The translations under genes and the position numbers were made by a program. Source: Escherichia phage IMM-002. From it: a stretch of DNA of 40,060 bases. The stretch is from sequence record NC_048071.1. One strand, 5' to 3'. Shown one piece after another: positions 1 to 40,060 of this stretch (positions are counted from its first letter, which is position 1; each line of letters starts with the position of its first letter). Under the pieces are notes generated by a model. It searched no databases and had not been told where the DNA came from. It saw nothing but the letters and a program-made list of their open reading frames with translations.

Positions 1-189
1 TCTCACAGTTCAAGAACCTCAAGTCTCCCCATAGGGTCACTCTCAGTCCGACTCAAGGCCCTACCCATAGACCTTCGGTCTAAACCTCAAGTCATTGACC
101 CGAAGTCGCCCCGAAGTCTGGACTGATAGTGCCTATATCTTGTGGTTGGGACGATTGGTCGGGACTATATGTAGTGCCTCTGAGTCTCT
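1..189. repeat. Left direct terminal repeat (DTR), identical to 39872..40060
   Basis: First 189 nt match the last 189 nt of the window base for base (aligned by eye); T7-like genomes carry 160-230 bp DTRs. Confidence 0.9.
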
Positions 190-210
190 ATCTGTATCGA
201 CCTAATGTCA

Positions 211-305
211 ATCACCTACAGTCAACCAGCCTACAGTCTCACTACCTACAGTCATCTACCATCGGTAAAGCCATCACCTACAGCCAATAGACCTACAGTC
301 ACCAG
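211..305. repeat. Array of about 5 short direct repeats (A)CCTACAG(T/C)C next to the left DTR
   Basis: Copies at about 215, 230, 244, 277 and 292; analogous in position to the short repeats flanking the T7 terminal repeat. Confidence 0.6.
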
Positions 306-519
306 ACACTATGTCGACCTTCAGTTTATCAGAGTCCTAAGGTCTTAGACTCATAGGTTATCACATCCGGTCCGTTTAGCAGTCAGAGACCATAGCTGAC
401 TAGGGTTATCGTTGTTGGTGTCTGCCAACCGGACTCTTATTATCCATAGTACAGACTTAAAGTCAATCATCTGTAGTCGTCCTTATATAGTCACTGTACT
501 ACTGTATAAATTACCAGTG

Positions 520-548
520 TTGACAGTGGGTCTAACTTTTGGTTTAAT
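520..548 (+). promoter_or_regulatory. Candidate host sigma70 early promoter (TTGACA-17 nt-TTTAAT)
   Basis: -35 TTGACA 520..525, 17-nt spacer, -10 TTTAAT 543..548; position matches the T7 A1-A3 region. Confidence 0.55.
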
Positions 549-656
549 AGCTTCCGTCAACACGACACGGCAAACACCGGATAGTAGAGACACCGGGTCA
601 CACGGTTAAGTAGACAGCCTGATAAGTCATACGAACAACAGGCAGTGACAAATAGC

Positions 657-686
657 TTGACAAGATGTAGCGACTTAACGTAGTAT
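657..686 (+). promoter_or_regulatory. Candidate host sigma70 early promoter (TTGACA-18 nt-TAGTAT)
   Basis: -35 TTGACA 657..662, -10 TAGTAT 681..686; resembles T7 A2/A3 (TTGACA...TAAGAT). Confidence 0.55.
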
Positions 687-886
687 GCACCACATCGACA
701 CGGCACCAACGGTCGATAAGCAGTACCAGAGGCACCGCCTCGCCGCTCTTTAACAATCTGGATAAACTCTTAATGTGCGCCGATAGTAAGCGATTAACTA
801 CAGGGCCTTGAGTCTACCGCGAGACGGGCTTGACTTGAGCGACTCAGGGTCCTGACTGATAGTCACTAACTTAAAGGATACACATC

Positions 887-1339
887 ATGATTTACACTAA
901 CGAACCAGCCAACGTCTTCTATGTGCTCGTGTCTGCCGCTCGTGCTAACCTGTCTGACACGGTGAACATGGGCCGTCAGTTAGGCCTTAAGGCGCTGCTG
1001 CAAGCCGGACCAGAATACTACGGCGTGCTCGAATGCACCGGGCTTACTGGGTGCTACCGCGAGGAAGGGCAGGAAGTCGCCACTGAAGAGAGGACCTACC
1101 GTGTGCGCTGCGAGTCAAAGGCTCAAGCTATCAACGTTGCACGACTGGCCTGCAATGACTTTGAGCAAGACTGCGTGATGGTCTACAAGTCTCAGACTCA
1201 CACGGCTGGACTGATGTTCTGCAAGGGCTGGGACGGCTACAAGACCACAAGTCTGAACGGGTCATTCCAGCAAGTCGATGAACCAAAGGGCGAATGCTTC
1301 ACGAAAGACGCTGAAGGTCGCTTCTGGGAGGTGGTGTAA
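887..1339 (+). CDS. 0.3: S-adenosylmethionine-degrading enzyme (T3 gp0.3 SAMase-like anti-restriction protein)
   Basis: 150 aa, first gene after the early promoters, AAAGGA RBS; N-terminus MIYTNEPANVFYVLVSA and motifs TGLTGCYRE, VRCESKAQAINVARLACN, VYKSQTHTAGL match my recollection of T3 SAMase; not acidic like T7 Ocr. Confidence 0.65.
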   Translation: MIYTNEPANVFYVLVSAARANLSDTVNMGRQLGLKALLQAGPEYYGVLECTGLTGCYREEGQEVATEERTYRVRCESKAQAINVARLACNDFEQDCVMVYKSQTHTAGLMFCKGWDGYKTTSLNGSFQQVDEPKGECFTKDAEGRFWEVV

Positions 1340-1659
1340 TGATTGCCTATAAAATCTTCCGAATCCGCAAGGATGGAACGCTGGGAGCACTATTCATCAA
1401 TCGTAAGGCGGTCATTGAGGTAGGAGAATGGTACGAGGCAGAGAGCCATCCGACCAAAGGGTTTGCCTATCGTCCGGGCTGGCACTGCACCTTTGAGCAG
1501 AACGCGCCACATCTTAAGCTGGACCTGAAGTCAGGTGAGCGTAGGGCTTGGTTTAAGGTAGAGGTTGAGAACATAACGACCTACGACAGGCCAGAATCTC
1601 AGGGTGGTGCATGGGTATTAGCACAGCGTCTGCGGGTATTAGCACAGGTCTCAGAGTGA
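1339..1659 (+). CDS. Hypothetical early protein, translationally coupled to 0.3 (TAATG overlap)
   Basis: 106-aa ORF, GGAGG RBS 7 nt upstream, no recognised motif. Confidence 0.55.
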   Translation: MIAYKIFRIRKDGTLGALFINRKAVIEVGEWYEAESHPTKGFAYRPGWHCTFEQNAPHLKLDLKSGERRAWFKVEVENITTYDRPESQGGAWVLAQRLRVLAQVSE

Positions 1660-1724
1660 TAAACTACAGGTCATCCACATGGGTGGCCTGACTGATTGTC
1701 ACTTAACCATAAGGAAACAACAAG

Positions 1725-2459
1725 ATGAACGCACACGATAAAGTAATCATGAATAACCTGATGTCTCAGCTTCACGCTATAATCTGTAAGGCCGGTTATA
1801 AGGTGGAGTCGTTGGGGTCGGGCATCGCTGCGCAGGACCGCTGGGGAGCCGTTGAGGTCCTAGCCCGTGAGCATGGCTACAAGCTGTTAGGTCTGGGGCA
1901 CTTCGCCGCTGCCTTTGAGCATGAGGACCTGCCGGGGTATGCCATCAAGGTAGGCTTTAAGAAGGACGACTCAGGCGCTGCGTATGCTGCCTTCTGCCGA
2001 GAGAATGAGGGCATGGCTGGACTACCAGTCATCCATCTGGTCAAGCGCTTCAGCAGGGCTTACATGGTCGCTATGGACAAGTACCGCTCGCTTGAGGACA
2101 TCGGTGGGAACTACTGCCGGGAGGGCAAGACCTACGAGCAGCGAGTCTTAAACGTGTCGTGGCGTGTAGTCAACGCGATAATAGACCAGTGTGAACAGCC
2201 ATCCGAAGCACTGAGCTGGTGGCTTGACCAAGACGCTCGCATAGAGTTTGCACACGTCGAGACTCAGTACATCAAAGACCTTGCGCAGACTGCTAAGAAG
2301 ATTAACAGCTTCTTCTACGGGCTGGCATCGTTCGACACTCATCGCGCTAACGTGATGGTTGACAATAACGGGCGCTTGATAATCACGGACCCGGTGTCTT
2401 GGACTGCAAGCGACCATCAAGATGAGCTGCAAGGCAGGCTGAACGCAATAGCTGAGTGA
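1725..2459 (+). CDS. 0.7: Ser/Thr protein kinase, T7 gp0.7-like, kinase domain only
   Basis: 244 aa; GHFAAAFEHEDLPGYAIKVGFKKDDSGAAYAAFCR and ITDPVS match the T7 gp0.7 kinase core; C-terminal shut-off domain (about 115 aa in T7) absent. Confidence 0.85.
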   Translation: MNAHDKVIMNNLMSQLHAIICKAGYKVESLGSGIAAQDRWGAVEVLAREHGYKLLGLGHFAAAFEHEDLPGYAIKVGFKKDDSGAAYAAFCRENEGMAGLPVIHLVKRFSRAYMVAMDKYRSLEDIGGNYCREGKTYEQRVLNVSWRVVNAIIDQCEQPSEALSWWLDQDARIEFAHVETQYIKDLAQTAKKINSFFYGLASFDTHRANVMVDNNGRLIITDPVSWTASDHQDELQGRLNAIAE

Positions 2460-2525
2460 TAGGCGAGAGACCGCTACATCTAGTGGTCTCAAAGATTATC
2501 TCTCACAACATATAGGCAGGTGTAC

Positions 2526-2720
2526 ATGGGCTGGATACTTCTGGTCATCGGCTACGGGTTAATACTCGCAGTCATCACGAAAGACATCATCAAGGCACGT
2601 AAAGTCTACCGCTTCCAGTATGTGTCTCTGGGTCGCTGGACTGTAAGACAACCAAACGGACGCTTTATGCGTAACCTCGCAAACGTCTGGGACATCGCAA
2701 CCTTAGGGAGCAAACTGTAA
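2526..2720 (+). CDS. Small membrane protein (one N-terminal TM helix), hypothetical
   Basis: ATG 2526 (track ORF opens at GTG 2520); hydrophobic GWILLVIGYGLILAVI then basic tail; TAATG coupling to next gene. Confidence 0.4.
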   Translation: MGWILLVIGYGLILAVITKDIIKARKVYRFQYVSLGRWTVRQPNGRFMRNLANVWDIATLGSKL

Positions 2721-3142
2721 TGTGTAAGACCTGCGCTAAGTGTGGCGAGACCAAGAGTCTTGACCAGTTCGGCAGCAATAAGCGCAACAAGGATGGTCTG
2801 GACTATCGCTGCAAGACTTGCAGAAAGCAGGACGCCCAAGACAGGAGGCAGAAGGCACGAGAGGCCGGGACCTACAAGACGTCAAAGGCTGAAGAGAACC
2901 GAAAGCTGCGCTACGGTCTGGACCTAGAGGAGTACGAGAGCCTCCTACAGCAGCAGGGTGGAGTCTGCGCAATCTGCAAGGGTCAGTGTCCTACCGGGTG
3001 GAGACTGGCGGTGGACCACTCACACGAGACCGGGAAGGTGCGCGGACTGCTCTGCCTACAATGTAATACAGCGCTGGGCCAGTTCAAAGACTCACCGGAA
3101 CTACTGGCAAACGCAATCAAATATCTTCAGGAGAATCAATAA
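2720..3142 (+). CDS. HNH / Endonuclease VII-family nuclease (putative free-standing homing-type endonuclease)
   Basis: 140 aa; N-terminal Cys4 zinc ribbon (CKTCAKCGETK...YRCKTCR) plus GGVCAICKG...LAVDHSHETGKVRGLLCLQCNTALGQF, the Endo VII/HNH signature. Confidence 0.7.
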   Translation: MCKTCAKCGETKSLDQFGSNKRNKDGLDYRCKTCRKQDAQDRRQKAREAGTYKTSKAEENRKLRYGLDLEEYESLLQQQGGVCAICKGQCPTGWRLAVDHSHETGKVRGLLCLQCNTALGQFKDSPELLANAIKYLQENQ

Positions 3143-3393
3143 TGTACACGCACAAGACCTCACGTCACACCGTTCGTCAACAGCAGGAGCGCGACCGGGT
3201 ACTGCAAGCAAGACTCCGGGCCGAGGGCAATAAGGCCGAGCTGATGTGCCTGGCCTACGGTGGACGACCACGCACTGGCGATGGTAAACTTCTGGTCTCA
3301 GGCTGGAGGGCGATAGACCAGCGGTCATACATCAAGCACACGACCAAAGGTGACTTCAGTCATCTCCACGCTAACCCACTGATATGCAAGTAG
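3142..3393 (+). CDS. Hypothetical basic protein, coupled to the HNH gene (TAATG)
   Basis: 83-aa ORF, AGGAG RBS, no recognised domain. Confidence 0.4.
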   Translation: MYTHKTSRHTVRQQQERDRVLQARLRAEGNKAELMCLAYGGRPRTGDGKLLVSGWRAIDQRSYIKHTTKGDFSHLHANPLICK

Positions 3394-3398
3394 TTTGG

Positions 3399-3421
3399 AC
3401 TAAACTATCACTAAAGGACTC
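3399..3421 (+). promoter_or_regulatory. Phage-type promoter variant (TAAACTATCACTAAAGGAC) upstream of the RNAP gene
   Basis: Matches the phage promoter core except A at -2; predicted +1 G at 3416. Confidence 0.5.
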
Positions 3422-3496
3422 AAGGTCGAAAGACTCTAAGTCAGGACTGAAGTGAAAGACTTTAGTGATAAGACAACAGTTATAAGGACTTTAAGT

Positions 3497-6178
3497 ATGA
3501 GCGTCATCTCAATTGACAAGCACGACTTCTCTGATGTGTCGAATGCAATCGAACCATTCAACGTGCTGGCTGACCACTACGGTCAGGACCTAGCAGTAAA
3601 ACAGCTTCAGCTTGAGCATGAGGCGTACACTGAAGGCGAGCGACGTTTCATCAAGAACCTTGAGCGCCAAGCTGAGCGCGGGGAGCTGGCAGACAATCAG
3701 GTCGCCAAGCCACTGATGCAAACTCTGGTCCCGACCATCGCCAAGGCTGTTCGTGAGTGGCACGAAGGCCCGGACGGTAAGTCCTCGACCTCTCGCCCAA
3801 GCGTAGCGTTTACCATGCTGAGCACTGACGAGAAGGCTGTCAAAGACCGCTCTCTGCGAATCTCTGCTGAGTCTGCTGCGGTCATCATACTGAAAGTCAT
3901 CCTCAGCAAGCTGGTCAAGCCTGAGGGAATCCCGATAACGCCGATGGCCTCCGCGATTGGTCGCACACTTGAAGATGAAATCCGCTTCGGTCGCATCCGT
4001 GAGCAGGAGCAGGAGCACTTCAAGAAGACCATAGCTGAGAATCTGAAGAAACGTGCAGGAGCAAGCTACAAGAAAGCCTACATGCAAGCGGTCGAAGCCT
4101 CCATGCTGGAGCAAGGGCAACTGGCTGACGCTTGGGGGACTTGGAGTCCGACCGAGGCGGTACACGTAGGCATCAAGATGCTGGAGCTGGTCATCCAGTC
4201 CTCGCAACTGGTCGAACTGAAGCGCTACGGTGCGGGTAACGCTGCGGCAGACGTCGAGATGGTCCACCTGTCAGACTTCTGGGTCAAGAAGATGTCGCAA
4301 CGTGGCTTCTCACTGGCTGGCATCGCTCCGGTCTACCAACCTTGCGTCGTTCCACCTAAGCCGTGGACCGGGGTCGTGGGTGGTGGGTACTGGGCTAAGG
4401 GCCGAAGACCTCTCCCGCTGATTCGCTTAGGGTCCAAGGCTGCGGTCCAGCGCTACGAAGACGTGTACATGCCTGAAGTCTACGAGGCAGTGAATATCAT
4501 CCAGCAGACACCTTGGAAGGTGAACAAGAAGGTGCTGGACGTGGTGAACATGGTCGAGAAGCTGAACAACACGCCTATCGCTGACATCCCTCAGATGGAA
4601 CCGATGAAGCCTGAGGACTATGCAGGTGAGACCGAGGAAGAACTCAAAGCGTGGAAGAAAGCCGCTGCTGGTATCTATCGACGCGAGAAGGCCCGACAGT
4701 CCCGCCGTTTGTCCCTGAGCTTCATCGTCGGACAGGCGAACAAGTTCTCTCAGTTCAAGGCCATCTGGTTCCCATACAACATGGACTGGCGCGGTCGAGT
4801 CTATGCGGTCCCGATGTTCAACCCTCAGGGTAACGACATGCAGAAGGGCCTGCTGACTCTGGCAGTAGGCAAGCCAATCGGTGCGGACGGCTTCAAGTGG
4901 CTGAAGGTCCACGGTGCAAACTGCGCTGGTGTCGATAAAGTCACCTTCGAGGAGCGCATCAAGTGGGTCGAAGACAACCACGACAACATCCTCGCGGCTG
5001 CTAAGAGTCCGATGGATAGCATTGACTGGTGGGGTCAGTTAGACTCTCCGTTCTGCTTCCTCGCGTTCTGCTTCGAGTATGCTGGAGTCATGCACCACGG
5101 GCTGAGCTACTCCTGCTCACTGCCTATCGCGTTCGATGGGTCCTGCTCTGGGATTCAGCACTTCAGCGCGATGCTTCGTGACCACGTTGGTGGACATGCG
5201 GTCAACCTGACGCCAAGCGGGAAGGTCCAAGACATCTACCGCATTGTGTCAGACCGGGTGGAAGAACAGCTTAAGGAGCTGCTGGTCAACGGAAGTGACA
5301 ACGAGGTGAAGACCTTCGAGGACAAGAAGACAGGCGAGATTACTGAACGTCTGGTCCTTGGAACTCGCGAGCTGGCCCGTCAGTGGCTGACCTACGGGAT
5401 GTCACGCTCGGTCACTAAACGCTCGGTCATGACTCTGGCCTATGGGTCGAAGGAATACGGGTTCGCGGACCAAGTGTTTGAGGACACCGTGATGCCAGCG
5501 ATTGACAGCGGCAAGGGCGCGATGTTCACGGACCCAAGCCAAGCGTCACGCTTCATGGCTAAGATGATTTGGGATGCGGTAAGCGTGACCGTAGTTGCTG
5601 CGGTAGACGCGATGAAGTGGCTGCAAGGCGCTGCTAAACTGCTGGCTGCTGAGGTCAAGGACAAGAAGACAAAAGAGGTCCTTAAGCCTTGCCTCCCGGT
5701 TCACTGGGTAACGCCTGATGGCTTCCCGGTCTGGCAGGAATACCGAAAGAAGGACACCACCCGTCTGAACCTCCTGTTCCTTGGGTCGTTCAACCTGCAA
5801 CCGACAGTCAACAAAGGGTCTAAGAAAGAGCTGGACAAGCACAAGCAGGAGTCTGGTATCAGCCCTAACTTTGTACACTCACAGGACGGCAGTCACCTGA
5901 GGAAGACTGTGGTCCACACCCACCGCAAGTATGGCGTGATGTCCTTCGCAGTGATTCACGATAGCTTCGGGACCATCCCGGCTGACGCTGAGTTCCTGTT
6001 CAAGGGTGTCCGTGAGACGATGGTTGAGACCTACCGCGACAACGATGTGCTGCAAGACTTCTACGAGCAGTTCGCAGACCAGCTTCATGAGAGCCAGCGC
6101 GACAAGTTGCCCGAGCTGCCGAAGCGCGGTAAACTGAACATCGAAGACATTCTGTTATCTGACTTTGCATTCGCCTAA
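3497..6178 (+). CDS. 1: Single-subunit DNA-directed RNA polymerase (T7 gene 1 type)
   Basis: 893 aa from ATG 3497 (AAGGA RBS; track ORF opens at 3452); collinear with T7 RNAP incl. PWTGxxGGGYWA, AIWFPYNMDWRGRVYA, FCFLAFCFEYAGV, SGIQHFSAMLRD, HDSFGT and C-terminal SDFAFA. Confidence 0.97.
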   Translation: MSVISIDKHDFSDVSNAIEPFNVLADHYGQDLAVKQLQLEHEAYTEGERRFIKNLERQAERGELADNQVAKPLMQTLVPTIAKAVREWHEGPDGKSSTSRPSVAFTMLSTDEKAVKDRSLRISAESAAVIILKVILSKLVKPEGIPITPMASAIGRTLEDEIRFGRIREQEQEHFKKTIAENLKKRAGASYKKAYMQAVEASMLEQGQLADAWGTWSPTEAVHVGIKMLELVIQSSQLVELKRYGAGNAAADVEMVHLSDFWVKKMSQRGFSLAGIAPVYQPCVVPPKPWTGVVGGGYWAKGRRPLPLIRLGSKAAVQRYEDVYMPEVYEAVNIIQQTPWKVNKKVLDVVNMVEKLNNTPIADIPQMEPMKPEDYAGETEEELKAWKKAAAGIYRREKARQSRRLSLSFIVGQANKFSQFKAIWFPYNMDWRGRVYAVPMFNPQGNDMQKGLLTLAVGKPIGADGFKWLKVHGANCAGVDKVTFEERIKWVEDNHDNILAAAKSPMDSIDWWGQLDSPFCFLAFCFEYAGVMHHGLSYSCSLPIAFDGSCSGIQHFSAMLRDHVGGHAVNLTPSGKVQDIYRIVSDRVEEQLKELLVNGSDNEVKTFEDKKTGEITERLVLGTRELARQWLTYGMSRSVTKRSVMTLAYGSKEYGFADQVFEDTVMPAIDSGKGAMFTDPSQASRFMAKMIWDAVSVTVVAAVDAMKWLQGAAKLLAAEVKDKKTKEVLKPCLPVHWVTPDGFPVWQEYRKKDTTRLNLLFLGSFNLQPTVNKGSKKELDKHKQESGISPNFVHSQDGSHLRKTVVHTHRKYGVMSFAVIHDSFGTIPADAEFLFKGVRETMVETYRDNDVLQDFYEQFADQLHESQRDKLPELPKRGKLNIEDILLSDFAFA

Positions 6179-6190
6179 GGAGGCATCTAC

Positions 6191-6391
6191 ATGAAATTCG
6201 CACACAAGCAAACTGGCGTTAAAGGCGGTACTCAAATCGTGACCGTGACCGAGCACAATGGCAAAGGTCTGGTGAAGACCACGGTCATCCCAACCGAGAT
6301 GTCAAAGCAGCTTAACGTCCCATTCAAGTGGCTGGTGAAGCTGGTTCAAGAGCGACACGAGTCAGAACTCCGCGAGGTGGTAACGAAATGA
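6191..6391 (+). CDS. Hypothetical protein
   Basis: 66-aa ORF with strong TAAGGAGG RBS directly after RNAP stop. Confidence 0.55.
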   Translation: MKFAHKQTGVKGGTQIVTVTEHNGKGLVKTTVIPTEMSKQLNVPFKWLVKLVQERHESELREVVTK

Positions 6392-6465
6392 CAGACCTTA
6401 AGTGGCTGGCCCTATGGCTGGCCTTCTTAGCAGTGTACATCTTAATCCAACGCAGAAGAGGCTAA
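6388..6465 (+). CDS. 25-codon hydrophobic microprotein (MTDLKWLALWLAFLAVYILIQRRRG)
   Basis: ATGA overlap with upstream stop, GAGGTGG 7 nt upstream, one TM-like helix plus RRR anchor; below ORF-track size cut-off. Confidence 0.35.
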   Translation: MTDLKWLALWLAFLAVYILIQRRRG

Positions 6466-6471
6466 ACACCA

Positions 6472-6929
6472 TGTTCAACCGTAAACTGAAGGCACGTATC
6501 GCAGCACTTGAAGCAACCATACAGCGTCAGGACCACAACCTTGAGCTGGCTAATCGAGAGCAAGCACGGCTGAGGGCCAAACTACAAAAAGCTGAGACCA
6601 AGCGTGAAGTCGAGCCTTTACGTGTGAAGCGCATGGTCGGCCTGAAGTTCAAGGCGCTGTTCAACGGTATCTACCAGCCGACTGAGTTCAAGACCGGGCC
6701 GGGACCATGTGGAAAGACAGTAACGCACTTCACCACGAGCCGAGACGAGCGGACGCTGACCATCCACCAGCACCATACGGACGAGTCCAGCAAGAGCTTT
6801 GAGTATCGGCTGAGCGACATCGACGGTCGCATCCAGTATGACTACGAGCTGGTGCAGGTTTACGGTGAGGAGGCAGAGCGGGAACGTATGGTCCAAGCCC
6901 TCCGCAACAGACCGCGCTTCATAGCCTAA
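6472..6929 (+). CDS. Hypothetical protein with N-terminal coiled-coil
   Basis: ATG 6472 preferred (GTG 6402 in track overlaps the microprotein); KLKARIAALEATIQRQDHNLELANREQARLRAKLQKAE heptad-like region. Confidence 0.5.
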
Positions 6930-6947
6930 ACTATCACTATAGGATTA
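6925..6947 (+). promoter_or_regulatory. Phage RNAP promoter (phi1.1-equivalent)
   Basis: CTAAACTATCACTATAGGATT, +1 about 6942. Confidence 0.8.
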
Positions 6948-6992
6948 GACTCAAGGTCATGACTCAAAGTCGCGGCCTTCATGATTAACCCT
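6946..6992 (+). promoter_or_regulatory. Conserved stem-loop, candidate RNase III processing site (R1.1-equivalent)
   Basis: TAGACTCAAGGTCATGA...TCATGATTAA; lower stem GGUCAUGA/UCAUGAUU with G-U pairs, upper hairpin GAC-UCAAA-GUC. Confidence 0.5.
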
Positions 6993-7035
6993 GTAGCAAA
7001 GCTACTACCTAACTCATCCAATCAGGAGCTACACC

Positions 7036-7215
7036 ATGTATCAGACCATTATCAACTTCGAGCGCATCCGTGAACGTCAGCAGACTGAAGGCTACATTCC
7101 GAAGGGCCGTAAGCTGAACAAGACAAAGCGTGGCGGTGGCGTGAAGGGTGCTTTCCGTAACGCTGAAGGTAAGGACTCTCTGGTCAACCAAGAGAAGTAT
7201 TTCGTAGGAGCGTAA
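7036..7215 (+). CDS. 1.1: gp1.1-like small basic protein
   Basis: 59 aa (below track cut-off), AGGAG RBS; GRKLNKTKRGGG matches T7 gp1.1 KGRKLNKTKRDRSHKR. Confidence 0.6.
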   Translation: MYQTIINFERIRERQQTEGYIPKGRKLNKTKRGGGVKGAFRNAEGKDSLVNQEKYFVGA

Positions 7216-7217
7216 CC

Positions 7218-7466
7218 ATGAGCAGACGTTGGTTATTCGATGCGTCCACGAGCCAGTGGTCCTCGTTAGGCCGGACACACCGCGAGATGGGTGAATCAGG
7301 ACTTGAGGTCCGAATGGATGAGCTGCCTTGCTCCCGGACAACTCTGGTCAGAATCACTGAAGCAGATGGGAAGCCTCTGGTATCCCGCGAGTTTACCGAA
7401 CATGAAATCTTTAGCTGTGAGCAATGGTGCTTGCAGGTGCTGAACGACTATAGGAGCTGGAAATAA
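7218..7466 (+). CDS. 1.2: gp1.2-like protein (T7 gp1.2 inhibits host dGTPase)
   Basis: 82 aa, position between 1.1 and ligase; C-terminal NDYRSWK resembles T7 gp1.2 YDQLKDWK. Confidence 0.55.
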   Translation: MSRRWLFDASTSQWSSLGRTHREMGESGLEVRMDELPCSRTTLVRITEADGKPLVSREFTEHEIFSCEQWCLQVLNDYRSWK

Positions 7467-8551
7467 TGACTACTACACTCAAGACCAACCCGCATCGCGC
7501 TGTAGATTACTCTGAGTCCGGCGTTAAGAAAGCACTGGACGCAGCCGGGTCGCTGGAAGCTGAAGTGAAGTACGACGGTGTGCGTCTCAACATTCCGGTC
7601 CTTCGTGAAGGTGAGACCTACTGGCTGAGCCGTGAGTCGAAACCTCTGCCAGCCTTGGAGTGGATGAACTCTGAGTTAGGCAATGCTTGGACCCAAGCTG
7701 ACTGGCGCTGGTTCCTGCGTCAAGCTGGCTACGAAGGTGTGGGCCTGATGATTGACGGCGAGGTCATGGTCAAAGGTGTGGACTTCAACACATCCTCAGG
7801 CCTCATCAGAACGAAGTGGCTGAAGCCTAACAACGAGGCGTTCGCTGAATGTTATCCGGGCCGTGGCAAGAAGGTCCCGTTCTGGGTCGCCCGGTCCCGA
7901 CTTCAGGTTGTGGTCTACGGTGTCGTCGACATGACGACCATAGCCGACCCGAAAGCAGAAGGTCCTATCCATAGCGTCACCCGCCTGAAGGCCGAAGCTA
8001 TCGTCCCTCTCCTCCAGAAATACTTCCCGGAAATCGACTGGGTTCTGTCTGAGTCACACACGGTCTTTGACCTTGAGTCGCTCAACTCCCTGTACGAAGA
8101 GAAGCGTCTGGAAGGACACGAGGGTCTGGTAATCAAGGACCCGTTGGGTAACTACAAGCGTGGCAAGAAGTCAGGCATGTGGAAGATGAAGCCTGAGGAC
8201 ACCATCGACGGGACTGTATGTGGCCTCGTGTGGGGGACTCAGGGTAAGGCCAACGAAGGCAAGGTCATCGGCTTTGAGGTGCTGCTGGAAGATGGCATGG
8301 TGGTCAACGCCTGTGGTCTGACCGAGGAGCAGAAGGATGAGTTCACCGCCAAGGTTAAAGAGGACACTCTCGCCGCTGTGGGCATATTTGCTCCGTATGG
8401 TATTGGCGGTAACGAACCCTGCTTCGATAACCCATACGAAGGCTGGCAGGTTGAAGTCCTCTTCATGGAGCGCTTCCCGGACGGCTCCCTGCGCCACCCA
8501 AGTTTCAACCAGTGGCGTGGCACGGAAGACAATCCGACCATTAAGAGCTAA
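7466..8551 (+). CDS. 1.3: ATP-dependent DNA ligase
   Basis: 361 aa; adenylation motif EVKYDGVR, YWLSR, MIDGEVMVKGVDFNTSSGLIRTKW, EGHEGLVIKDP, KRGKKSGMWKMKPE, GSLRHPSF collinear with T7 ligase. Confidence 0.96.
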   Translation: MTTTLKTNPHRAVDYSESGVKKALDAAGSLEAEVKYDGVRLNIPVLREGETYWLSRESKPLPALEWMNSELGNAWTQADWRWFLRQAGYEGVGLMIDGEVMVKGVDFNTSSGLIRTKWLKPNNEAFAECYPGRGKKVPFWVARSRLQVVVYGVVDMTTIADPKAEGPIHSVTRLKAEAIVPLLQKYFPEIDWVLSESHTVFDLESLNSLYEEKRLEGHEGLVIKDPLGNYKRGKKSGMWKMKPEDTIDGTVCGLVWGTQGKANEGKVIGFEVLLEDGMVVNACGLTEEQKDEFTAKVKEDTLAAVGIFAPYGIGGNEPCFDNPYEGWQVEVLFMERFPDGSLRHPSFNQWRGTEDNPTIKS

Positions 8552-8562
8552 CTGAACGTCAA

Positions 8563-8597
8563 CCCAGTGGTCTTCGCGGACTGCTGGGTTTCTTTGT
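8563..8597 (+). terminator. Rho-independent terminator, early terminator TE-equivalent
   Basis: GC-rich hairpin CCCAGTGGTC-TTCGCG-GACTGCTGGG followed by TTTCTTTGTG, directly after ligase as in T7. Confidence 0.7.
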
Positions 8598-8618
8598 GTC
8601 TGGACTCCGGGCCGCTGG

Positions 8619-8641
8619 ACTTAACTATCACTGTAGGACCA
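8619..8641 (+). promoter_or_regulatory. Phage RNAP promoter
   Basis: TTAACTATCACTGTAGGACC, +1 about 8636. Confidence 0.75.
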
Positions 8642-8673
8642 CACCAGGTCCAAGACTTTAAGAGGAGAAACCT

Positions 8674-8928
8674 ATGTCTAAGAACTTAATGTTCAACCGT
8701 TTCAGTCAGACCTTCCACCTGTCACACAATCCGTTCGCTTGCATTAAGCGTAACGAGAAGGTGGGCTTCTTCGGGAAGGCCGTTAAGCTGGCACCTACGG
8801 TCTACGCTCTGATTGTTCCGAGCAAAGTAGAAGAGGCTCGCCAGAAGAAAGAGACCAGTGTACCAGTGGTCTACACCAAGTGGCCTCGCGTTCGTCTGGT
8901 GCTGGAGTTCATCAAGGAGGAGCTCTAA
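8674..8928 (+). CDS. Hypothetical protein (gp1.6 position)
   Basis: 84-aa ORF with GAGGAG RBS after promoter; assignment positional only. Confidence 0.5.
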   Translation: MSKNLMFNRFSQTFHLSHNPFACIKRNEKVGFFGKAVKLAPTVYALIVPSKVEEARQKKETSVPVVYTKWPRVRLVLEFIKEEL

Positions 8929-9305
8929 TGGCTCATTATTGTGTGGACTGTCAGAACGACCATACCGAATGCACCTGCCACCTGAAGTATCAGACACCAG
9001 CGCCAAGCTGTTCGCCAACGTACACTGGTGGGTCTGCCGATTACTACCAAGTGCCTATCACCAAGACTACGACTCCCGGTCGACCGGACTACATCGCTGA
9101 ATGCAACGACATTATCGAGGCTCTCGGTATGAACTTTGCAGAAGGCAATGCGTTCAAGGCCATCTGGCGTCGGGCTGCTCAACGGACCTTAGGTCTGCGT
9201 AAGGCTGGTGCTAAGGACGATGGACTGTATGATGCTGAGAAGGTCGAGTTCTTCGGCGCTCGTCTGGTAGCACAAAGCAAGGCGGCAGGTCATGACTCCA
9301 AGTGA
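8928..9305 (+). CDS. DUF3310-type protein (gp1.7 position)
   Basis: 125 aa from ATG 8928 (track ORF opens at 8880); PDYIAECNDIIEALGMNFAEGNAFKAIWRRA...GLYDAEKVEFF fits the DUF3310 pattern as I recall it. Confidence 0.5.
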   Translation: MAHYCVDCQNDHTECTCHLKYQTPAPSCSPTYTGGSADYYQVPITKTTTPGRPDYIAECNDIIEALGMNFAEGNAFKAIWRRAAQRTLGLRKAGAKDDGLYDAEKVEFFGARLVAQSKAAGHDSK

Positions 9306-9383
9306 ATGGTGCGAGATGATGTTTGAGAAGACGGGTAACGTCGACTATCTCGAAATGTATAACCTCTGGAAAGGGAGAGGACT

Positions 9384-9560
9384 ATGACCATCTATAAGGG
9401 CATCTTCGGGTCTCTGTACGCAGTGAACCAACACGGAGTCGTCTGCGTTAAGCCGGACGGTGGCGAGTGGTGCGCATCACATTACAGTGTCGAGGGATTC
9501 CAAGACGCTATTGATAAAGGCTATGTGACGGAGGTGGTCGATGACCAAGGAGTCAACTGA
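9384..9560 (+). CDS. Hypothetical small protein (gp1.8 position)
   Basis: 58-aa ORF, GGGAGAGG RBS, overlaps gene 2 start. Confidence 0.4.
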
Positions 9561-9711
9561 GAAGAAGTATATCGTGGAACTTGAAGGGCGCGTTCAGTCC
9601 TTTGACGTCCCGGTCTACGCTAAGTCTCTGGACGAGGCGACCCTGAAGGCTCAGGAATATGAAGATGCTGGTTTCGTGGTAGGCCGCATCCGACCTGAGC
9701 TGCACGACTAA
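9541..9711 (+). CDS. 2: Gp2-like inhibitor of host RNA polymerase
   Basis: 56 aa (below track cut-off); [32 protein letters not shown] matches T7 Gp2 [33 protein letters not shown]. Confidence 0.75.
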
Positions 9712-9729
9712 ACTATCACTTTAGGAACA
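9707..9729 (+). promoter_or_regulatory. Phage RNAP promoter (phi2.5-equivalent)
   Basis: CTAAACTATCACTTTAGGAAC, +1 about 9724. Confidence 0.75.
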
Positions 9730-9756
9730 CCTTAACTTTAACTAGGAGATTTACCG

Positions 9757-10455
9757 ATGGCTAAAGAGCAACTGAAAACTTTCACCACTCCGGTCGCTGG
9801 TCTGGTCGAGCCGTATAGCTGGCTGAACAAGTCAGACACCAAGTTCAACGAGCGTGGTGAGCACAAAGTCAACCTGACGTTCGACCTGAGCGACCCGAAA
9901 GTTCGCAAGATGATTGACGTCTTGCAGAAGATTCACGACGATGCGTATGCGAAAGCACTCGCAGACCACGAGAAGAACCCCCCTCAGGTTCAGCGTGGCA
10001 AGAAGCCTATCGAACCGCGTGAAGGCGATATGCCGTGGATTGAGAACGGTGATGGTACTGTTACCCTGAAGTTCAAATGCTTTGCGTCTTACTTGAAAGA
10101 CGGCAAGTCCGAGCCTATCGTATTACGGTTCTACGACACCGATGCTAAACTCATCCGTGACGTCCCGAATATTGGCACCGGGTCTAAGCTGAAAGTCAAG
10201 TTCAAAGTCCTGCCGTTCAAGTGGAACGCTGCGACTGGTGCAAGCGTTAAGCTGCAACTCGAATCCGTTCTGCTGGTCGAACTCAAAGAGTGGTCCGGCG
10301 ATGGTACTGGTGGTGATGGTGGCTGGGGTGACGATGAAGACATCGGCTCCGGTGGCTACAAAGCGTCTACTGACGGTGACTTCGGGTCTGATGACTTCGG
10401 TGAAGATGCCGATGGTGGCGATGACTCTGCGTCCGGTGGCGACTACGACTTCTAA
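9757..10455 (+). CDS. 2.5: Single-stranded DNA-binding protein
   Basis: 232 aa; GKKPIEPREGDMPW, NGDGT, KFKCFASY, WNAATGASVKLQLESVLLVEL and acidic C-terminal tail ending DYDF, as in T7 gp2.5. Confidence 0.95.
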   Translation: MAKEQLKTFTTPVAGLVEPYSWLNKSDTKFNERGEHKVNLTFDLSDPKVRKMIDVLQKIHDDAYAKALADHEKNPPQVQRGKKPIEPREGDMPWIENGDGTVTLKFKCFASYLKDGKSEPIVLRFYDTDAKLIRDVPNIGTGSKLKVKFKVLPFKWNAATGASVKLQLESVLLVELKEWSGDGTGGDGGWGDDEDIGSGGYKASTDGDFGSDDFGEDADGGDDSASGGDYDF

Positions 10456-10457
10456 TC

Positions 10458-10910
10458 GTGGCTGCATGGACACCAAAACGGGGGCACTCTGTGGGTGCCT
10501 ACCGCTCTGGACTTGAGGCCAAGAACCAGCAGTGGCTGGAACAGAACGGCGTCAAAGCGGAGTACGAAAGCCATTATATCAACTATGTGATTCCGGCTTC
10601 CGACCACAAGTATACACCAGACTTCATCCTTCCGAATGGCATCATCGTCGAGACCAAAGGTATCTTCGACAGTGAGGACCGCAAGAAGCATATGCTGGTG
10701 CGCGAGCAGCACCCTGAGCTGGACATCCGGTTCGTGTTCTCGTCCTCCCGCTCCAAGCTGTACAAAGGGTCGCCGACCACGTATGGCGCATGGTGCGAAA
10801 AGAACGGCTTTAAGTTTGCCGACAAGTTTATCCCGGTTGAGTGGCTGAAAGAGGCGACTGTACGTCTGCCTTCCGGTATACTCATCCCGAAGAAAGGAGC
10901 TAAGAAATGA
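10458..10910 (+). CDS. 3: Endonuclease I (Holliday-junction resolvase)
   Basis: 150 aa, GTG start; YRSGLE, YTPDFILPNGIIVETKG, DRKKHMLVREQHPELDIRFVFSSSRSKLYKGSPTTYG, KFADK collinear with T7 gp3. Confidence 0.95.
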   Translation: MAAWTPKRGHSVGAYRSGLEAKNQQWLEQNGVKAEYESHYINYVIPASDHKYTPDFILPNGIIVETKGIFDSEDRKKHMLVREQHPELDIRFVFSSSRSKLYKGSPTTYGAWCEKNGFKFADKFIPVEWLKEATVRLPSGILIPKKGAKK

Positions 10911-11356
10911 CTAAGCATTTAACGTGTGTTGATTTACCATTTGGTGCTCAGTACAAATTCCACCCTGACGTCATTGAGGCGCACCCAGGACTGAGCACTG
11001 ACACGTATGAGCGTCGGGATAATCACTCGGTTGTTGTAACGGGTCCATTCAAGGGGAACACTGTACAATGGTACGGACATGAGAAGACTCGCATTGTCGA
11101 AGTTGGAAAACCTCAAGTCCTGCCAGCCTCAAGCGTACCGCCTGTGACAGTGAAACGTGAAGTCCTGACCATCGACAAGATTGGTGTGGGTCAGACGTTC
11201 ATCGTTCACGGTAAGCCTGACGAAGTGTACGTGAAGATTAGCAACTCGCACGTCTTCAACCATAAGCGTCTCCAGATGCACACGACTGTAGCAGAGCGCT
11301 TCCAGTCACACCTGAATCTGGTCGTTGTTGAGCTGGTGGTGTACAATGGCAAGTAA
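10907..11356 (+). CDS. Hypothetical protein inserted between endonuclease I and lysozyme
   Basis: 149-aa ORF, ATGA coupling, AAAGGAG RBS; AT-rich codons at 5' end; no T7 counterpart at this position. Confidence 0.55.
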   Translation: MTKHLTCVDLPFGAQYKFHPDVIEAHPGLSTDTYERRDNHSVVVTGPFKGNTVQWYGHEKTRIVEVGKPQVLPASSVPPVTVKREVLTIDKIGVGQTFIVHGKPDEVYVKISNSHVFNHKRLQMHTTVAERFQSHLNLVVVELVVYNGK

Positions 11357-11804
11357 GGTACAGTTCAAACCACGTACAGTCACTGACGCAATCTTCGTCC
11401 ACTGTAGTGCTACACAACCGTCTCAGGACATCGGGGTAGACACTATCCGCATGTGGCACAAGCAGCAGGGCTGGCTTGACGTAGGCTATCACTTCGTCAT
11501 CAAACGCGATGGCACCGTGGAGTCTGGACGTCCGGTCGATGTCGTAGGGTCACACGTTAAGGATTGGAACTCCCGGTCCGTAGGCGTCTGCCTTGTAGGT
11601 GGAATCGACGCTAAGGGCAAGTTTGAAGCTAACTTCACTCCTGCTCAGATGAGCGCCCTACGCAACAAGCTGGCTGAACTGAAGGTCCTGTACCCTCAGG
11701 CAGACATCAAGGCCCATCACGATGTGGCACCAAAGGCTTGCCCAAGTTTCGACTTGCAGCGCTGGCTGAACACTAACGAAATGGTCACTTCCGACCGAGG
11801 CTAA
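11346..11804 (+). CDS. 3.5: N-acetylmuramoyl-L-alanine amidase (T7 lysozyme type)
   Basis: 152 aa from ATG 11346; VQFKPR, DAIFVHCSAT, WLDVGYHFVIKRDGTVESGR, VGVCLVGGID, KGKFEANFTPAQM, HHDVAPKACPSFDL, VTSDRG nearly identical to T7 gp3.5. Confidence 0.96.
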   Translation: MASKVQFKPRTVTDAIFVHCSATQPSQDIGVDTIRMWHKQQGWLDVGYHFVIKRDGTVESGRPVDVVGSHVKDWNSRSVGVCLVGGIDAKGKFEANFTPAQMSALRNKLAELKVLYPQADIKAHHDVAPKACPSFDLQRWLNTNEMVTSDRG

Positions 11805-11818
11805 CAAGGAGTAATAAC

Positions 11819-12031
11819 ATGATTAAGTTTATCGAATTTCTGGGTCGTCTGGTTGTGCGTGGTTATTCTCGTGCTGCGAGTGTGGAACGAAAAGTCGCAT
11901 CTGCTGCGGCTAAAGGTGCGGAAGCGGCTGCTGCGGAAGCGGATAGTCTGCGCATCAAGTCTCTGGACGCTGGCCTCCGTGCGCGTGGTCTGGACAAGAA
12001 GGCCGAGCAACTGAAAGGCTTCTTCAGCTAA
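11819..12031 (+). CDS. Hypothetical Ala-rich protein
   Basis: 70-aa ORF with AAGGAG RBS. Confidence 0.5.
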   Translation: MIKFIEFLGRLVVRGYSRAASVERKVASAAAKGAEAAAAEADSLRIKSLDAGLRARGLDKKAEQLKGFFS

Positions 12032-12049
12032 ACTATCACCTTAGGGATG
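12027..12049 (+). promoter_or_regulatory. Phage RNAP promoter
   Basis: TAAACTATCACCTTAGGGATG, +1 about 12044. Confidence 0.7.
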
Positions 12050-12096
12050 AGACCATGAGTCTTGTCCCTTTGTTCGCACTATTGATTAAGGAGTGA

Positions 12097-13803
<1,707 letters not shown>

Positions 13804-13854
13804 ATGTCAATGCCCTGAGTGCGACTGGAAGTCACCATATGGAGGACACCATTA

Positions 13855-14019
13855 GTGTTTAAGAAACTTAAAGCCCGATACCACACGTTCATGTACAAGT
13901 GGTGGAACGAGGAGGCCAACTGTCTGTCCCGAATCCTTGGAGACCAGCGGTTTGACTCTAAGGCGTGGAAGCGAGCGAACCAGAAGTTCATGTATCACTT
14001 CCTGCGTATCGACTACTAA
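13855..14019 (+). CDS. Hypothetical small protein (gene 4.x position)
   Basis: GTG 13855 with GGAGGA 9 nt upstream (track ORF opens at GTG 13819); 54 aa. Confidence 0.35.
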   Translation: MFKKLKARYHTFMYKWWNEEANCLSRILGDQRFDSKAWKRANQKFMYHFLRIDY

Positions 14020-14037
14020 GCTATCACTGTAGGATAG
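14015..14037 (+). promoter_or_regulatory. Phage RNAP promoter (phi4.7-equivalent)
   Basis: CTAAGCTATCACTGTAGGATAG, +1 about 14032. Confidence 0.7.
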
Positions 14038-14076
14038 ACTCAAGGTCATTCACTTCGAGTGGCCTTTATGATTAGA
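14035..14076 (+). promoter_or_regulatory. Conserved stem-loop, candidate RNase III site (R4.7-equivalent)
   Basis: TAGACTCAAGGTCAT-TCACTTCGAGTGG-CCTTTATGATTAG; lower stem GGUCAU/AUGAUU, upper stem CACU/AGUG around a UCG loop. Confidence 0.5.
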
Positions 14077-14090
14077 CTATAGGAGACATT

Positions 14091-16262
14091 ATGATTGACT
14101 TGCAGAACATCTGGGGTTCGGACATCGAGACCAACGGTCTTCTTGATGCCGTGTCTCAGTTCCACTGTGGGGTCCTGATTAACGCCGAGTCGAATGAGAC
14201 CCTGAAGTATGGGGTAGCTCCGATGGTAGGTATCGTCGGTGGCTTCAAAGAGTATGTGCAGAAGGTCGAAGAGATTGCAGCCACACCGCATGGGCTTCTG
14301 GTCTTCCACAACGGGATTAACTATGACGTCCCGGCTATTGACATTCTGAAGCGTAAGTATTTCGGTAAACGTTTCAACTTCCCGAAACAGAAGATGATTG
14401 ACACGCTGGTCATGGGCCGACTGATGTACCCGAACATTAAATTCTCGGACATCGGGGCTGTGAAAGCTGGTCGTCTCCCACCTAAGATGATGGGCCGACA
14501 GTCGCTTGAAGCGTGGGGCTATCGTCTCGGTGAGATGAAGGGTGAGTACAAGACCGATTACATTGCCAAGTGCAGGACAGAAGGCATCGAATATAAGGCT
14601 GGCGACGAGTGGCTATTCCCGAGTCAAGAGATGCTGGACTATAACGTCCAAGACGTTGTGGTTACTCTGGCCCTGTTCAAGAAGTTCCTGACCGATAAGT
14701 TCTACTTCGGGACACCTGAAGCTGGACTTGAAGCAGTGTATGCGTTACGTCTGGAACATGACGCTGCGTGGACCTGCGCGAAGATGGAGCGTAACGGCTA
14801 CCCGATGAACTCGGAGATAGTCGAAGGCTTGTATCGCGAGCTGTCTATCAAACGTGCTGAGCTTTTGGATAAGCTGCGGTCGACTTTCGGTAGCTGGTAT
14901 TCACCGAAGGGTGGCAAGGAGTTCTTCAGGCACCCTCGCTCTGGTGTGGACCTGCCGAAGTACCCACGAGTCATCTACCCTAAGGTCGGGTCCATATTCA
15001 AGAAGCCGAAGAACAAAGCACAGCGCTTAGGTCTGGAGCCCTGCGAACGAGACTCCCGCGATACTATGGAGGGCGCACCGTTCACACCGATTAGCTTCGT
15101 TGAGTTTAATCCGGGAAGTGGCGACCACTTGGCTAAGGTTCTTATGGACCGAGGCTGGGAGCCGACTGAGTTCACGGAGACCGGGAAGCCAAAGTGTGAT
15201 GACGAGGTGCTGGAGAACGTACATCTGGCAGACCCTGAGGCTCAGGCTTGCGTAGAGCTGGTCCGTGAGTATCTGGTGGTCCAGAAGCGTATCGGTCAGG
15301 CCGCTGAAGGTAAGAACGCATGGCTTCGACTGGTGGGCCCTGACGGAAGGATGCACGGGTCGATTAACCCTTGTGGTGCTGTAACTGGACGCGCGACTCA
15401 TAGTTCACCGAACATGGCTCAAGTCCCGGCTAACGGTGCTCCTTGGGGTGAAATCTGCCGTAGTGCTTTCGGTGCTCAGTGGAACCAGAATGCTGGTAAG
15501 CCAGACCCTTGGATTCAAGTTGGGGTCGATGCCTCAGGTCTTGAACTCCGCTGTCTGGGGAACCGAGCGTCTCCGTTCGATGGTGGCGAATATGCGAAGA
15601 CCGTGGTCGAAGGTGACATCCACTGGGCCAATGCGGTCAACGCCGGGTTAGCTCCTAACGTACCACGCGATAAGTCCAGCCACGACCACGATGCTTTCCG
15701 TAACAACGCTAAGACGTTCATCTATGCGTTCCTGTATGGTGCAGGGGCCGCGAAGATTGGACTGATTGTGGGCGGTGGTAAGAAGGAAGGCGCGGCCCTG
15801 ATGAAGAAATTCATTGAGGGTACACCAGCTATCAAGGACCTGCGAGAGGCGGTGCAAAACACGCTCATCTCCGAGTCCAAGTGGGTAGACGGTGAGAACA
15901 TCGTGAAGTGGAAACGCCGCTGGCTTAAGGGTCTGGACGGTCGACGCATTCACATACGGTCGCCACACTCAGCACTCAACGCCCTACTTCAGGGTGACGG
16001 TGCGGTGGTCTGTAAGCACTGGATTGTTGAGACCGAGCGTATGCTCGAAGAGGCCGGGTATGTCCACGGATGGGAAGGGGACTTTGCGTACATGGCATGG
16101 GTACACGACGAATTGCAGATTGCGGCTCGGACCGTGGAGATTGCAGAAGATATACGTAGGATTGCTCAACTTGCTATGCGTAAGGTGGGTGAGTTCTATA
16201 ACTTTAAATGCGTCCTTGATACCGAAGGTAAGATTGGACCAACGTGGAAGGAGTGTCACTAG
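14091..16262 (+). CDS. 5: DNA polymerase (family A) with 3'-5' exonuclease domain
   Basis: 723 aa; DIETNGLL, FHNGINYDVPA, EAWGYRLGEMKGEYK, DYNVQDVV, NPCGAVTGRATHSSPN, DASGLELRC, KTFIYAFLYGAG, YMAWVHDELQ collinear with T7 gp5. Confidence 0.97.
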   Translation: MIDLQNIWGSDIETNGLLDAVSQFHCGVLINAESNETLKYGVAPMVGIVGGFKEYVQKVEEIAATPHGLLVFHNGINYDVPAIDILKRKYFGKRFNFPKQKMIDTLVMGRLMYPNIKFSDIGAVKAGRLPPKMMGRQSLEAWGYRLGEMKGEYKTDYIAKCRTEGIEYKAGDEWLFPSQEMLDYNVQDVVVTLALFKKFLTDKFYFGTPEAGLEAVYALRLEHDAAWTCAKMERNGYPMNSEIVEGLYRELSIKRAELLDKLRSTFGSWYSPKGGKEFFRHPRSGVDLPKYPRVIYPKVGSIFKKPKNKAQRLGLEPCERDSRDTMEGAPFTPISFVEFNPGSGDHLAKVLMDRGWEPTEFTETGKPKCDDEVLENVHLADPEAQACVELVREYLVVQKRIGQAAEGKNAWLRLVGPDGRMHGSINPCGAVTGRATHSSPNMAQVPANGAPWGEICRSAFGAQWNQNAGKPDPWIQVGVDASGLELRCLGNRASPFDGGEYAKTVVEGDIHWANAVNAGLAPNVPRDKSSHDHDAFRNNAKTFIYAFLYGAGAAKIGLIVGGGKKEGAALMKKFIEGTPAIKDLREAVQNTLISESKWVDGENIVKWKRRWLKGLDGRRIHIRSPHSALNALLQGDGAVVCKHWIVETERMLEEAGYVHGWEGDFAYMAWVHDELQIAARTVEIAEDIRRIAQLAMRKVGEFYNFKCVLDTEGKIGPTWKECH

Positions 16263-16546
16263 TGGCTATTACTAAACGTATTCGTGTGAGTTTTGACCTT
16301 AAGCTGGTTGTGTGTTCCAAGGGCGAGGAAATCTCCTGCCGCAACTTAGCGAAGCTGTCCAAGATGTTCACTGAGGGTGAGAAGCTGGATGGCATCCAGT
16401 TGGCCCTGATTAAGGAAGCAGCAGAGTCTGGACCGGAAGCAGCCCTTGAGCTGGCCTTTAAGAAGTCCATCAAGGAGTCAGTCGTCGAGGCGTTAGACGA
16501 TGAGCCCTTCACTGCTTCAAACTTCCGCTTCGAGGTTAAACGATGA
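16262..16546 (+). CDS. 5.5: gp5.5-like protein (T7 gp5.5 binds H-NS)
   Basis: GTG 16262 after AAGGAG; N-terminus AITKRIRVSFDL matches T7 gp5.5 MAMTKRFKVSFDV. Confidence 0.65.
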   Translation: MAITKRIRVSFDLKLVVCSKGEEISCRNLAKLSKMFTEGEKLDGIQLALIKEAAESGPEAALELAFKKSIKESVVEALDDEPFTASNFRFEVKR

Positions 16547-16752
16547 GCGAATACCTGCGGGTCCTTGCGGCCCTCAAGTCCTGCCCGAAGACCTTTCAGT
16601 CCAACTATGTGCGCAACAACGCTGCACTAGTGGCTGAGGCTGCGAGTCGTGGACATCTGAGCTGCCTGTCTATGGACGGGCGTAACAACGGTGCGTGGGA
16701 GATTACCGCTGCTGGCACCAAGTTCCTGAACCAACATGGAGGCTGTCTATGA
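16543..16752 (+). CDS. 5.7: gp5.7-like protein
   Basis: 69 aa; LKSCPKTFQSNYVRNNAALVAEAASRGHLSCL and GAWEITAAGTKFL nearly identical to T7 gp5.7. Confidence 0.85.
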   Translation: MSEYLRVLAALKSCPKTFQSNYVRNNAALVAEAASRGHLSCLSMDGRNNGAWEITAAGTKFLNQHGGCL

Positions 16753-17024
16753 GTCAACAACCTTTGGACTTTCTGGGTCAACCTATCGAAGTTGGCGACA
16801 AGTTCGTCTACGCTGAGGCTGGTGGACGTGGCGGCACAATGGCGCTGCACTCAGGTGTCGTTACCCGCATGACTGAGAAGCAGGTGCTGGTGGAGAAGAC
16901 CCGCTGGGGCCAGACTTGGCGTCCGTTCAACTGCATCGTCATTGTCGAGAAGTGTGGACCAGACGAAGAACCTCTTCTGGGTGCAACCTTAGCTATGGCT
17001 AGAGGAGGTCTCCGGGATGAGTGA
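16749..17024 (+). CDS. Hypothetical protein at the gene 5.9 position
   Basis: 91 aa from ATG 16749 (ATGA coupling, GGAGG RBS); not acidic, no similarity to T7 gp5.9 as recalled. Confidence 0.5.
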   Translation: MSQQPLDFLGQPIEVGDKFVYAEAGGRGGTMALHSGVVTRMTEKQVLVEKTRWGQTWRPFNCIVIVEKCGPDEEPLLGATLAMARGGLRDE

Positions 17025-17883
17025 CAAGAAGATTGCTCTGGTGCTGGATGGTGACTTTCTTGTCTTCTCCTCTATGGCTGCGGCTGAAGACGAGACTGAC
17101 TGGGGCGACGACATCTGGACGCTAATCTGCGACCACGAGAAAGCTAAGCGCATCCTGATGAACACTATCAGTGAAATCGTTAAGAAGCGTAAGGCTTGGA
17201 AGGACGCTAAGATTGTGATGTGCTTCACCGATGATGTGAACTGGCGCAAGTCAATCCTGCCGACCTATAAGGCCAACCGTAAGGGTTCCCGTAAGCCTGT
17301 AGGCTACAAGAAGTTTGTGGCTGACATCATGGCGGACCCTCAGTTCAACAGCTTCCTGCGTTCCACGCTGGAGGGTGATGATTGTATGGGTATCATCGGG
17401 ACACGACCTCAGATTGTAGGTTGCGACCATGCGGTGCTGGTGTCCTGCGATAAGGACTTCAAGACCATCCCGAACTGTGAGTTCTACTGGCTGACCACTG
17501 GTGAAATCCTGAGTCACACGACTGCTGAGGCAGACTACTGGCATATGGAGCAGACCATCAAGGGTGACATGACGGATGGCTATGGTGGTATTCCGGGCTA
17601 CGGAGAGGACACGACCCGTGCGTTCCTTGACGAACCGTACTACTTCGTGCAGGAGACCCGCGAGCTGAAGACTGGCAAGAACAAAGGCCAGCTCAAGGTC
17701 GAGTGGAAGAAATACCCTAAGCGTGAAGACCAAACGTTGTGGGACTGCATGGTGACTCTGGCTGCTAAAGCCGGGATGACCGAGGAGGAACTTCTGGTCC
17801 AAGCTCAGGTCGCTCGCATCTGCCGAGCCTCCGACTACGACCCTAAGTCCAAGGAGGTCATCTTGTGGACACCTTACATCTAA
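17017..17883 (+). CDS. 6: 5'-3' exonuclease
   Basis: 288 aa; LVLDGDFLVF, CFTDDVNWRKSILPTYKANRK, KPVGY, CDKDFKTIPNC, TIKGDMTDGYGGIPG, LWDCM...AKAGMTEEE match T7 gp6. Confidence 0.95.
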   Translation: MSDKKIALVLDGDFLVFSSMAAAEDETDWGDDIWTLICDHEKAKRILMNTISEIVKKRKAWKDAKIVMCFTDDVNWRKSILPTYKANRKGSRKPVGYKKFVADIMADPQFNSFLRSTLEGDDCMGIIGTRPQIVGCDHAVLVSCDKDFKTIPNCEFYWLTTGEILSHTTAEADYWHMEQTIKGDMTDGYGGIPGYGEDTTRAFLDEPYYFVQETRELKTGKNKGQLKVEWKKYPKREDQTLWDCMVTLAAKAGMTEEELLVQAQVARICRASDYDPKSKEVILWTPYI

Positions 17884-18006
17884 TCTACTGGGCCGGACTT
17901 CTGGCCCTTTACGCGATGTACGCAATCAGTGGGTCTAACCGACCGAAGCACTGAGTCTAACCGATAGTCATAACCTATCGTTCTACTGGCCATCTATAGG
18001 TGAAAC

Positions 18007-18029
18007 ACTAAACTATCACTATAGGGACT
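18007..18029 (+). promoter_or_regulatory. Phage RNAP promoter (phi6.5-equivalent)
   Basis: CTAAACTATCACTATAGGGAC, +1 about 18024. Confidence 0.85.
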
Positions 18030-18091
18030 TTAGGACCTAAGTTATGACTATAAGATAGACTTAAGTTAATACTTTAAGAGGAGACTTTAAG

Positions 18092-18364
18092 ATGGGCATT
18101 AAGGCCATTGATGATGTTGTTAATCAACTCGTAGAGGAGAGACTTAAGGTCCCTGCATTCTCCGAGTCTGCCGTCCAGTTCCTGCACATCCTGTTCAACG
18201 CGAGCTATGCGTCTAAGCTGGGTGTCATCAACGACCTCAAGGCTGCTGGCCACAGTGAAGGCTATATCGCTGGGTTCATCGGCGGTCTTCAGTATTGTTC
18301 AGACACTCTGGACTCTGCGGTCGCTAAGCGTCAAAGCCTGAAGGACAACATTCAGTTCGACTAA
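18092..18364 (+). CDS. Hypothetical protein (gp6.5 position)
   Basis: 90-aa ORF, AAGAGGAG RBS; positional assignment. Confidence 0.5.
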   Translation: MGIKAIDDVVNQLVEERLKVPAFSESAVQFLHILFNASYASKLGVINDLKAAGHSEGYIAGFIGGLQYCSDTLDSAVAKRQSLKDNIQFD

Positions 18365-18374
18365 AGGAGGGACT

Positions 18375-18596
18375 ATGTGTTTCAGTCCGAAGATTAGCAC
18401 TCCGAAGCCATCCACCGCTGCACCTGAGCCAGCCCCTCTGAGTGAGGAAGTAGCTAGTGTCGACATCGGGGCTGAGGAAGGTGCGGACACCAACGAGACC
18501 AAGGGTATCAAAGACCTGAAAGTCAAGAAGGAGTCAACAGCCACTAAATCGTCCGTGGGTCGCGCTATGCGTAACACTGGCGTCAACATGGGGTAA
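18375..18596 (+). CDS. 6.7: gp6.7-like virion protein
   Basis: 73 aa; N-terminus MCFSPKISTPKP and AAPEPAPLSEEV match T7 gp6.7 MCFSPKIKTPKM...VEPAPLTQEV. Confidence 0.8.
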   Translation: MCFSPKISTPKPSTAAPEPAPLSEEVASVDIGAEEGADTNETKGIKDLKVKKESTATKSSVGRAMRNTGVNMG

Positions 18597-18600
18597 GACT

Positions 18601-19002
18601 ATGCTCCACTACCGAAACTCAAGCGATGGCCGCCGCATGGCTGCTGAACGCCTCTGGGAAGACGGACAGTCTGACTTCGCCTCATTCTCTGAGTTCAAAC
18701 AACATACCTTCCGTATGGCTGATGAGCTTGAGGGTGAGGAGTACACAATCTACGATGACGAGTGTAAGCCTGTGGCCTACCTCTACATGCTGGCGTCATC
18801 GTCTTGGCACCGAAAGACTCCCGGTCTTGACCTTTCCATTCTCGCTATCCGTAGTGACTCGCAGTCCTCCCGCAAGGTTCTTGAGACTGTCAGACACATT
18901 ATTGACGGAGAGTGCAGACGATGGGGTCTGAACTGGTGGTCCCGTGTCAAGCACAATGGGCCAGTAGACATCGTTACAACCAAGGAGATTAACCGTGGGT
19001 AA
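18601..19002 (+). CDS. Hypothetical protein (gp7 position)
   Basis: 133-aa ORF between 6.7 and 7.3; positional assignment only. Confidence 0.45.
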   Translation: MLHYRNSSDGRRMAAERLWEDGQSDFASFSEFKQHTFRMADELEGEEYTIYDDECKPVAYLYMLASSSWHRKTPGLDLSILAIRSDSQSSRKVLETVRHIIDGECRRWGLNWWSRVKHNGPVDIVTTKEINRG

Positions 19003-19249
19003 ATCCATTAGTAAAGCATTCAAGAAGGTAGTGGGCGGTGCGTTGAATACTGTAGGTCTTGGACCTTCTGCTGCTTCAGTTCCTAAGGCTGCTGACCAAC
19101 AGGTAGCCGCTGCTCCGGTCGAAGTACCGAAAGATACTGTGACTGACGTGGAAACCGATGTGACCGCAGAGGGCTCAAAGAAAGGTAAGCGTGTAGGTAA
19201 GCGCAGCCTGAGCGTCTCTCGCACTTCCGGTGGCGGCATCTCAATCTAA
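18995..19249 (+). CDS. 7.3: gp7.3-like virion protein
   Basis: GTG start after AAGGAG; MGKSISKAFKKVVGG... and C-terminal KRSLSVSRTSGGGISI match T7 gp7.3 (KKSLSVARSSGGGINI). Confidence 0.8.
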   Translation: MGKSISKAFKKVVGGALNTVGLGPSAASVPKAADQQVAAAPVEVPKDTVTDVETDVTAEGSKKGKRVGKRSLSVSRTSGGGISI

Positions 19250-19262
19250 GCGGGGGTGATTA

Positions 19263-20831
19263 ATGGCTGAACGTCAAGGCTTCGCTGCTGAAGGAGCCAA
19301 AGCGGTTTATGACCGATTAAAGAACGGTCGCCAGCCGTATGAGACACGAGCTCAGAACTGTGCGGCTGTCACCATCCCGTCCCTGTTCCCGAAAGAGTCC
19401 GACAACTCCTCAACAGAGTACACGACTCCGTGGCAAGCTGTAGGCGCTCGCTGTCTGAATAACCTAGCGGCTAAGCTAATGCTTGCCCTGTTCCCTCAGG
19501 CACCGTGGATGAGACTCACCGTCTCTGAGTATGAGGCCAAAACCTTGAGTCAAGACACTGAGGCTGCTGCCCGTGTTGACGAGGGGCTGGCTATGGTCGA
19601 GCGTGTGCTGATGGCCTATATGGAGACCAATAGTTTCCGTGTGCCACTGTTCGAGGCCCTGAAGCAACTTATCGTCTCAGGTAACTGTCTGCTCTACATC
19701 CCGCCTCCAGAACAGGGTCAGTATAGCCCAATGCGAATGTACCGTCTGGTCTCCTATGTGGTCCAGCGCGATGCGTTCGGTAACGTGCTACAGATTGTCA
19801 CCCTCGACAGGATTGCGTTTAGTGCTCTGCCGGAAGACGTTCAGTCTCAGCTCAACGCTGATGACTATGAGCCGGACACCGAGTTGGACGTCTACACGCA
19901 CATCTACCGGGAAGGCGATGAGTACCTGCGTTATGAGGAAGTGGAAGGCGTAGAGGTTAACGGGACCGATGGTTCCTATCCACTTGATGCCTGCCCGTAC
20001 ATCCCGGTACGCATGGTCAGACTGGATGGTGAAGACTATGGTCGTTCCTACGCTGAAGAGTATCTTGGGGACCTGAACTCTCTGGAGACAATTACCGAGG
20101 CTATCACCAAGATGGCTAAGGTCGCCGCTAAGGTGGTGGGTCTGGTCAATCCGAACGGTATCACCCAGCCTCGTCGCCTGAACAAGGCAGCTACTGGTGA
20201 GTTTGTGGCCGGACGCATTGAGGACATCAACTTCCTGCAATTGACGAAAGGTCAGGACTTTACGATTGCCAAGTCGGTGGCTGACGCTATCGAGCAACGT
20301 TTAGGCTGGGCCTTCCTGCTTAACTCTGCTGTCCAGCGTAATGCTGAGCGAGTGACTGCTGAAGAGATTCGTTATGTTGCTGGTGAGCTTGAGGCGACTC
20401 TAGGCGGTGTGTACTCCGTGCAGTCTCAGGAGATGCAGCTACCTCTGGTCCGTGTGCTACTGAACCAGCTTCAGTCCGCTGGCATGATTCCTGACCTTCC
20501 GAAAGAAGCGGTAGAGCCTACGGTCTCCACTGGTCTGGAAGCTCTGGGTCGTGGTCAGGATTTGGAGAAGCTGACTCAGGCGGTGAACATGATGACTGGA
20601 CTTCAGCCTCTGGCTCAGGACCCGGACATCAACTTGCCGACCCTTAAGCTGCGACTCCTGAACGCTCTGGGTATCGACACCGCTGGTCTGCTCCTGACGC
20701 AAGACGAGAAGCTGAAACGCATGGCTGAGCAGTCGTCTCAACAGGCAGTCGTCCAAGGTGCTGGTGCTGCTGGTGCTAACATGGGTGCTGCGGTCGGTCA
20801 GGGTGCTGGTGAGGACATGGCTCAGGCTTAA
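19263..20831 (+). CDS. 8: Head-to-tail connector (portal) protein
   Basis: 522 aa, size and position of T7 gp8, first gene of the structural block. Confidence 0.9.
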   Translation: MAERQGFAAEGAKAVYDRLKNGRQPYETRAQNCAAVTIPSLFPKESDNSSTEYTTPWQAVGARCLNNLAAKLMLALFPQAPWMRLTVSEYEAKTLSQDTEAAARVDEGLAMVERVLMAYMETNSFRVPLFEALKQLIVSGNCLLYIPPPEQGQYSPMRMYRLVSYVVQRDAFGNVLQIVTLDRIAFSALPEDVQSQLNADDYEPDTELDVYTHIYREGDEYLRYEEVEGVEVNGTDGSYPLDACPYIPVRMVRLDGEDYGRSYAEEYLGDLNSLETITEAITKMAKVAAKVVGLVNPNGITQPRRLNKAATGEFVAGRIEDINFLQLTKGQDFTIAKSVADAIEQRLGWAFLLNSAVQRNAERVTAEEIRYVAGELEATLGGVYSVQSQEMQLPLVRVLLNQLQSAGMIPDLPKEAVEPTVSTGLEALGRGQDLEKLTQAVNMMTGLQPLAQDPDINLPTLKLRLLNALGIDTAGLLLTQDEKLKRMAEQSSQQAVVQGAGAAGANMGAAVGQGAGEDMAQA

Positions 20832-20848
20832 CTATCACTATAGGAACA
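20826..20848 (+). promoter_or_regulatory. Phage RNAP promoter (phi9-equivalent)
   Basis: GCTTAACTATCACTATAGGAAC, +1 about 20843; followed by hairpin AACAGG...CCTGTT. Confidence 0.8.
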
Positions 20849-20900
20849 ACAGGTCAGACTCTTGGCCTGTTACCTATTAACTTTAAGACAGGAGGACTTA

Positions 20901-21776
20901 ATGTCTCAATCAGTTTATGCCGAGTTCGGCGTTAGCCCTAATGCAATCACTGGCTCCGTTGAGGACCTGAACGAACATCAACAGTCTATGCTGGAGAAGG
21001 ACGTAGCTGTCCGTGATGGCGATGATGCTATTACCTTCAAGCAACTGGAAGCCGAGCAGGAAGAGGCGACCGAAGAAGACGAGAACGTCGAAGAGACTGA
21101 AGAGGAAGAAGAGGTTGAAGAAACCGAAGACTCCGAAGGTCAAGACCAAGAGTTCATCGAACTGGGTGACACTCCGAAAGAGCTGACCGAAAGTGTCTCT
21201 GCTCTGGACGAGAACGAAGCTGCATTCGATGACATGGTGTCTGCTGCTGTAGAAGCTGGCAAGGTCACTGCTGATGACATCGCCACTATCAAGGCTGAAT
21301 ACGCTGCGAACGGTGAGCTGTCCGAGGCATCCTACGCTAAGCTGGCTGAAGCTGGCTACACCAAGCGTTTCGTCGATTCGTTCGTCCGTGGTCAGGAAGC
21401 TCTGGCTGAGCAGTATGCTGCTGGTGTGATTCGCTACGCTGGTGGTGCTGAGCAGTTCAACCGCATCCTGTCTCACCTTGAGGCCAACGACAAGTCCACC
21501 AAGGAGGCCCTTGAGTCTGCCATCATCCGTAAGGACTTGGTGACAGCTAAGGCTATCCTGAATCTGGCTGGTCGTAACCTCGGTAAGGCTCGTGGTGTCC
21601 AGCCTCAGCGTACCATCACCACTCAGGGTAAACCAGCGGTCTCTGCACCGAAGGTCGAGACTGAAGGCTTCAGCTCCAAGGCTGATATGGTCAAGGCCAT
21701 GAGTGACCCGCGCTATCTGCGTGACGCTAAGTACACGATGGATGTACGCGCTAAGGTTGCTGCGTCTAGCCTGTAA
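20901..21776 (+). CDS. 9: Capsid assembly (scaffolding) protein
   Basis: 291 aa from ATG 20901 (AGGAGG RBS); acidic, VYAEFGV, AVRDGDDAI, EASYAKLAEAGYTKRFVDSFVRGQEALAEQY, AKAILNLAG, AMSDPRY match T7 gp9. Confidence 0.9.
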   Translation: MSQSVYAEFGVSPNAITGSVEDLNEHQQSMLEKDVAVRDGDDAITFKQLEAEQEEATEEDENVEETEEEEEVEETEDSEGQDQEFIELGDTPKELTESVSALDENEAAFDDMVSAAVEAGKVTADDIATIKAEYAANGELSEASYAKLAEAGYTKRFVDSFVRGQEALAEQYAAGVIRYAGGAEQFNRILSHLEANDKSTKEALESAIIRKDLVTAKAILNLAGRNLGKARGVQPQRTITTQGKPAVSAPKVETEGFSSKADMVKAMSDPRYLRDAKYTMDVRAKVAASSL

Positions 21777-21781
21777 GCTGG

Positions 21782-21804
21782 ACTAAACTATCACTATAGG
21801 GAGA
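21782..21804 (+). promoter_or_regulatory. Phage RNAP promoter (phi10-equivalent), best match to consensus
   Basis: CTAAACTATCACTATAGGGAGA, +1 about 21799. Confidence 0.9.
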
Positions 21805-21907
21805 CCAAGAGTAGAGACTCAAGGTTTCCCTGTAACTTCAGTCCATACGGATTGGGCATAACGAAGTCACTAAACTTTATCTTTCATTCGAATAGGAGAA
21901 TTATCAT

Positions 21908-22957
21908 ATGGCAAACGTACCGGGTCAGAAAATTGGTCAGAACCAAGGTAAAGGCAATACCAATACCGACCAGCTCGCACTGTTCCTGAAGGTCTTCGCT
22001 GGTGAAGTCCTGACCGCTTTCACTCGTCGTTCCGTTACTGCTGACAAGCATATTGTCCGCACCATTCAGAACGGTAAGTCCGCACAGTTCCCGGTCATGG
22101 GTCGCACCTCTGGTGTGTATCTGGCTCCGGGTGAGCGCCTGAGCGATAAGCGCAAGGGCATCAAACACACCGAGAAGGTTATCACCATTGATGGTCTGCT
22201 GACCGCTGACGTGATGATTTTCGACATCGAAGACGCTATGAACCACTATGACGTGGCTGGCGAGTATTCCAACCAGCTCGGTGAAGCTCTGGCCATCGCT
22301 GCTGACGGTGCGGTACTGGCTGAGATGGCGATTCTGTGTAACCTCCCGGCTGCATCGGATGAGAACATCGCTGGTCTGGGCAAAGCGTCCGTACTGGAAG
22401 TTGGCACAAAAGCTGACTTGAACACTCCGGCCAAACTTGGTGAAGCAATCATCGGTCAATTGACCATCGCTCGTGCTCGTCTGACTTCCAACTATGTTCC
22501 CGCTGGCGACCGTTACTTCTACACCACGCCTGACAACTACTCTGCGATTCTGGCTGCTCTGATGCCTAACGCTGCTAACTACGCTGCGCTGATTGACCCT
22601 GAGACTGGCAACATCCGTAACGTAATGGGCTTCGTTGTGGTTGAAGTTCCGCACCTGACTCAGGGTGGCGCTGGTGAGACCCGTGGTGATGACGGTATCT
22701 CCATTGCTTCAGGTCAGAAACACGCATTCCCAGCGACTTCCAGCACTACCGTTAAGGTCGCTCTGGACAACGTTGTGGGCCTGTTCTCTCACCGTTCTGC
22801 TGTGGGTACTGTTAAGCTGCGTGACTTGGCGCTGGAACGTGACCGTGACGTCGATGCTCAGGGCGACCTGATTGTCGGTAAGTACGCGATGGGTCACGGT
22901 GGTCTGCGTCCTGAAGCAGCAGGCGCACTGGTTTTCACAGCGGCGTCAGCGGGTTAA
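21908..22957 (+). CDS. 10A: Major capsid protein (10A)
   Basis: 349 aa; TNQGKG, LALFLKVFAGEVLTAF, GKSAQFPV, HTEKVITIDGLLTADV, EDAMNHYDV, SAILAALMPNAANYAALIDPE, NVMGFVVVEVPHLT, HRSAVGTVKLRDLALER, KYAMGHGGLRPEAAGA nearly identical in pattern to T7 gp10A. Confidence 0.97.
   Translation: MANVPGQKIGQNQGKGNTNTDQLALFLKVFAGEVLTAFTRRSVTADKHIVRTIQNGKSAQFPVMGRTSGVYLAPGERLSDKRKGIKHTEKVITIDGLLTADVMIFDIEDAMNHYDVAGEYSNQLGEALAIAADGAVLAEMAILCNLPAASDENIAGLGKASVLEVGTKADLNTPAKLGEAIIGQLTIARARLTSNYVPAGDRYFYTTPDNYSAILAALMPNAANYAALIDPETGNIRNVMGFVVVEVPHLTQGGAGETRGDDGISIASGQKHAFPATSSTTVKVALDNVVGLFSHRSAVGTVKLRDLALERDRDVDAQGDLIVGKYAMGHGGLRPEAAGALVFTAASAG
22930..22936 (+). other. Candidate -1 programmed ribosomal frameshift heptamer G-GTT-TTC
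   Basis: Heptamer lies in the 10A frame 21 nt before the 10A stop; the -1 frame is open from here to 23220. Confidence 0.5.
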
Positions 22958-23220
22958 CGACCTTTAAGGCCCTCTCTACAGAGGGTCCTTCCTTAGAGAC
23001 TTACAGTTCTACGGTGGGGACCAGCTTGAAGGTTGACTTCCCTGAGCTTTCAGACGTTACCGATTGGTCGCTGCTTGAGGTGACTACGCCTGATGGTGTT
23101 AGTTACTCCCGTAGAACCAACAGTCTCTACTTCAAGGCCACCTCTGGCGTGGAAGGTCTGGTGATTGTTGGGTATGACGGTTCGCCTGTGCGTTCCTTCA
23201 ACGTATCTTTCACAAACTAA
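22936..23220 (+). CDS. 10B: Predicted C-terminal extension of minor capsid protein 10B (reached by -1 frameshift from 10A)
   Basis: -1 frame open for about 95 codons past the slip site and ending just before the terminator; no independent RBS for the 68-aa track ORF 23014..23220. Confidence 0.5.
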   Translation, partial: HSGVSGLTTFKALSTEGPSLETYSSTVGTSLKVDFPELSDVTDWSLLEVTTPDGVSYSRRTNSLYFKATSGVEGLVIVGYDGSPVRSFNVSFTN

Positions 23221-23225
23221 TTGAA

Positions 23226-23265
23226 ACCCCTTGGGTGCCTTCGGGTGCTTGAGGGGTTTTTCGTT
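23226..23265 (+). terminator. Rho-independent terminator (Tphi-equivalent)
   Basis: AACCCCTTGGGTGCCTTCGGGTGCTTGAGGGGTTTTTCG closely resembles T7 Tphi (AACCCCTTGGGGCCTCTAAACGGGTCTTGAGGGGTTTTTTG). Confidence 0.85.
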
Positions 23266-23278
23266 AAGAGGAGGACTC

Positions 23279-23845
23279 ATGGCAGTCTATATCCCACTAA
23301 ATACTAACGACGACTTAGACGCTATAAATGACATGCTGGCGGCTATCGGTGAACCTGCGGTCCTTCAACTGGACGAAGGGAACGCTGACGTCTCAAACGC
23401 AATGCGCATTCTACAGAGAGTCAACCGTCAGGTACAAGCTAAGGGCTGGAACTTTAACATCAACGAGGCTGCGGTCTTGACTCCAGACATATCTGACAAC
23501 CAGATTCGCTGGCTACCGTCCTACCTTCGGGTAATGACTACCGGAGCCACCAGCTATTACAGTAACATGGGTGGTTACGTTTATGACCTAAGCACTCAGT
23601 CAACAACCTTCACAGCTGCAATCACAGTCGAGCTGGTAGAGCTGAAACCCTATGGTGAGATGCCTGTTGTCTTCCGGGACTATATCGTGACCAAGGCAAG
23701 CCGAGAGTTCAACGCTAAGTTCTTCGGTAGCCCTGAGGCTGAGATGTATCTCCGTGAGCAGGAAGCAGAGCTGTATCAGCAGGTGATGGAATACGAGATG
23801 GACACTGGTCGCTACAACATGATGTCTTCCATCGGTCGAGACTAA
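23279..23845 (+). CDS. 11: Tail tubular protein A
   Basis: 188 aa from ATG 23279 (GAGGAGG RBS; track ORF opens upstream inside the terminator); ILASIGEP-like AIGEPAV, RGWNFNI, GGYVYD, YIVTKASREFNAKFFGSPE, EYEMD match T7 gp11. Confidence 0.9.
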   Translation: MAVYIPLNTNDDLDAINDMLAAIGEPAVLQLDEGNADVSNAMRILQRVNRQVQAKGWNFNINEAAVLTPDISDNQIRWLPSYLRVMTTGATSYYSNMGGYVYDLSTQSTTFTAAITVELVELKPYGEMPVVFRDYIVTKASREFNAKFFGSPEAEMYLREQEAELYQQVMEYEMDTGRYNMMSSIGRD

Positions 23846-23858
23846 TAGAGGAGGTGCT

Positions 23859-26213
23859 ATGCCACTTATTACGCAATCAATAAAGAACCTTAAGGGTGGC
23901 ATTAGCCAACAGCCTGACATCCTGCGGTTCTCTGACCAAGGTGAGGAGCAGGTCAACTGCTGGTCATCCGAGAGTGATGGCCTACAGAAGCGACCTCCGA
24001 CCGTCTGGAAGAAGAGACTCCAGATTGACGTAGGGTCAGCCCCTAAGTTCCACCTGATTAACCGAGACGAAGTGGAGCAATACTACATCGTCTTCAATGG
24101 GTCGAACATTCAGGTCGTGGACCTTGAGGGGAACCCCTATGCTGTCTCCGGTGATATGGGCTACGTGCAGACCAGCAACCCAAGGGATGACATCCGGGTT
24201 ATCACGGTAGCAGACTATACGTTCATCGTTAACCGCAAGATGGTCGTTCGGGCAGGGACCGATAAGTCTCATCCGGGCTACAACACGAAGAACCGGGCGC
24301 TGATTAACCTGCGTGGTGGTCAGTATGGTCGAACACTGAAGGTAGGAATCAACGGTGGAGTCAAGGTGGAGCACAAGCTGCCGAATGGAGCTAACGCCGA
24401 GGAGGACCCTCCTAAGGTCGACGCACAGGCCATTGGTGCGGCCCTGAGGGACTTACTGGTAGCGGCTTACCCGAACTATACGTTAGCCCTTGGGTCCGGC
24501 TACCTGACTATTACAGCACCTGTTGGGACGGAAATCACCTCAGTCGAGACCGAGGATGGATACGCTAACCAGCTCATCAACCCGGTGCTGGATACAGTCC
24601 AGACAGTTTCTAAGCTGCCTCTGGCTGCACCTAACGGCTACATCATCAAGATTCAGGGAGAGACCAACAGTAGCGCCGATGAGTATTTCGTGGTGTATGA
24701 CTCCAACACAAAGACGTGGAAGGAGACGGTAGAGCCGGGGACCGTGATTGGATTTGACAATCAGTCCATGCCACACGCTCTGGTCCGTCAGGCCGATGGG
24801 TCATTTGACTTCAAGGAGATGGAGTGGTCAGGACGTGGGGCTGGCAACGATGACACCAACCCGATGCCGAGCTTTGTTGACTCAACCATCAACGACGTGT
24901 TCTTCTACCGAAACCGTCTGGGATTCCTGTCTGGTGAGAACGTCATCATGTCCCGCTCTGCCGGATACTTTGCGTTCTTCCCTAAGTCGGTGGCGACCCT
25001 CAGTGATGATGACCCGATTGACGTGGCTGTGAGTCACCCTAGAATCTCCATCCTGAAGTATGCTGTGCCGTTCAGCGAGCAGTTGCTACTGTGGTCCGAC
25101 GAGGTGCAGTTCGTGATGACCAGCTCTGGAGTCCTGACCGCTAAGTCCATCCAGCTTGACGTTGGCTCTGAGTTCGCTCTGGGGGATAACGCTCGACCAT
25201 TCGCTGTGGGACGCTCAGTCTTCTTCTCAGCACCGCGCGGGTCGTTCACCAGCATTAATCGTTACTTTGCGGTGGCTGACGTCACTGACGTGAAGGATGC
25301 TGACGACACCACTGGTCATGTATTGTCCTACATCCCTAACGGAGTGTTTGACATTCAGGGGACCGGGACGGAGAACTTCATAGTAGTGAATACCTCTGGT
25401 GCCTACAACCGGATGTACATCTACAAGTTCCTGTTCAGGGATGGAGTACAGCTTCAGGCTTCATGGTCTCACTGGGAGTTTGAGCCTAACGAGCGAGTAT
25501 TGGCGTCCGCTGCTATCGGGTCAACCGTCTACATCGTTAAGCAACACTCTCAAGGTGTGGACATTGAGCACCTGAAGTTCATCAAGGAGGCCACGGACTT
25601 CAGAACCGAGCCGTATCGACTCCACGTCGATTCTAAGGCTACCATGCAGATTCCTACGGACAGCTATAACCCTGAGACGTTCGTCACTCTGGTGAACATT
25701 GGGAACGCCTACGGTGGCAATGCTCCACCACGGGGTAACTACTTCCTGATTGATTCTCAGGGTGCCTATACGTCTCTTGGTCTTCTGGACGGTCAGACTC
25801 TGGTCAACCTGAAAGGGGATTGGTCAGGACGTGAGGTATTCATTGGCCGCTCCTATAACATGCGCTACAGGTTCTCTCGCTTCTTGATTAAGAAAGAGGA
25901 CGACTCTGGGGTGCAGACTGAGGACACCGGGCGTCTACAGCTTCGTCGAGCTTGGGTGAACTATCAGGACACTGGCGCTCTGCGACTGACGGTCTCCAAC
26001 GGTCAGCGTGAGTTCGTCAACATCCTGAACGGGTACACCTTGGGTCAGCAGACTTTAGGCACCAGCAACATCGGTGACGGTCAGTTCCGCTTCGCAATGA
26101 ACGGTAACGCGATGACCACAAGTCTTGTCCTTGAGTCCGACTATCCGACCCCAGTGTCCATCGTGGGGTGCGGCTGGGAGGCTTCATACGCTAAGAAAGC
26201 GCAACGAGTCTAA
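23859..26213 (+). CDS. 12: Tail tubular protein B
   Basis: 784 aa, size and position of T7 gp12 (794 aa). Confidence 0.9.
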   Translation: MPLITQSIKNLKGGISQQPDILRFSDQGEEQVNCWSSESDGLQKRPPTVWKKRLQIDVGSAPKFHLINRDEVEQYYIVFNGSNIQVVDLEGNPYAVSGDMGYVQTSNPRDDIRVITVADYTFIVNRKMVVRAGTDKSHPGYNTKNRALINLRGGQYGRTLKVGINGGVKVEHKLPNGANAEEDPPKVDAQAIGAALRDLLVAAYPNYTLALGSGYLTITAPVGTEITSVETEDGYANQLINPVLDTVQTVSKLPLAAPNGYIIKIQGETNSSADEYFVVYDSNTKTWKETVEPGTVIGFDNQSMPHALVRQADGSFDFKEMEWSGRGAGNDDTNPMPSFVDSTINDVFFYRNRLGFLSGENVIMSRSAGYFAFFPKSVATLSDDDPIDVAVSHPRISILKYAVPFSEQLLLWSDEVQFVMTSSGVLTAKSIQLDVGSEFALGDNARPFAVGRSVFFSAPRGSFTSINRYFAVADVTDVKDADDTTGHVLSYIPNGVFDIQGTGTENFIVVNTSGAYNRMYIYKFLFRDGVQLQASWSHWEFEPNERVLASAAIGSTVYIVKQHSQGVDIEHLKFIKEATDFRTEPYRLHVDSKATMQIPTDSYNPETFVTLVNIGNAYGGNAPPRGNYFLIDSQGAYTSLGLLDGQTLVNLKGDWSGREVFIGRSYNMRYRFSRFLIKKEDDSGVQTEDTGRLQLRRAWVNYQDTGALRLTVSNGQREFVNILNGYTLGQQTLGTSNIGDGQFRFAMNGNAMTTSLVLESDYPTPVSIVGCGWEASYAKKAQRV

Positions 26214-26237
26214 CTTATTGATTGGCCTATAGATTCA

Positions 26238-26260
26238 CCTTAACTATCACTATAGGGACT
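26238..26260 (+). promoter_or_regulatory. Phage RNAP promoter (phi13-equivalent)
   Basis: CCTTAACTATCACTATAGGGAC, +1 about 26255; leader shares TACTTTAAGAGGAGACTTTA with the 18007 promoter leader. Confidence 0.85.
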
Positions 26261-26299
26261 ATAGGCCCTTTAAGTTATAATACTTTAAGAGGAGACTTT

Positions 26300-26770
26300 A
26301 TGTATATTCGTAAAGCTACGGAATCAGATGTCCACTACTTTCTCTGGCATCTTTCAGCAGATGATGTTAATGAATGCAAAGCAAACTACGGGTCAACCGT
26401 AGGTCTCTCTGAAAGACTGCTTAAGCATTTATCTCCGTCATCTGTGGTTTTAACGAACGGTGTAGGCGAAGTGTTTGCCTATGGCGGGAACCAAGGGGAC
26501 AACGTATGGTTCTTGACTTCAGGTCAGGTCTACAAGCTGAGACCTAAAGAGAAGAGAGAGTTCATAAAGCGTATCTCTGAGTACAGGGACTTAATGTTAG
26601 ACCAATACGGGACCATCTGGAACTACGTGTGGTCAGGCAATAAGTCTCACATTAAATTCTTGAAGTTGCTGGGCGCTAAGTTTCACCCTGAGGTGACTAT
26701 CAGTCCGGTAACTGGTGAGCGTTTTCAACTATTCACAATCTCTAAGGAGGACGTATGTGCGAACCCGTGA
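26300..26770 (+). CDS. Internal virion protein at gene 13 position
   Basis: 156 aa from ATG 26300 (AGAGGAG RBS; track ORF opens at 26222 through the promoter); lower GC than neighbours; positional assignment. Confidence 0.5.
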   Translation: MYIRKATESDVHYFLWHLSADDVNECKANYGSTVGLSERLLKHLSPSSVVLTNGVGEVFAYGGNQGDNVWFLTSGQVYKLRPKEKREFIKRISEYRDLMLDQYGTIWNYVWSGNKSHIKFLKLLGAKFHPEVTISPVTGERFQLFTISKEDVCANP

Positions 26771-27342
26771 GCATTGGTATGGGCATCATGGCAGTAGCCG
26801 GGGCCGCTATGTCCGCTTCGAGTCAGGCGAAAGCTGAGGGTGCCGCCATTGACGCTCAGAACCGACAGGCTCAGGAGATGATTAAGCAGATGAACTACTC
26901 TGATGTCAACCTGAAGATGCAGGAGCGAGACCTCAAGGAACAACAGGTCGCTGAGCTAACCGAGACGACTCTGAACGGTATCCGTAATCAGGGTATGGTA
27001 CGAGCTGCTGTAGCTGAGTCTGGACTTGAAGGCAACTCCATGGACCGCATTGAGCGGGACGTAGAGGGGCAGACAGTCAAAGAGCGTGCAGGTATCACCG
27101 AGAGCTATGGCCGTGACTATGCGGCTATCTTCGGGAACCGTATTTCCAACATTGAGAATACCAAGTCCGCTATCAAAGGTCAGGGTAAGATTCTCAAGAC
27201 CAGCCCACTGGCTCATGCGCTTAATGTGGCGAACGCCGGGATGCAAGGGTACGCAATGGGTAACTCAATCGCTGGTGCCTCTCCGTCTCAGGGCGCAGCC
27301 CCAATTAGTGCTGCTAAAGGCACACCTACAGGTCATAGCTAA
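26755..27342 (+). CDS. 14: Internal virion protein A
   Basis: 195 aa; ESGLEGNSMDRIER and YGRDYAAIFG align with T7 gp14 (ESMLEGSSMDRIKR, YRRDYQAIFA). Confidence 0.85.
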   Translation: MCEPVSIGMGIMAVAGAAMSASSQAKAEGAAIDAQNRQAQEMIKQMNYSDVNLKMQERDLKEQQVAELTETTLNGIRNQGMVRAAVAESGLEGNSMDRIERDVEGQTVKERAGITESYGRDYAAIFGNRISNIENTKSAIKGQGKILKTSPLAHALNVANAGMQGYAMGNSIAGASPSQGAAPISAAKGTPTGHS

Positions 27343-27353
27343 CAGGAGGACCA

Positions 27354-29636
27354 ATGGCTAGTAATATCGAATCAGCATTAGCTAACCGGACTATGGGCCG
27401 TGGTCGCGCTCCGGGTAAAGCTATCAGTCTGGACTATCAGGCTGCAAACGTACAGGGGCAGACCGGGGACTCTGGTCTTGCCAAGGCGCTCACGGACTTC
27501 GTGTCCACTGGCGCTGGCGTCTACAAGCAGTTTCAGGAGAAGGCCAAGAGTCTCGGAGACGAAAGGTCCAACGAGATTATTCGTAAGCTGACTCCTCAGC
27601 AGAGACGTGACGCCATCCATAATGGGACACTCCTGTATCAGGACGACCCGTATGCGATGGAGGCTCTGAGAGTCAAGACTGGTCGCAACGCTGCCTATGC
27701 GGTAGACGATGAGATTAACGTCAAGATTCAGAACGGTGAGTTTCGCACTCGTCAGGACATGGAGGAGTACCGCCACCAGCGACTGCAAGATGCCGCTAAG
27801 TCTTATGCGGAAGAGGCTGGGATTAACCCGGCAGATGAACACTTCCAGCGTGGATTTAACGCAGACATCACCGACCGTAACGTAGCCATCTACGGGTCGT
27901 TCAATAAGTATTTCTCTAAGCAGTCCGAGAATACCGCTATGCTGAACACCCGTGTCGAGCTGAACTCGTTCCTGAATGACGGGGACCTGATGCGGTCGCC
28001 CGAGGCTGGCAAGTCGTTCATGGCTTACATGCGTGATGGCCTGACCACTGCTGCCATCCCGTCTGACCAAAGGGCGACTGAAGTCATCACCCAGACGGTA
28101 CGTGACGCAATCCAGAAGTCCGGTGGCTCCAACTTCCTACAGCAGGTACGAAACGAACGCATCACGCTTAACGGTGTGGACGCGACAGTCGAGGAGATTG
28201 TTGGACCTGAGGTATTCAATGCTGCAATGATTGAGGCCCAAGGCACCGAGTACAAGCTGGTAGCCAAGTATCAGGAAGACTTGTCGCTTGGCGTTCAGTC
28301 TGCGATGCTTCAGGATGACCCGACCATCGGTCTGGCTCAAATCCAGAAACTCAAGGCTCAGAACAACCAGCTTCAGCCGGGTGAGGAGATGACGCCCCAA
28401 CGTCAGATGCTTATCAACGCCGAGGCCAGCCTCTTAGAGTCCGTGAAGCGTAAGTCTGCTGAACAGGCGAAGGAGAACACTAAGCTCATCCAGACGCAGA
28501 ACAAGCAACTGGTCATTGACCAAGTGTACCAGCGTCGACTGAATGGCGACAACGTGTCCACCAACTATGAGGACCTCCCGGTCTCTGAGGCTACTGGTGA
28601 GTTCAAGCGTTCGGACATGAACAACTACGCTATGGGTAAACTCCAGCAAATCGACCAGATGGACATCCCGCAAGCTGCGAAGGATGCTCAGAAGGTGGCG
28701 CTGCTGCGAGCTGACACCAATAACGGTCCGTTCCGTAACGCCTTCCAGACGCTGACTCAAGATGCTGCTGGTGAGTGGCAAGCTGCCGTCATCCGTGGTC
28801 AGTATGACCCAGACAAGATGCAGCGCTTCGAGTCTCTGCGTAAGGTCTATACTCAGGACCCTTCCAGCTTCGCGGCTCTCTACCCTGACCAAGCCTCTCT
28901 GTTCACTACTTTCGAGCAGATGGACAAGATGGGTCTGGACCCTCAGACGATGATTGACGCTGACAAACAGGCTGCAAGCCAGTCCCGTGAGATGCGCATT
29001 GAGTCTGACAAGGCGTGGCAAGAGCTGAAGAACGACTCGAAGAACAAGGACCTCTCGCGGCTCCCGACGAGTCTGGACGCAAGTGCTCGTAAGGTCTGGG
29101 ACTCATGGTATTACCGTACAGGTAACGCTGATGCGGCGACCCAGAACACCCAGAAGTGGCTGAACGAGAACACCGTGACTTTCAGTGACGAAGGTCAGGA
29201 CGGTAAGTCCATCGGCATGGTGTCCAAACATCAACTTATGGTAGGGGATAACCCTGAGTCATGGCAGGTGGGTCGAGACATTATCGACACCGCTCGTCAA
29301 CAGCTCATCAAGACTAACCCTTGGGTCGTGAACTCTCAGCTCTCCGTAGTTGAGCAGAACGGCTCGGTCTTCCTTCAGGACGCTACCGGGACTATTCGTA
29401 TTCGATACGATAAAGAGCTGGTAGGCAAACTGTACCGTGAACAGCAGAAGCAAGCCGAGGATAAAGCCTACGCTGAGGCCGAACGTAAAGCCAACACCCG
29501 CGCTCGCATTGTCGAGACTAAAGCGGCTGGCGATAAGCGTCGTAACGAGCGTGAAGCTAATATCCAGAAACGGGGCGGTATGTACAAAGACGTATCGCTG
29601 GAGGGTATCGCAAACACCTTAATCGGTAAGGAGTAA
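27354..29636 (+). CDS. 15: Internal virion protein B (core protein)
   Basis: 760 aa; DERSNEIIRKLTPQQRRDAIHNGTLLYQDDPYAMEALRVKTGRNAAY almost identical to the T7 gp15 N-terminal region. Confidence 0.95.
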   Translation: MASNIESALANRTMGRGRAPGKAISLDYQAANVQGQTGDSGLAKALTDFVSTGAGVYKQFQEKAKSLGDERSNEIIRKLTPQQRRDAIHNGTLLYQDDPYAMEALRVKTGRNAAYAVDDEINVKIQNGEFRTRQDMEEYRHQRLQDAAKSYAEEAGINPADEHFQRGFNADITDRNVAIYGSFNKYFSKQSENTAMLNTRVELNSFLNDGDLMRSPEAGKSFMAYMRDGLTTAAIPSDQRATEVITQTVRDAIQKSGGSNFLQQVRNERITLNGVDATVEEIVGPEVFNAAMIEAQGTEYKLVAKYQEDLSLGVQSAMLQDDPTIGLAQIQKLKAQNNQLQPGEEMTPQRQMLINAEASLLESVKRKSAEQAKENTKLIQTQNKQLVIDQVYQRRLNGDNVSTNYEDLPVSEATGEFKRSDMNNYAMGKLQQIDQMDIPQAAKDAQKVALLRADTNNGPFRNAFQTLTQDAAGEWQAAVIRGQYDPDKMQRFESLRKVYTQDPSSFAALYPDQASLFTTFEQMDKMGLDPQTMIDADKQAASQSREMRIESDKAWQELKNDSKNKDLSRLPTSLDASARKVWDSWYYRTGNADAATQNTQKWLNENTVTFSDEGQDGKSIGMVSKHQLMVGDNPESWQVGRDIIDTARQQLIKTNPWVVNSQLSVVEQNGSVFLQDATGTIRIRYDKELVGKLYREQQKQAEDKAYAEAERKANTRARIVETKAAGDKRRNEREANIQKRGGMYKDVSLEGIANTLIGKE

Positions 29637-29641
29637 TAACA

Positions 29642-32600
29642 ATGGCGACTCGTGGTATTCGCAACAATAACATCGGGAACATTCGTGTTTCCAAAGACCA
29701 GTGGGAAGGAGCTACAGGAGACGATGGGTCTTTCGTAACGTTCGACACTCCTGACTCTGGTGTCCGTGCTCTGGCGAAGAACCTGATGTCCTACGGTCGC
29801 CAAGGTTATGACTCAATCGAGAAGATTATCACTCGTTGGGCACCTCCTAGTGAGAACGACACCCAGTCCTACATTCAGTCCGTGGCTTCGGCTACGGGCA
29901 TCCCGGCTACTCAAAGTCTCGACCTGACGGACCCGGACGTCCTCGCCTCTCTGTCTGAGGCTATCGGCTACCATGAGACTGGCTCCCGCTACGATAAGTC
30001 TGTCTACCAGACTGGCGTGGGCCGTGCTCTTGGGAACGGTATTACCCCAAAGTCTCCACCAGTAAGCGCTAACGTCTTCGACGCTCTCACGGAGGGCTTG
30101 AAGGCGAAACCTAAAGTCGCTCTGGGAGAGAACCTTCCGGGCGTTACTGGTCTGAACATCGAAGGTCAAGAACCTGAGGCTCCCAATGAGTCTTTCGGAG
30201 AGATGTTCTATAAGTCAACTGGCGAGACGCTGGACCAACGGGCTGACCGCTCTACGTGGTTCGGCTTCGGTGGAGCTGCTGAGGCTGAAGTGAATAACTC
30301 TATGGTCGGCGTGGCTATCCGCGCTGGTCAGACCGAGGACTCACTGGATGTCATTGGCGACGTATTCAACCCGACCCGCTGGAACAACCACAAGTGGTCC
30401 CGCGAGGAGTTAGACCAGATTCGTAACGCTGGGGTCCTGCCTCAGTATTACGGAGTCATCACTGGTGGTTCACCTCAGAACCTGACCGAGCTGATTAACT
30501 TGGCGCTGGAGAACCAGAAGTTAGACGCTGAGAAGGCTAAGGCCGGGACTGGCGCTCAACTGGCGGCTGGTGTGATTGGTGCTGGTGTGGACCCTCTGAC
30601 CTACGTTCCTATCGCTGGACAGGTAGGCAAGGGCGGTAAGCTCATCAACAAGATGTTCACCGTGGCTGCTCAGTCTGGTGCGCTTGCTGGGGCCTCCGAG
30701 CTGGCTCGTACTTCCGTTGCTGGTGGCGATGCTCATGTGGCTGAGGCTATTATGGGCGGTGCTCTCTTCGGTGGCGGGATGACTGCTATCGGGGACGCTA
30801 TCGGCAAGGCCCTCGGTAAGTCGACCAATGAGTTCGCTGGTCCAGCTACCCGTCTGGAGGCCCGTGAGACTGCCCGTAACGTCGATGGTCAGGACCTGTC
30901 CCGTCTGCCAATCCGCGAAGGGGAGGAGACCTTCAGTCACCAAGGCGTTAAGTTCGCTGACGTGCCGAATGAGCCGGGAAGTGTTCGACTGGAAGACGGT
31001 TCAATCCTGATTGGTGAGAATCCTCTGAACCCTAAGACACGTCAAGTCTTCGACGAGGTGATTGAGCCTGAACGTGCGGCTGCTGGTGTCAACCTTGGTG
31101 GTCTCACCGAGATTGGCCTGAAGCTCCTGAGGTCTGAGAACCCTGAGATTCGCGGACTTGCCGCTGACTTGGTGCGCTCACCTACAGGTATGCAGTCAGG
31201 TGCGAGCGGTAAGATTGGTACTACAGCGTCAGACGTATTCGAGAGACTTCGTGCAGTGGACCATCGGTTCTACAACGACATCGACGATGCGGTGACTCAG
31301 GCCCTGAAGGACCCGTACTTCCAGACCAACTTTAACCGTGACACTGGCGCATTCCGTCAGGACATCTACCAGCGTGTAGCTCTGGCGATTGAAGATGGAA
31401 GTGGAAACCTGAAGGCTGAGCTGACTCCGGGTGAACTTAAGGTCTATGGCCTGCTGAAGAACCAGTTCGACGCTAAGCGTGAGATGATGGAGAACCCGGC
31501 GATGTTCGGTCGAGTGGACGCTCAGTCTATCTTCCCCGGTAGCCGCTTCAAGGGTACTTACGTGCCTCACGTCTACAGCAACCAGATGAAGCAACTGTTC
31601 ATCAACGAGCTGGGAAGCCCTGAGGCTCTACAGGAGGCCATCAAGAAGTCGTGGCTCACGAGCTATGCTTCCAGACCTGAGGTCAAGGCTCGCGTCGATG
31701 AGGCCCTGCTGGAGGCTAACCCGAACCTGAAGCCTGAGGAACTTGCGGCTGCGGTCGATAAGTATGCCAACGACAAGGCTTACGGTATCTCTCACACCGA
31801 CCTGTTTGAACGCTCGTCTGTCATGGAGGAGAACATCAACGGTCTGGTGGGTCTGGAGAACAACAACTTCCTTGAGGCCCGTAACCTGTTCGATAGCGAT
31901 ATGTCTATCATCCTGCCTAATGGTCAGCCGTTCAACGTGAACAGCCTCCGTGAGTGGGACATGGACAAGATTGTCCCGGCGTACAACCGTCGAGTCAATG
32001 GCGATATTGCTATAATGGCTGGGACCGGGAAGACCACTAAGGAGATGAAGGACACTGTAGAGACCATGATGAACCGTGCTGGCGATGACGGTAAGCTGAA
32101 AGGCGAAGTGGCGACTCTGCGTGATACCCTGAAGATTCTGACTGGTCGTGCTCGACGCGATGGTGCTGACGATGCGGCTTTCTCTACCGTGATGCGGACC
32201 ATGACAGACCTGTCCTTCTTCGCCAAGAATGCCTACATGGGCGTACAGAACTTGACGGAGATTGGCGGGATGCTGGCCCGTGGTAACGTCCGTGCGATGC
32301 TGCATGGTATTCCGATGTTCCGTGACCTCGCCTTCAGAAACAAGAAGATGGGAGCCTCGGAGATTAAGGACCTGCACAACGTGGTCTTCGGTAAGGAGCT
32401 TGACGACTCAATCCGCCCGTCCAAACAGGATGTCATCGACCGTCTGCGAGCGTACAGTGACCTGAGTAAACCTGTAGCTACTGCTTTAGGTTCTGCCAAG
32501 TATTACACTGGTGAACTTGCGGTCCGCTCTCCGTTTACGAAAGTCCTGAACGGGACGACGAACTACCTGTTAGACGCCGGACGTCAAGGCTTCTTGTCTG

Positions 32601-33532
32601 ACATCGTGGAACATAGTCTGACTGGCAGTAAGCGTAAGTTCGATGACCGTTGGTTGAAGACTGCTGGTATCTCCGCTGACCAGTGGAAGGGCATTAAGTC
32701 CCTCATCCGTGAGTCGGTGACTCGTGGTCCAGACGGGAAGTACACCATCAAGGACAAGAAGGCGTTCAGTCAGGACCCAAGGGCTATGGACCTCTGGCGT
32801 ATGGGTGACACCATCGCTGATGAGACCCTGCTTCGTCCGCACAAGCTGAGCAACATGGACGCCAAGGCTTATGGTCCGCTGGCGAAGACTGTCTTGCAGT
32901 TTAAGAACTTCGTCATCAAGTCCATCAACGGTCGAACCATGCGTACCTTCTACAACGCCACCAAGAACAACCGAGCTATGGATGCTGCACTATCAACGGT
33001 TATGTCTATGGGTCTGGCTGGGATGTACTACATGGCTCAGGCGCACATCAAGGCTTACGCTATGCAGGACGGTCGTGACCGTGAGTACCTGAAGCAAGCC
33101 TTGAACCCGACGATGATTGGTTATGCTGCTCTATCCCGTAGCTCCCACTTGGGTGGACCTCTTGGGGTCGCCAACATTCTGGGTGGTATCGCTGGGTATG
33201 AGGACACTAAGTTACTCCGCTCGTCTATCCTTCCGCGCTCACCTACCGAGAAGCCTGAACGTGCCATTACCTATGGTGCTGCGAAGAGTGACCCGGTGAT
33301 GAATGTGGTCGGCAACTTCCTTGAGCAGGTCCCGGCTTTCGGTTATGCTGCTAACGTTGGCGCTTCGGCTTACAACTTGGCTGGCTACCTGAAGTCCGAC
33401 ACCCGTGTGAACGAACGAGACTACATGACCGGGATGTATAACACCTTCCGTGAGCTGGTCCCGAACGACCCTATCACCCAGAAGCTGCTGTTAGGCACCT
33501 TTGAGGAGCAAGGTATTCACATCAAGAACTAA
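29642..33532 (+). CDS. 16: Internal virion protein C/D-like (ejectosome core), with non-T7 N-terminal domain
   Basis: 1296 aa; from about residue 200 collinear with T7 gp16 (TWFGF..AAEAE, TRWN, GAGVDPL, RLEARETARN, RSPTGMQSGASGK, MENPAMFG, KGTYVPHVY, SRPEVKARVDE, DKAYGISH, NFLEARNLFDSD, YNRRVNGDIAIMAG, LRPHK, NNRAMDAALS); first about 130 aa unrelated to the T7 SLT domain. Confidence 0.93.
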   Translation: MATRGIRNNNIGNIRVSKDQWEGATGDDGSFVTFDTPDSGVRALAKNLMSYGRQGYDSIEKIITRWAPPSENDTQSYIQSVASATGIPATQSLDLTDPDVLASLSEAIGYHETGSRYDKSVYQTGVGRALGNGITPKSPPVSANVFDALTEGLKAKPKVALGENLPGVTGLNIEGQEPEAPNESFGEMFYKSTGETLDQRADRSTWFGFGGAAEAEVNNSMVGVAIRAGQTEDSLDVIGDVFNPTRWNNHKWSREELDQIRNAGVLPQYYGVITGGSPQNLTELINLALENQKLDAEKAKAGTGAQLAAGVIGAGVDPLTYVPIAGQVGKGGKLINKMFTVAAQSGALAGASELARTSVAGGDAHVAEAIMGGALFGGGMTAIGDAIGKALGKSTNEFAGPATRLEARETARNVDGQDLSRLPIREGEETFSHQGVKFADVPNEPGSVRLEDGSILIGENPLNPKTRQVFDEVIEPERAAAGVNLGGLTEIGLKLLRSENPEIRGLAADLVRSPTGMQSGASGKIGTTASDVFERLRAVDHRFYNDIDDAVTQALKDPYFQTNFNRDTGAFRQDIYQRVALAIEDGSGNLKAELTPGELKVYGLLKNQFDAKREMMENPAMFGRVDAQSIFPGSRFKGTYVPHVYSNQMKQLFINELGSPEALQEAIKKSWLTSYASRPEVKARVDEALLEANPNLKPEELAAAVDKYANDKAYGISHTDLFERSSVMEENINGLVGLENNNFLEARNLFDSDMSIILPNGQPFNVNSLREWDMDKIVPAYNRRVNGDIAIMAGTGKTTKEMKDTVETMMNRAGDDGKLKGEVATLRDTLKILTGRARRDGADDAAFSTVMRTMTDLSFFAKNAYMGVQNLTEIGGMLARGNVRAMLHGIPMFRDLAFRNKKMGASEIKDLHNVVFGKELDDSIRPSKQDVIDRLRAYSDLSKPVATALGSAKYYTGELAVRSPFTKVLNGTTNYLLDAGRQGFLSDIVEHSLTGSKRKFDDRWLKTAGISADQWKGIKSLIRESVTRGPDGKYTIKDKKAFSQDPRAMDLWRMGDTIADETLLRPHKLSNMDAKAYGPLAKTVLQFKNFVIKSINGRTMRTFYNATKNNRAMDAALSTVMSMGLAGMYYMAQAHIKAYAMQDGRDREYLKQALNPTMIGYAALSRSSHLGGPLGVANILGGIAGYEDTKLLRSSILPRSPTEKPERAITYGAAKSDPVMNVVGNFLEQVPAFGYAANVGASAYNLAGYLKSDTRVNERDYMTGMYNTFRELVPNDPITQKLLLGTFEEQGIHIKN

Positions 33533-33550
33533 ACTATCACTATAGGAACG
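33528..33550 (+). promoter_or_regulatory. Phage RNAP promoter (phi17-equivalent)
   Basis: AACTAAACTATCACTATAGGAACG, +1 about 33545; followed by GGAG-gcttcggt-CTCC hairpin. Confidence 0.85.
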
Positions 33551-33591
33551 GAGGCTTCGGTCTCCACCTATTTTGAATAACAGGAGGTATA

Positions 33592-36390
33592 ATGGCTAAA
33601 ACAACTATCACTCAGTTCCCTGCTGGTCAATCGCAGTATCGAATTGAGTTCGACTATCTGGCTCGACCTTTCGTCGTCGTAACGTTGGTGAACTCCGCCG
33701 ACCAGACGCAGAACAGGGTGCTGAGGGCTGGAGCTGACTATAGGTTCCTGAACCCCACCTTAATCGAGGTTATGATTCCACAGACAGGTTTCGATACCTT
33801 GCAAATTCACCGTCAGACGGACACCGAGCTGATTGTTGGTTTCAGGGACGGCTCAGTTCTTACAGCTAAGGACTTGACAAATGCAGAGCTTCAGGCCATT
33901 CACATCTCGGAAGAGGGTAGGGACCAGACTGTAGACTTAGCGAAGGAATACGCTGACGCTGCCGCCAAAGCGCGAAACGATGCCGAAGACGCCCGTGATA
34001 GCATCGAGCAGGTCATGAAGTCTGGACTGTACGGATACACTCTGGTTGAGGACTTCCAAAAAGGTGCCACATTGTCTCACCCGGCTGAGGCACTTCGCTG
34101 GACACTGCCTGATGGGACGGGAGAATACTACCGCTGGGACGGTGTGTTTCCAAAGGTGGTTCCAGCAGGGTCAACGCCCACATCAGCTGGAGGGGTCGGA
34201 GTTGGTGCTTGGGTATCTATTGGTGACGCATCTCTTCGAGGAAACCTAGCTAACCCAGCCTACGGTGACGGCCTTGTTGCTTCGCAGCTTCCTAACTCCC
34301 CGGTGGCTAGAACAGTCCATGATAAAATGCTAGAAGCTGTGAGCATTGCGGACTATATGGTTGGCGGTGATGTGGCTGGTGCGATAATTGGTGCCCTGTC
34401 CTCCACTGCTGGTCGGGTTAGTGTTCCTGCCGGGAATCACATAGCCACACCTTCCGCAGCGCAAGTGGCTGGCGTACTCTCTGCCCTAAGTAGGCTGAAC
34501 ATTAACGGGTCCTTAACGATTCGTCTCCCTAAGGGAAGGGTTAATCTATCCTCTCCGGTATTGGTGGAGCTGGACGGAGGGAATAACCTAAGCATTGAAG
34601 GACAGCCTAACGTCCCAGTAACCATTACAGGACAAGCGTCTGTCTCTGGGTCTGCTGGAAACTACCAAGTAACCCTTAACGTGTCCTCGACAGCCGGGGT
34701 CTCTGTGGGTGACTTCCTGCATACCAACCAAGCTACAGGCACAGGAGCATGCGACCTTCATCGCGGTGTTTGGGAGATTACCGCTGTTGGGGCAGGGTCT
34801 CTGACTGTCAGGAATACGTGCCAGCTCTCATCCTTCCCGGCTAACACCATAACCTCCAGCTCTAGCCGAGTGCTGACCTCAGTGCTCATGTTTGACCGCT
34901 GCGATGGGTTCATAGTGCCGTCCTCTGAAGTTGGTAACATGAGTAACTTTGTTATCGCAGGTAACTCAGACTCATACTGGAGGGCCTCGGCTGTGGGGAC
35001 TACCGAGCTGGGGACTCATGGTCTGGCTGTAGGCTCAAACACTGTAGCCGTGAACGGTAAGTCAGATAACGTTAACCCTCAAGGTAAGACGGGCGGTAGC
35101 GTGACTTTCGGTCAATACATGGGCGTCTCCGGGTTTGACCAGCAGGGCATTGTTACCGAGCTTGGTGGTAGCTTCTGGGGCGACTTTACTTGCTGCTGTA
35201 ACAACAAGAGACGCGGGTTCTACTCGTCAACTGCATCTGGCATTCGTGCTAAGCAGATTACGGCCAATGGTAACTATCTTGATGGGGTTATTGCGGATAT
35301 TGGCGGAGACATCTACTCGAGCTCTTCTAGCTGCGCCGCAGGTAACGGGTCCTCAGGCATAAGCGCTGCCCATAACGGTTCTGTGATATGGGACGCAGGC
35401 AAGGCCAGCTACAATAAGCTGAATGGTGCCAATGGGGTGGCGGGGGGCTTCCTACAGATGACTGGCTCAACGATGCAGGGTAACTTGGCCACTGGCGCTA
35501 ACCTAGCCTATGGTGCCATCCTCTACTGCGACAACTCCCAGATATCTTTAAACGGAACCTATGGCATTAACTGTCAGCTGGGCTCGGTTGTTCGTGGTCC
35601 TAACTGCACGTATATAGGGAATAACAACCAAGGCATTAGAGGCTCTTACAATGCGACCGTAACCTTTACAGGCTCTACATTCTCTGGTAACTCTGGCGGG
35701 GACTTCCTCTTTACCGCTATGTCTCTTGGCATCTTCGGGAACACTAATTACGGTGGGGATATTGTTGCCACGGACATTAAGTTAGTGAACCAGTCAACTG
35801 GCAAAGGTGTCCGTCTTACTGGGACCTCTGGTGGGGATAACATTGTTATGTCCTATGATGTCACGGGTAATGGGTCCTTTGTCGAGGGTTATAACTTCAG
35901 GTCTGGTGACGTTGGTATCTACCCATCGGATGATGCGGTTCGCAATATTGGACGACCAGCAAACAGGTTTAACATCGGCTTCTTTGCGGGAGGAACACAG
36001 TCTACGTCAGACGCTAGGCTTAAGGACCCTATCAGGGACTTTTCTGAGGCAGAACTCAAGGCGGCTGTCGCCTGTAGTAAATCCTTAGGATTCTGGACTT
36101 GGCTGGACGACGACAGCAAGCGCCTTCATGCAGGGACTACTGTTCAAAGAGTTCTAGAAATCCTAGAGGATAACGGGCTGGATTGGCGTGAGTATGGGTT
36201 CATCGGGTTTGACTCGTGGGAAGATGAGTATAAACCTGTCGTTGCGGAGATTGATGGTATGGAATACGAGACTGGCGAGGTTGTCAAGGTGGTTGAGGCA
36301 GGGTCACTGTGGCAGCTGCGTGACCAAGAGTTTGACAGATTCCTAATCCGTGGACTCTCCGCCCGACTCTCGGCTATCGAGAAGGACTGA
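33592..36390 (+). CDS. 17: Tail fibre / tailspike: T7 gp17-like N-terminal adaptor, Gly/Asn/Ser-rich beta-helix-like central domain, C-terminal intramolecular chaperone (peptidase S74-type) domain
   Basis: 932 aa; N-terminal about 150 aa resemble T7 gp17 ([33 protein letters not shown]); C-terminal [14 protein letters not shown]... fits the SDxRxK autoproteolytic chaperone motif of endosialidase-type fibres; codon usage distinct from rest of genome. Confidence 0.9.
36007..36387 (+). other. Predicted intramolecular chaperone / autoproteolysis domain within the tail fibre (cleavage expected at Ser806)
   Basis: SDARLKDPI motif beginning at codon 806 of the fibre ORF. Confidence 0.6.
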
Positions 36391-36444
36391 CCAGTCGCTT
36401 AACAACTTTGGGTCAAGGACGGCCCGTTTAACAATGGAGGTAGT

Positions 36445-36639
36445 ATGATTGAGTTCGACTTCAAGAATGAGGTCCTCAAAGCCTCGCCTATCGTCGGGAC
36501 CGCTGCGGCTGATGGTGCCAGTCGGTTCTTCTTTGGGTTAACGCTCAACGAATGGTTCTACGTCGCTGCTATCGCGTACACCGTGGTGCAGATTGGCGTC
36601 CTAATTTACAAGACGATTAAGAGCGGAGGTAAGACATGA
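36445..36639 (+). CDS. 17.5: Class II holin
   Basis: 64 aa; KASPIVGTAAADGASRFFFGLTLNEWFYVAAIAYTVVQIG nearly identical to T7 gp17.5. Confidence 0.9.
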   Translation: MIEFDFKNEVLKASPIVGTAAADGASRFFFGLTLNEWFYVAAIAYTVVQIGVLIYKTIKSGGKT

Positions 36640-36899
36640 CGCAGATGGACTTAGAGAAGTTCCTGTTAATGCTGGACACTGAACGTGCTCGACTCATGCT
36701 GCAAGACCTGCGGGATGACTCTAAGCGCTCGCCCCAGCTTTACAACGCCATCGAGAAGCTGTTGGCCCGTCACAACTTTGTGTTGAGCAAGGTGTCGGTG
36801 GACGAGAAGCAGTTGGCTGACATGGAGGCTCTGAACAGAGAGTACGACAAGGTGCTATCAGCTGCCGAAGATAATGACACCGGGTATGGTGTCCAATAA
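36636..36899 (+). CDS. 18: Terminase small subunit
   Basis: 87 aa; FLLMLDTERARLMLQDL, RSPQLYNAIEKLLARHNF match T7 gp18. Confidence 0.9.
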   Translation: MTQMDLEKFLLMLDTERARLMLQDLRDDSKRSPQLYNAIEKLLARHNFVLSKVSVDEKQLADMEALNREYDKVLSAAEDNDTGYGVQ

Positions 36900-36902
36900 G
36901 TG

Positions 36903-36950
36903 TTAGACTCAAGGTCATCTACTACATATAGTGGGTGGCCTTTATGATTA
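36903..36950 (+). promoter_or_regulatory. Conserved stem-loop, candidate RNase III site (R18.5-equivalent)
   Basis: TAGACTCAAGGTCAT-CTACTACATATAGTGGGTGG-CCTTTATGATTAA; same flanking boxes as 6946 and 14035. Confidence 0.5.
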
Positions 36951-37001
36951 ACACTATGCGAGATGCGCTCTCGTGAAATCTGAGAAACAAGGAGGGCAAC
37001 T

Positions 37002-37451
37002 ATGCTCAAACTTTTACGACAGGCCGTCCCTTGGCTGGTGGCAGGACTCCTGTTCTGTTCTGGCTACTGGGTGGCAGACAATAAGTGGGAGGCGAAGGTA
37101 AACAATGAGTACATCACGAAACTTGAAGCAACTGAGCAGTCGAGGCGTTCAGTGCAGTCCGAAGTCAACAAAGTCTCAGCCGAGTGGCAGGACAAGATGT
37201 CCGAGCTGGAAGGCTCTACTGATAGGGTTATTGCTGACCTTAACCGCGATAACAAGCGGCTGCGCGTCAAAGTCAACACCACAGGTATCACCGAGTCAGA
37301 TTACAGTCGATGCTTCCCTGATGGTCGAGTCGAACTACACCCAGAGACTTCTAAAAGTCTTATCCGAATAACGCAGGAAGCAGACCTTAAGGAGAAAGCC
37401 CTTCAGGATACCATACGTAAGCTTCAGCAAGAGAAGGAGGCGAAACCTTGA
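37002..37451 (+). CDS. 18.5: Rz-like i-spanin
   Basis: 149 aa; N-terminal TM ([13 protein letters not shown]), [27 protein letters not shown] and QDTIRKLQ match T7 gp18.5. Confidence 0.9.
37105..37371 (+). CDS. 18.7: Rz1-like o-spanin lipoprotein, embedded in +1 frame within 18.5
   Basis: 88 aa; lipobox-like AITSGC, Pro-rich; aligns with T7 gp18.7 (ISGCAS...VDSSLMVEPN). Confidence 0.85.
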   Translation: MSTSRNLKQLSSRGVQCSPKSTKSQPSGRTRCPSWKALLIGLLLTLTAITSGCASKSTPQVSPSQITVDASLMVESNYTQRLLKVLSE

Positions 37452-39211
37452 GTCAAGACTTAGCGGCGCGTCAGGCGCTTATGACTGCCCGTATGAAGGC
37501 AGACTTCGTGTTCTTCCTGTTCGTCCTGTGGAAAGCTCTGTCCCTACCGGTCCCGACTCGCTGTCAGATTGACATGGCGAAGAAACTATCGGCTGGGGAC
37601 AATAGGCGCTTCATCCTACAGGCGTTCCGTGGTATCGGGAAGTCCTTCATTACGTGTGCCTTCGTGGTCTGGAAGCTATGGAATAACCCGGACTTGAAGT
37701 TCATGATTGTGTCGGCCTCAAAGGAACGAGCCGATGCGAACTCCATCTTCATCAAGCGTATCATTGACCTGATGCCTCAGCTCCAAGAGTTGAAGCCTAA
37801 GCAGGGGCAGCGAGACGCAGTAATCAGCTTCGACGTAGGGCCTGCCAAGCCTGACCACTCACCTTCGGTTAAGTCCGTTGGTATCACTGGTCAGTTAACT
37901 GGTAGCCGTGCGGACATCCTGATTGCCGATGACGTAGAGGTCCCCGGTAACTCAGCGACTCAAGCTGCAAGGGACCGACTGTCTGAGCTGGTGAAAGAGT
38001 TCGACGCAATCCTGAAGCCGGGTGGTACGGTTATCTATCTGGGTACTCCTCAGACCGAGATGACCCTGTATCGTCAGCTTGAGGGTCGTGGTTACTCGAC
38101 TACCATCTGGCCAGCTCGTTACCCGCGTGATGAGAAGGACTGGAAGTCTTACGGCGACCGTCTGGCTCCGATGCTTCAGGCTGAGCTTGAGTCCGACCCT
38201 GAGGGCTACTACTGGCTCCCAACGGATGAGGTCCGCTTCGACGATGAGGACTTGAAGGAACGTGAGCTGTCCTATGGCAAGGCTGGCTTCGCTCTCCAAT
38301 TCATGCTCAACCCGAACCTTGGCGATGCCGAGAAGTACCCGCTGAAGCTGCGTGACCTTATCGTAGCGGACTTGGACCCTGAGTCTAGCCCTATGGTCTA
38401 CCAGTGGCTCCCGAACCTCCAGAACAAGCGTGATGACGTTCCTAACGTGGGACTCATGGGTGACACCTACCACACGTATCAGACTGTAGGTTCTGCTTTC
38501 AGTTCGTACACCCAGAAGATTCTGGTCATTGACCCTAGTGGTCGTGGTAAGGATGAGACGGGTTATGCGGTCCTGTATCAGCTCAACGGCTACATCTTCG
38601 TGATGGAAGCTGGTGGTATGCGCGGTGGCTATGAGGACTCAACGCTGGAGGCTCTGGCGAAGATTGGTCGCAAGTGGAAGGTGAACGAGTACGTCATTGA
38701 GGGTAACTTCGGTGATGGTATGTACCTCGAACTCTTCAAGCCTGTAGCGGCCCGTATTCACCCGGCAGCAGTGACTGAGGTCAAGAGCAAGGGTCAGAAG
38801 GAACTCCGCATCTGCGACGTTCTGGAGCCTATCATGGGGTCTCACCGACTCATCGTGAACTCCTCGACCATTGTGTCTGACTACCAGACTGCTGCTGACA
38901 AGGATGGAGTCCGTAACCCTATCTACTCTCTGTTCTACCAGATGACCCGTATCAGCCGTGAACGTGGAGCCTTGGCACACGATGACCGACTGGATGCTCT
39001 GGCTATCGGTGTACAGTTCTTCGTAGAGTCTATGGCTAAGGATGCCGTGAAGGGCCAGCGTGAAGTTACCGAGGAGTGGCTGGAGGAACAGATGGAAGAC
39101 CCGAAGAAGGGCTTTAAGTCCATCGAGACGGACTACTGGGCCAATGGGGTCCGGGTACAGTTCAATACAGATGATGACTTGGGCTTAGGGTCATACGTTC
39201 AGTTCCACTGA
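37448..39211 (+). CDS. 19: Terminase large subunit
   Basis: 587 aa with TTG start overlapping the 18.5 stop (N-terminus aligns residue-for-residue with T7 gp19); [134 protein letters not shown]. Confidence 0.96.
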
Positions 39212-39305
39212 CCTAATGAATAACTATGGGTGAATACTGCATGAATAAGCGGTTAGTAACCCATAGTTACTAGTGGTCTAACTCTATGATTCTAAAGGCT
39301 TTTGG

Positions 39306-39328
39306 ACTTAACTATCACTATAGGGAAG
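39306..39328 (+). promoter_or_regulatory. Phage RNAP promoter (phiOR-equivalent)
   Basis: GGACTTAACTATCACTATAGGGAAG, +1 about 39323. Confidence 0.8.
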
Positions 39329-39504
39329 ACCCCCGGTTACTTATAGTAAAGACTCAATGAATAAGCATATGCACACTTTATGCAAGACCTTAGGAGGCAG
39401 ACTCCTGAGTTCTTACCTAAGGTTCGCACCGATAGAGGAGGGTGATAATAATCATAATCCCTCCATAACTTAAAGTAGACCATCGCTGACAGGAGGTATG
39501 TAGC

Positions 39505-39663
39505 ATGGGTAAGACCAAAGCTGTTCTCAAAGCTCTGGCGACCAATAGAGCTACGTACAGGTTTCTTGCTGCTGTTCTACTTGCTGCTGGCGTTACTGCT
39601 GGAAGTCAGTGGGTCGGGTGGGTCGAGACTCTCGTATGTACTCTGGTGTCTGAGTGTCATTAA
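39505..39663 (+). CDS. 19.5: gp19.5-like small protein
   Basis: 52 aa (below track cut-off), AGGAGG RBS 8 nt upstream; ...RATYRFLAAVLLAAG... resembles T7 gp19.5 (HRVTYRFLVVLCAALG). Confidence 0.6.
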   Translation: MGKTKAVLKALATNRATYRFLAAVLLAAGVTAGSQWVGWVETLVCTLVSECH

Positions 39664-39693
39664 CGCCATAATGGTAACAATCAACGAAAGCAA

Positions 39694-39820
39694 GACCTAA
39701 GGTCAGTTCATAGCTGACGCTACTCTACTGACCTTAGCTACTGAAGTCAAGACCTACAGTCAACACTATAGAAGCTATGGTCTCTCAGGGTCGTTAGGAC
39801 CTACGGTCTGACCTACGGAT
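39694..39820. repeat. Related short repeats GACCTA(A/C)(A/G)GTC next to the right DTR
   Basis: gacctaaggtcag, tgaccttagcta, gacctacagtcaac, gacctacggtctgacctacgg. Confidence 0.55.
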
Positions 39821-39871
39821 GGGCCTCCTTAAGAGGGACGATGAGTTTTGGACCAAAAGTTCGAGAGTCCA

Positions 39872-40060
39872 TCTCACAGTTCAAGAACCTCAAGTCTCCC
39901 CATAGGGTCACTCTCAGTCCGACTCAAGGCCCTACCCATAGACCTTCGGTCTAAACCTCAAGTCATTGACCCGAAGTCGCCCCGAAGTCTGGACTGATAG
40001 TGCCTATATCTTGTGGTTGGGACGATTGGTCGGGACTATATGTAGTGCCTCTGAGTCTCT
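39872..40060. repeat. Right direct terminal repeat (DTR)
   Basis: Identical to 1..189; window ends inside or at the end of the repeat. Confidence 0.9.

What the first reader, a model, noticed from the sequence alone, without database searches (positions are those of the whole stretch)
1..305. Genome ends: 189-bp direct terminal repeat plus flanking short-repeat arrays
The exact terminal redundancy shows the window is a full linear genome. Arrays of CCTACAGTC-like motifs inside the left DTR boundary and GACCTA..GTC motifs inside the right one resemble the short repeats near the T7 ends that are implicated in end formation.
Basis: seen in the sequence. Interest (0 to 1): 0.3.

Follow-up and report, generated by a model that had tools for sequence, protein, structure and literature searches.

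The report
T7-type phage genome ends
The window is a complete linear genome of a K1F-like relative of phage T7, and its 189-bp terminal repeat with flanking short-repeat arrays is the usual end structure of this phage group, so the finding is correct but ordinary.

Summary
Bases 1-189 and 39872-40060 are identical. CCTACAGTC-type units cluster at 201-344 and 39694-39820, all on the + strand (P about 1e-11 and 2e-5). The arrays lie just outside the repeat on its genome side, not within it.

The window is a Kayfunavirus (K1F-like, Studiervirinae); its nearest relative is Escherichia phage Pisces. Both repeat boundaries fall on the conserved positions of T7, T3, K11, K1F and SH4. SH4/SH5 ends were mapped on virion DNA. 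This makes an assembly artefact very unlikely.

- ATCTGTA at 190-196, directly after the repeat, where T7, T3 and K11 have ATCTGTT, the T7 RNA polymerase pause signal of the concatemer junction.
- A conserved 33-bp block before the left-end cut (39839-39871).
- A conserved hairpin-forming inverted repeat (39697-39737).
- The phiOR promoter (39310-39326).

Together these form a T7-type concatemer-junction maturation region served by T7-type terminase genes.

The array motif differs by genus but matches on both flanks. Its 11-nt core is conserved while the spacers are not, which suggests protein-binding arrays; their function is unproven. Already known; low interest.

The parts
1..189 (.). Left copy of the direct terminal repeat (DTR). 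It begins with the conserved left terminus TCTCACAGTT.
   Evidence: Identical to 39872-40060. The first 34 nt are invariant in 20 Kayfunavirus junctions, while the interior (about 70-130) is poorly conserved.
39872..40060 (.). Right copy of the direct terminal repeat.
   Evidence: Circularly permuted assemblies of relatives carry one copy between the right and left unique flanks.
190..196 (+). ATCTGTA, the first bases after the repeat. It sits where T7 has the concatemer-junction class II pause heptamer ATCTGTT.
   Evidence: ATCTGTA is invariant at this place in 20 Kayfunavirus junctions and in K1F. T7 (161), T3 (232) and K11 (182) have ATCTGTT; the K11 record annotates 180-188 as 'concatemeric junction'. 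Strand bias is shown.
201..344 (+). Left short-repeat array, the counterpart of T7 SRL. Eight units with core ACCTACAGTC(A/T), spaced mostly 14-15 bp.
39694..39820 (+). Right short-repeat array, the counterpart of T7 SRR. Four GACCTAnnGnn units.
39697..39737 (.). Perfect 11-bp inverted repeat (CTAAGGTCAGT / ACTGACCTTAG) with a 19-nt loop, at the start of the right array just after gene 19.5.
   Evidence: The DNA fold gives -11.2 kcal/mol, z = -3.1 to -5.0. The arms are invariant in 20 relatives across three different loops. T7, T3 and K11 have a different imperfect inverted repeat at the same place.
39839..39871 (+). Conserved block immediately left of the left-end cut site: CGATGAGTTTTGGACCAAAAGTTCGAGAGTCCA followed by TCTCACAG.
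   Evidence: Nearly invariant in 20 relatives. T7, T3 and K11 show ACCAnAAAAnTCTGA...A followed by TCTCA at the same place.
39310..39326 (+). Phage RNA polymerase promoter, the counterpart of T7 phiOR. It is the last promoter before the junction.
   Evidence: Exact match to the window's own promoter consensus AACTATCACTATAGGGA; 11 sites against 0.03 expected. phiOR is annotated at the same relative place in T7, T3 and K11.
469..475 (+). Second ATCTGTA, a possible back-up pause site (tentative).
   Evidence: The same bases occur in the Pisces, Ro45lw and MopsHU1 left ends. Function not tested.
36636..36899 (+). Gene 18, small terminase subunit (acts in trans).
   Evidence: Pfam PF11123 DNA_Packaging_2, E = 5e-12.
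37448..39211 (+). Gene 19, T7-type large terminase subunit (acts in trans).
   Evidence: Pfam PF22530 Terminase-T7_RNaseH-like, E = 1e-37.

Best explanation
What it is. The window is one unit-length virion chromosome of a Kayfunavirus (a K1F-like member of the T7 group). The 189-bp repeat is a true direct terminal repeat.

Layout in the replicating concatemer. [quoted passage not shown]
1. phiOR promoter
2. gene 19.5
3. hairpin
4. right array
5. pre-cut block
6. terminal repeat
7. ATCTGTA
8. left array

How it most likely works, by homology with T7 (inferred, not shown for this phage):
- Phage RNA polymerase starts at phiOR, transcribes across the repeat and pauses at the heptamer just beyond it.
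- The paused polymerase recruits the gp18/gp19 terminase with a prohead.
- The mature right end is cut at ...GAGTCTCT, directly before ATCTGTA.
- The repeat is copied so that the next genome also keeps one.
- The left end is cut at ...GAGAGTCCA, directly before TCTCACAG.

The arrays. They are most likely multi-site binding platforms for a packaging or maturation protein on both sides of the repeat. The small terminase is the obvious candidate. This step is the least certain, at about 0.35-0.4.
For: Shown here:
- The repeat is exact.
- The genome is collinear with Kayfunavirus genomes; Pisces matches from base 1 at 93.7% identity over 89% of the first 25 kb of the window.
- T7-type gp19 and gp18 are present.
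- Both repeat boundaries fall on sequences conserved across four genera: TCTCAYAGT at the left end and TCyCT followed by ATCTGTW at the right end.
- Within the genus, conservation is concentrated at the two boundaries, the hairpin arms and some array units, not in the repeat interior.
- The genus-specific heptamer is rare on the transcribed strand. T7 ATCTGTT and K11 ATCTGTT occur on the + strand only at the junction, and so does K1F ATCTGTA. The window has ATCTGTA on + only at 190, 469 and 1782, all upstream of the polymerase gene. The - strands carry 4, 1, 4 and 3 copies, near expectation.
- The array motif is genus-specific but the same on both flanks: T7 CCTAAAG; T3 CCTAAAG and CCTGTAG; K11 ACCTGAG; K1F and the window ACCTACAG.
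- Across 20 relatives the 11-nt core is conserved, the spacers are uninformative, and copy number varies: 2-8 on the left, 3-5 on the right.

From the literature:
- SH4/SH5 ends were mapped on virion DNA, giving a 190-bp repeat (PMC4925675).
- The junction is a class II pause/termination signal with a strictly conserved 7-base motif (bioRxiv 10.64898/2026.02.12.705533).
- There is one repeat copy per junction and it is duplicated at packaging (PMC10438801; PMC5000459).
Against: - No reads or virion DNA are available for this isolate, so its physical ends are inferred from homology. The depositor may have added the right-hand copy.
- The heptamer is ATCTGTA, not the ATCTGTT described as strictly conserved for T7 polymerase. 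Pausing by a Kayfunavirus polymerase is untested.
- The strand-bias counts are small, with about 2-3 expected per strand per genome. K1F and the window are not independent samples.
- No protein is known to bind the short repeats in any T7-like phage.
- The hairpin arms never vary, so there is no covariation evidence for pairing.
Confidence: 0.85

Rival explanations
1. The 189-bp redundancy is an artefact. On this reading it is either the overlap left when a circular or permuted assembly was linearised, or a copy pasted on by analogy, and the virion DNA ends elsewhere.
For: Many relatives are deposited as permuted single-copy assemblies. Some records carry repeat lengths that are off by 1-16 bp. 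No reads are available for this window.
Against: An arbitrary overlap would not start exactly at TCTCACAGT and end exactly before ATCTGTA. Those are the boundaries of the experimentally mapped SH4/SH5 ends and of T7, T3, K11 and K1F. Also, 189 is not a usual assembler k-mer length (my own knowledge).
Confidence: 0.04
2. The repeat is real, but the flanking arrays are functionless products of replication slippage or unequal recombination in non-coding DNA.
For: Copy number varies from 2 to 8 among close relatives, in a roughly 15-bp register. Tandem Repeats Finder reports 15-bp periods. From memory, T7 tolerates deletion of gene 19.5 and the neighbouring 'm' element (Kim and Chung 1996; not verified here).
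Against: - Simple duplication would copy spacers as well as cores. Here the cores are conserved (1.1-2 bits per position) and the spacers are not (0.0-0.4 bits).
- Arrays persist at both flanks, always on the same strand, in four genera.
- The motif is genus-specific yet the same on left and right.
Confidence: 0.22
3. The arrays act in transcription or DNA entry rather than in packaging. Examples are slowing the phage polymerase after the junction pause, serving the leftward host promoter, or controlling the first stretch of DNA to enter the cell.
For: The left array lies directly downstream of the pause heptamer. A second ATCTGTA lies at 469. A leftward sigma-70-like promoter (466 to 439) points into the array. 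From my own knowledge of T7, the left end is the first DNA to enter the cell.
Against: The same motif also stands on the right flank, upstream of the repeat. That fits a junction-centred role better than a role specific to the left end. No direct evidence supports either reading.
Confidence: 0.13
4. The arrays are dense primase recognition sites. T7 gp4 primase recognises 5'-GTC-3', so the arrays would set where the last lagging-strand primers are laid near the ends.
For: RGTC on the + strand is 2.5-3.4 times enriched in the repeat and in both arrays.
Against: - The element shared across genera is CCTNNNG, not GTC. Most T7 units are CCTAAAGAC or CCTAAAGCC, and K11 units are ACCTGAGGTTA.
- The preferred T7 pentamers (GGGTC, TGGTC, GTGTC; my own knowledge) are not the array units.
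- The orientation is the same at both ends, which would not suit the leftward fork.
Confidence: 0.04

Closest known systems
Bacteriophage T7 genome ends: 160-bp terminal repeat, the flanking short-repeat arrays SRL and SRR, the concatemer-junction pause site and phiOR
   Same: - The order of elements is the same: promoter, gene 19.5, inverted repeat, right array, A/T-rich pre-cut block, repeat starting TCTCACAGT, heptamer directly after the repeat, left array, host promoters, gene 0.3.
- All repeat units lie on the + strand.
- The terminase genes are T7-type.
   Different: - The repeat is 189 bp rather than 160 bp.
- The unit is ACCTACAGTC rather than CCTAAAG.
- The heptamer is ATCTGTA rather than ATCTGTT.
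- No phiOL-like phage promoter is found in the left 900 bp.
- The hairpin sequence differs.
Kayfunavirus ends: K1F (179-bp repeat), Citrobacter phages SH4/SH5 (190 bp, mapped on virion DNA), Pisces and Ro45lw (190 bp), MopsHU1 (195 bp)
   Same: The first 30 bases, the pre-cut block, ATCTGTA after the repeat, the CCTACAGTC units and the hairpin arms are all the same.
   Different: - The left 1 kb is only about 81-86% identical to any relative.
- The repeat is 1 bp shorter because of a shorter C run.
- The unit order and number are its own.
- The right array follows the MopsHU1-like variant rather than the common four-unit form.
Klebsiella phage K11 (Przondovirus) and T3 (Teetrevirus) ends
   Same: The left terminus is TCTCAYAGTT. 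The repeat (180 and 231 bp) is followed at once by the heptamer. Arrays flank both sides. phiOR lies upstream.
   Different: The heptamer is ATCTGTT. The array motifs are ACCTGAG(G) in K11 and CCTAAAG/CCTGTAG in T3.
Repeated small-terminase binding sites at other phage packaging sites (lambda cosB R sites; SPP1 pacL/pacR boxes). This is an analogy from my own knowledge.
   Same: Several short same-sense sites flank the terminase cleavage region.
   Different: No binding of gp18 or any other protein to the T7-group arrays has been shown. The T7 group also needs transcription and duplication of the repeat, which lambda and SPP1 do not.

Membership tests
T7-type (Studiervirinae) genome with short exact direct terminal repeats | Identical sequence of roughly 150-250 bp at both ends of a genome of about 40 kb | tested here: met
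   1-189 equals 39872-40060, exact; the genome is 40060 bp.
T7-type (Studiervirinae) genome with short exact direct terminal repeats | Left terminus and the sequence before the cut are conserved with phages whose ends were mapped | tested here: met
   TCTCACAGT at base 1, as in T7, K11, K1F and SH4. The pre-cut block is conserved in 20 relatives. SH4/SH5 ends were mapped on virion DNA.
T7-type (Studiervirinae) genome with short exact direct terminal repeats | T7-type large and small terminase genes and collinear gene order | tested here: met
   PF22530 (E = 1e-37) and PF11123 (E = 5e-12). Collinear megablast match to Kayfunavirus genomes from base 1.
T7-type (Studiervirinae) genome with short exact direct terminal repeats | Physical ends of this phage's virion DNA lie at these positions, and the repeat has double read depth | not testable with these tools
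   No reads or DNA are available. Supported only by homology.
T7 concatemer-junction class II pause signal | Located immediately to the right of the terminal repeat | tested here: met
   Positions 190-196, directly after base 189. This matches the place in T7 (161), T3 (232) and K11 (182).
T7 concatemer-junction class II pause signal | Strictly conserved heptamer ATCTGTT preceded by A, C or T | tested here: not met
   The window has T followed by ATCTGTA, a 6 of 7 match with the last base A. The variant is invariant in 21 Kayfunavirus genomes, so it works like the T7 signal at most and is not a sequence-level member.
T7 concatemer-junction class II pause signal | The phage RNA polymerase pauses there | not testable with these tools
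   There is only indirect support. The heptamer is absent from the + strand of the region transcribed by the phage polymerase, in the window and in K1F. The same holds for ATCTGTT in T7 and K11.
T7 SRL/SRR short-repeat arrays | Arrays of a short motif directly flank the repeat on its genome side at both ends, all on one strand | tested here: met
   Arrays at 201-344 and 39694-39820, with no - strand copies; P = 1e-11 and 2e-5.
T7 SRL/SRR short-repeat arrays | Motif CCTAAAG | tested here: not met
   The core here is ACCTACAGTC(A/T). The motif is genus-specific and only CCTNNNG is shared. This is a sequence variant of the same architecture.

The most novel reading that the evidence does not exclude
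The short-repeat arrays may be recognition platforms for the packaging machinery that co-evolve with it. This would explain why the core switches between genera (CCTAAAG, ACCTACAGTC, ACCTGAGG) yet stays the same on both flanks of the repeat. In parallel, Kayfunavirus polymerases may use a variant junction pause signal, ATCTGTA, in place of the ATCTGTT thought to be strictly required. If both hold, the function of the T7 short-repeat arrays, unexplained as far as I know, could be tested by swapping arrays and heptamers between genera.
Probability: 0.3. Interest if true: 0.4.

Novelty: already known. Interest (0 to 1): 0.15.

Why it matters
For this window the practical result is that the record is a complete genome in the correct orientation, with true ends. 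That matters for annotation, for comparing genomes, and for engineering K1F-like phages or junction-carrying transducing plasmids.

The biology is textbook T7. The small additions are:
- the genus-wide ATCTGTA variant of the junction heptamer;
- the left/right agreement of a genus-specific array motif;
- the conserved hairpin after gene 19.5.

These are leads for specialists in T7 packaging, not surprises.

Tried and rejected
- Long-range pairing between the repeat and the gene 0.3 leader. A perfect 13-nt inverted repeat links 50-62 and 802-814. It is not conserved in 20 relatives and shows no compensating changes. It is better explained as two copies of the same CCTnnnGTC-type unit, one of which forms an arm of the R0.3-like hairpin.
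- Array units as degenerate copies of the terminal cut site (CCTACAGTC against TCTCACAGT). The terminus is constant across genera while the array motif changes, so the two are not coupled.
- Array units as relics of phage promoters. The T3 promoter contains CTAAAG, but the Kayfunavirus and K11 promoters do not match their own array motifs.
- Primase-site arrays. See the rival explanations; rejected because GTC is not the part shared across genera.
- Coding potential. Small ORFs cross the region (95-205, 129-290, 205-348, 39848-39997). The two tested, 129-290 and 205-348, have no Pfam match. I did not test the ORFs for conservation in relatives; the sequence they cover varies widely among 20 relatives.
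- Rfam scan of the whole window found no family at gathering score.
- Literature. The papers I wanted for the T7 short repeats and hairpin are not held: Dunn and Studier 1983, Chung and Hinkle 1990, the K1F genome paper and the phiYeO3-12 genome paper. Statements about them rest on my own knowledge or on citations in held papers. One literature search (CCTAAAG as a free string) returned only irrelevant primer hits.

Full report
**Observation**

Window 1-189 and 39872-40060 are identical, and 189 is the longest exact terminal match.

Just inside the genome from the left copy there are eight + strand units:
- CCTAATGTC at 201
- CCTACAGTC at 215, 230, 245 and 292
- CCTACAGCC at 277
- CCTTCAGTT at 317
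- CCTAAGGTC at 336

Just left of the right copy there are four:
- GACCTAAGGTC at 39694
- GACCTACAGTC at 39751
- GACCTACGGTC at 39798
- GACCTACGGAT at 39810

CCTANNGTC occurs 6 times in 190-350 against 0.045 expected (P = 1e-11). It occurs 3 times in 39690-39871 against 0.051 expected (P = 2e-5). No copy lies on the - strand inside either array.

The arrays lie outside the repeat. Inside it there are only degenerate units ending in RGTC, at about 3.4 times the genome density. The reported range 1-305 truncates the left array.

**Identity of the window**

- The window is IMG/VR contig UViG_2974592685_000001, 40060 bp.
- It is a Kayfunavirus. It is collinear from base 1 with Escherichia phage Pisces, at 93.7% identity over 89% of its first 25 kb, and with GW1, SH4, Ro45lw, Dev2 and others.
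- It encodes a T7-type large terminase (37448-39211, PF22530) and small terminase (36636-36899, PF11123). The first gene, at 887-1339, is an S-adenosylmethionine lyase.
- The left 1 kb is only about 81-86% identical to any relative, so the ends diverge faster than the genes.

**Are the ends real?**

Exact redundancy alone does not prove physical ends. The boundaries do.

Base 1 starts TCTCACAGT, the first bases of T7, K11, K1F, SH4, Pisces, Ro45lw and MopsHU1; T3 has TCTCATAGT.

In records with an independently stated repeat, the repeat ends at ...GAGTCyCT and is followed by ATCTGTA. This holds for SH4 (191 bp), Ro45lw (190), MopsHU1 (195), Pisces (190) and one of 179 bp. Twelve permuted assemblies carry one copy with the same flanks.

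SH4/SH5 termini were determined by run-off sequencing from virion DNA, giving a 190-bp repeat (PMC4925675). The Pisces repeat was called from reads with PhageTerm.

An arbitrary overlap would not hit both conserved boundaries. I put the artefact rival at about 0.04.

**Anatomy of the junction**

Joined through one repeat copy, as in a concatemer, the elements run in this order:
- The phage promoter at 39310-39326. It matches the window's own promoter consensus exactly (11 sites against 0.03 expected) and sits where T7, T3 and K11 have phiOR.
- Gene 19.5 (39505-39663).
- A perfect 11-bp inverted repeat, 39697-39707 with 39727-39737.
- The right array.
- A conserved pre-cut block, 39839-39871.
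- The repeat.
- ATCTGTA at 190-196.
- The left array.

A MAFFT alignment of 20 junctions shows conservation concentrated in five places: the hairpin arms, GACCTACGGTC at 39798, positions 39839-39905 (pre-cut block plus the first 34 nt of the repeat), positions 181-197 (repeat end plus the heptamer), and some left units. The repeat interior is variable.

*The heptamer.* In T7 (161), T3 (232) and K11 (182) the repeat is followed at once by ATCTGTT. The K11 record labels 180-188 'concatemeric junction'. In T7 this is the class II pause/termination signal of T7 RNA polymerase, with a strictly conserved 7-base motif preceded by A, C or T (bioRxiv 10.64898/2026.02.12.705533).

All 21 Kayfunavirus genomes examined have ATCTGTA instead. 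The table shows where each genus's own heptamer occurs.

| Genome | Heptamer | + strand occurrences | - strand copies |
|---|---|---|---|
| T7 | ATCTGTT | 161 only | 4 |
| K11 | ATCTGTT | 182 only | 1 |
| K1F | ATCTGTA | 180 only | 4 |
| Window | ATCTGTA | 190, 469, 1782 | 3 |

The three window sites all lie upstream of the polymerase gene (3452-6178). Expectation is about 2-3 per strand. K1F tolerates ATCTGTT twice on the + strand.

The numbers are small. They fit selection against internal copies of a working pause signal, with ATCTGTA as the Kayfunavirus version.

*The hairpin.* As single-stranded DNA it folds at -11.2 kcal/mol, with z between -3.1 and -5.0. The arms are invariant in 20 relatives although three unrelated loops occur, each with its own small inner stem. 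T7, T3 and K11 carry a different imperfect inverted repeat (AGGGATTC...CATCCCT) at the same place, just after gene 19.5.

From memory, Chung, Nardone and Hinkle (1990) proposed a hairpin end on concatemers as an intermediate in duplicating the repeat. The paper is not held, so I cannot say whether this inverted repeat is the site they meant.

*The arrays.* An unbiased k-mer count shows that the dominant motif is genus-specific yet the same on both flanks.

| Phage | Dominant array motif |
|---|---|
| T7 | CCTAAAG |
| T3 | CCTAAAG and CCTGTAG |
| K11 | ACCTGAG(G) |
| K1F and window | ACCTACAG |

Across 20 Kayfunavirus junctions the left array has 2-8 units and the right array 3-5, spaced 14-16 bp. 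A profile of 95 distinct left units gives an 11-nt core, ACCTACAGTC(A/T), at 1.1-2 bits per position, with uninformative spacers at 0.0-0.4 bits.

Plain tandem duplication would conserve spacers as well as cores. The pattern therefore looks like selection on the core, as expected for repeated protein-binding sites.

**Mechanism**

By homology with T7, the phage polymerase starting at phiOR crosses the repeat and pauses at the heptamer. [quoted passage not shown]

The concatemer holds one repeat per junction, and a second copy is made during packaging (PMC10438801; PMC5000459). Cuts at ...GAGTCTCT before ATCTGTA and at ...GAGAGTCCA before TCTCACAG give the mature ends.

What is shown here is the anatomy, its conservation and the terminase type. 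The order of events is inferred from T7. The role of the arrays as binding platforms is my best guess, at about 0.35-0.4. The rivals are neutral slippage (0.22), a role in transcription or DNA entry (0.13) and primase sites (0.04).

**Comparison and novelty**

This is the known end architecture of the T7 group and, specifically, of K1F-like phages. It passes the tests for a T7-type direct-terminal-repeat genome and for the flanking-array architecture.

It fails two sequence-level tests: ATCTGTT (it has ATCTGTA) and CCTAAAG (it has ACCTACAGTC). So it is a sequence variant that probably works the same way. Nothing here is surprising to a specialist; interest is 0.15.

The most novel reading still open is that arrays and heptamer co-evolve with the packaging and transcription proteins of each genus. 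I give that a probability of about 0.3.

Noticed in passing
window 745-761: GCTCTTTAACAATCTGG, a boxA-like sequence, is identical in T7 (813-829), T3 (781-797), K1F (669-685) and about 20 other fetched left ends. It is one of the best-conserved stretches of the early leader.
   Followed up: partly
window 801-853: A strong RNA hairpin (-33 kcal/mol, z = -4.2) lies just upstream of gene 0.3 (887). The T3 record annotates the RNase III site R0.3 at the same relative place.
   Followed up: partly
window 50-62 and 802-814: A perfect 13-nt inverted repeat links the terminal repeat to the 5' arm of the R0.3-like hairpin. It is not conserved in 20 relatives, so it is probably a by-product of shared CCTnnnGTC-type units.
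   Followed up: yes
window 439-466, - strand: A leftward sigma-70-like promoter (TTGACT, 16-nt spacer, GATAAT; 10 of 12 matches) points toward the left array and the repeat. T7 has its leftward A0 promoter in a comparable region.
   Followed up: no
window 469-475: A second ATCTGTA lies 279 bp after the first. The same bases are present in the Pisces, Ro45lw and MopsHU1 left ends but not in SH4.
   Followed up: partly
window 1-900: No phage-type promoter comparable to phiOL of T7 (405), T3 (366-388) or K11 (479-501) is found. The first match to the window's promoter consensus is at 3403, and it is weak, with 3 mismatches.
   Followed up: partly
window 520-548 and 657-686: There are two candidate strong early host promoters, sited as T7 A1-A3 are. 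The first is TTGACA, 17-nt spacer, TTTAAT; it was read by eye and was not called by the scan. The second is TTGACA, 18-nt spacer, TAGTAT.
   Followed up: no
window 484-512: The stretch TATATAGTCACTGTACTACTGTATAAATTA is well conserved in the Pisces, MopsHU1, Ro45lw and SH4 left ends. It has no assigned function and is not a good match to the phage promoter.
   Followed up: no
window 18034-18087: A 24-bp tandem repeat (2.2 copies) directly follows the phage promoter at 18011-18027.
   Followed up: no
L036 (IMGVR_UViG_3300045988_000139): One metagenomic relative appears to have a 231-bp repeat and carries TTTTATACCAAAA in place of the otherwise invariant TTTTGGACCAAAA in the pre-cut block.
   Followed up: no

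Follow-up and report, generated by a model that had tools for sequence, protein, structure and literature searches.

Early region of the window

The window (the whole 40,060-bp stretch of DNA that was analyzed) holds the entire genome of a T7-like phage, which has an exact direct repeat of 189 bp at its termini, and it is identical to IMG/VR UViG_2974592685_000001. The left 4 kb has 84 to 90% identity with Kayfunavirus-type phages of Enterobacter, Shigella, Salmonella, Escherichia, and Klebsiella. The gene under study is an open reading frame (ORF) of 106 amino acids (aa), which is located among the following features.

657-686, plus strand: sigma-70-like promoter candidate (TTGACA, 18 nt, TAGTAT; 10/12 in a consensus scan)
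785-872, plus strand: RNase III-site-like hairpin preceding the SAMase gene (fold of -35.9 kcal/mol, z -4.5, 0/200 shuffles as good)
887-1339, plus strand: SAMase gene (gene 0.3 type), the cistron directly upstream of the 106-aa ORF (Pfam PF23780, E 6.9e-40, and the ORF list)
1327-1332, plus strand: Shine-Dalgarno GGAGGT, within the last SAMase codons and 6 nt before the ATG of the 106-aa ORF (direct reading)
1339-1659, plus strand: 106-aa ORF (the gene under study), a single domain of PHROG 12224
1345-1653, plus strand: exchanged cassette with no counterpart in Shigella phage SFPH2 (blastn homology spans 745-1344 and resumes at 1654)
1655-1703, plus strand: RNase III-site-like hairpin overlapping the stop of the 106-aa ORF (-24.2 kcal/mol, z -4.1, 0/200 shuffles as good)
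1725-2459: gp0.7-type kinase gene (phrog_15752, E 5.6e-108), downstream of the 106-aa ORF
Between the kinase gene and the endonuclease gene: 66-aa ORF
2720-3142: endonuclease VII/HNH-like gene
Between the endonuclease VII/HNH-like gene and the RNA polymerase gene: 83-aa ORF
3452-6178: T7-type RNA polymerase gene

Since the SAMase gene precedes it, the gp0.7-type kinase gene follows it, and the T7-type RNA polymerase gene lies further downstream, the 106-aa ORF belongs to the class I early block, as the original prediction had stated; its slot is that between the 0.3 and 0.7 genes. By direct reading, the ORF encodes 106 aa plus a stop and begins with the ATG at 1339-1341, which has one A in common with the SAMase TAA at 1337-1339 (GTGTAATG). 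The RBS core GGAGGT is contained in GGGAGGTGG at 1326-1334. The strong RBS and the start on the stop codon of the 0.3 gene, both of which had been noted earlier, are thus confirmed.

The 106-aa ORF is a gene under purifying selection

The length of the ORF alone is no proof of coding, because other frames of this GC-rich genome hold chance ORFs of 110 to 225 aa (ORF list). Its coding status follows from homology and selection. The protein matches PHROG 12224 with an E value of 1.1e-51, with residues 1-104 aligned on profile positions 5-108 of 110, and it has 942 homologs in a collection of 5.8 billion proteins and 953 homolog clusters (representatives at 50% identity). The copy in phage Pisces, which has 84% nucleotide identity, shows 44 synonymous and only 3 nonsynonymous codon differences over 107 codons. 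The 106-aa ORF is therefore a real gene under purifying selection. The conservation data exclude a chance ORF or a miscalled start with no protein made, a reading to which the similar-length chance ORFs in other frames might have led and to which we assign a negligible probability given the synonymous excess, the full-length conservation among hundreds of homologs, the strong and ideally spaced RBS, and the confident structure prediction. Elsewhere the gene is cataloged merely as "hypothetical," and it is left without annotation in phages phiTE and NJ2.

Exchange of the gene as an accessory cassette

In the collection of isolate phages, 38 records encode the protein and 387 records share the flanking DNA of the window. 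Only three T7-like isolates carry the gene, namely, Pisces, vB_EclP_26, and Berlinvirus NJ2, the proteins of the first two being 97% identical. In the annotation of Shigella phage SFPH2, three unrelated small ORFs are found exactly in place of the 106-aa ORF. The scarcity of T7-like carriers relative to the 387 flank-sharing records, together with the replacement in SFPH2, supports the view that the ORF is a dispensable, horizontally exchanged accessory cassette. In the comparison with Pisces, the homologous stretch starts precisely at 1339, the first base of the ORF, the SAMase gene body being divergent, and the GC3 of the ORF is 0.55, versus 0.63 to 0.69 in the neighboring genes.

The other isolate carriers are Certrevirus-type myoviruses of about 140 to 155 kb that infect Cronobacter, Pectobacterium, Enterobacter, and Escherichia (62 to 73% identity) and Vibrio myoviruses (54 to 58% identity). 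IMG/VR provides 298 further loci on contigs of a few kb to 330 kb, and the carrier phages vary in size between 38 kb and more than 300 kb. Plasmids are essentially devoid of homologs (2 of 72,556 records match, both distantly), which rules out a gene of conjugative leading regions.

The ORF had also been described as coupled to the SAMase gene. The overlap is present in the window, but it is not conserved: the two genes are separated by a 1-nt gap in vB_EclP_26 and a 69-nt gap in Pisces, and a 40-aa ORF intervenes between them in NJ2. We thus regard the overlap with the SAMase stop codon as a local accident. A functional link with the SAMase was rejected because the overlap is not kept in Pisces or NJ2.

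Expression unit

The two hairpins share both arms, as the repeats AGYGATWAACTACAGG and CCTGACTGATWGTCACT of 1655-1703 also occur in 789-867. The upstream hairpin forms the 5' boundary of the SAMase-ORF unit, and the downstream hairpin is at once its 3' boundary and the joint on the right side of the cassette. T7 early mRNA undergoes RNase III processing, and by likeness to it both hairpins are putative RNase III-type sites. As they bracket the gene pair, the SAMase gene and the ORF are probably carried on one processed bicistronic mRNA. SFPH2 has two copies of the hairpin element, at cassette joints, which suggests that the hairpin repeats are sites of cassette recombination.

None of the Rfam models matched positions 1-4000. 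The sigma-70-like candidate at 657-686 may drive the early block, a weak assignment given that the consensus scan returned no more such sites than the shuffled expectation. A minus-strand terminator-like site at 1593-1577 was set aside, such sites being as frequent as in shuffled sequence.

Sequence conservation and family assignment

For a phage protein of such small size, the family is unusually well conserved. An alignment of 38 sequences with 57 to 86% identity contains 24 invariant positions and the conserved motifs PLFIN, PTKGFAxRPGWH, APHL, RVW, and RPESQGGxWxLA. Across 54 more diverse members, K5 is invariant and the following residues are at least 90% conserved: G13, L18, F19, R45, H49, A56, P57, H58, R69, W71, R84, P85, Q88, G89, G90, and W92.

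A Pfam scan of the 106-aa protein yielded no match, and NCBIfam and PADLOC yielded 0 families at E values up to 10. Sequence and profile searches of the PDB returned dipicolinate synthase as the sole match (E 0.66 to 0.88), which we attribute to chance, and the PHROG matches were limited to families 12224 and 30118. The original prediction had assigned the protein to no family; this stands with respect to Pfam, NCBIfam, and PADLOC, but it has to be amended in view of PHROG 12224 (a family of unknown function), the fold described below, and a weak score to DUF7666. Literature searches on DUF7666, the PHROG families, GP88, and DUF7178 found, in the searchable literature, no paper naming them and no experimental work on any member of the family.

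Predicted ADP-ribosyltransferase-like fold

Remote-homology searches and structure prediction, which had been proposed as a check on the gene, were carried out and point to a predicted ADP-ribosyltransferase (ART)-like fold and to weak similarities with DUF7666 and RIIB. AF2 with the family alignment modeled a single compact, mostly beta domain (pLDDT 93.5, pTM 0.85). The top match of this model in a Foldseek search of the PDB was the rifampin ADP-ribosyltransferase Arr (probability 0.96, TM 0.45), and Arr-2 ranked third; the remaining matches resemble noise. The protein is thus predicted to have the split beta-sheet ART fold.

Sequence comparisons did not reveal this relationship. No ART Pfam model matched any of 38 family members at E values up to 10, and an hhalign comparison with Arr-2 (20 columns, E 0.14) was dismissed as noise. 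Comparison with DUF952, either as the single sequence CC0527 or as a 22-sequence profile, was likewise rejected (P 0.25 to 0.59, with 77 of 200 shuffles as good); this profile is shallow, all its sequences being >70% identical. By eye, several DUF952 motifs looked colinear with those of the family (the YK strand, G-x-H-x-[ST], S-[RQ]-G-G, and PHL).

The active sites of ARTs follow one of the patterns H-Y-[EDQ], R-S-E, or H-H-h on strands 1, 2, and 5 (PMC9503650, PMC5512222). Read from the sequence and not by superposition, residues K5, N21, R45, H49, H58, R69, R84, and Q88 form no obvious canonical triad, and the weak alignments with Arr-2 and DUF952 point to two conflicting active-site registers. 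The ART fold may have been kept without NAD chemistry. Among the closest known systems are minimal members of the fold such as Arr, the NAD lobe of Tpt1/KptA, DUF952 (CC0527), AcrIF11, and the Rhs toxins TreX/TreTu. The protein has no detectable sequence or profile similarity to them, and at 106 aa it would be shorter than any ART-fold chain that the structure searches matched (113 aa). With moderate structural scores and weak sequence statistics, the family would be new within the ART fold.

Distant relatives: DUF7666 and RIIB

The top Foldseek match in BFVD was a member of the family (E 8e-14), followed by a 1,383-aa protein from an uncultured virus. Further matches included a Rheinheimera phage protein annotated as "pentapeptide" (E 8.5e-4), DUF7666 proteins (E 8.5e-4 to 2e-2, probability about 1), and many T4-type RIIB proteins (E 0.03 to 0.5, probability 0.75 to 1, TM 0.49 to 0.59 on the query). 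The Pfam model of DUF7666 (PF24703) gave subthreshold scores for 4 of 38 family members (best E 0.0024) and for 3 of 31 RIIB sequences (best E 0.0021). These scores are below the gathering threshold, so the family is not a member of DUF7666 by the Pfam rule. DUF7666 proteins are multidomain proteins of 170 to 560 aa from phages and giant viruses, often annotated as "pentapeptide," whereas the protein studied here has a single domain.

In hhalign comparisons between the family and RIIB, 98 to 99 colinear columns were aligned (P 0.007 to 0.035), a score reached by 3 of 200 column shuffles, and the family HMM gave per-sequence P values of 1e-4 to 2e-2 against RIIB. The whole domain aligns with residues from about 211 to 309 of T4 RIIB. 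The alignment pairs the following conserved positions: [YW]-K in the first strand (K5 with K215), F-x-N (N21 with N231), G-x-H (H49 with H257), a second His (H58 with H266), R-V, and a Pro. In an AF2 model of T4 RIIB, the order of the C-terminal strands is colinear with that of our model. Each of these lines is weak; taken together, the Foldseek, hhalign, DUF7666, and strand-order results make a distant kinship of the family with DUF7666 and with the C-terminal domain of RIIB (about residues 205-312) plausible.

RIIB is a protein of about 300 to 440 aa that has an N-terminal helix-turn-helix (HTH), matched at residues 7-50 in T4 RIIB, and a middle domain and that works with RIIA. The protein of the window is a bare 106-aa domain lacking this architecture and is encoded by a phage without rII genes, where its neighbors are the SAMase and kinase genes. 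Both RIIB and the 106-aa ORF are nonessential phage genes. The classical r1589 deletion shows that the rIIB cistron can do without its beginning, and a functional C-terminal part of RIIB fits this. RIIB is a classic anti-defense protein that counters RexAB and is needed on RexAB hosts, and a bacterial gasdermin/CARD system senses it. Membrane or cell-envelope binding was earlier proposed for RIIB. A role as a transcription factor has also been put forward for it (PMC7824862). The comparison with RIIB supplies no function for the 106-aa protein.

Occurrence in polyvalent proteins and gene neighborhoods

The domain is not restricted to stand-alone genes. A form bearing an insert of about 40 to 60 aa (phrog_30118) is found within proteins of 469 to 2,936 aa, in which it is accompanied by LPD22, by DUF7178, by a GP88 module, or by a weak GNAT match directly upstream; those with LPD22, DUF7178, or GP88 measure 683 to 2,936 aa. 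The largest of these, P0247 (2,936 aa), contains LPD22 and DUF7178, and the insert-bearing form is also carried by P0263, P0249, P0251, and P0260. In P0067, a short-form homolog, an LPD18 domain is present at the N terminus. Roseobacter phage CRP-212 has the long form within the 1,203-aa gp38, whose gene follows just after those for the terminase and portal, the position that has been described for head-packaged, injected effectors (PMC9503650). The domain thus recurs as a module of polyvalent proteins with LPD domains, and the protein encoded in the window is its stand-alone form. Iyer et al. predicted that polyvalent proteins are packaged in the virion, delivered with the DNA, and early acting (PMC5512222, PMC9503650). 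ARTs are reported to be the most frequent macromolecule-modifying domains in polyvalent proteins (PMC9503650, PMC5512222), and Iyer et al. describe them as the most frequent protein-modifying ones, with GNAT as a typical neighbor (PMC5512222).

To survey the neighbors of the gene, all ORFs within 10 kb were clustered at 91 loci. The neighborhoods were very diverse. GP88 (PF17338) was present at 21 of the 91 loci, in at least three distinct contexts immediately upstream of the gene, and is fused to the domain in P0251; a structure or function for this GP88 partner was looked for, and none was found. Integrase genes occurred at 14 of the loci, HicA at 11, and DUF932 at 9. A gene for ArdC-N plus a metallopeptidase was found at six loci, in three of them 27 bp upstream. 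NAD-salvage genes were found at 13 loci, all from two phage lineages: one is the Certrevirus group, with Nampt and Prs, and the other has a PncA-like/ORF/CYTH/NAPRTase cluster (6 loci). This vicinity may reflect mere clustering of accessory genes.

Proposed function and alternatives

A role in anti-defense or host takeover, which the original prediction had put forward for the gene, fits its early slot, its exchange between phages, its occurrence in polyvalent proteins, its ArdC and NAD-salvage neighbors, and the weak similarity to RIIB. In this broad sense, the protein is a candidate accessory counterdefense or host takeover factor, which we consider fairly likely. A narrower proposal, drawn from the predicted fold and held only tentatively, is that it is an early accessory effector with NAD- or ADP-ribose-linked chemistry that disables a defense or reprograms the host.

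Under this proposal, the host RNA polymerase would transcribe the ORF together with the SAMase gene after phage entry, and cleavage at the two RNase III-type hairpins would produce the processed bicistronic mRNA. The domain would reach the host in one of two ways, either as the product of a first-expressed gene or inside a virion-delivered polyvalent protein. The protein would then act during the first minutes of an infection, and what it acts on would be conserved among many bacteria, the candidates being NAD+ or an ADP-ribose-derived molecule, along with a conserved host macromolecule. Its most likely activity would be the transfer of ADP-ribose to a target or some other processing of NAD+ or ADP-ribose, and the outcome would be a disabled defense or a reprogrammed host. 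Compared with the early proteins of the T7 group (0.3 Ocr or SAMase, 0.4, 0.6, and the 0.7 kinase), the protein is alike in slot, timing, small size, and dispensability; it differs in being unrelated to them in sequence and in being shared with unrelated myoviruses and uncultured phages.

As the main alternative, the protein could be a noncatalytic binder that uses the ART-like shape as a stoichiometric inhibitor or decoy of a host protein, such as a defense sensor or effector, or of a membrane or envelope component, with no NAD chemistry. We consider this somewhat unlikely, because stoichiometric inhibitors usually diverge fast and are host specific, whereas about 55 to 70% identity is kept here between coliphages, Vibrio myoviruses, and uncultured environmental phages, and because the invariant Lys, Arg, His, and Gln residues speak for catalysis or for a ligand that is universal.

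It is quite unlikely that the protein is a nucleotide sponge or scavenger whose ART-fold pocket sequesters or cleaves an NAD-derived immune signal or ADP-ribose. Known sponge proteins are small, as is the 106-aa protein, its conserved residues include basic and aromatic ones, and PncA-like/NAPRTase/CYTH or Nampt/Prs genes are close by at the 13 loci mentioned above. This association is, however, confined to two phage lineages, the phage of the window has no NAD-salvage gene adjoining the ORF, and no signal-sponge protein was among the matches listed in the two structure searches.

A phage-internal function, such as binding of phage RNA or DNA or early gene regulation, is also quite unlikely. 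The basic residues that are conserved could serve in nucleic acid binding, and T4 RIIB, with its N-terminal HTH, offers a precedent as a suggested transcription factor (PMC7824862), but nearly all close relatives of the phage lack the gene and have unrelated ORFs in its place, the family moves between unrelated phage types, and the domain also forms part of polyvalent proteins, for which delivery to the host is predicted.

Returning to the proposed NAD- or ADP-ribose-linked effector, a bolder extension would unite the family, DUF7666, and the RIIB C-terminal domain as an unrecognized clade of the ART fold with its own set of site residues (the first-strand Lys, a G-x-His strand, and a second His or Gln). 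Members of this clade would be delivered at the start of infection, from early genes or in polyvalent proteins, and would ADP-ribosylate a conserved host component or process it in another way. Taken as a whole, this extension is speculative and, in our estimation, quite unlikely.

Implications

The fold assignment, the presence of the domain in polyvalent proteins, and the possible link with RIIB are all computational, and none of the three was met in the searchable literature. If the fold reflects function, the family would be among the smallest ART-type proteins and, with some 950 clusters at 50% identity and 298 loci in IMG/VR, would be widespread and used in the first minutes of infection by very different types of phage. 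The counterdefense repertoire of phages would thereby gain a new enzyme family, which would give a hint as to why the domain adjoins NAD-salvage genes in two lineages. Even if the protein is not catalytic, the 55 to 70% identity of the 106-aa domain across coliphage, Vibrio, and environmental phage members points to a very conserved bacterial target. Should the kinship with the RIIB C-terminal domain hold, the protein would provide a single-domain, soluble model for the action of RIIB-type proteins, and if the clade proposed above were real, the 70-year-old rII/Rex problem would gain an NAD-linked biochemical hypothesis.

Organization of the early-gene cassette

The window comprises the whole of a linear T7-like genome, with an exact direct terminal repeat of 189 bp (window positions 1-189 and 39872-40060). 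In its early region, the SAMase gene (887-1339, + strand) and the 106-aa ORF directly downstream of it (1339-1659, + strand; PHROG 12224) are bracketed as a pair by two hairpins that have both arms in common (AGYGATWAACTACAGG ... CCTGACTGATWGTCACT):

785-872, hairpin resembling an RNase III site, with the same arms as that at 1655-1703
1655-1703, hairpin resembling an RNase III site, with the same arms as that at 785-872

Shigella phage SFPH2, in which three unrelated small ORFs take the place of the 106-aa ORF, carries two copies of the same hairpin element at its cassette joints (1880-1932 and 2318 onward). These hairpins may have a dual role, serving both in mRNA processing and as recombination joints for the shuffling of early-gene cassettes.

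The 3' end of the ORF contains an exact 14-nt direct repeat (GGGTATTAGCACAG; 1613-1626 and 1634-1647, spacing of 21 nt), which lies in frame and encodes VLAQ twice (WVLAQRLRVLAQ). It could reflect a 7-codon duplication or chance.

Among the other early genes, the gp0.7-type kinase (1725-2459) has 244 aa, compared with 378 aa in Enterobacter phage NJ2 (2039-3175), and seems to be without the C-terminal part. In T7, this part is tied to host transcription shut-off. The early region also holds an endonuclease VII/HNH-like gene (2720-3142; Pfam PF02945, E = 1.7e-25), the ATG of which overlaps the stop codon of the preceding 66-aa ORF. Its product has an N-terminal zinc-ribbon, which additionally matches a Lar-like restriction-alleviation PHROG; the gene may encode a homing endonuclease or constitute a further anti-restriction module.

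Homologs of the ORF and related domains

Two clear homologs of the ORF are absent from the GenBank annotations of their genomes:

Pectobacterium phage phiTE, 5001-5312, ORF homolog
Enterobacter phage NJ2, 1501-1815, ORF homolog

The C-terminal domain of T4 RIIB (residues about 205-312) appears to have the same fold as the ORF product and to share several conserved positions with its family (K215, N231, G255, and H257). If so, an ADP-ribosyltransferase-like fold would extend to this domain of RIIB, of which we found no mention in the searchable literature.

An insert-bearing form of the domain (phrog_30118) occurs within large polyvalent proteins. In Roseobacter phage CRP-212, it occupies about residues 343-530 of a 1,203-aa hypothetical protein (2975-6586), whose gene immediately follows those for terminase and portal, the position described for virion-packaged polyvalent proteins (PMC9503650). 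DUF7178 (PF23802) repeatedly lies C-terminal to the domain in such proteins (P0247, P0249, and P0263) and is also encoded by a separate gene (L011, 48-731) about 4 kb from a stand-alone homolog.

Recurrent gene neighbors

In several unrelated contigs (L005, 4269-5318; L006; L042; L045; and L074), a gene for GP88 (PF17338), which contains a CX7CX3C motif, is located 16-46 bp upstream of the homolog, and in protein P0251 the domain is fused to a GP88 module. GP88 is likely to be a functional partner. In one phage lineage (L012, 3472-8521; L054, 9040-11491, and neighbors; also L046, L056, L057, and L060), the homolog lies within a cluster of isochorismatase-like, CYTH, and NAPRTase genes, the first of which possibly encodes a nicotinamidase. 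Certrevirus phages (phiTE and L003) carry Nampt and Prs genes 1.5-2 kb from the homolog. The association with NAD salvage, observed in just these two phage lineages, is suggestive.

What the first reader, a model, noticed from the sequence alone, without database searches (positions are those of the whole stretch)
887..1339. T3-type SAMase instead of an Ocr DNA mimic at the 0.3 position
The first early gene encodes a 150-aa non-acidic protein whose motifs match my recollection of T3 gp0.3, which depletes S-adenosylmethionine, rather than the acidic T7 Ocr. This points to the anti-restriction strategy, and the promoter set is still unlike T3, so the genome is mosaic.
Basis: partly seen in the sequence, partly recalled or inferred. 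Interest (0 to 1): 0.35.

Follow-up and report, generated by a model that had tools for sequence, protein, structure and literature searches.

The report
Known T3-type SAM lyase gene
The first gene of this T7-like phage (Escherichia phage IMM-002) encodes a clear relative of the phage T3 enzyme that destroys the host's S-adenosylmethionine to evade restriction; it is already annotated in public records and is ordinary for this phage genus.

Summary
The ORF at 887-1339 (+, 150 aa) is real. It is a full-length homologue of T3 gp0.3: Pfam S-AdoMet_lyase E 7e-40, and solved T3 structure 7OCK/8BB1 E 3e-56 at 63% identity. The tested active-site residues (E68, Q94, D95) and the strictly conserved MetK-contact residues (T4, Q103, T104, H105) are all retained. 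No Ocr homologue exists in the window.

The exact protein is already deposited as gp0.3 of Escherichia phage IMM-002, whose genome is 40,060 bp like the window. GenBank calls it "S-adenosyl-L-methionine hydrolase".

Two corrections:
- The enzyme family is now known to be a lyase that also inhibits host MetK, not a hydrolase.
- The protein is mildly acidic (pI 4.95), not "non-acidic".

The promoters are indeed unlike T3 (CTAAACTATCACTATAGG, K1F type). That does not make the gene a T3 import. It is 63% identical to T3's, the same as the RNA polymerase, and 91-95% identical in about 25 related phages.

The 0.3 slot does vary within Kayfunavirus:
- K1F and EcoDS1 carry Ocr.
- IME278 carries both Ocr and this SAM lyase.
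- Pisces, the closest genome, carries a SAM lyase only 35% identical.

Verdict: already known, low interest.

The parts
887..1339 (+). Gene 0.3: a 150-aa T3-type S-adenosylmethionine lyase (SAMase), stop codon included
   Evidence: ORF list. Pfam PF23780, E 6.9e-40. PDB 7OCK/8BB1, E 3.2e-56. PHROG 2226, E 1.5e-46. Exact match to IMM-002 ATI16962.1 / YP_009812831.1.
874..878 (+). Shine-Dalgarno AAGGA, 8 nt upstream of the ATG
   Evidence: Read directly from the sequence. Identical in Pisces, where the record annotates an RBS.
801..854 (+). Stable hairpin in the leader, in the position of T3's RNase III site R0.3
   Evidence: RNA fold gives -31 kcal/mol, z -3.3 against shuffles. T3 annotates R0.3 at 822-875, just upstream of its gene 0.3 at 901. 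The sequence is identical in Pisces. RNase III cleavage itself is inferred by analogy and was not tested.
657..686 (+). Host sigma-70-type early promoter (TTGACA, 18 nt, TAGTAT)
   Evidence: Consensus scan, 10 of 12 matches. Aligns with the second host RNAP promoter annotated in EcoDS1, 609-647.
519..547 (+). Host sigma-70-type early promoter (TTGACA, 17 nt, TTTAAT)
   Evidence: Aligns with the first host RNAP promoter annotated in EcoDS1, 469-505. The scan tool did not call it because position 2 of the -10 hexamer is T.
968..970 (+). In-frame ATG (Met28) matching T3's annotated internal start of gene 0.3B
   Evidence: T3 record: CDS 982-1359, 'in-frame internal initiation'. Window context is ACGGTGAACATG; T3's is GAGGTGAATATG. 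Use of this start in this phage is speculative.
1339..1659 (+). Downstream 106-aa gene of unknown function; its ATG overlaps the last base of the 0.3 stop codon (TAATG)
   Evidence: PHROG 12224, unknown function. No Pfam or NCBIfam match. It marks the right boundary of the exchanged 0.3 cassette.

Best explanation
Gene 0.3 of this Kayfunavirus (Escherichia phage IMM-002) encodes a T3-type SAM lyase that acts as an early anti-defence protein. It sits at the left end of the genome, which enters the cell first. Host RNA polymerase most likely transcribes it from two sigma-70 promoters (about 519-547 and 657-686), and the transcript is probably processed at an RNase III-type hairpin (801-854). By homology with T3 gp0.3, the 16.8-kDa product cleaves S-adenosylmethionine into 5'-methylthioadenosine and homoserine lactone. 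It also binds the host SAM synthetase MetK through its N-terminal tail and its beta4-beta5 loop, which blocks resynthesis of SAM. The resulting lack of SAM disables SAM-dependent defences (type I restriction-modification, BREX) before the rest of the genome is exposed. Shown here: homology, conservation of the functional residues, gene position and regulatory context. Inferred: the enzymatic activity, MetK binding and the anti-defence phenotype.
For: There is a full-length, nearly gapless alignment to the solved T3 SAM lyase (E 3.2e-56; 62.7% identity), and Pfam S-AdoMet_lyase scores five times its cut-off. The residues mutated in T3 to reduce or abolish activity (E68, Q94, D95) are identical here. 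So are G55 and Y57, the T3 equivalents by position of Svi3-3 Gly56 and Tyr58 (PMC7877911; 10.1101/2023.02.27.530186, read). Of the MetK-contact residues, M1, I2, T4, A8, N9, Q103, T104 and T106 are identical, as is H105, which contacts the N-terminal tail. That set includes the four reported as strictly conserved: T4, Q103, T104 and H105. The gene is the first one, preceded by promoters that align with EcoDS1's annotated host promoters, and no phage promoter occurs before about position 3400. A stable leader hairpin sits where T3 has R0.3. No Ocr is present as an alternative.
Against: There is no biochemical or genetic data for this protein, and the IMM-002 paper does not mention it. Two MetK-tail residues differ from T3 (F3Y, K5N). 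In T3, E68Q alone leaves 20-30% activity, so conservation of single residues is soft evidence for activity. The promoter and RNase III assignments rest on consensus matches, alignment and analogy only.
Confidence: 0.9

Rival explanations
1. The gene was acquired recently from a T3-like (Teetrevirus) phage by a genome of another type.
For: The gene family was first described in T3. The promoters and RNA polymerase are of the K1F type, not the T3 type. The 0.3 slot is demonstrably exchangeable within the genus.
Against: Identity to T3 gp0.3 is 63%, the same as the RNA polymerase (63%) and within the range of all shared genes (32-75%). A recent transfer would stand out as much more similar than the backbone. 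The same allele is 91-95% identical in about 25 Kayfunavirus-like phages such as GW1, SFPH2 and IME278, whose backbones are 85-89% nucleotide-identical to the window. Homologues occur in 495 phage records of many genera.
Confidence: 0.04
2. The protein works mainly or only as a stoichiometric MetK inhibitor and anti-restriction factor, and SAM cleavage is dispensable or lost.
For: In T3, the catalytically dead E68Q/Q94A mutant keeps partial anti-BREX activity through MetK binding, and an old T3 mutant without SAMase activity kept its anti-restriction activity. The MetK-contact residues are conserved here.
Against: All the mutagenised active-site residues are also conserved, which argues that catalysis is retained. 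In T3 both activities contribute.
Confidence: 0.05
3. The protein is a SAM-dependent methyltransferase, as RefSeq records and PHROG 2226 name it.
For: Database names only: PHROG 2226 'SAM-dependent methyltransferase' and the RefSeq product names of many homologues, including T3's own gp0.3.
Against: T3 gp0.3, which carries the same RefSeq name, is experimentally a SAM lyase with a solved structure. The only Pfam match is S-AdoMet_lyase, with no methyltransferase domain. The name is an annotation error that has spread between records.
Confidence: 0.01
4. The protein targets a SAM-derived defence signal (SAM-AMP from type III CRISPR) rather than SAM itself, and so acts as an anti-CRISPR.
For: [quoted passage not shown]
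Against: Those enzymes were compared with Svi3-3 rather than with T3. This protein is 63% identical to T3 gp0.3, which has demonstrated SAM lyase activity. From general knowledge, not tested here: SAM-AMP/CorA systems are not typical of E. coli.
Confidence: 0.02

Closest known systems
Bacteriophage T3 gp0.3 SAM lyase (SAMase; PDB 7OCK, 8BB1; Pfam PF23780)
   Same: Same length class (150 vs 152 aa) and the same first-gene position behind host promoters and an RNase III-type hairpin. Identity is 63% over the full length. E67/E68, Q94/D95, G55, Y57, T4, Q103-T106 and the Met28 internal start position are all identical.
   Different: Net charge differs (pI 4.95 vs 8.2). F3Y and K5N substitutions lie in the MetK-binding tail, and there is a 2-residue shorter C-terminal region. 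The gene sits in a Kayfunavirus with K1F-type RNA polymerase and promoters. The Shine-Dalgarno sequence before Met28 is weaker.
gp0.3 of other Kayfunavirus-like phages (Cronobacter GW1, Shigella SFPH2/SFP21B, Enterobacter IME278, Klebsiella phi1_146013)
   Same: The same allele at 91-95% amino-acid identity, with the same leader and position.
   Different: Most of these phages carry a different gene directly downstream. Only vB_EclP_26 matches the whole 745-1700 probe. IME278 additionally carries a true Ocr.
Escherichia phage Pisces gp0.3 (the closest whole genome)
   Same: Also a SAM lyase family member in the same slot. The leader and first 13 or so codons are nearly identical, and so is the downstream gene.
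   Different: Only 35% amino-acid identity across the body of the protein, although the backbone is 93-100% identical. Met28 is absent. The Pisces allele is rare: only Pisces and MBBL139 have it, and the next best hits are at 58%.
T7 Ocr / K1F and EcoDS1 gp0.3 (DNA mimic, Pfam PF08684)
   Same: Same genomic slot and the same biological purpose, early neutralisation of type I R-M and BREX. Ocr occurs in members of the same genus.
   Different: Unrelated in sequence and mechanism. Ocr is a highly acidic DNA mimic (net -28 to -37) that binds the restriction enzyme. The window protein is an enzyme with net charge -5.5 and has no detectable similarity to Ocr.

Membership tests
T3-type S-adenosylmethionine lyase (Pfam PF23780, S-AdoMet_lyase) | Sequence match to the family profile above the curated threshold | tested here: met
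   136.5 bits against a cut-off of 28, E 6.9e-40, covering profile positions 1-132 of 133.
T3-type S-adenosylmethionine lyase (Pfam PF23780, S-AdoMet_lyase) | Full-length homology to the experimentally characterised and structurally solved T3 gp0.3 | tested here: met
   PDB 7OCK/8BB1: E 3.2e-56, residues 1-149 aligned to 1-151. 62.7% identity.
T3-type S-adenosylmethionine lyase (Pfam PF23780, S-AdoMet_lyase) | Active-site residues shown by mutagenesis to matter (T3 E68, Q94, D95; equivalents of Svi3-3 Gly56, Tyr58, Glu69, Gln104) | tested here: met
   E68, Q94, D95, G55 and Y57 are identical and at the same positions. Their roles are taken from PMC7877911 and 10.1101/2023.02.27.530186. The pairing of G55 and Y57 with Svi3-3 Gly56 and Tyr58 is my assignment by position.
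T3-type S-adenosylmethionine lyase (Pfam PF23780, S-AdoMet_lyase) | [quoted passage not shown] | tested here: met
   M1, I2, T4, A8, N9, Q103, T104, H105 and T106 are identical. F3Y and K5N differ. Actual binding was not tested.
T3-type S-adenosylmethionine lyase (Pfam PF23780, S-AdoMet_lyase) | Three-dimensional fold (the beta-barrel with two outer helices reported for T3 gp0.3) | not tested
   No model was built. 63% identity over the full length to a solved structure makes a shared fold a safe inference, but it remains an inference.
T3-type S-adenosylmethionine lyase (Pfam PF23780, S-AdoMet_lyase) | Enzymatic conversion of SAM to MTA plus homoserine lactone, and an anti-restriction / anti-BREX phenotype | not testable with these tools
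   Requires biochemistry and phage genetics.
T3-type S-adenosylmethionine lyase (Pfam PF23780, S-AdoMet_lyase) | Class I early gene: first gene at the left end, transcribed by host RNA polymerase | tested here: met
   It is the first conserved ORF. Two sigma-70-type promoters align with EcoDS1's annotated host promoters, and the first phage promoter is at about 3400. Promoter activity itself is inferred.
Ocr DNA mimic (Pfam PF08684) | Sequence match to Ocr and an extreme acidic composition | tested here: not met
   No Pfam ocr hit for the window protein. tblastn of T7 and K1F Ocr against the whole window gives a best E of 0.65. Net charge is -5.5 against -28 and -37.
Genus Kayfunavirus (for the genome as a whole) | Nucleotide similarity and shared RNA polymerase / promoter type with K1F-like phages | tested here: met
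   93.7% nucleotide identity over 89% of the first 25 kb to Pisces, which is classified as Kayfunavirus in its record. RNAP is 94% identical to K1F's. The promoter consensus is shared with K1F and Pisces. The exact gp0.3 protein belongs to IMM-002.

The most novel reading that the evidence does not exclude
The 0.3 position of Kayfunaviruses may be a selected, hot-swappable anti-defence slot rather than a neutrally drifting gene. The window and its closest relative Pisces differ by a clean replacement of the SAM lyase body: 35% amino-acid identity inside a 93-100% identical backbone. The crossovers lie just after the first 13 or so codons, which encode the MetK-binding tail, and exactly at the next gene's start codon. 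Other members of the genus carry Ocr, or both Ocr and a SAM lyase. If hosts have counter-measures that recognise particular SAM lyase alleles, or if MetK variants differ between hosts, the allele would be a host-range determinant.
Probability: 0.2. Interest if true: 0.35.

Novelty: already known. Interest (0 to 1): 0.08.

Why it matters
It matters little beyond correct annotation. The protein tells us this ETEC-targeting phage relies on SAM depletion rather than DNA mimicry to evade type I restriction and BREX. That is useful when choosing or engineering therapeutic phages for particular hosts. The check also shows that the RefSeq/PHROG label "SAM-dependent methyltransferase" for this family is wrong. 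Finally, it shows that the T3-versus-T7 choice of anti-restriction gene recurs as a polymorphism within a single genus.

Tried and rejected
1. Searched for an Ocr homologue elsewhere in the window, using tblastn with T7 Ocr and K1F Ocr. Nothing was found.

2. Searched the window for T3-type promoters at up to 3 mismatches. None were found.

3. NCBIfam scan of gp0.3 and of the downstream 106-aa protein. No model matches either.

4. Considered recent transfer from T3. Rejected, because gp0.3 is no more similar to T3's than the core genes are.

5. Considered the RefSeq/PHROG name 'SAM-dependent methyltransferase'. Rejected as a propagated misnomer.

6. Considered a SAM-AMP lyase / anti-CRISPR role. 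It could not be excluded, but nothing supports it.

7. No structure model was built and no large protein-database searches were run. With 63% full-length identity to a solved structure and an exact database match, they could not change the verdict.

8. The first Python attempt and one paper query failed for technical reasons and were repeated.

Full report
**Observation.** An AAGGA Shine-Dalgarno sequence lies 8 nt upstream. The window is a complete T7-like genome. It has 189-bp direct terminal repeats (1-189 = 39872-40060) and 13 copies of a phage promoter with the core CTAAACTATCACTATAGG.

**Identity of the protein.**
- Pfam gives a single strong match, PF23780 S-AdoMet_lyase: 136.5 bits against a cut-off of 28, E 6.9e-40, covering nearly the whole profile.
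- Among solved structures, the only real hit is the T3 protein in entries 7OCK and 8BB1: E 3.2e-56, residues 1-149 aligned to 1-151 with a single 2-residue gap.
- BLASTP identity to T3 gp0.3 is 62.7%.
- PHROG 2226 also matches, E 1.5e-46.
- tblastn finds homologues in 495 phage records, the best at 94.7% identity.

**The sequence is already known.** An exact look-up finds this sequence as ATI16962.1 / YP_009812831.1 of Escherichia phage IMM-002. It lies on a contig of 40,060 bp, the length of the window. GenBank names it S-adenosyl-L-methionine hydrolase. The paper describing IMM-002 is PMC6301781. It reports a T7-like phage of CS3-expressing ETEC with 189-bp terminal repeats, related to K1F and EcoDS1 and sharing their promoter consensus. 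It does not mention the SAMase or restriction at all.

**Functional residues.** The alignment with T3 has no gaps through residue ~130, so positions map one to one.
- T3 E68, Q94 and D95 were mutated to reduce or abolish SAM cleavage (E68Q and Q94A each five-fold down; E68Q/Q94A inactive). All three are identical here.
- G55 and Y57 are also identical. By position they correspond to Svi3-3 Gly56 and Tyr58.
- In the 2.8 Å T3 SAMase-MetK complex, the contacts involve M1, I2, F3, T4, K5, A8 and N9 of the N-terminal tail, and Q103, T104 and T106 of the beta4-beta5 loop. T4, Q103, T104 and H105 are reported as strictly conserved.
- Here M1, I2, T4, A8, N9, Q103, T104, H105 and T106 are identical. 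Only F3Y and K5N differ.

**Mechanism.** By homology, the protein most likely does what T3 gp0.3 does.
- It cleaves SAM to MTA and homoserine lactone. The family is a lyase, not the hydrolase of older annotation (PMC7877911).
- It binds and inhibits host MetK (PMC8406200; 10.1101/2023.02.27.530186).
- The cell is thereby starved of the cofactor that type I R-M and BREX need.

This is inference. No experiment exists for this protein.

**Regulatory context.**
- The gene is the first conserved ORF at the left end.
- A sigma-70-type promoter at 657-686 (TTGACA, 18 nt, TAGTAT) was found by the scan.
- A second one at about 519-547 (TTGACA, 17 nt, TTTAAT) was not called by the scan. Both align with the first two host RNAP promoters annotated in EcoDS1.
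- EcoDS1's third host promoter lies in a segment absent from both the window and Pisces.
- A stable hairpin at 801-854 (-31 kcal/mol, z -3.3) occupies the place of T3's RNase III site R0.3.
- The first phage promoter is at about 3400, upstream of the RNA polymerase gene. Gene 0.3 is therefore a host-transcribed class I gene.

**Charge.** The protein has pI 4.95 and net charge about -5.5, while T3's is basic (pI 8.2). Both are far from Ocr: T7 net -28, K1F net -37. No Ocr homologue is detectable anywhere in the window.

**The 'mosaic' inference.** The promoters are indeed unlike T3's. The T3 consensus has no match at up to 3 mismatches. The window consensus occurs 7 times in Pisces and 8 times in K1F, but not in T3.

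Everything else is also unlike T3, however. In a gene-by-gene tblastn comparison:

| Gene | Identity to T3 | Identity to K1F | Identity to Pisces |
|---|---|---|---|
| RNA polymerase | 63% | 94% | 100% |
| Primase-helicase | 64% | 91% | 99% |
| Connector | 67% | 95% | 100% |
| Capsid | 72% | 94% | 97% |
| Terminase | 65% | 93% | 100% |
| gp0.3 | 63% | no homologue (K1F has Ocr) | 35% |

- Across all genes shared with T3, identity ranges from 32% to 75%. gp0.3 at 63% sits inside that spread.
- The same allele is 91-95% identical in about 25 Kayfunavirus-like phages, including GW1, SFPH2, IME278 and phi1_146013.
- The backbones of these phages are 85-89% nucleotide-identical to the window.

There is thus no sign of a T3-derived insertion. 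The SAM lyase is a normal occupant of this slot in the genus.

**What is mosaic.** The slot itself varies within Kayfunavirus.
- K1F and EcoDS1 carry a true Ocr (PF08684) as their first gene. Ocr is common across the genus.
- IME278 carries the window's SAM lyase allele and also a true Ocr two genes downstream, 62% identical to T7 Ocr. 'Instead of' is therefore not a strict rule.
- Pisces, the closest whole genome (93.7% identity over 89% of the first 25 kb), has a SAM lyase only 35% identical.

The window/Pisces alignment shows near-identity from about window 745 through the leader and the first 13 or so codons. It then diverges across the body of the gene. Identity resumes exactly at the ATG of the next gene at 1339. 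This is a clean cassette replacement.

The Pisces allele is rare. Only Pisces and one other record have it, and the next best hits are at 58%. Pisces is therefore more likely the lineage that was replaced.

Conversely, most phages sharing the window's 0.3 allele lack its downstream gene 1339-1659, which Pisces has. So the small early genes assort independently.

**Verdict.** The main interpretation (a T3-type SAMase, no Ocr) is right, and only its mechanism needs updating. The 'mosaic' deduction does not follow from the evidence given, although gene-sized exchange in the early region is real. The feature is already deposited, named and well understood through T3. It is ordinary and scores low.

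Noticed in passing
window 1339-1659 (+): A 106-aa gene of unknown function (PHROG 12224; no Pfam or NCBIfam match). Its ATG overlaps the last base of the gp0.3 stop codon (TAATG). It is 97% identical in Pisces and is also present in vB_EclP_26. Most phages with the same 0.3 allele have other genes here, and IME278 has an Ocr two genes downstream of 0.3. It is a candidate for a further early anti-host or anti-defence gene.
   Followed up: partly
window 2720-3142 (+): A 140-aa Endonuclease VII family ORF (PF02945, E 1.7e-25; PHROG 2633). It sits between two genes that are adjacent in Pisces and has no counterpart in Pisces, K1F or T3. It looks like a free-standing homing-type endonuclease insertion.
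   Followed up: partly
window 7218-7466 (+): An 82-aa dGTPase-inhibitor-family protein (PHROG 6515, E 1e-34). It gives no tblastn hit in Pisces, although Pisces annotates its own dGTPase inhibitor at the same place. This is a second allele replacement between otherwise near-identical genomes. ORFs 9384-9560 and 16749-17024 also lack counterparts in Pisces, K1F and T3.
   Followed up: partly
window 33592-36390 (+): In the tail spike (932 aa), only the N-terminal ~24% is shared with Pisces and K1F. Pfam shows the T7 tail N-terminal domain, Tail_spike_N, a beta-helix and a Peptidase_S74 chaperone domain. The receptor-binding part is therefore exchanged, which fits the unusual host specificity (CS3-expressing ETEC) reported for IMM-002.
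   Followed up: partly
database records of homologues: RefSeq records and PHROG 2226 name this family 'SAM-dependent methyltransferase', including T3's own gp0.3. That is a propagated misannotation of an enzyme that destroys SAM. NCBIfam has no model for it.
   Followed up: yes
L006 (Enterobacter phage IME278) 139-591 and 953-1288: A Kayfunavirus that carries both the window-type SAM lyase and a genuine Ocr (PF08684, E 1.7e-31). It combines two anti-restriction strategies in one early region.
   Followed up: partly
window 968-970 (Met28 of gp0.3): The in-frame ATG corresponding to T3's annotated internal start (gene 0.3B) is conserved, but its Shine-Dalgarno sequence is weaker (ACGGTGA against T3's GAGGTGA). 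The Pisces allele has no Met there.
   Followed up: partly
window 18003-18031 and 18032-18060: Two phage-promoter-like sequences lie 29 nt apart. The second is degenerate (CTAAGTTATGACTATAAG).
   Followed up: no
window 205-300: A cluster of short direct repeats (ACCTACAGTC-type units) just inside the left terminal repeat. From general knowledge of T7-like phages, it resembles the repeat arrays near their concatemer junctions.
   Followed up: no
window about 690-745 compared with L005 (EcoDS1) about 650-850: The segment holding EcoDS1's third annotated host promoter is absent from the window and from Pisces. These phages therefore appear to have two early host promoters rather than three.
   Followed up: partly
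records MT350292.1, PQ520054.1, OR786095.1: Genomes labelled 'Enterococcus phage EFA-1', 'Enterococcus phage IME_EF3' and 'Staphylococcus phage MBBL139' match this enterobacterial Kayfunavirus closely. EFA-1 and IME_EF3 share its gp0.3 allele at 93-94% amino-acid identity, and MBBL139 is 87.5% nucleotide-identical over 87% of the first 25 kb. Their host labels are probably wrong.
   Followed up: no

What the first reader, a model, noticed from the sequence alone, without database searches (positions are those of the whole stretch)
1725..2459. gp0.7 homologue is kinase-only, lacking the host shut-off domain
The ORF stops after 244 aa, right after the kinase core. T7 gp0.7 has about 115 more residues that mediate host transcription shut-off independently of kinase activity. 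A GC hairpin (GAGACC...GGTCTC) follows the stop.
Basis: partly seen in the sequence, partly recalled or inferred. Interest (0 to 1): 0.35.

Follow-up and report, generated by a model that had tools for sequence, protein, structure and literature searches.

The report
Kinase-only T7 gp0.7 homologue, natural form
This phage gene encodes a working-looking protein kinase related to T7 gp0.7 that naturally lacks T7's extra host shut-off tail; the short form is shared by many related phages and already sits in the databases, so it is real but ordinary.

Summary
ORF 1725-2459 (+) encodes 244 aa and is 32-39% identical to the kinase halves of T7 and T3 gp0.7. In a 123-sequence alignment it ends at the column of T7 R242. 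That is the published boundary between the T7 kinase domain (1-242) and the shut-off/DNA-binding domain (243-359).

The missing domain is not hidden by a frameshift or a split gene. A shut-off-domain profile finds nothing in any frame of the whole 40-kb genome (best E=1.8; positive control 2e-22), and nothing in neighbouring ORFs or in 11 related loci.

The short form is a stable lineage. About 40 protein clusters of 229-244 aa end at the same place, 45 GenBank phage genomes carry it, dN/dS is 0.08-0.16, and the catalytic residues are invariant. The AlphaFold model is confident and has a protein-kinase-like fold. Kinase-only relatives are common (64 of 150 family representatives).

The "GC hairpin" is the upper stem of a conserved two-stem structure (2453-2505). 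It is built like the annotated T3 RNase III processing sites and has no U-run, so it is not an intrinsic terminator.

Whether the lineage lost the domain or never had it is unresolved. Verdict: real, correctly interpreted, a member of a catalogued family, low novelty.

The parts
1725..2459 (+). Gene for a 244-aa stand-alone protein kinase of the T7 gp0.7 family (kinase domain only)
   Evidence: ORF. PHROG 15752 E=5.6e-108 full length. BLASTP to T7 gp0.7 E=2e-36. Relatives carry PF27024 Phage_T7_kinase. AF2 model pLDDT 90.4 with a kinase-like fold. dN/dS 0.08-0.16.
1711..1715 (+). Shine-Dalgarno-like AAGGA, 9 nt upstream of the ATG
   Evidence: Read directly from the sequence.
1890..1904 (+). 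Codons for the glycine-rich loop G56-L-G58-H-F60
   Evidence: G56, G58 and F60 are invariant in 58 family members. They lie in the strand pair E52-57/E61-66 of the model.
1947..1949 (+). Codon for K75 (AIKVGF), the presumed ATP-anchoring beta3 lysine
   Evidence: Invariant in 58 sequences. Lies in strand E69-77 of the model. The role is inferred from the canonical kinase motif.
2334..2351 (+). Codons for the catalytic loop D204-T-H206-R-A-N209
   Evidence: D204, H206 and N209 are invariant. The D-to-N spacing of 5 and the N-to-D222 spacing of 13 equal PKA D166/N171/D184 (PKA numbering from general knowledge).
2388..2390 (+). Codon for D222 (ITDP), presumed Mg-binding Asp equivalent to the DFG motif
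   Evidence: I220, T221, D222 and P223 are invariant.
2409..2456 (+). Codons for the last helix (residues 229-244, ...DELQGRLNAIAE), which ends where the T7 kinase domain ends
   Evidence: Helix H229-242 in the model, pLDDT about 67-75. It aligns with T7 DPEELIKEVEEVAR(242).
2457..2462 (+). Tandem in-frame stops TGA TAG, embedded in the lower stem of the hairpin
   Evidence: T7 and T3 gene 0.7 also end in TGATAG followed by a hairpin.
2453..2505 (+). Two-stem hairpin with an asymmetric internal loop; upper stem 2467-2490; probable RNase III processing site at the 3' end of the kinase mRNA
   Evidence: MFE -25.7 kcal/mol for 2445-2530, z=-2.3. Same architecture as the annotated T3 sites R0.3, R0.5, R1 and R1.1 and as the hairpin after T7 gene 0.7. 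Conserved in 11 phages with 98% of cells paired, against 35-52% for slid partners; pair 17-34 occurs as AU, GU and GC. No U-run and not called as a terminator. No Rfam match.
1655..1703 (+). Second RNase III-type hairpin just upstream of the kinase gene
   Evidence: Folds to -24.2 kcal/mol. The upper stem CAGGUCAUC...GGUGGCCUG is nearly the same as in T3 R1 and in the hairpin after T7 gene 0.7.
9562..9696 (+). Context: homologue of T7 gp2, the host RNA polymerase inhibitor, so one route to host transcription shut-off is retained elsewhere in the genome
   Evidence: tblastn with T7 gp2: 48% identity over 46 aa, E=2.7e-9.

Best explanation
ORF 1725-2459 is an intact early gene of a T7-like phage. 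The phage groups with the Kayfunavirus relatives, and the window is its complete genome with 189-bp terminal repeats. [quoted passage not shown] The protein ends at the last helix of the kinase fold, where T7 and T3 continue into the basic, DNA-binding shut-off domain. That domain is absent from the whole genome.

The inferred mechanism has four steps. (1) Host RNA polymerase transcribes the gene early, as part of the leftward early region between the SAMase gene and the phage RNA polymerase gene. (2) RNase III trims the message at hairpins on both sides (1655-1703 and 2453-2505). (3) The kinase phosphorylates host proteins, possibly including defence proteins, using K75, D204, N209 and D222. 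(4) Without the basic tail it should lack the kinase-independent, DNA-binding-mediated transcription shut-off, the associated toxicity, and the bias toward nucleic-acid-binding substrates reported for T7.

Shown here: homology, domain boundary, absence of the shut-off domain, fold, purifying selection, and conservation of the hairpin. Inferred: catalytic activity, substrates, RNase III cleavage, and the physiological consequence of lacking the tail.
For: - Homology and boundary. The T7 domain limits (kinase 1-242, shut-off 243-359) and the properties of the shut-off domain come from bioRxiv 10.1101/2024.12.20.629319.
- Absence of the shut-off domain: tblastn best E>1; profile HMM against the six-frame window best E=1.8, with a control of 2.4e-22; 11 related loci negative while the T7 and T3 loci score 2e-26 and 2.5e-44; hhalign of neighbouring ORFs <=0.8% against a 98.6% control.
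- Stability: about 40 clusters of 229-244 aa, many from complete ~40-kb contigs; 45 phage GenBank records at >=60% identity, annotated as protein kinase where listed; dN/dS 0.08-0.16.
- Fold and motifs: AF2 pLDDT 90.4, pTM 0.87. Foldseek PDB hits to APH(2'')/APH(4), MELK, Stk1/PknB and CK1delta have probability 1.0. The top BFVD hit is the 236-aa IME278 kinase (TM 0.94-0.97); long T7-type kinases are covered over only about half their length. Catalytic residues are invariant.
- Charge: the protein is acidic (pI 5.85), against pI 11.3 for the T7 shut-off domain.
- Hairpins.
- A gp2 homologue is retained.
Against: - No enzymatic evidence exists for this protein or, in the literature I could search, for any member of its short clade.
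- The best PDB fold matches are aminoglycoside phosphotransferases, and TM scores are only about 0.35. The fold search alone therefore cannot separate a protein kinase from a small-molecule kinase.
- The local Pfam and NCBIfam copies gave no significant hit. The PF27024 label comes from precomputed annotation of homologues.
- Covariation in the hairpin is too sparse to be statistically meaningful, and its folding z-score is modest (-2.3).
- For JSS1_004, the shut-off domain was needed for full anti-DndFGH activity (PMC12345140). What a tail-less kinase achieves in vivo is therefore uncertain.
Confidence: 0.85

Rival explanations
1. A sequencing or assembly frameshift, or a split gene: the shut-off domain is encoded downstream in another frame or as a separate ORF.
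For: T7 and T3 proteins are 115-125 aa longer. Three small ORFs lie between the kinase gene and the RNA polymerase gene, and one of them (83 aa, 3142-3393) is basic with pI 10.3.
Against: No frame of the window matches a shut-off profile (best E=1.8 against a control of 2e-22). hhalign of the 66-aa, EndoVII-like, 83-aa and 106-aa ORFs gives <=0.8% probability. The stop is doubled (TGATAG). The same end point recurs in about 40 independent clusters and in 11 sequenced loci.
Confidence: 0.02
2. A recently truncated, decaying remnant of a full-length gp0.7, that is, a pseudogene in the making.
For: Recent truncations do occur in this family. P0081 (254 aa) is 84% identical to the long P0068. Fourteen proteins that are 85-94% identical to long relatives carry partial tails of 30-80 aa.
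Against: dN/dS is 0.08-0.16 across 7 relatives, with dS of 0.5-0.7. The clade spans 55-91% identity with an unchanged end point. All catalytic residues are invariant. The model is confident over the whole chain.
Confidence: 0.03
3. The protein is a small-molecule (aminoglycoside/choline-type) phosphotransferase rather than a protein kinase.
For: The top Foldseek PDB hits are APH(2'')-Ia and APH(4)-Ia (E about 1e-5). The D-x-H-x-x-N catalytic loop also resembles APH enzymes (general knowledge).
Against: It shares 32-39% identity with T7 and T3 gp0.7, and T7 gp0.7 is an experimentally established protein kinase. Eukaryotic-type Ser/Thr kinases are also hit at probability 1.0 with lower rmsd, 5-8 A against 16-18 A. 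The gene sits where gene 0.7 sits in related phages.
Confidence: 0.05
4. The hairpin after the stop is a transcription terminator or a plain 3' mRNA-stabilising stem, not an RNase III site.
For: It is a GC-containing 10-bp stem directly after a stop codon. Its sequence differs from the AGGUC...GGCCU upper stems of the T3 and T7 sites.
Against: It has no U-run, and the terminator scan did not call it. It has the lower stem, asymmetric internal loop and upper stem, about 50 nt in all, typical of the annotated T3 sites. It occupies the position that T3 R1 and the matching T7 hairpin occupy after gene 0.7. In L006 and L007 the whole module is kept even though the stop codon has moved.
Confidence: 0.2

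Closest known systems
T7 gp0.7 (T7K; 359 aa) and T3 gp0.7 (369 aa)
   Same: The kinase domains are homologous: 32-39% identity, the same invariant G-x-G-x-F, K, D-x-H-x-x-N and D motifs, and the same terminal helix. All are early genes upstream of the phage RNA polymerase gene. All end in TGATAG followed by an RNase III-type hairpin.
   Different: The window protein lacks the 117-120-aa basic shut-off/DNA-binding domain (T7 243-359). It is about 20 aa shorter before the beta3 lysine, has 24-27 extra residues in the C-lobe segment D118-T189, and has a 7-9-aa shorter loop before the last helix. Three unrelated ORFs separate it from the RNA polymerase gene.
T7 kinase-domain construct (residues 1-242); from memory, also the gp0.7 fragment of the T7 JS78 amber mutant
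   Same: The window protein ends at the equivalent of T7 R242, so it is a natural counterpart of the laboratory kinase-only fragment. That fragment is soluble and purifiable, and the shut-off domain is reported as not essential for kinase activity (bioRxiv 10.1101/2024.12.20.629319).
   Different: It is a natural, evolutionarily stable lineage rather than an engineered or nonsense fragment, and it is only about 32% identical. The JS78 detail is recalled from the older literature and was not checked here.
PHROG 15752 / Pfam PF27024 (Phage_T7_kinase) short kinases, for example those of Escherichia phage Pisces, Cronobacter phage GW1, Shigella phage SFP21A/B and Enterobacter phage IME278
   Same: Same family and same architecture, at 83-92% identity. 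Lengths are 244 aa for Pisces and 236 aa for IME278.
   Different: Nothing of substance; the window protein is another member. The family's PHROG label includes 'inhibitor of host transcription'. That wording is carried over from T7 gp0.7 and is not supported for a protein without the shut-off domain.
Salmonella phage JSS1_004 (broad anti-defence kinase)
   Same: A T7 gp0.7 homologue whose kinase domain phosphorylates defence proteins (PMC12345140).
   Different: JSS1_004 has the C-terminal shut-off domain, and deleting it abolished protection against DndFGH in vivo. The window protein has no such domain.
T3 RNase III processing sites (R0.3, R0.5, R1, R1.1) and the equivalent T7 hairpin after gene 0.7
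   Same: Intergenic hairpins of about 50 nt in the early region, with a lower stem, a small asymmetric internal loop, a 9-10-bp upper stem and a 4-nt loop. The hairpin at 1655-1703 also shares the upper-stem sequence.
   Different: The upper stem at 2467-2490 (GAGACCGCUA/UAGUGGUCUC) is unrelated in sequence to the AGGUC/GGCCU stems. Cleavage is untested.

Membership tests
T7 gp0.7-type phage protein kinase (Pfam PF27024 Phage_T7_kinase; PHROGs 2828/15752) | Significant sequence similarity to the gp0.7 kinase domain | tested here: met
   BLASTP to T7 E=2e-36. PHROG 15752 E=5.6e-108 and PHROG 2828 E=1.1e-53. All listed homologues carry PF27024. The local Pfam copy lacks this model.
T7 gp0.7-type phage protein kinase (Pfam PF27024 Phage_T7_kinase; PHROGs 2828/15752) | Protein-kinase-like bilobal fold | tested here: met
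   AF2 pLDDT 90.4, pTM 0.87. Foldseek PDB hits to APH enzymes and eukaryotic-like Ser/Thr kinases at probability 1.0. BFVD phage kinases give TMq 0.73-0.94.
T7 gp0.7-type phage protein kinase (Pfam PF27024 Phage_T7_kinase; PHROGs 2828/15752) | Catalytic motifs: Gly-rich loop, beta3 Lys, catalytic Asp/Asn loop, Mg-binding Asp | tested here: met
   G56/G58/F60, K75, D204/H206/N209 and D222 are invariant in 58 sequences including T7 and T3.
T7 gp0.7-type phage protein kinase (Pfam PF27024 Phage_T7_kinase; PHROGs 2828/15752) | Early-region position, same strand, between gene 0.3 and gene 1 (RNA polymerase) | tested here: met
   SAMase gene at 887-1339, kinase gene at 1725-2459, RNA polymerase gene at 3452-6178. 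Same order in Pisces and in L013-L016.
T7 gp0.7-type phage protein kinase (Pfam PF27024 Phage_T7_kinase; PHROGs 2828/15752) | Protein kinase activity on host proteins | not testable with these tools
   Requires biochemistry or phosphoproteomics.
Bifunctional gp0.7 (kinase plus host shut-off), as in T7, T3 and JSS1_004 | C-terminal basic shut-off/DNA-binding domain of about 117 aa | tested here: not met
   The ORF ends at the T7 R242 column. No shut-off-like sequence in any frame of the genome or in neighbouring ORFs. The protein's pI is 5.85.
Bifunctional gp0.7 (kinase plus host shut-off), as in T7, T3 and JSS1_004 | Kinase-independent inhibition of host transcription, and toxicity | not testable with these tools
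   Predicted absent because the domain is absent. Requires expression and shut-off assays.
T7-group RNase III processing site | Intergenic early-region hairpin of about 50 nt with upper and lower stems separated by an internal loop | tested here: met
   Fold of 2445-2530 and side-by-side folds of the T3-annotated sites.
T7-group RNase III processing site | Structure conserved among related phages | tested here: inconclusive
   98% of cells are paired in 11 phages, against 35-52% when partners are slid. However, no pair counts as changed on both sides, and the shuffle controls are not exceeded. The sequences are too similar.
T7-group RNase III processing site | Cleavage by host RNase III | not testable with these tools
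   Needs an in vitro digestion or end mapping. There is no Rfam model for these sites.

The most novel reading that the evidence does not exclude
The kinase-only architecture may be an adaptive design rather than a neutral absence. By dispensing with the toxic DNA-binding shut-off tail, this lineage would avoid triggering defences that sense host transcription shut-off; T7 gp0.7 is reported to trigger ShosTA in this way (PMC11961720). The clade-specific 24-27-aa C-lobe insertion (residues about 127-175) could then supply a different means of choosing substrates. If so, comparing short and long kinases would give a natural experiment on how a hyper-promiscuous phage kinase is targeted.
Probability: 0.15. 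Interest if true: 0.45.

Novelty: new member of a known kind. Interest (0 to 1): 0.2.

Why it matters
Practically, it corrects annotation. Records of this clade inherit T7's label 'inhibitor of host transcription', but the domain responsible for kinase-independent shut-off is not there.

Biologically, recent work assigns the T7 shut-off domain a role in steering a hyper-promiscuous kinase toward nucleic-acid-binding proteins. In JSS1 that domain was also needed to defeat DndFGH. Natural tail-less kinases are widespread: 45 GenBank phages in this clade alone, and about 43% of family representatives. They offer ready-made comparison material for asking what the kinase does alone. The gene itself, however, is a routine member of a catalogued family.

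Tried and rejected
- **Frameshift or split gene:** rejected by tblastn, a six-frame profile HMM search and hhalign.
- **Pseudogene:** rejected by dN/dS and by the invariance of catalytic motifs.
- **Intrinsic terminator for the hairpin:** rejected because there is no U-run and no terminator call.
- **Rfam:** nothing in 1-7000 at E<=1.
- **Local Pfam and NCBIfam:** no significant family for the kinase. PF27024 appears only in precomputed annotations.
- **PDB sequence search:** no solved relative; best E=0.3, irrelevant.
- **Literature:** four searches for an explicit description of natural kinase-only gp0.7 homologues found none in the held library. K1F, the type Kayfunavirus, has no annotated gene 0.7 in its early region.
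- **Loss versus never gained:** a midpoint-rooted NJ tree put the window clade as sister to the clade holding all shut-off-bearing kinases, with kinase-only outgroups. Bootstraps disagreed. The window clade fell inside the shut-off-bearing group in 18 of 40 midpoint-rooted replicates and in 48 of 60 outgroup-rooted replicates. I leave the polarity unresolved.
- **Weak hit not pursued:** a shut-off HMM hit in L008 at 4969-5517 (E=0.24) was judged to be noise.

Full report
**What the window is.** The 40,060-bp window is a complete T7-like phage genome. The first 189 bp recur exactly at the right end. The sequence is identical in length and content to IMG/VR contig IMGVR_UViG_2974592685_000001. 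Its left 6.2 kb is 86-93% identical to Escherichia phage Pisces (classified in Kayfunavirus, Studiervirinae). It is similarly close to Shigella phages SFP21A/B, Cronobacter phage GW1, Enterobacter phage EP1 and others. The early region, all on the + strand, reads as follows:
- T3-type SAM lyase, 887-1339
- 106-aa ORF, 1339-1659
- the ORF in question, 1725-2459
- 66-aa membrane-like ORF, 2520-2720
- endonuclease VII-like ORF, 2720-3142
- 83-aa basic ORF, 3142-3393
- phage RNA polymerase, 3452-6178

**The observation.** The ORF starts at ATG 1725, nine bases after an AAGGA, and encodes 244 aa. It ends in two consecutive stops, TGA TAG at 2457-2462. BLASTP to T7 gp0.7 (359 aa) gives E=2e-36 with 32% identity over window residues 7-227 and T7 residues 27-218. 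Identity to T3 gp0.7 (369 aa) is 39% in the multiple alignment. PHROG 15752, a 260-position family of short kinases, matches end to end (E=5.6e-108). The T7-type PHROG 2828 (366 positions) matches only its positions 40-225.

**Where the protein ends.**
- In a 123-sequence MAFFT alignment, the last residue (E244) falls in the column of T7 R242. T7 has 117 further residues and T3 has 120.
- A recent study of the T7 kinase defines the kinase domain as residues 1-242 and the shut-off domain as Q243-G359. [quoted passage not shown]
- The window protein is therefore a natural equivalent of the kinase-only fragment.
- Its terminal helix, DELQGRLNAIAE, aligns with T7 EELIKEVEEVAR and T3 DELIAEIEALRA.
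- It also differs from T7 and T3 elsewhere. It has about 20 fewer residues before the beta3 lysine. It has 70 residues rather than 43-46 between D118 and T189. Its loop before the last helix is 7-9 residues shorter.
- It is mildly acidic (pI 5.85), whereas the T7 shut-off domain has pI 11.3.

- tblastn with the C-terminal 140 residues of T7 and T3 gp0.7 found nothing better than E=1.4 anywhere in the window. The kinase core scored 1.5e-36.
- I built a profile HMM from the tails of the 63 aligned proteins (T7 and T3 included) that carry more than 80 residues beyond the boundary. I searched every stop-to-stop segment of at least 15 aa in all six frames. The best hit was E=1.8 (5.5 bits, a basic stretch of the EndoVII-like ORF). 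A leave-T7-out version of the profile found the T7 tail at E=2.4e-22.
- The same search over 11 loci from relatives with short kinases was negative (best E=0.24). The T7 and T3 loci scored 2.4e-26 and 2.5e-44.
- hhalign of six ORFs flanking the kinase and polymerase genes (including the 106-, 66-, 140- and 83-aa ORFs) against the shut-off profile gave probabilities of 0.8% or less. The control gave 98.6%.

**Is it a stable gene?** Yes.
- A search of 5.8 billion clustered proteins returned about 40 clusters at 55-91% identity. Apart from a few fragments they are 217-244 aa long (most 229-244), and many come from complete ~40-kb contigs. More distant relatives (36-44%) are mostly 366-392 aa.
- The clade members that reach the C-terminus end in the same column, with ...LNAIAE or ...LNEVCE.
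- Among 899 GenBank phage records with a gp0.7-like kinase, 45 carry this clade at 60% identity or more, annotated as protein kinase where listed.
- Pairwise dN/dS against seven relatives is 0.08-0.16, with dS of 0.5-0.7.
- G56, G58, F60, K75, D204, H206, N209 and D222 are invariant across 58 family members including T7 and T3. The D204-N209-D222 spacing (5 and 13) equals that of PKA D166-N171-D184 (PKA numbering from general knowledge).

**Fold.**
- AlphaFold2 on the 58-sequence alignment gave mean pLDDT 90.4 and pTM 0.87.
- Foldseek against the PDB returned aminoglycoside phosphotransferases and eukaryotic-like Ser/Thr kinases (MELK, Stk1/PknB, CK1delta, HPK1) at probability 1.0. TM scores were modest, about 0.35.
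- Against predicted viral structures, the best match was the 236-aa kinase of Enterobacter phage IME278 (TM 0.94-0.97).
- Next came long T7-type kinases of 353-482 aa. These cover most of the query (TMq 0.73-0.82) but only about half of the target (TMt 0.39-0.52). This is the expected pattern if the query equals their kinase half.
- Several other short phage kinases of 199-263 aa also appear in that list.

**How unusual is the architecture?** Not very.
- An exhaustive HMMER scan of 1.84 billion cluster representatives found 360 relatives at E<=1e-3.
- Of the best 150, 64 have 20 or fewer residues after the kinase match, and 35 match the shut-off profile.
- A second, unrelated short lineage exists (P0048, P0059, P0066; 246-247 aa). 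It stops even earlier, right after ITDPVSFTCEEE. In its genome (L015) the kinase gene is followed directly by the RNA polymerase gene.
- Apparent recent truncations also occur. P0081 is 84% identical to a long protein, and fourteen proteins carry partial tails.
- K1F, the type Kayfunavirus, has no annotated gene 0.7 in its early region.

**Loss or never gained?** I could not settle this.
- A midpoint-rooted NJ tree of 166 kinase domains placed the window clade as sister to the clade containing all 46 shut-off-bearing sequences. The deeper branches were kinase-only.
- Bootstraps disagreed. The window clade fell inside the shut-off-bearing group in 18 of 40 midpoint-rooted replicates and in 48 of 60 outgroup-rooted replicates. 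Its six core members were monophyletic in 60 of 60.

**The hairpin.**
- The stated GAGACC...GGTCTC stem is at 2467-2490: 10 bp with one G.U pair and a CAUC loop.
- It is the upper stem of a larger structure, 2453-2505. The lower stem is UGAG/CUCA plus GAUAG/UUAUC, and the internal loop is asymmetric (GCGA/AAAGA). For the 86-nt stretch 2445-2530, MFE is -25.7 kcal/mol with z=-2.3.
- No U-run follows, and the terminator scan did not call it. No Rfam family matches.
- Folded side by side, it has the same architecture as the annotated T3 sites R0.3, R0.5, R1 and R1.1 and as the hairpin that follows T7 gene 0.7.
- T7, T3 and the window all end gene 0.7 with TGATAG running into such a hairpin.
- The element is conserved without gaps in 11 phages, including ones whose kinases are only 56-63% identical. 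98% of cells pair, against 35-52% when partners are slid. One pair occurs as A-U, G.U and G-C. The variation is too sparse for a statistical claim.
- In L006 and L007 the stop codon is TAA and the whole GAGTGATAG... module sits 3-18 nt further downstream. It is therefore kept for its own sake.
- A second hairpin at 1655-1703, just upstream of the kinase gene, has nearly the same upper stem (CAGGUCAUC...GGUGGCCUG) as T3 R1 and the T7 hairpin.
- The likely reading is that the kinase message is excised by RNase III on both sides, as in T7. This is inferred, not shown.

**Mechanism and consequence.** These points are inferred. The protein should act as an early, promiscuous protein kinase on host targets. 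Lacking the basic tail, it should not bind DNA, should lack kinase-independent shut-off and the associated toxicity, and should lack the tail-mediated preference for nucleic-acid-binding substrates. Inhibition of host RNA polymerase can still come from a gp2 homologue at 9562-9696 (E=2.7e-9). Two published results frame the trade-off. Deleting the shut-off domain of JSS1_004 abolished protection against DndFGH (PMC12345140). T7 gp0.7-mediated shut-off triggers the ShosTA abortive-infection system (PMC11961720). Whether the tail-less form is an adaptation to such pressures is speculation.

**Verdict.** The gene is one more member of a catalogued family of short gp0.7-type kinases. Interest is low. 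Its main value is as a caution about transferred annotation and as comparison material for current work on the T7 kinase.

Noticed in passing
window 1655-1703 (+): A hairpin just upstream of the kinase gene. Its upper stem (CAGGUCAUC...GGUGGCCUG) and overall shape closely match T3 R1 and the hairpin after T7 gene 0.7. It is probably a second RNase III processing site, so the kinase mRNA would be cut out on both sides.
   Followed up: partly
window 2506-3451; L003-L010 and L013-L016, downstream of the kinase stop: Directly after a conserved CACAACATATAG motif, the genes between the kinase and the RNA polymerase differ from phage to phage. The window has a 66-aa membrane-like ORF, an endonuclease VII-like ORF and an 83-aa basic ORF; relatives have other small ORFs. 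This looks like a mosaic hot spot bounded by the hairpin.
   Followed up: partly
window 2457-2462; L001 (T7) about 3098-3103; L002 (T3) about 2903-2908: T7, T3 and this phage all end gene 0.7 with the tandem stop TGATAG, which forms part of the base of the following hairpin. This holds even though the proteins end in quite different domains.
   Followed up: no
L006 about 4733-4809 and L007 about 2437-2502: In two relatives the kinase stop is TAA, and the GAGTGATAG... hairpin module sits 3-18 nt further downstream. In L006 part of the gene's 3' end (GCTGAG...) is repeated. This may be the footprint of a recombination event.
   Followed up: no
PHROG 15752 and RefSeq NC_048161 (Cronobacter phage GW1): The short-kinase family carries the label 'protein kinase; inhibitor of host transcription; positively regulates RNaseIII; negatively on RNaseE'. 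The label is copied from T7 gp0.7, but the domain responsible for kinase-independent shut-off is absent. This is likely over-transfer of annotation.
   Followed up: partly
L015 3001-3744 (P0066), with P0048 and P0059: A second, unrelated lineage of tail-less gp0.7 kinases (246-247 aa). It has a longer N-terminus, lacks the terminal helix, and is followed directly by the RNA polymerase gene. Apparent recent truncations also exist (P0081, and fourteen proteins with partial tails). Absence or truncation of the shut-off domain seems to recur.
   Followed up: partly
L011 (phage K1F, 1-6500): The type Kayfunavirus K1F has no annotated gene 0.7 between gene 0.3 and the RNA polymerase gene. Among phages related to Kayfunavirus the kinase is therefore present in some and absent in others.
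   Followed up: no
window 887-1339 versus L013, L014 and L015: This phage carries a T3-type SAM lyase at the gene 0.3 position (PF23780, E=6.9e-40). Other phages with short kinases carry Ocr (PF08684) there. The anti-restriction gene and the kinase gene assort independently.
   Followed up: no
window 1-189 and 39872-40060: An exact 189-bp direct terminal repeat. The window is a complete linear genome, identical to an IMG/VR contig.
   Followed up: yes
L008 4969-5517 (+): The weakest non-control hit of the shut-off-domain profile (E=0.24, 9.6 bits) lies in an ORF downstream of the kinase of one relative. It was judged to be noise from a basic stretch.
   Followed up: no
window 3142-3393 (+): An 83-aa ORF (PHROG 7066, unknown function) with pI 10.3 and a basic, helix-like N-terminus lies just before the RNA polymerase gene. 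It shows no similarity to the shut-off domain (hhalign 0.2%), but a functional analogue cannot be excluded.
   Followed up: partly

What the first reader, a model, noticed from the sequence alone, without database searches (positions are those of the whole stretch)
3399..3421. Phage-type promoter directly upstream of the phage RNA polymerase gene
A close match to the phage promoter core (TAAACTATCACTAAAGGAC, A at -2) lies about 80 nt before the RNAP start. In T7 gene 1 is transcribed only by host RNAP. If active, this would create positive autoregulation of RNAP synthesis.
Basis: seen in the sequence. Interest (0 to 1): 0.45.

Follow-up and report, generated by a model that had tools for sequence, protein, structure and literature searches.

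The report
Phage promoter before its own polymerase gene
The sequence is a real, conserved promoter for the phage's own RNA polymerase, placed 81 bases before that polymerase's gene, but the same element is already annotated in a close relative and similar ones in other T7-like phages, so it is an ordinary known feature.

Summary
Observation confirmed. Window 3399-3421 (ACTAAACTATCACTAAAGGACTC) spans -17..+6 of a phage-type promoter. Predicted start is G3416, 81 nt before the RNA polymerase ATG at 3497.

The window is a complete Kayfunavirus (K1F-like) genome with 12 such sites, all on the + strand. A matrix built from the other 11 scores this site at 25.6 bits. Their leave-one-out range is 25-36 bits, and the best background hit scores 16. 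The only core deviation is A instead of T at -2.

A promoter sits at this position in all 33 related genomes examined. In GenBank, 31 records carry the A(-2) allele and 159 the T(-2) allele. Where the polymerase specificity loop is T3-like (D748/R756), this promoter carries ACCC instead of ACTA at -12..-9.

The T-to-A change at -2 leaves T7 promoter activity near wild type in published data, and T3 uses A there natively.

The ortholog is annotated as "promoter phi" in EcoDS1. gh-1 has an annotated phi1 before gene 1, LUZ100 has a mapped one with a feedback model, and phiA318 a predicted one. T7, T3, K11 and BA14 have phiOL upstream of gene 1, so "host polymerase only" is oversimplified.

Positive autoregulation is plausible but untested. 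Verdict: real, already known, low interest.

The parts
3399..3421 (+). Phage RNA polymerase promoter ('phi1'), -17..+6, predicted start G3416. Class II-like start GGAC. A at -2.
   Evidence: Ortholog annotated as 'promoter phi' in EcoDS1 at 2244-2266, 21/23 identical.
3416..3496 (+). 81-nt leader of the phi1 transcript. AT-rich (62%; peak 68% per 60 nt). Shine-Dalgarno AAGGA at 3484-3488. No terminator-like site.
   Evidence: Leader length is 74-82 nt in 33 relatives.
3497..6178 (+). Gene 1, single-subunit RNA polymerase, 893 aa. Specificity loop RLNLLFLGSFNLQ (N748, N756, Q758 in T7 numbering).
   Evidence: 93% identity to EcoDS1 gp1, 64% to T7.
3142..3393 (+). Upstream gene, a gp0.38 homolog. 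Its stop codon ends 5 nt before the promoter's -17.
   Evidence: 71% identity to EcoDS1 gp0.38.
520..556 (+). Host (sigma-70) early promoter, ortholog of the first EcoDS1-annotated host RNAP promoter.
657..692 (+). Host (sigma-70) early promoter: TTGACA, 18-nt spacer, TAGTAT.
8561..8590 (+). Early terminator TE for host polymerase, just after the ligase gene. 29/30 identical to the EcoDS1-annotated TE.
23224..23259 (+). Tphi, the first terminator expected to act on the phage polymerase downstream of phi1. Identical to the EcoDS1-annotated terminator.
6925..6947 (+). Next phage promoter (phi1.1 equivalent), +1 at 6942.
8619..8641 (+). Phage promoter (phi1.6 equivalent), +1 at 8636.
9707..9729 (+). 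Phage promoter (phi2.5 equivalent), +1 at 9724.
12027..12049 (+). Phage promoter before gene 4, +1 at 12044.
14015..14037 (+). Phage promoter, +1 at 14032. No counterpart is annotated in EcoDS1.
18007..18029 (+). Phage promoter (phi6.5 equivalent), +1 at 18024.
20826..20848 (+). Phage promoter (phi9 equivalent), +1 at 20843.
21782..21804 (+). Phage promoter (phi10 equivalent), +1 at 21799, starts GGGAGA.
26238..26260 (+). Phage promoter (phi13 equivalent), +1 at 26255.
33528..33550 (+). Phage promoter (phi17 equivalent), +1 at 33545.
39306..39328 (+). Phage promoter phiOR, +1 at 39323.
3406..3470 (+). Predicted 65-nt irregular RNA hairpin, closed by a perfect 11-nt inverted repeat (3406-3416 and 3460-3470). 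The 5' arm is promoter positions -10..+1, so only read-through transcripts from upstream could form it.
   Evidence: Not supported by the alignment folds or by one other context.
1725..2459 (+). gp0.7-like protein kinase (host transcription shut-off function in T7).
9559..9699 (+). gp2 homolog (host RNA polymerase inhibitor).
11346..11801 (+). gp3.5 homolog (lysozyme; in T7 an inhibitor of the phage polymerase).

Best explanation
The site is a functional class II-type promoter (phi1) for the phage's own single-subunit RNA polymerase. It is conserved across Kayfunavirus.

Proposed sequence of events:
1. Early in infection the host polymerase, starting at the left-end promoters (520-556 and 657-692), transcribes through the early genes into gene 1 (inferred from layout and T7 biology).
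2. Once some phage polymerase exists, it initiates at G3416. It transcribes an 81-nt leader, gene 1 and the genes downstream. It passes the host terminator TE at 8561-8590, which in T7 stops only the host polymerase (inferred from T7 knowledge), and continues as far as Tphi at 23224.
3. This keeps gene 1 mRNA synthesis going after the kinase and gp2 have shut off the host polymerase, which makes a positive feedback loop.
4. The loop is probably limited, as for T7 class II promoters, by the gp3.5 lysozyme homolog and by the weaker GGAC start (inferred).

This genome has no phiOL, so phi1 is the first phage promoter on the entering DNA and may also take over roles proposed for phiOL. The A at -2 is a derived allele of the Dev2/Pisces clade and is expected to be nearly neutral for activity.
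For: Family membership: the site is identical to the consensus of the 11 other promoters at -17..+3 except at -2. It scores 25.6 bits against 16 bits for the best background position.

Conservation: a promoter lies 74-82 nt before the gene 1 ATG in 33 of 33 related genomes, giving 18 distinct sequences. This holds even in Kc166A, where the upstream gene is different. In GenBank, 31 records carry the A(-2) allele and 159 the K1F-type T(-2) allele.

Co-variation: four genomes whose polymerase has a T3-like loop (D748/R756) carry ACCC at -12..-9 in this promoter and in their other promoters. Genomes with N748/N756 carry ACTA, in otherwise similar flanks. These residues contact -11/-10 and -9 in T7 (PMC5937735; PMC11880802). 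The K1F loop with the K1F -12..-7 bases is an experimentally active, orthogonal pair (PMC3458549).

The -2 position: the T7 variant TAATACGACTCACTAAAGG gave RNA/DNA ratios of 161 and 138, against 142-188 for wild type (PMC5937735, S2 file). T3 promoters naturally have A at -2.

Expert annotation: EcoDS1 2244-2266 is 'promoter phi'. gh-1 'phi1' lies 97 nt before gene 1.

Layout: no terminator-like site between 3416 and 3497. Kinase, gp2 and gp3.5 homologs are all present.

Precedent: a TSS-mapped phi1 upstream of the LUZ100 polymerase gene, with a feedback model (PMC10134795).
Against: There are no transcription data for this or any Kayfunavirus in the sources searched. The site is in the lowest tier of the 12 by score, and it is the only one with A at -2. 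The activity data for -2A come from T7 polymerase, which is only 64% identical. The co-variation could partly reflect physical linkage of the promoter to gene 1, or homogenisation among promoter copies, rather than selection on gene 1 expression specifically. Whether phi1 transcripts add meaningfully to polymerase levels is unknown. T7 does well with host-driven gene 1 expression only, plus weak phiOL.
Confidence: 0.78

Rival explanations
1. The site is an active promoter, but it is selected for a job other than feeding back on polymerase synthesis. Candidates are priming DNA replication (as with T7 phi1.1A/B plus an AT-rich region, or the secondary origin at phiOL), letting the fast phage polymerase take over genome internalisation earlier, or boosting class II genes. 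Transcription of gene 1 would then be a by-product.
For: The genome lacks phiOL (none is annotated in EcoDS1, or in gh-1). T7, T3, K11 and BA14 have phiOL but no promoter directly before gene 1, which suggests substitution of one for the other. The leader is among the most AT-rich 60-nt stretches in the genome (99.8th percentile), as expected for a T7-type origin.
Against: AT-rich leaders follow most of the 12 promoters, so this does not discriminate. The constant 74-82 nt spacing to the gene 1 ATG and the conserved Shine-Dalgarno context tie the promoter to gene 1 as a unit. Whatever the selected role, transcripts from 3416 must cross gene 1.
Confidence: 0.15
2. In this clade the promoter is a decayed relic. 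The T-to-A change at the otherwise invariant -2 disables it, and gene 1 is expressed from host promoters only.
For: All 11 other promoters in the genome have T at -2. The matrix penalises the site by about 4.5 bits.
Against: The same substitution is near wild type in T7 and is the native base in T3. The allele is fixed, with every other core position intact, in 31 GenBank records from phages of several host genera. Other promoters in these genomes vary at -4 and -3 as well.
Confidence: 0.05
3. The conservation reflects mainly an RNA element. This would be an R1-like RNase III processing hairpin in the host-made early transcript, located where T7 and T3 have R1. The promoter-like sequence would be merely one arm of that hairpin.
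For: There is a perfect 11-nt inverted repeat at 3406-3416 and 3460-3470. The 65-nt hairpin folds at -19.2 kcal/mol with z = -2.7, and the stem probability is 0.6-0.97 in three sequence contexts. The K1F, GW1-type and Kc166A versions also fold into hairpins anchored by TCACT/AGTGA, with z from -2.3 to -3.6. Annotated T3 RNase III sites give z of about -4. T3 and gh-1 annotate R1 in this intergenic gap.
Against: RNAalifold finds no shared structure and no compensatory pairs. A different context gives another minimum-energy fold with z = -0.98. Natural variants break predicted pairs. L022 lacks the AGTGA arm yet keeps the promoter. An RNA role cannot explain why -12..-9 tracks the polymerase specificity loop. 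The segment boundaries for the z-scores were chosen after seeing the fold.
Confidence: 0.02

Closest known systems
Escherichia phage EcoDS1 'promoter phi' at 2244-2266 (GenBank EU734172)
   Same: It is the ortholog. It has the same position, between gp0.38 and gene 1, about 70-80 nt before the ATG. It is 21/23 identical (ACTTAACTATCACTATAGGACTC). Neither genome has phiOL.
   Different: The window has A instead of T at -14 and at -2. Its leader is a different allele (81 nt against 75 nt) containing an 11-nt inverted repeat.
Pseudomonas phage gh-1 'phi1' putative promoter at 939-961 (GenBank AF493143)
   Same: A consensus-quality cognate promoter sits about 100 nt upstream of gene 1, and no phiOL is annotated.
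   Different: It belongs to a different genus and has a different promoter specificity. It is annotated as overlapping a putative host terminator (Te1) and a host promoter (A4). gh-1 has almost no early genes before gene 1.
Pseudomonas phage LUZ100 phi1 (PMC10134795)
   Same: A phage-specific promoter directly upstream of the polymerase gene. Its transcription start was mapped by ONT-cappable-seq, and a positive feedback loop was explicitly proposed.
   Different: It is a distant relative with a lysogeny module. The proposed loop is gated by a MarR-like repressor, and there is no sign of that here.
Vibrio phage phiA318 promoter phi-A8 (PMC4099482)
   Same: A predicted cognate promoter upstream of the kinase and polymerase genes, interpreted as autoregulation.
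   Different: It is an SP6/K1E-like phage, the evidence is prediction only, and the promoter precedes two genes.
phiOL of T7, T3, K11 and BA14
   Same: A phage promoter upstream of gene 1 with no annotated phage-polymerase terminator in between, so the phage polymerase can in principle transcribe its own gene.
   Different: phiOL lies 2.6-2.8 kb further left, before the host promoters, and has been linked to replication and packaging (own knowledge). The window has no such site; the best hit left of 3416 scores 13 bits.
Engineered T7 'autogene' and ectopic gene 1 constructs (Dubendorff & Studier 1991; Endy et al. 2000; Springman et al. 2005; own knowledge, not checked here)
   Same: The polymerase gene is placed behind its own promoter, which gives positive feedback.
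   Different: These are artificial constructs. Here the arrangement is natural and conserved.

Membership tests
T7-group (Studiervirinae) phage RNA polymerase promoter | A roughly 23-bp element (-17..+6) matching the consensus of the same genome's promoter set. | tested here: met
   22 of 23... more precisely, identical to the 11-site consensus at -17..+3 except at -2. Scores 25.6 bits against 16 bits for the best background position.
T7-group (Studiervirinae) phage RNA polymerase promoter | The specificity region (-12..-8) matches the cognate polymerase specificity loop. | tested here: met
   ACTAT goes with N748/N756. Relatives with D748/R756 have ACCCT at the same site. The contacts are described in PMC5937735 and PMC11880802.
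T7-group (Studiervirinae) phage RNA polymerase promoter | Co-directional with the genes, located in an intergenic gap or at a gene end. | tested here: met
   On the + strand, 5 nt after the stop of the upstream ORF and 81 nt before gene 1.
T7-group (Studiervirinae) phage RNA polymerase promoter | An A/T-rich melting region at -4..-1 and a G start (GG). | tested here: met
   The site reads TAAA then GG. The same -2A change is near wild type in T7 and native in T3.
T7-group (Studiervirinae) phage RNA polymerase promoter | Initiation by the phage polymerase at +1, in vitro or in vivo. | not testable with these tools
   No transcript data for Kayfunavirus were found.
Self-transcribed polymerase gene (positive feedback, as in LUZ100 phi1 or the T7 autogene) | A cognate promoter upstream of the polymerase gene with no intervening terminator. 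| tested here: met
   No terminator-like site in 3416-3497 and no ATCTGTT pause signal on the + strand.
Self-transcribed polymerase gene (positive feedback, as in LUZ100 phi1 or the T7 autogene) | Polymerase synthesis depends on its own activity. | not testable with these tools
   This needs a promoter knock-out or a rifampicin time course.
phiOL-type left-end promoter | Located between the terminal repeat and the host early promoters. | tested here: not met
   The site is at 3416, 2.7 kb to the right of the host promoters at 520-692. There is no promoter-like site in 1-3398.
T7-type RNase III processing site (R1) | A stable irregular hairpin of about 50-65 nt directly upstream of gene 1, conserved among relatives. 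| tested here: inconclusive
   Single-sequence folds give z from -2.3 to -3.6. There is no consensus structure and no covariation, and the fold depends on context.

The most novel reading that the evidence does not exclude
In the Dev2/Pisces clade, the A at -2 together with changes in the leader created a perfect 11-bp stem between promoter positions -10..+1 and 3460-3470. Gene 1 mRNAs made by the host polymerase (read-through, stem present, possibly cut by RNase III like T7 R1) would then differ in 5' structure, processing or translation from those started at G3416 by the phage polymerase (stem absent). The promoter would double as a switch between two differently handled polymerase mRNAs.
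Probability: 0.1. Interest if true: 0.45.

Novelty: already known. Interest (0 to 1): 0.2.

Why it matters
If active, the promoter makes polymerase synthesis self-sustaining after the host polymerase is shut off. This is a different wiring of the early-to-middle switch from the T7 textbook model. It matters for modelling and engineering K1F-type phages and for using K1F polymerase/promoter pairs in synthetic circuits.

The arrangement has already been recorded: EcoDS1 and gh-1 in their GenBank annotations, LUZ100 by transcript mapping, and phiA318 by prediction. This window therefore adds another instance plus some comparative support. That support consists of genus-wide conservation, co-variation with the polymerase specificity loop, and an apparent either/or pattern between phiOL and phi1.

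Tried and rejected
- Rfam scan of the whole window at gathering thresholds: no match.
- Consensus RNA structure of the promoter and leader across relatives: no shared structure and no compensatory pairs. A first single-sequence fold of 3385-3500 was unremarkable (z = -0.98).
- Search for a host 'promoter C' analogue or a terminator in the gap before gene 1: none at the scan's thresholds.
- Search for the T7 class II pause/termination signal ATCTGTT on the + strand: none.
- AT-richness of the leader as an origin signature: it does not discriminate, because most promoters are followed by AT-rich leaders.
- Locus L036, from the pattern scan of viral contigs, is a chance match in unrelated GC-rich DNA.
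- The K1F genome paper (Scholl & Merril 2005) and Chen & Schneider 2005 are not held in the library. I could not check whether they list this promoter.
- Papers on Kayfunavirus isolates mention promoter repeats but do not discuss the one before gene 1. Sparklingdew lists a copy at the 3' end of the gene preceding the polymerase gene.
- The SP6 record carries no promoter annotation.

Full report
**What the window is.** The 40,060-bp window is a complete genome of a K1F-like T7-family phage (genus Kayfunavirus). It has 189-bp direct terminal repeats. It is identical to IMG/VR contig UViG_2974592685. Its closest GenBank relatives are Escherichia phage Pisces (97%) and the Dev2 group.

The layout is T7-like:
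- Host-type early promoters at 520-556 and 657-692.
- A gp0.7-like kinase at 1725-2459.
- Gene 1 (RNA polymerase) at 3497-6178.
- The early terminator TE at 8561-8590 and Tphi at 23224-23259.
- A gp2 homolog at 9559-9699 and a gp3.5 homolog at 11346-11801.

**The observation.** The reported string is present at 3401-3419. The interval 3399-3421 is exactly -17..+6 of a T7-type promoter with +1 at G3416. The polymerase gene starts at the ATG at 3497, with AAGGA 8 nt upstream. It does not start at the GTG at 3452 listed mechanically. The start site is therefore 81 nt before the gene.

The genome holds 12 such sites, all on the + strand, with +1 at 3416, 6942, 8636, 9724, 12044, 14032, 18024, 20843, 21799, 26255, 33545 and 39323. 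About 0.01 would be expected by chance.

A weight matrix from the other 11 sites scores the 3416 site at 25.6 bits. That is inside the leave-one-out range of the others (24.95-35.9 bits) and well above the best non-promoter position (16.0 bits). Its only departure from the consensus in -17..+3 is A for T at -2. Its GGAC start resembles the early and middle promoters (GGA...) rather than the late ones (GGGA...).

**Comparative evidence.** I examined 33 related genomes (IMG/VR loci and GenBank records), which give 18 distinct promoter-plus-leader sequences. Every one has a cognate promoter 74-82 nt before the gene 1 ATG. This includes Kosakonia phage Kc166A, where the upstream gene is different.
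- Eight genomes, the Dev2/Pisces clade including this window, have A at -2. The other 25, including the more distant types, have T. The A is therefore a derived allele.
- In GenBank, 31 records contain an exact 28-mer spanning the A(-2) promoter and 159 contain the K1F-type T(-2) version.
- 218 records cover at least 80% of the 117-nt stretch taken for this search (3380-3496: the end of the upstream gene, the promoter and the leader).

**Co-variation with the polymerase.** This is the most informative comparison. Four genomes (L021, L022, L026 and Cronobacter phage vB_CtuP_B1) encode a polymerase whose specificity loop is T3-like, RLDLMFLGTFRLQ (D748, R756). Their promoters, including the one before gene 1, read AAACCCTCACT. 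The window, K1F and EcoDS1 have RLNL[L/M]FLGSFNLQ (N748, N756), and their promoters read AACTATCACT.

In T7, residue 748 contacts -11/-10 and residue 756 contacts -9 (PMC5937735; PMC11880802). A T7 polymerase carrying the K1F loop is active and orthogonal on a promoter carrying the K1F -12..-7 bases (PMC3458549). The site before gene 1 has thus tracked a change of polymerase specificity, which a relic would not do.

One caveat applies. The promoter is physically linked to gene 1, and promoter copies may homogenise by recombination. The co-variation therefore proves membership in the working promoter family, not selection on gene 1 expression as such.

**The -2 position.** In a published in vitro library, the T7 promoter with T-to-A at -2 gave RNA/DNA ratios of 161 and 138. 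Wild-type barcodes gave 142-188 (PMC5937735, S2 file). T3 promoters naturally read CACTAAAGGGA or CACTAACGGGA. In this family the -4..-2 positions also vary among accepted promoters: -3 is A, G or T, and -4 is T or C. I therefore expect the A(-2) allele to be active. This is an inference from a homolog that is 64% identical.

**Mechanism.** Shown here: the sequence, its family membership, its conservation, its co-variation with the polymerase, the absence of any terminator-like site between +1 and the ATG, and the presence of the T7-type shut-off and feedback genes.

Inferred from established T7 biology:
- The host polymerase makes the first gene 1 mRNA from the left-end promoters.
- The phage polymerase then starts at G3416 and transcribes its own gene and the class II region, reading through TE.
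- The kinase and gp2 silence the host polymerase, so late gene 1 transcription would depend on phi1. This is a positive loop.
- The loop is probably damped by the lysozyme homolog, which in T7 preferentially inhibits class II promoters.

I put the probability that the site is an active promoter at about 0.85. The probability that it contributes appreciably to polymerase levels is about 0.6.

**What is already known.**
- The EcoDS1 GenBank record annotates the orthologous 23-mer (2244-2266, 21/23 identical) as 'promoter phi'. It annotates three host promoters but no phiOL.
- The gh-1 record annotates 'phi1; putative gh-1 RNAP promoter' at 939-961, 97 nt before gene 1, and again no phiOL.
- LUZ100 has a TSS-mapped phi1 directly upstream of its polymerase gene, with an explicit positive-feedback model (PMC10134795).
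- For phiA318, a predicted promoter before the kinase and polymerase genes was read as autoregulation (PMC4099482).
- A 2026 Kayfunavirus paper lists a promoter repeat at the end of the gene preceding the polymerase gene, without comment (PMC13298934).
- T7, T3, K11 and BA14 carry phiOL to the left of the early promoters and have nothing directly before gene 1. T7 and T3 have the minor host promoter C there, and T3 also has the annotated RNase III site R1.

The arrangement found here is a known alternative, not a novelty. A small new observation is the apparent either/or pattern: phiOL in Teseptimavirus, Teetrevirus, Przondovirus and Berlinvirus, against phi1 in Kayfunavirus and gh-1. It rests on only a handful of annotated genomes.

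**A secondary feature.** Promoter positions -10..+1 (3406-3416) are perfectly complementary to 3460-3470. As RNA, 3402-3474 folds into a 65-nt irregular hairpin of -19.2 kcal/mol with z = -2.7. The stem has probability 0.6-0.97 in three wider contexts.

The K1F, GW1-type and Kc166A versions also fold into hairpins anchored by TCACT/AGTGA, with z from -2.3 to -3.6. Annotated T3 RNase III sites give z of about -4. In the window's clade, the A at -2 and a one-base deletion in the leader turn an interrupted stem into a perfect one. Only read-through transcripts from upstream could form this stem, so it could be the counterpart of the R1 site.

Against this reading:
- RNAalifold finds no consensus structure and no compensatory changes.
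- One context gives a different fold.
- Natural variants break predicted pairs, and L022 lacks the 3' arm.
- I chose the segment boundaries after seeing the fold.

I treat this as a weak lead only.

**Verdict.** The functional reading is plausible but untested. The element is already annotated in a congener, and analogous ones are described elsewhere. Interest is low.

Noticed in passing
window 3406-3416 and 3460-3470: A perfect 11-nt inverted repeat pairs the promoter core (-10..+1) with the leader. It closes a predicted 65-nt hairpin (-19.2 kcal/mol, z = -2.7). This may be an R1-like RNase III site for read-through early transcripts. The alignment folds do not support it.
   Followed up: partly
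window 3428-3438, 3454-3464, 3484-3493 (also 3413-3425): The leader contains three to four copies of an RBS-like motif (G)AAAGACTYTA / AAGGACTTTA, spaced 26-29 nt apart. The last copy is the real Shine-Dalgarno context of gene 1. AAGAC motifs are invariant across relatives. Their function is unknown.
   Followed up: no
window 1-3398: There is no phiOL-type phage promoter at the left end; the best hit is 13 bits, inside the terminal repeat. EcoDS1 and gh-1 also lack an annotated phiOL but have a promoter before gene 1. T7, T3, K11 and BA14 show the opposite pattern.
   Followed up: partly
L021, L022, L026, L056 (GW1 / vB_CtuP_B1 type): Within an otherwise Kayfunavirus backbone (polymerase 87-93% identical overall), these phages have a T3-like specificity loop (D748/R756), a different AT-rich recognition loop, and T3-like promoter cores (AAACCCTCACT). 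The N-terminal 300 aa are only 78-81% identical, which suggests a mosaic polymerase gene.
   Followed up: partly
window 207-307: A short array of CCTACAGTC-type 15-bp repeats lies just inside the left terminal repeat. One further copy sits near the right end at 39753-39762. These match the terminal tandem repeats described for phage Sparklingdew. ATCTGTA at 191-197, just past the end of the terminal repeat, resembles the T7 concatemer-junction pause signal.
   Followed up: no
window 14015-14037 and 18036-18058: There is an extra promoter at +1 14032 (G at -12, G at -3) with no counterpart annotated in EcoDS1. A weak second promoter-like site (16 bits) lies 29 nt downstream of the phi6.5-equivalent promoter.
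   Followed up: no
window 3452-3499: The mechanical ORF for the polymerase starts at GTG 3452. The real start is ATG 3497, as in all annotated orthologs. Reading the ORF from 3452 would wrongly shorten the leader to 36 nt.
   Followed up: yes
L057 (Escherichia phage vB_Eco_1RS, PV615263): The polymerase gene of this GenBank record is annotated as six fragments. This probably reflects frameshift sequencing errors rather than biology.
   Followed up: no

Follow-up and report, generated by a model that had tools for sequence, protein, structure and literature searches.

The window analysed here is a stretch of 40,060 nucleotides from Escherichia phage IMM-002 (sequence record NC_048071.1), a Kayfunavirus of the Studiervirinae. 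In the slot that follows the RNA polymerase (RNAP) gene, a very short open reading frame, hereafter the micro-ORF, lies between a small upstream gene and an accessory downstream gene (Table 1). Read directly from the sequence, its ATG occupies positions 6388-6390 and its TAA stop positions 6463-6465; the ORF listing of the window holds the same frame, with a translation that ends in the 25-residue peptide given in the table. The TGA stop of the upstream ORF falls at 6389-6391. A preliminary description of this locus had given the ATG at 6388, its ATGA overlap with the preceding gene, the GAGGTGG motif 7 nt on its 5′ side and the length of 25 codons, and each of these is borne out by the sequence; the start of the next gene is corrected from 6473 to 6471, 5 nt past the stop of the micro-ORF. 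The 9-nt direct repeat inside the micro-ORF encodes the tripeptide W-L-A twice (W6-L7-A8 and W10-L11-A12), within the hydrophobic helix described below, and the repeat region forms the sole stable hairpin in the centroid fold.

Table 1. Features in and around the micro-ORF of the IMM-002 window.
Feature	Coordinates	Strand	Remarks
Upstream 66-aa gene, phrog_8082	6191..6391	+	PHROG match, E = 1.2e-38; usual coupling partner
SD-like GAGGTGG	6374..6380	+	7-nt spacer taacgaa before the ATG; within the 3′ end of the upstream gene
ATGA start/stop overlap with upstream gene	6388..6391	+	From the sequence; read as a translational-coupling site
Micro-ORF, 25 codons + TAA	6388..6465	+	Encodes MTDLKWLALWLAFLAVYILIQRRRG; sequence reading and ORF list
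9-nt direct repeat TGGCTGGCC	6403..6423 (copies 6403-6411 and 6415-6423)	+	Period 12 nt; sequence reading
AGAAGAGG, SD of downstream gene	6454..6461	+	Coincides with micro-ORF Arg-Arg-Gly codons 23-25
Downstream 152-aa accessory gene	6471..6929	+	Pfam PF25755 (T3 gene 1.05 family), E = 6.1e-26; phrog_8103
First consensus phage-RNAP promoter after gene 1, ctaaactatcactataggattag	6925..6947	+	TCACTATAGG at 6934-6943
TE-like terminator (T7/T3) after ligase gene	8561..8590	+	13-bp stem and T-rich tail

The protein encoded upstream has 155 homologues, none of them named and all on contigs of Kayfunavirus type of about 40 kb. Its AF2 model (pLDDT 93.9) consists of three beta strands and a long helix, and a PDB fold search with this model returned no match at E <= 0.001.

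The micro-ORF had been described as unannotated. For IMM-002 itself this is wrong, since an exact-sequence look-up found the peptide to be identical to the GenBank/RefSeq protein ATI16973.1/YP_009812842.1 of this phage; for most of its relatives it is right. A sample of 60, spread over the 137 records with a match to the inner 67 nt of the micro-ORF, showed no feature at the site in about 70% of cases, K1F and CR8 among them. Other records carry a 5′-extended version, an out-of-frame CDS that runs through the promoter, or a downstream gene with an N-terminal extension (the last in phi1_146013, EV136_1 and vB_Ecl_MII_004), and in phage GA2A the homologue is annotated as GA2A_08A.

In the IMM-002 record the peptide is named 'DUF2842 domain-containing protein', a name that looks spurious from the sequence. 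Membership of DUF2842 was judged by whether the family HMM scored the peptide no lower than the Pfam gathering score, and hmmscan against Pfam (E <= 10) gave no match to this family for the peptide or for two of its variants. The only Pfam output for the peptide was DUF5325, at E = 0.17 and 12 bits against a cut-off of 25. The DUF2842 family and the micro-protein are both hydrophobic, and no HMM match joins them. Searches of PHROGs, NCBIfam, PADLOC and the PDB sequences with the peptide gave no significant match, and the HMM of the T3 gene 1.05 family (PF25755) does not match it. A tblastn search of the peptide against the phage collection was likewise empty, the probable cause being the short query and the low-complexity filter. 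The paper that describes IMM-002 does not discuss the micro-ORF, and searches of the literature on IMM-002, Kayfunavirus, K1F, DUF2842 and superinfection exclusion in the Autographiviridae brought up no mention of it; the literature searched contained no ribosome profiling, proteomics or peptide data for Kayfunavirus.

Conservation among relatives of IMM-002

Relatives were collected in several ways. The set of 31 IMG/VR loci was retrieved by the C-terminus of RNAP, and is thus unbiased as to what follows that gene. Among these loci, the micro-ORF is intact and exactly 25 codons long in all 27 with an RNAP identity of at least 89%, and it starts with ATG throughout, save for a single GTG. The loci that do not have it are six with RNAP identities of 57-68%, and a contig-end fragment (L033) that holds only 39 RNAP residues. 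No homologue of the micro-ORF was found in the distant T7-like loci, i.e. those with 57-68% RNAP identity. Some distant T7-like loci contain small hydrophobic ORFs of their own, unrelated and in different slots.

A degenerate motif from the C-terminal half of the peptide was used as a second probe. All 13 metagenome contigs from the motif scan carry an intact micro-ORF; in IMG/VR the scan recovered only the already known Kayfunavirus and CR8 contigs, and in 100,044 bacterial and archaeal genomes it matched nothing, hence no host homologue was found. Motif-based sets detect intact copies only, so that the fair test of conservation is provided by the 27 of 27 RNAP-anchored loci. The micro-ORF is also present in K1F, ST1749 and CR8, the last of which belongs to another genus, Caroctavirus. 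Pooling yielded 38 unique nucleotide versions and 22 peptide variants, in which two main sequence types can be recognised (KW..AF..Y and QL..GA..F).

The preliminary description had proposed that conservation of the ORF and of its ribosome binding site in related phages be checked. The ORF passes on the count just given; the SD-like core, found in 34 of the 38 unique versions at positions -17 to -5, is also widely kept, and is absent from the CR8-type versions, which are left with the TAATG overlap only. On the evidence of these sequences, the micro-ORF is a genuine coding gene, kept across Kayfunavirus and in Caroctavirus CR8.

By blastn, the segment that runs from the RNAP end through the partner gene to the micro-ORF is covered to at least 80% in 214 GenBank phage records, and in other genera of Studiervirinae the matches are confined to the RNAP end. 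With at least 214 GenBank genomes carrying the segment, the micro-ORF is a core gene of a large phage group, many of whose members came from isolations aimed at therapy of infections with E. coli K1, Salmonella Typhi, Klebsiella and Enterobacter. A small and concrete annotation fix follows for a gene that has mostly been missed or put in the wrong frame, and whose DUF name in the source record is unsupported.

Probable expression and predicted membrane topology

The start of the micro-ORF had been thought to be coupled to the stop of the preceding gene, and comparison of the relatives agrees with this: an overlap is present in every one of them, in three upstream contexts. In 36 of the 38 unique versions the overlap is ATGA or GTGA alone, and the two of CR8 type also have TAATG. 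Three unrelated genes precede the micro-ORF, namely the phrog_8082 protein gene (66-71 aa), a 45-aa ORF and the RNAP gene. The first of these is the rule among the phages and has the ATGA overlap; the 45-aa ORF is found in CR8, with the TAATG overlap; in the metagenome contig L076 the RNAP gene is joined directly to the micro-ORF by gccTAATGaca. The stop of the phrog_8082 partner is always TGA, whereas the long plus-strand frames of the window end in 22 TAA, 12 TGA and 3 TAG, and this constancy would fit a constraint that preserves the ATG. Conversely, the Lys codon and TGA stop of the upstream gene partly dictate the ATG, and conservation of the start codon is therefore not independent evidence for the micro-ORF. 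Co-variation of the micro-protein type with the type of upstream C-terminus was not seen. Judged by conservation of the overlap, the micro-ORF and its upstream gene make up a putative translationally coupled overlapping pair.

As for transcription, the window contains no other exact phage promoter site between 3408 and 6934, and the only sigma-70-like promoters in positions 1-10000 lie at 657-686 (+) and 466-439 (-). The TE-like terminator agrees in position with TE of T7 and T3. We infer that the phage promoter at the end of the downstream gene closes the stretch transcribed by host RNA polymerase only, and that the TE-like terminator closes the early operon. Since this layout matches the early operons of T7 and T3, the micro-ORF would be an early gene, co-transcribed with gene 1.

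The peptide had been characterised as a single hydrophobic helix anchored by three Arg residues, and computation of hydrophobicity and charge from its sequence points the same way, the C-terminal anchor being basic. Over residues 6-20 (WLALWLAFLAVYILI) the Kyte-Doolittle values average 2.49 and the Hessa dG sums to -2.97 kcal/mol; over a 19-residue window the Kyte-Doolittle mean is 1.74. The strictly hydrophobic core, at 15-17 residues, is short for a bilayer. In all variants the N-terminus carries a charge of -1 to 0 and the C-terminus one of +2 to +3. The peptide has the one hydrophobic segment able to span a membrane and the asymmetric flanking charge of a small single-pass inner-membrane protein (50 aa or fewer), with a shortish core. 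Such a segment is rare in the window: when the 849 start/stop pairs that give 20-45 aa in any of the six frames were compared, a 17-residue Kyte-Doolittle mean of at least 2.2 was reached at only three other loci, all on the non-coding minus strand. It is mainly conservation that speaks against a chance origin of the hydrophobic ORF. Charged residues in the core are rare among the variants (A8D in L012, G12R in L065 and L072), and conservation is not significantly concentrated on one face of the helix (permutation p = 0.27). The micro-protein is thus predicted to be an inner-membrane peptide that crosses once, N-out/C-in.

These elements can be assembled into a single explanation, that of a genuine early gene whose translation is coupled to the gene before it and whose transmembrane product, oriented N-out/C-in, acts by helix-helix contact; taken whole, we regard it as probable. 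Host RNA polymerase would transcribe the micro-ORF and gene 1 in one early operon. Ribosomes that end at the upstream stop would re-initiate at the overlapping AUG, as the main route of translation, and in Kayfunavirus a GAGG-type Shine-Dalgarno sequence would aid initiation. At 25 residues, the peptide would be freed before it emerges from the ribosomal exit tunnel, and release inside the tunnel implies that insertion into the membrane would be post-translational. The short, slightly acidic MTDL N-terminus would pass to the periplasm, residues ~4-21 would form the single transmembrane helix, and the Q-R-R-R-G tail would stay in the cytoplasm by the positive-inside rule. The peptide would then act through helix-helix contact with a conserved inner-membrane protein of Enterobacterales, or through self-association, in a role in host take-over or exclusion that is expected to be neither enzymatic nor structural.

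The helix-helix mode of action, which is drawn by analogy with bacterial and phage microproteins of similar size, is the least certain of these steps. The main alternative is a peptide that acts on the lipid bilayer itself, like a type I toxin or a viroporin, and oligomerises to depolarise or permeabilise the inner membrane with no protein partner; the effect would be host shut-off, exclusion of competitor phages or priming of lysis. In size and shape, the helix and its basic C-terminus do recall the Ldr, ShoB and TisB class, the peptide has its internal WLA..WLA repeat, the lack of significant one-sided conservation gives no pointer to a partner interface, and the rare variants Asp8 and Arg12 fall on the same helix face. 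Against this, conserved polar or charged residues that might line a pore are missing from the helix, and the locus lacks the antisense promoter that type I toxins typically have. Expression in the early operon with RNAP also fits poorly, as a phage dependent on host energy throughout its cycle would suffer from early depolarisation, and a late holin is already encoded by T7-type phages. We consider action on the bilayer unlikely, yet a real rival.

Helix-helix contact is favoured over it for the same two reasons, the missing pore-lining residues and the cost of early depolarisation, and also because the micro-ORF would be an early gene among the host-interaction genes of T7-type phages. A more specific form of this reading is a dedicated early take-over or exclusion factor, universal in Kayfunavirus and Caroctavirus, which binds a conserved inner-membrane machine of Enterobacterales via its transmembrane helix. 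We put it forward tentatively, and would sooner expect it to need revision than to stand as worded. Under it, candidate targets would be a component of the divisome or elongasome, a defence effector in the membrane, or the route by which superinfecting phage DNA enters, and the peptide, if this were true, would rank with the smallest phage effectors for which a host target is defined. Function is directly testable by a single-base knockout, G6390A, which leaves the upstream protein unchanged.

Coding selection and other readings of the same nucleotides

The existence of a selected peptide has also to be weighed against accounts in which these nucleotides are kept for another purpose. In its own frame the micro-ORF has a pS of 0.36, a pN of 0.10 and a pN/pS of 0.28, these being pairwise counts over sequences of shared ancestry and not independent events, and a stop codon occurs in none of the 38 unique versions. 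The alternative frames behave differently: frame +1 has a pN/pS of 0.97 (pS 0.17, pN 0.17) and is stopped in all 38 versions, and frame +2 has a pN/pS of 1.24 (pS 0.13, pN 0.17) with stops in 12 of the 38. For the upstream gene over the same genomes the pN/pS is 0.27-0.28, equal to that of the micro-ORF. The region matched no Rfam family, and its fold is no more stable than that of shuffled sequence (z-score +1.4). A low pN/pS in one frame only, an open frame and the lack of an RNA signal together argue that selection acts on the peptide sequence itself. By this measure, the peptide is under purifying selection that is as strong as that on the neighbouring gene.

Purifying selection on a peptide need not account for every conserved base, and one rival reading holds that the conserved object is an element at the nucleotide level (candidates being promoter-proximal DNA, a ribosome binding site that serves the next gene, or a junction at which exchangeable modules recombine), with the open frame incidental. 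There is some substance to this. Synonymous divergence is halved towards the 3′ end of the micro-ORF, with a pS of 0.19 in codons 18-25 vs 0.40 in codons 2-17; AGAAGAGG, within the same codons, is the SD of the next gene; and the micro-ORF sits exactly where the downstream module is swapped or vanishes. The Arg-Arg-Gly codons are retained even in versions that lack the downstream gene. Codons 18-25 are thus under an extra constraint at the nucleotide level, the source of which is probably the downstream SD, a recombination junction, or the two combined. As an explanation of the whole micro-ORF, a nucleotide element is very improbable, because variation falls mostly on third codon positions (19 of 24 variable columns, vs 13 for first and 8 for second positions), and because the selective pattern, the open frame, the ever-present stops of one alternative frame and the missing RNA structure described above are those of a coding sequence. 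Moreover, CR8 retains the frame at an identity of only 49/78 nucleotides to the window, at a pS of 0.80 (near saturation) and a pN of 0.28.

The peptide reading was also set against one in which these nucleotides form the beginning of the downstream gene, started at GTG 6402 or ATG 6414, and the micro-ORF is no gene at all. The downstream frame is indeed open from 6402 in the window, and extended genes of this kind are what the records of the three phages named earlier contain. This reading is hardly credible in view of the comparison among relatives: the frame that it calls upon is the one with a pN/pS of 1.24 and stops in 12 of 38 versions, the downstream gene, where present, has a conserved ATG and SD of its own, and many relatives keep the micro-ORF while the downstream gene is absent or different. 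That gene is variable, with a mosaic N-terminus, and is absent in 18 of the 38 unique versions, in which a phage promoter, ctaaactatcactatagg, instead lies within a few bases of the micro-ORF. The micro-ORF thus persists in genomes devoid of the T3-1.05-like gene. Kept as it is while its neighbours are swapped or lost, it is the most stable element of the slot, and neither a leader nor an appendage of another gene.

A -1 ribosomal frameshift at the upstream stop, to yield a membrane-anchored isoform of 91 aa and no free 25-mer, would suit the position of the micro-ORF, which abuts the upstream gene in the -1 frame and in the window is open for 20 codons 5′ of its ATG, but we give it next to no weight, as there is no X XXY YYZ slippery heptamer (C/G-AAA-TGA stands at the site in all versions), a stop 3-5 codons before the ATG closes the upstream in-frame extension in several relatives, and the micro-ORF is kept behind three unrelated upstream genes, RNAP included.

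Comparison with known systems

The slot had been described as having no counterpart in T7, and this stands: between T7 genes 1 and 1.1 there are only the promoters phi1.1A and phi1.1B. T3 carries gene 1.05 in the slot after gene 1, related to the downstream gene of the window and not to the micro-ORF. The slot is thus not wholly without precedent, the next gene being a member of the T3 gene 1.05 family.

Tiny, N-terminally hydrophobic ORFs like the micro-ORF are annotated elsewhere in both phages, in their early-to-middle region, as T7 1.5 (29 aa), T3 1.5 (25 aa) and T7 1.4 (51 aa); the T3 gp1.5 protein has the same 25 residues in length as the micro-protein. The likeness does not extend to their position, composition or mode of initiation. 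T7/T3 1.5 and T7 1.4 lie past TE and behind a phage promoter of their own (phi1.5), whereas the micro-ORF lies before TE, and they are not coupled start-to-stop with a gene upstream. The gene 1.5 proteins end in acidic residues where the micro-protein ends in basic ones, so that an opposite or different topology is implied for them; T7 1.4 ends in hydrophobic residues. BLASTP of the micro-protein against T3 gp1.5 and T7 gp1.4 gave no alignment.

The working model for its action comes from bacterial microproteins. AcrZ, MgrB, MgtS and Caulobacter SidA have at most 50 aa, a single transmembrane helix and a short charged tail, and bind a larger inner-membrane protein. The micro-protein is like them in size and in having a single helix with a charged tail. 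It differs in being encoded by a phage and, as predicted, expressed early, and there is no sequence relationship between them, the Pfam, NCBIfam and PDB searches being empty.

Type I toxin peptides such as Ldr, ShoB, TisB and Ibs are of similar length, and some of them (e.g. Ldr) have a basic C-terminal cluster. Their loci include an antisense RNA, whereas the micro-ORF is a putatively coupled gene of a phage operon without one. Membership of a type I toxin-antitoxin system is not supported, with no sigma-70-like promoter on either strand near 6388-6465 and no Rfam match.

The micro-ORF is therefore not a new kind of system, since T7 and T3 already have tiny hydrophobic ORFs. What it would bring to the list of host-interaction genes of the T7 group is a strictly conserved microprotein that is, as far as its sequence context indicates, both early and translationally coupled.

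Upstream contexts and annotation of the micro-ORF

The micro-ORF is found behind different upstream genes in relatives of phage IMM-002. On a metagenome contig (L076) its start overlaps the stop codon of the RNAP gene directly (TAATG), and the 187-aa gene that follows it has a hydrophobic N-terminal segment of its own (MFTTYSFTLTVLVIVLLVLLIRS...), in contrast to the coiled-coil N-termini of its counterparts elsewhere. In Citrobacter phage CR8 (Caroctavirus), the micro-ORF MTYLQLFALWMGALAVFTLIQQRRG is preceded by an unrelated 45-aa 'gene 1.05' and has a predicted promoter just 3′ of it; it is not annotated in the CR8 record (NC_023548). A natural variant of the usual upstream partner is provided by P0111, an 84-aa protein homologous to the 6191-6391 product: the TGA that normally ends the partner gene has become TGC, so that this gene runs on into the micro-ORF region for 18 codons. 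The micro-ORF keeps its ATG there, and residue 2 of the micro-ORF peptide is changed to Pro.

GenBank records of relatives carry either a wrong-frame CDS across the micro-ORF, one of which runs through the promoter, or a 5′-extended version of the downstream gene or of the micro-ORF itself. At this locus, such annotations look like systematic gene-caller errors.

Nucleotide and peptide features

Within the predicted helix, W-L-A is encoded twice by two exact copies of a 9-nt sequence, TGGCTGGCC, repeated directly at a period of 12 nt, which hints that the hydrophobic segment originated by a small duplication. Synonymous divergence (pS) in codons 18-25 is 0.19, half of the 0.40 in the remainder of the micro-ORF, and the rare AGA-AGA arginine codons are retained even in phages that lack the downstream gene; together, these observations suggest either that an additional constraint acts at the nucleotide level or that the boundary between modules is a recombination junction. 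Rare peptide variants (loci L012, L065, L072 and L078) bear charged or polar changes at otherwise conserved positions, namely A8D, G12R (two contigs) and, in phage ST1749, Q21T. Residues 8 and 12 share one face of the helix.

Flanking genes of the early region

Just upstream of the RNAP gene lies an ORF that matches the recombination endonuclease VII family (PF02945, E = 1.7e-25) and was probably inserted into the early region in the manner of a homing endonuclease. A phage-promoter-like sequence, TCACTAAAGG, is also present a short way ahead of gene 1 and differs at a single position from this phage's own core, TCACTATAGG; if active, it would allow gene 1 and the micro-ORF to be transcribed by the phage polymerase as well. 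The gene downstream of the micro-ORF belongs to the T3 gene 1.05 protein family (PF25755), labelled 'microtubule-binding protein' in some records. Its N-terminus is mosaic among relatives, about half of which, K1F included, lack the gene, and in phage Peacock its counterpart is broken into two parts by an in-frame stop.

Coordinates of features in the window and in loci or contigs of relatives (L-numbers, own coordinates)
Feature	Locus	Position
Endonuclease VII family ORF	window	2720-3142
Promoter-like site	window	3408-3417
Direct repeat copies	window	6403-6411; 6415-6423
Codons 18-25	window	6439-6465
Downstream gene	window	6471-6929
Peacock counterpart	L002	887-1003; 1049-1348
Micro-ORF, metagenome	L076	847-924
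187-aa gene	L076	930-1493
Micro-ORF, CR8	L024 = L064	3397-3474 = 598-675
Peptide variants	L012	3475-3552
	L065, L072	
	L078	1507-1584
Misannotated regions	L037 (MZ234011)	609-725
	L001	815-1330
	L038	621-854
	L036	556-672
T7 genes 1.4 and 1.5	L039	2109-2381
T3 gene 1.5	L063	2715-2792
Unrelated hydrophobic ORFs	L029	4413-4538
	L032	4440-4568
	L031	4169-4327

Small hydrophobic ORFs in other T7-like phages

T7 (genes 1.4 and 1.5) and T3 (gene 1.5) carry tiny hydrophobic ORFs just past the early terminator. No comparable ORF follows the TE-like terminator of the window (8561-8590). The early-to-middle regions of more distant T7-like phages contain unrelated small hydrophobic ORFs with SD sequences of their own (such as MIPVLVFFVFLTYCVFVMTGEQRCPF...). 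Non-homologous small membrane proteins thus turn up repeatedly in this phage family.

What the first reader, a model, noticed from the sequence alone, without database searches (positions are those of the whole stretch)
6191..6929. Two uncharacterised genes between RNAP and the phi1.1-type promoter
A 66-aa ORF with a consensus RBS and a roughly 150-aa protein with an N-terminal coiled-coil occupy a slot that is nearly empty in T7. They would be transcribed as part of the early operon, since they sit upstream of the first clear phage promoter downstream of RNAP.
Basis: seen in the sequence. Interest (0 to 1): 0.4.

Follow-up and report, generated by a model that had tools for sequence, protein, structure and literature searches.

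The report
Three small early genes after phage RNAP
The stretch between the RNA polymerase gene and the next phage promoter of this T7-like (Kayfunavirus) phage holds three real but already catalogued small genes of unknown function (one is a relative of phage T3 gene 1.05), so the finding is correct but ordinary.

Summary
The window is almost certainly the Escherichia phage IMM-002 genome (Kayfunavirus).

Positions 6191-6929 carry three tightly packed + strand genes, not two:
- **ORF A (6191-6391):** 66 aa, basic, predicted beta3-alpha2 fold, phrog_8082. It sits directly after gene 1 in about 218 phage records.
- **Missed mini-gene (6388-6465):** a 25-aa single-pass membrane peptide. It overlaps ORF A's stop (ATGA) and is under purifying selection in its own frame.
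- **gp1.05 homologue (6471-6929):** 152 aa, a coiled coil plus the Pfam PF25755 "T3 gene 1.05" beta domain.

A phage promoter (6925-6947) overlaps the gp1.05 stop and is followed by an RNase III-type hairpin, as in T3.

The genes lie inside the host-RNAP early unit, which ends at a terminator at 8561-8590. A second phage promoter upstream of gene 1 (3399-3421) probably transcribes them too.

No function is established for any of the three, in T3 or elsewhere. No PDB fold analogue was found for the gp1.05 domain.

gp1.05 is a present/absent cassette, and about 28% of family representatives carry an N-terminal membrane anchor. My inference is that these are accessory host-interaction proteins acting at or near the inner membrane.

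Novelty is low: all three are already annotated in the source record.

The parts
3399..3421 (+). Phage-RNAP promoter-like site upstream of gene 1 (core CACTAAAGG, +1 about 3416). It would let the phage polymerase transcribe gene 1 and the three small genes.
   Evidence: Matches the window consensus ctaaactatCACT(A/T)TAGG. The equivalent site is annotated 'phi' promoter in EcoDS1. Followed by a GACTCAAGGTC element.
3452..6178 (+). Gene 1, T7-type single-subunit RNA polymerase (context; upstream boundary of the slot).
   Evidence: 908-aa ORF. Annotated as RNA polymerase in all related records.
6177..6183 (+). Shine-Dalgarno AAGGAGG of ORF A, overlapping the RNAP stop codon.
   Evidence: Read from the sequence.
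6191..6391 (+). ORF A: 66-aa basic protein (pI 9.9) with a predicted three-stranded sheet plus two helices. Kayfunavirus-wide family phrog_8082.
   Evidence: E 1.2e-38; 218 phage records, 216 of them full length; 91% mean column identity; pN/pS 0.32 in frame; pLDDT 94.6.
6388..6465 (+). Mini-gene: 25-aa single-pass membrane peptide MTDLKWLALWLAFLAVYILIQRRRG. Its start overlaps ORF A's stop (ATGA) and it has a GAGGTGG Shine-Dalgarno 7 nt upstream.
   Evidence: Found in 28 of 29 related loci, always 25 aa, including a divergent lineage (L037: MSATLCLIIWLSWMGIYILTQHRRG). pN/pS 0.28 in frame against about 1 out of frame; 20 variable third positions against 10 and 10. Annotated in IMM-002 and GA2A.
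6471..6929 (+). Gene 1.05 homologue: 152 aa, with a coiled-coil helix (aa 4-44), a six-strand beta domain (aa 50-130, PF25755) and a C-terminal helix (132-145).
   Evidence: PF25755, E 6e-26. (phrog_8103, E 7e-53). (T3 gp1.05, 35% identity over aa 50-133). (pLDDT 95.5). (invariant G76 C80 Q100 F110 G119 R120). (pN/pS 0.26 in the domain).
6925..6947 (+). phi1.1-type phage promoter (+1 about 6942). It contains the TAA stop of gene 1.05.
   Evidence: Same layout as the T3 gene 1.1 promoter overlapping the end of gene 1.05. Annotated 'phi' at the same place in EcoDS1.
6953..6979 (+). Hairpin after the promoter, an RNase III-type processing site candidate (R1.1 equivalent).
   Evidence: Fold of 6944-7035: -20.8 kcal/mol, z -2.46. 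A paralogous copy after the promoter at 14025 keeps the outer stem and changes the inner stem on both sides. T3 has an annotated RNase III site at the same position. No Rfam family matches.
7036..7215 (+). Gene 1.1 homologue (context; downstream boundary).
   Evidence: PF08200, E 9e-11.
7218..7466 (+). Gene 1.2-slot protein, annotated as a dGTPase inhibitor family (context).
   Evidence: phrog_6515, E 1e-34.
8561..8590 (+). Early terminator (TE equivalent) after the ligase gene; end of the host-RNAP transcription unit that includes the three genes.
   Evidence: 13-bp stem followed by a T run. TE is annotated at the same position in EcoDS1.

Best explanation
**Shown**
- Positions 6191-6929 are a compact block of three co-directional protein-coding genes of a Kayfunavirus.
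- ORF A (66 aa, soluble, basic) is coupled through an ATGA overlap to a 25-aa single-pass membrane peptide.
- Five nucleotides later comes a 152-aa homologue of T3 gene 1.05: a coiled-coil stalk carrying the PF25755 beta domain.
- The pair ORF A plus peptide is a fixed feature of the genus.
- Gene 1.05 is a ~470-bp cassette that is present or absent between the peptide gene and the phi1.1 promoter.

**Inferred from layout and T7/T3 precedent**
- All three genes are made early. The host RNA polymerase reads through from the left-end promoters to TE (8561-8590).
- They are probably transcribed again by the phage polymerase from the promoter upstream of gene 1.
- The transcript is cut at the hairpin after 6947.

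**Inferred function (about 35% for the specific version)**
- These are accessory host-interaction proteins (takeover, exclusion or counter-defence), not replication or virion parts.
- gp1.05 would work as a coiled-coil oligomer that presents its small beta domain to a host target at or near the cytoplasmic face of the inner membrane.
- The domain's invariant Gly-rich Cys loop (GxGxCG) and the Q..D, F, GR motifs would form the binding site or a metal site.
- The 25-aa peptide inserts N-out/C-in, with its RRRG end inside.
For: **Gene reality:**

**Coupling and ribosome-binding sites:**

**Third gene**
- Conserved at 25 aa in 28 of 29 loci, including loci that lack gene 1.05.
- Also present in a divergent lineage with different nucleotides.
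- Frame-specific purifying selection.

**gp1.05 family membership:**

**Conserved slot:** the order RNAP, 1.05, 1.1, 1.2, ligase recurs across T3-like, T7-promoter-type and Kayfunavirus contigs.

**Cassette behaviour**
- 17 sampled loci have gene 1.05 and 11 lack it.
- In 9 of those lacking it, the promoter starts 6-7 nt after the peptide gene.
- About 90 full-length matches against 218 ORF A records.

**Modular N-termini:** of 86 representatives, 24 carry an N-terminal TM helix (plus 2 borderline), 22 to 24 carry a long non-TM (mostly coiled-coil) N-terminus, and 38 are domain only.

**Structure:** a confident model with helix 4-44 and a six-strand domain.

**Neighbourhood:** the adjacent 1.2 slot is also mosaic, with at least 4 different genes. 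It encodes a host-enzyme inhibitor in T7 (annotation).

**Transcription signals:**
Against: - No experiment or homology links any of the three proteins to a function. Pfam, NCBIfam and PADLOC give nothing beyond PF25755.
- The PDB sequence profiles are empty.
- The window's gp1.05 has no membrane anchor of its own.
- Coiled-coil forms occur in other phages with no neighbouring TM peptide gene (L032, L034).
- The peptide persists where gene 1.05 is absent, so a peptide-gp1.05 partnership is not supported.
- ORF A is nearly invariant across the genus. That fits a core role better than an arms-race accessory role.
- Promoter and RNase III activity are inferred from sequence only.
Confidence: 0.55

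Rival explanations
1. ORF A is a small nucleic-acid-binding or RNA-polymerase-binding regulator. It would act as a cofactor or modulator of the phage or host polymerase and be made in step with gene 1.
For: - It always lies within about 13 nt (or one extra ORF) of the gene 1 stop.
- It is basic: pI 9.9, with invariant K29, K39 and K46.
- It is very strongly conserved.
Against: - There is no sequence similarity to any known regulator.
- T7 and T3 polymerases work without such a protein.
- It is translationally coupled to a membrane peptide, which is not expected for a transcription factor.
Confidence: 0.15
2. The 25-aa peptide and gp1.05 are the two halves of a split membrane-anchored gp1.05. 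The peptide would supply the anchor that many relatives carry fused.
For: - 24 to 26 of 86 family representatives have the layout TM helix, basic stretch, coiled coil, domain.
- An example sits in the same slot in a T3-like contig (P0255).
- In the window the peptide has the same polarity (short N-terminus, TM, RRRG) and ends 5 nt before gp1.05.
- The trio also occurs in the divergent lineage L037.
Against: - The peptide gene is kept, still 25 aa, in at least 9 sampled phages that lack gene 1.05, including K1F.
- It is coupled to ORF A, not to gp1.05.
- Coiled-coil gp1.05 forms in L032 and L034 have no TM neighbour.
- There is no sequence similarity between the peptide and the fused anchors.
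- No conserved frameshift or read-through frame links the two genes, because the gap is 4 or 5 nt in different phages.
Confidence: 0.15
3. gp1.05 serves phage DNA replication at the primary origin, which in T3 is annotated between the 1.05 promoter and the first codons of gene 1.05.
For: - The T3 record X05031 places the primary origin at 145-221, overlapping the gene 1.05 start at 180.
- T3-like contigs have AT-rich ACTTTAAG repeats just upstream of gene 1.05.
- gp1.05 is basic, with charge +8.
Against: - T7 replicates from the same region with no gene there.
- Many Kayfunaviruses lack the gene.
- In the window no promoter or AT-rich repeat precedes gene 1.05.
- A quarter of the family is membrane-anchored.
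- The overlap in T3 concerns DNA, not the protein.
Confidence: 0.07
4. The 25-codon frame is not translated. Its conservation would reflect a nucleotide-level element, such as a ribosome-binding or spacer region or part of an origin.
For: - The last 15 nt (CAACGCAGAAGAGGY) are invariant across the sampled loci. They contain the AGAGG that serves as the Shine-Dalgarno for gp1.05.
- Most records do not annotate it.
Against: - pN/pS is 0.28 in frame against 0.97-1.23 in the other frames, and third-position changes dominate.
- The length stays exactly 25 codons and the hydrophobic core plus Q(R/H)RRG end are kept in L007, L036 and L037 despite many nucleotide changes.
- It has its own Shine-Dalgarno and an ATGA coupling.
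Confidence: 0.08

Closest known systems
Phage T3 gene 1.05 protein (Pfam PF25755, Phage_T3_1_05; phrog_8103; 'gp1.05' of EcoDS1 and phiSG-JL2)
   Same: - Homologous beta domain: 90.6 bits, E 6e-26, and 35% identity to T3 over aa 50-133.
- Same genomic slot between gene 1 and gene 1.1.
- The next phage promoter overlaps the gene's 3' end and is followed by an RNase III-type hairpin.
   Different: - T3 gp1.05 is 90 aa, domain only. It has its own promoter (phi1.05) and the primary origin directly upstream.
- The window's protein adds a 45-residue coiled coil and a C-terminal helix.
- The window's protein has no promoter of its own and follows two extra genes.
- The function is unknown in both.
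Kayfunavirus conserved hypothetical protein after gene 1 (phrog_8082; K1F CKV1F_gp06, EcoDS1 'gp1.1', CR44b '1.05', IMM-002 HOU26_gp12)
   Same: ORF A is this protein. It is 100% identical to IMM-002 gp12, matches the PHROG full length, and holds the same position.
   Different: Nothing differs. The family has no Pfam entry, no solved structure and no assigned function. Its gene names in records are inconsistent: '1.1' or '1.05'.
T7 early and middle host-takeover proteins (for example the gp1.2 dGTPase inhibitor and the gp2 RNAP inhibitor), as a functional analogy only
   Same: They are small and expressed early. They sit in the same mosaic region between gene 1 and the ligase gene, with variable presence among relatives.
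   Different: There is no sequence or convincing fold similarity. No target is known, so the analogy is positional.
Small single-pass bacterial or phage membrane peptides (type I toxin-like peptides; T3 gp1.5, 25 aa), as an analogy only
   Same: Similar size of 25 aa, with one hydrophobic helix and a charged end.
   Different: No sequence relationship has been shown, and no toxicity or partner is known. The GenBank label 'DUF2842 domain-containing' is not reproduced against current Pfam.

Membership tests
PF25755 Phage_T3_1_05 (T3 gene 1.05 family) | Profile HMM score above the Pfam gathering threshold | tested here: met
   90.6 bits against a cut-off of 27, E 6.1e-26, aa 55-125 on profile positions 2-73 of 73.
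PF25755 Phage_T3_1_05 (T3 gene 1.05 family) | Family-wide conserved residues (GxGxCG loop, Q, D, K.F.Y, GR) | tested here: met
   In the 86-sequence alignment, G76, C80, Q100, F110, G119 and R120 are invariant. F73, G78, G81, V84, D104, K108 and Y112 are at least 90% conserved. All are present in the window protein.
PF25755 Phage_T3_1_05 (T3 gene 1.05 family) | Syntenic position between gene 1 (RNAP) and gene 1.1 in Studiervirinae | tested here: met
   Same gene order in T3, EcoDS1 and five metagenomic contigs.
PF25755 Phage_T3_1_05 (T3 gene 1.05 family) | A known biochemical function | not testable with these tools
   None is described. The protein is listed as hypothetical/unknown in PMC4283147 and PMC4925675.
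phrog_8082 (Kayfunavirus post-RNAP 66-aa protein) | Full-length profile match and position directly after gene 1 | tested here: met
   E 1.2e-38, residues 1-66 of 66. 216 of 218 phage records match full length.
DUF2842 (label of the 25-aa protein in the IMM-002 record) | Detectable match to the Pfam DUF2842 profile | tested here: not met
   No DUF2842 hit even at E up to 10 for four variants of the peptide. The only hit is a DUF5325 match at E 0.17, below threshold.
P-loop NTPase (because the window protein reads GPGPCGKT, which fits GxxxxGK[ST]) | Conserved Walker A Lys and Ser/Thr in a strand-loop-helix context | tested here: not met
   The Lys is replaced by Leu or Glu in several members, and the following residue is T, V, E, N, S, K and others. 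The motif lies in a loop between two predicted strands, 67-74 and 83-91, not before a helix.
HYR_4C / Ig-like surface repeat (PF23237) | Profile-profile homology across the domain | tested here: not met
   The phmmer hits to repeat proteins P0253, P0267 and P0289 reduce to a 21-column PGxCGxtVT motif. hhalign gives probability 27.8%.
T7-group phage promoter | Match to the phage's own 23-bp promoter consensus at an intergenic or gene-end position | tested here: met
   6925-6947 carries ctaaactatCACTATAGG, identical in its core to 7 other sites in the window. Activity was not tested.
T7-group RNase III processing site (R1.1 type) | Stable hairpin with an internal bulge just downstream of the promoter, with conserved structure | tested here: inconclusive
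   Hairpin at 6953-6979 within a fold of z -2.46. One paralogous copy shows two-sided changes in the inner stem. There is no Rfam model and cleavage was not tested.

The most novel reading that the evidence does not exclude
The PF25755 (gp1.05) domain could be a new fold. I found no PDB analogue for it.

Studiervirinae phages would deploy it as a coiled-coil or membrane-tethered oligomer against a host envelope-associated target, for example a membrane-bound defence system or a factor needed by competing phages.

The genus-wide pair of ORF A and the 25-aa membrane peptide would be a separate two-part early module acting at the membrane.
Probability: 0.25. Interest if true: 0.5.

Novelty: already known. 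Interest (0 to 1): 0.2.

Why it matters
The practical value is modest.

- **Annotation fixes:**
  - The gene 1.05 start should be 6471, not 6414 or 6402.
  - The 25-aa membrane peptide gene is conserved but annotated in only 1 of the 9 related phage records I inspected (GA2A), plus the IMM-002 source record.
  - The gene names '1.1' and '1.05' are used inconsistently across records.
- **Accessory region:** the stretch from gene 1 to the ligase gene in Kayfunaviruses is mosaic. Gene 1.05 is a clean present/absent cassette.
- **Ready-made experiment:** natural pairs of phages with and without the cassette allow a direct test of what T3 gene 1.05 does. That question has been open since the T3 sequence record X05031.
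- **If it proves to be a host-interaction factor:** the membrane-anchored variants would point to where it acts.

Tried and rejected
1. **Homology to characterised families.** Pfam, PHROGs, NCBIfam and PADLOC gave only PF25755 and unknown-function PHROGs.
2. **PDB by sequence profile.** Only coiled-coil noise appeared, at E of 0.15 or worse.
3. **Fold searches.**
   - Foldseek against PDB gave a best E of 0.06 and TM of about 0.2.
4. **HYR-like/Ig repeat homology,** suggested by phmmer hits to giant repeat proteins. Rejected by hhalign: 21 columns, 27.8%.
5. **Walker A reading of GPGPCGKT.** Rejected.
6. **DUF2842 label of the peptide.** Not reproduced.
7. **Longer gp1.05 starts or a frameshift fusion with the peptide.** Rejected because the spacing varies between 4 and 5 nt and the extension frame is not conserved.
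8. **Profile search for remote ORF A relatives.** It returned only 194 proteins; the 120 listed are unnamed or 'hypothetical', with no Pfam domain.
9. **tblastn with the 25-aa peptide.** No hits, probably because of the low-complexity filter.
10. **Rfam on the whole window.** No hits.
11. **Literature.**
    - Searches for gp1.05 and gene 1.05 found only annotation tables.
    - A search for PF25755 found nothing.
    - Searches on IMM-002 and K1F early genes gave no functional data on these genes.
    - The phage accessory-gene screen preprint does not mention T7-like phages or RNAP.

Full report
**Identity of the window**

The 66-aa product of 6191-6391 is 100% identical to 'hypothetical protein HOU26_gp12 [Escherichia phage IMM-002]', which lies on a 40,060-bp contig. 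An IMG/VR contig of the same length matches at 100% (L011). The window is therefore almost certainly the IMM-002 genome, a Kayfunavirus (T7-like, Studiervirinae; NC_048071 according to PMC12785254). The closest other records are Klebsiella, Enterobacter and Escherichia Kayfunaviruses at 80-92% DNA identity across 6100-7100.

**What is in 6191-6929**

Gene 1 (RNA polymerase) ends at 6178. Three + strand genes follow.

1. **ORF A, 6191-6391, 66 aa.**
   - AAGGAGG ends 7 nt before the ATG.
   - It matches phrog_8082 over its full length at E 1.2e-38.
   - It has no Pfam, NCBIfam or PADLOC match.
   - It occurs in 218 phage records, nearly all Kayfunavirus, always directly after gene 1 or one ORF later.
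   - It is 91% identical per column among 19 cluster representatives.
   - pN/pS is 0.32 in frame against 1.6-1.7 out of frame.

MTDLKWLALWLAFLAVYILIQRRRG.
   - Its ATG overlaps ORF A's TGA (ATGA), with GAGGTGG 7 nt upstream.
   - It is present, always 25 codons long, in 28 of 29 related loci, including loci that lack gene 1.05.
   - It also occurs in a divergent lineage as MSATLCLIIWLSWMGIYILTQHRRG.
   - pN/pS is 0.28 in frame against about 1 out of frame. Variable columns by codon position are 10, 10 and 20.
   - It is annotated in IMM-002 itself and in GA2A, but in none of the other eight annotated relatives I inspected.

3. **Gene 1.05 homologue, 6471-6929, 152 aa.**
   - GenBank starts it at 6414 (171 aa).
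   - That extension overlaps the peptide gene in another frame, and it is closed or out of frame in GA2A, ST21 and EcoDS1-type phages.
   - The MF..LK start is conserved, and most cluster members are called at 151-153 aa.

**The 152-aa protein**

- Pfam PF25755 'Enterobacteria phage T3 gene 1.05 protein' matches aa 55-125 at 90.6 bits (cut-off 27).
- tblastn aligns T3 gp1.05 at 35% identity over aa 50-133.
- EcoDS1 names its orthologue gp1.05.
- AF2 with an 86-sequence alignment gives pLDDT 95.5. The model has helix 4-44, six sequential strands over 50-130, and helix 132-145.
- Purifying selection is strongest in the beta domain (pN/pS 0.26), against 0.52 in the coiled coil.
- Across 86 representatives from a 1.84-billion-protein library, G76, C80, Q100, F110, G119 and R120 are invariant.

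The N-terminus is modular across the family. Of the 86 representatives, 38 are domain only (like T3, 90 aa). About 22 have a long N-terminus without a TM helix, mostly coiled coil. Between 24 and 26 begin with a transmembrane helix followed by a basic stretch and usually a coiled coil.

Every context I fetched puts the gene in the same slot between gene 1 and gene 1.1.

Among Kayfunavirus-type loci the gene is a clean cassette. Seventeen sampled loci have it and eleven do not. In nine of those the phage promoter starts 6-7 nt after the peptide gene. K1F is one that lacks it.

**Structure comparisons**

- Foldseek against PDB gives nothing below E 0.06.
- I found no solved analogue of the beta domain. 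The search used the whole model, and AFDB and BFVD were not searched.

**Signals around the genes**

The window's phage promoter consensus is about ctaaactatCACTATAGG.

- One copy lies at 6925-6947 and contains the gp1.05 stop codon, exactly as the T3 gene 1.1 promoter overlaps the end of T3 gene 1.05.
- It is followed by a hairpin at 6953-6979. A paralogue of that hairpin after the promoter at 14025 keeps the outer stem and changes both sides of the inner stem. This fits a T7-type RNase III site, which is annotated at the same place in T3.
- No promoter core with one mismatch or fewer lies between 3417 and 6935.
- No terminator-like site on the + strand lies between gene 1 and the ligase gene. 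A 13-bp-stem terminator sits at 8561-8590, where EcoDS1 annotates TE.
- A further promoter copy (core CACTAAAGG) lies at 3399-3421, upstream of gene 1. EcoDS1 annotates the equivalent as a phage promoter.

They are probably also transcribed by the phage enzyme.

In T7 the slot is indeed gene-free: gene 1 ends at 5822, phi1.1A is at 5848, phi1.1B at 5923, and gene 1.1 starts at 6007.

**Function**

Nothing is established. T3-group papers list gene 1.05 as hypothetical or unknown. No paper in the searchable library discusses it further.

My inference rests on these points:
- early expression;
- a mosaic neighbourhood, with at least four different genes in the 1.2 slot;
- cassette-like presence or absence;
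- modular oligomerisation and anchoring modules;
- a conserved small domain.

From these I infer that gp1.05 is an accessory host-interaction protein. It would act as an oligomer and, at least in the anchored relatives, at the cytoplasmic face of the inner membrane.

ORF A and the peptide form a separate, genus-wide, translationally coupled pair, one soluble and basic and the other membrane-inserted. Their near-invariance suggests a more central role, but I cannot say which.

**Rivals considered**

- ORF A as a polymerase or nucleic-acid binder.
- The peptide plus gp1.05 as a split anchored protein.
- gp1.05 as a replication-origin factor.
- The peptide frame as an untranslated element.

None of these is better supported than the main explanation.

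**Leads that failed**

- The Walker-A-like string GPGPCGKT is not conserved and sits in a hairpin loop.
- The similarity to HYR-like repeats is a 21-column motif.
- The 'DUF2842' label of the peptide is not reproducible.

**Verdict**

However, they are already catalogued conserved hypotheticals, and one of them belongs to the T3 gene 1.05 family. What this work adds:
- the third gene;
- the corrected start of gene 1.05;
- the cassette behaviour of gene 1.05;
- the family's membrane-anchored variants.

Interest is low.

Noticed in passing
window 1725-3390: The early gene just upstream of gene 1 appears split by an insertion of about 1.2 kb. The 153-aa Pkp-1 protein aligns at aa 1-72 to 1725-1940 and at aa 72-153 to 3145-3390. 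The inserted DNA carries an Endonuclease VII family gene at 2720-3142 (PF02945, E 1.7e-25), so this looks like a homing-endonuclease-type insertion.
   Followed up: partly
window 3399-3421: A phage-promoter copy (core CACTAAAGG, with the T3-like A at -2) lies directly upstream of the RNA polymerase gene. It implies autogenous transcription of gene 1 by the phage enzyme. The equivalent site is annotated 'phi' in EcoDS1. T7 has no such promoter annotated in the region I inspected.
   Followed up: partly
window 3418-3475, 6948-6985, 14034-14075: Three promoters are each followed by a GACTCAAGGTC-containing hairpin, which are candidate RNase III sites. The copies after 6947 and after 14025 differ by two-sided changes in the inner stem.
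   Followed up: partly
window 26248-26265: Two promoter cores lie in tandem, 9 nt apart: CACTATAGG then GACTATAGG.
   Followed up: no
window 7218-7466 and the same slot in L001, L002, L005-L010: The gene 1.2 slot after gene 1.1 holds at least four different proteins among close relatives. Their starts are MSRRWLFDAS..., MGMFSRAH..., MNHYELKEF... and MGRLYSGNLN.... This is a second mosaic accessory slot next to the one studied.
   Followed up: no
L004 (EcoDS1) 1966-2196: EcoDS1 carries an extra 76-aa ORF between gene 1 and ORF A. The junction right after gene 1 therefore also accepts insertions.
   Followed up: no
L030, L032, L034 (T3-like contigs), about 90 nt upstream of gene 1.05: Direct repeats of ACTTTAAG (3-4 copies) lie between the 1.05 promoter hairpin and the gene 1.05 start. 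This is where T3 has its annotated primary origin. No counterpart exists upstream of gene 1.05 in the window.
   Followed up: no
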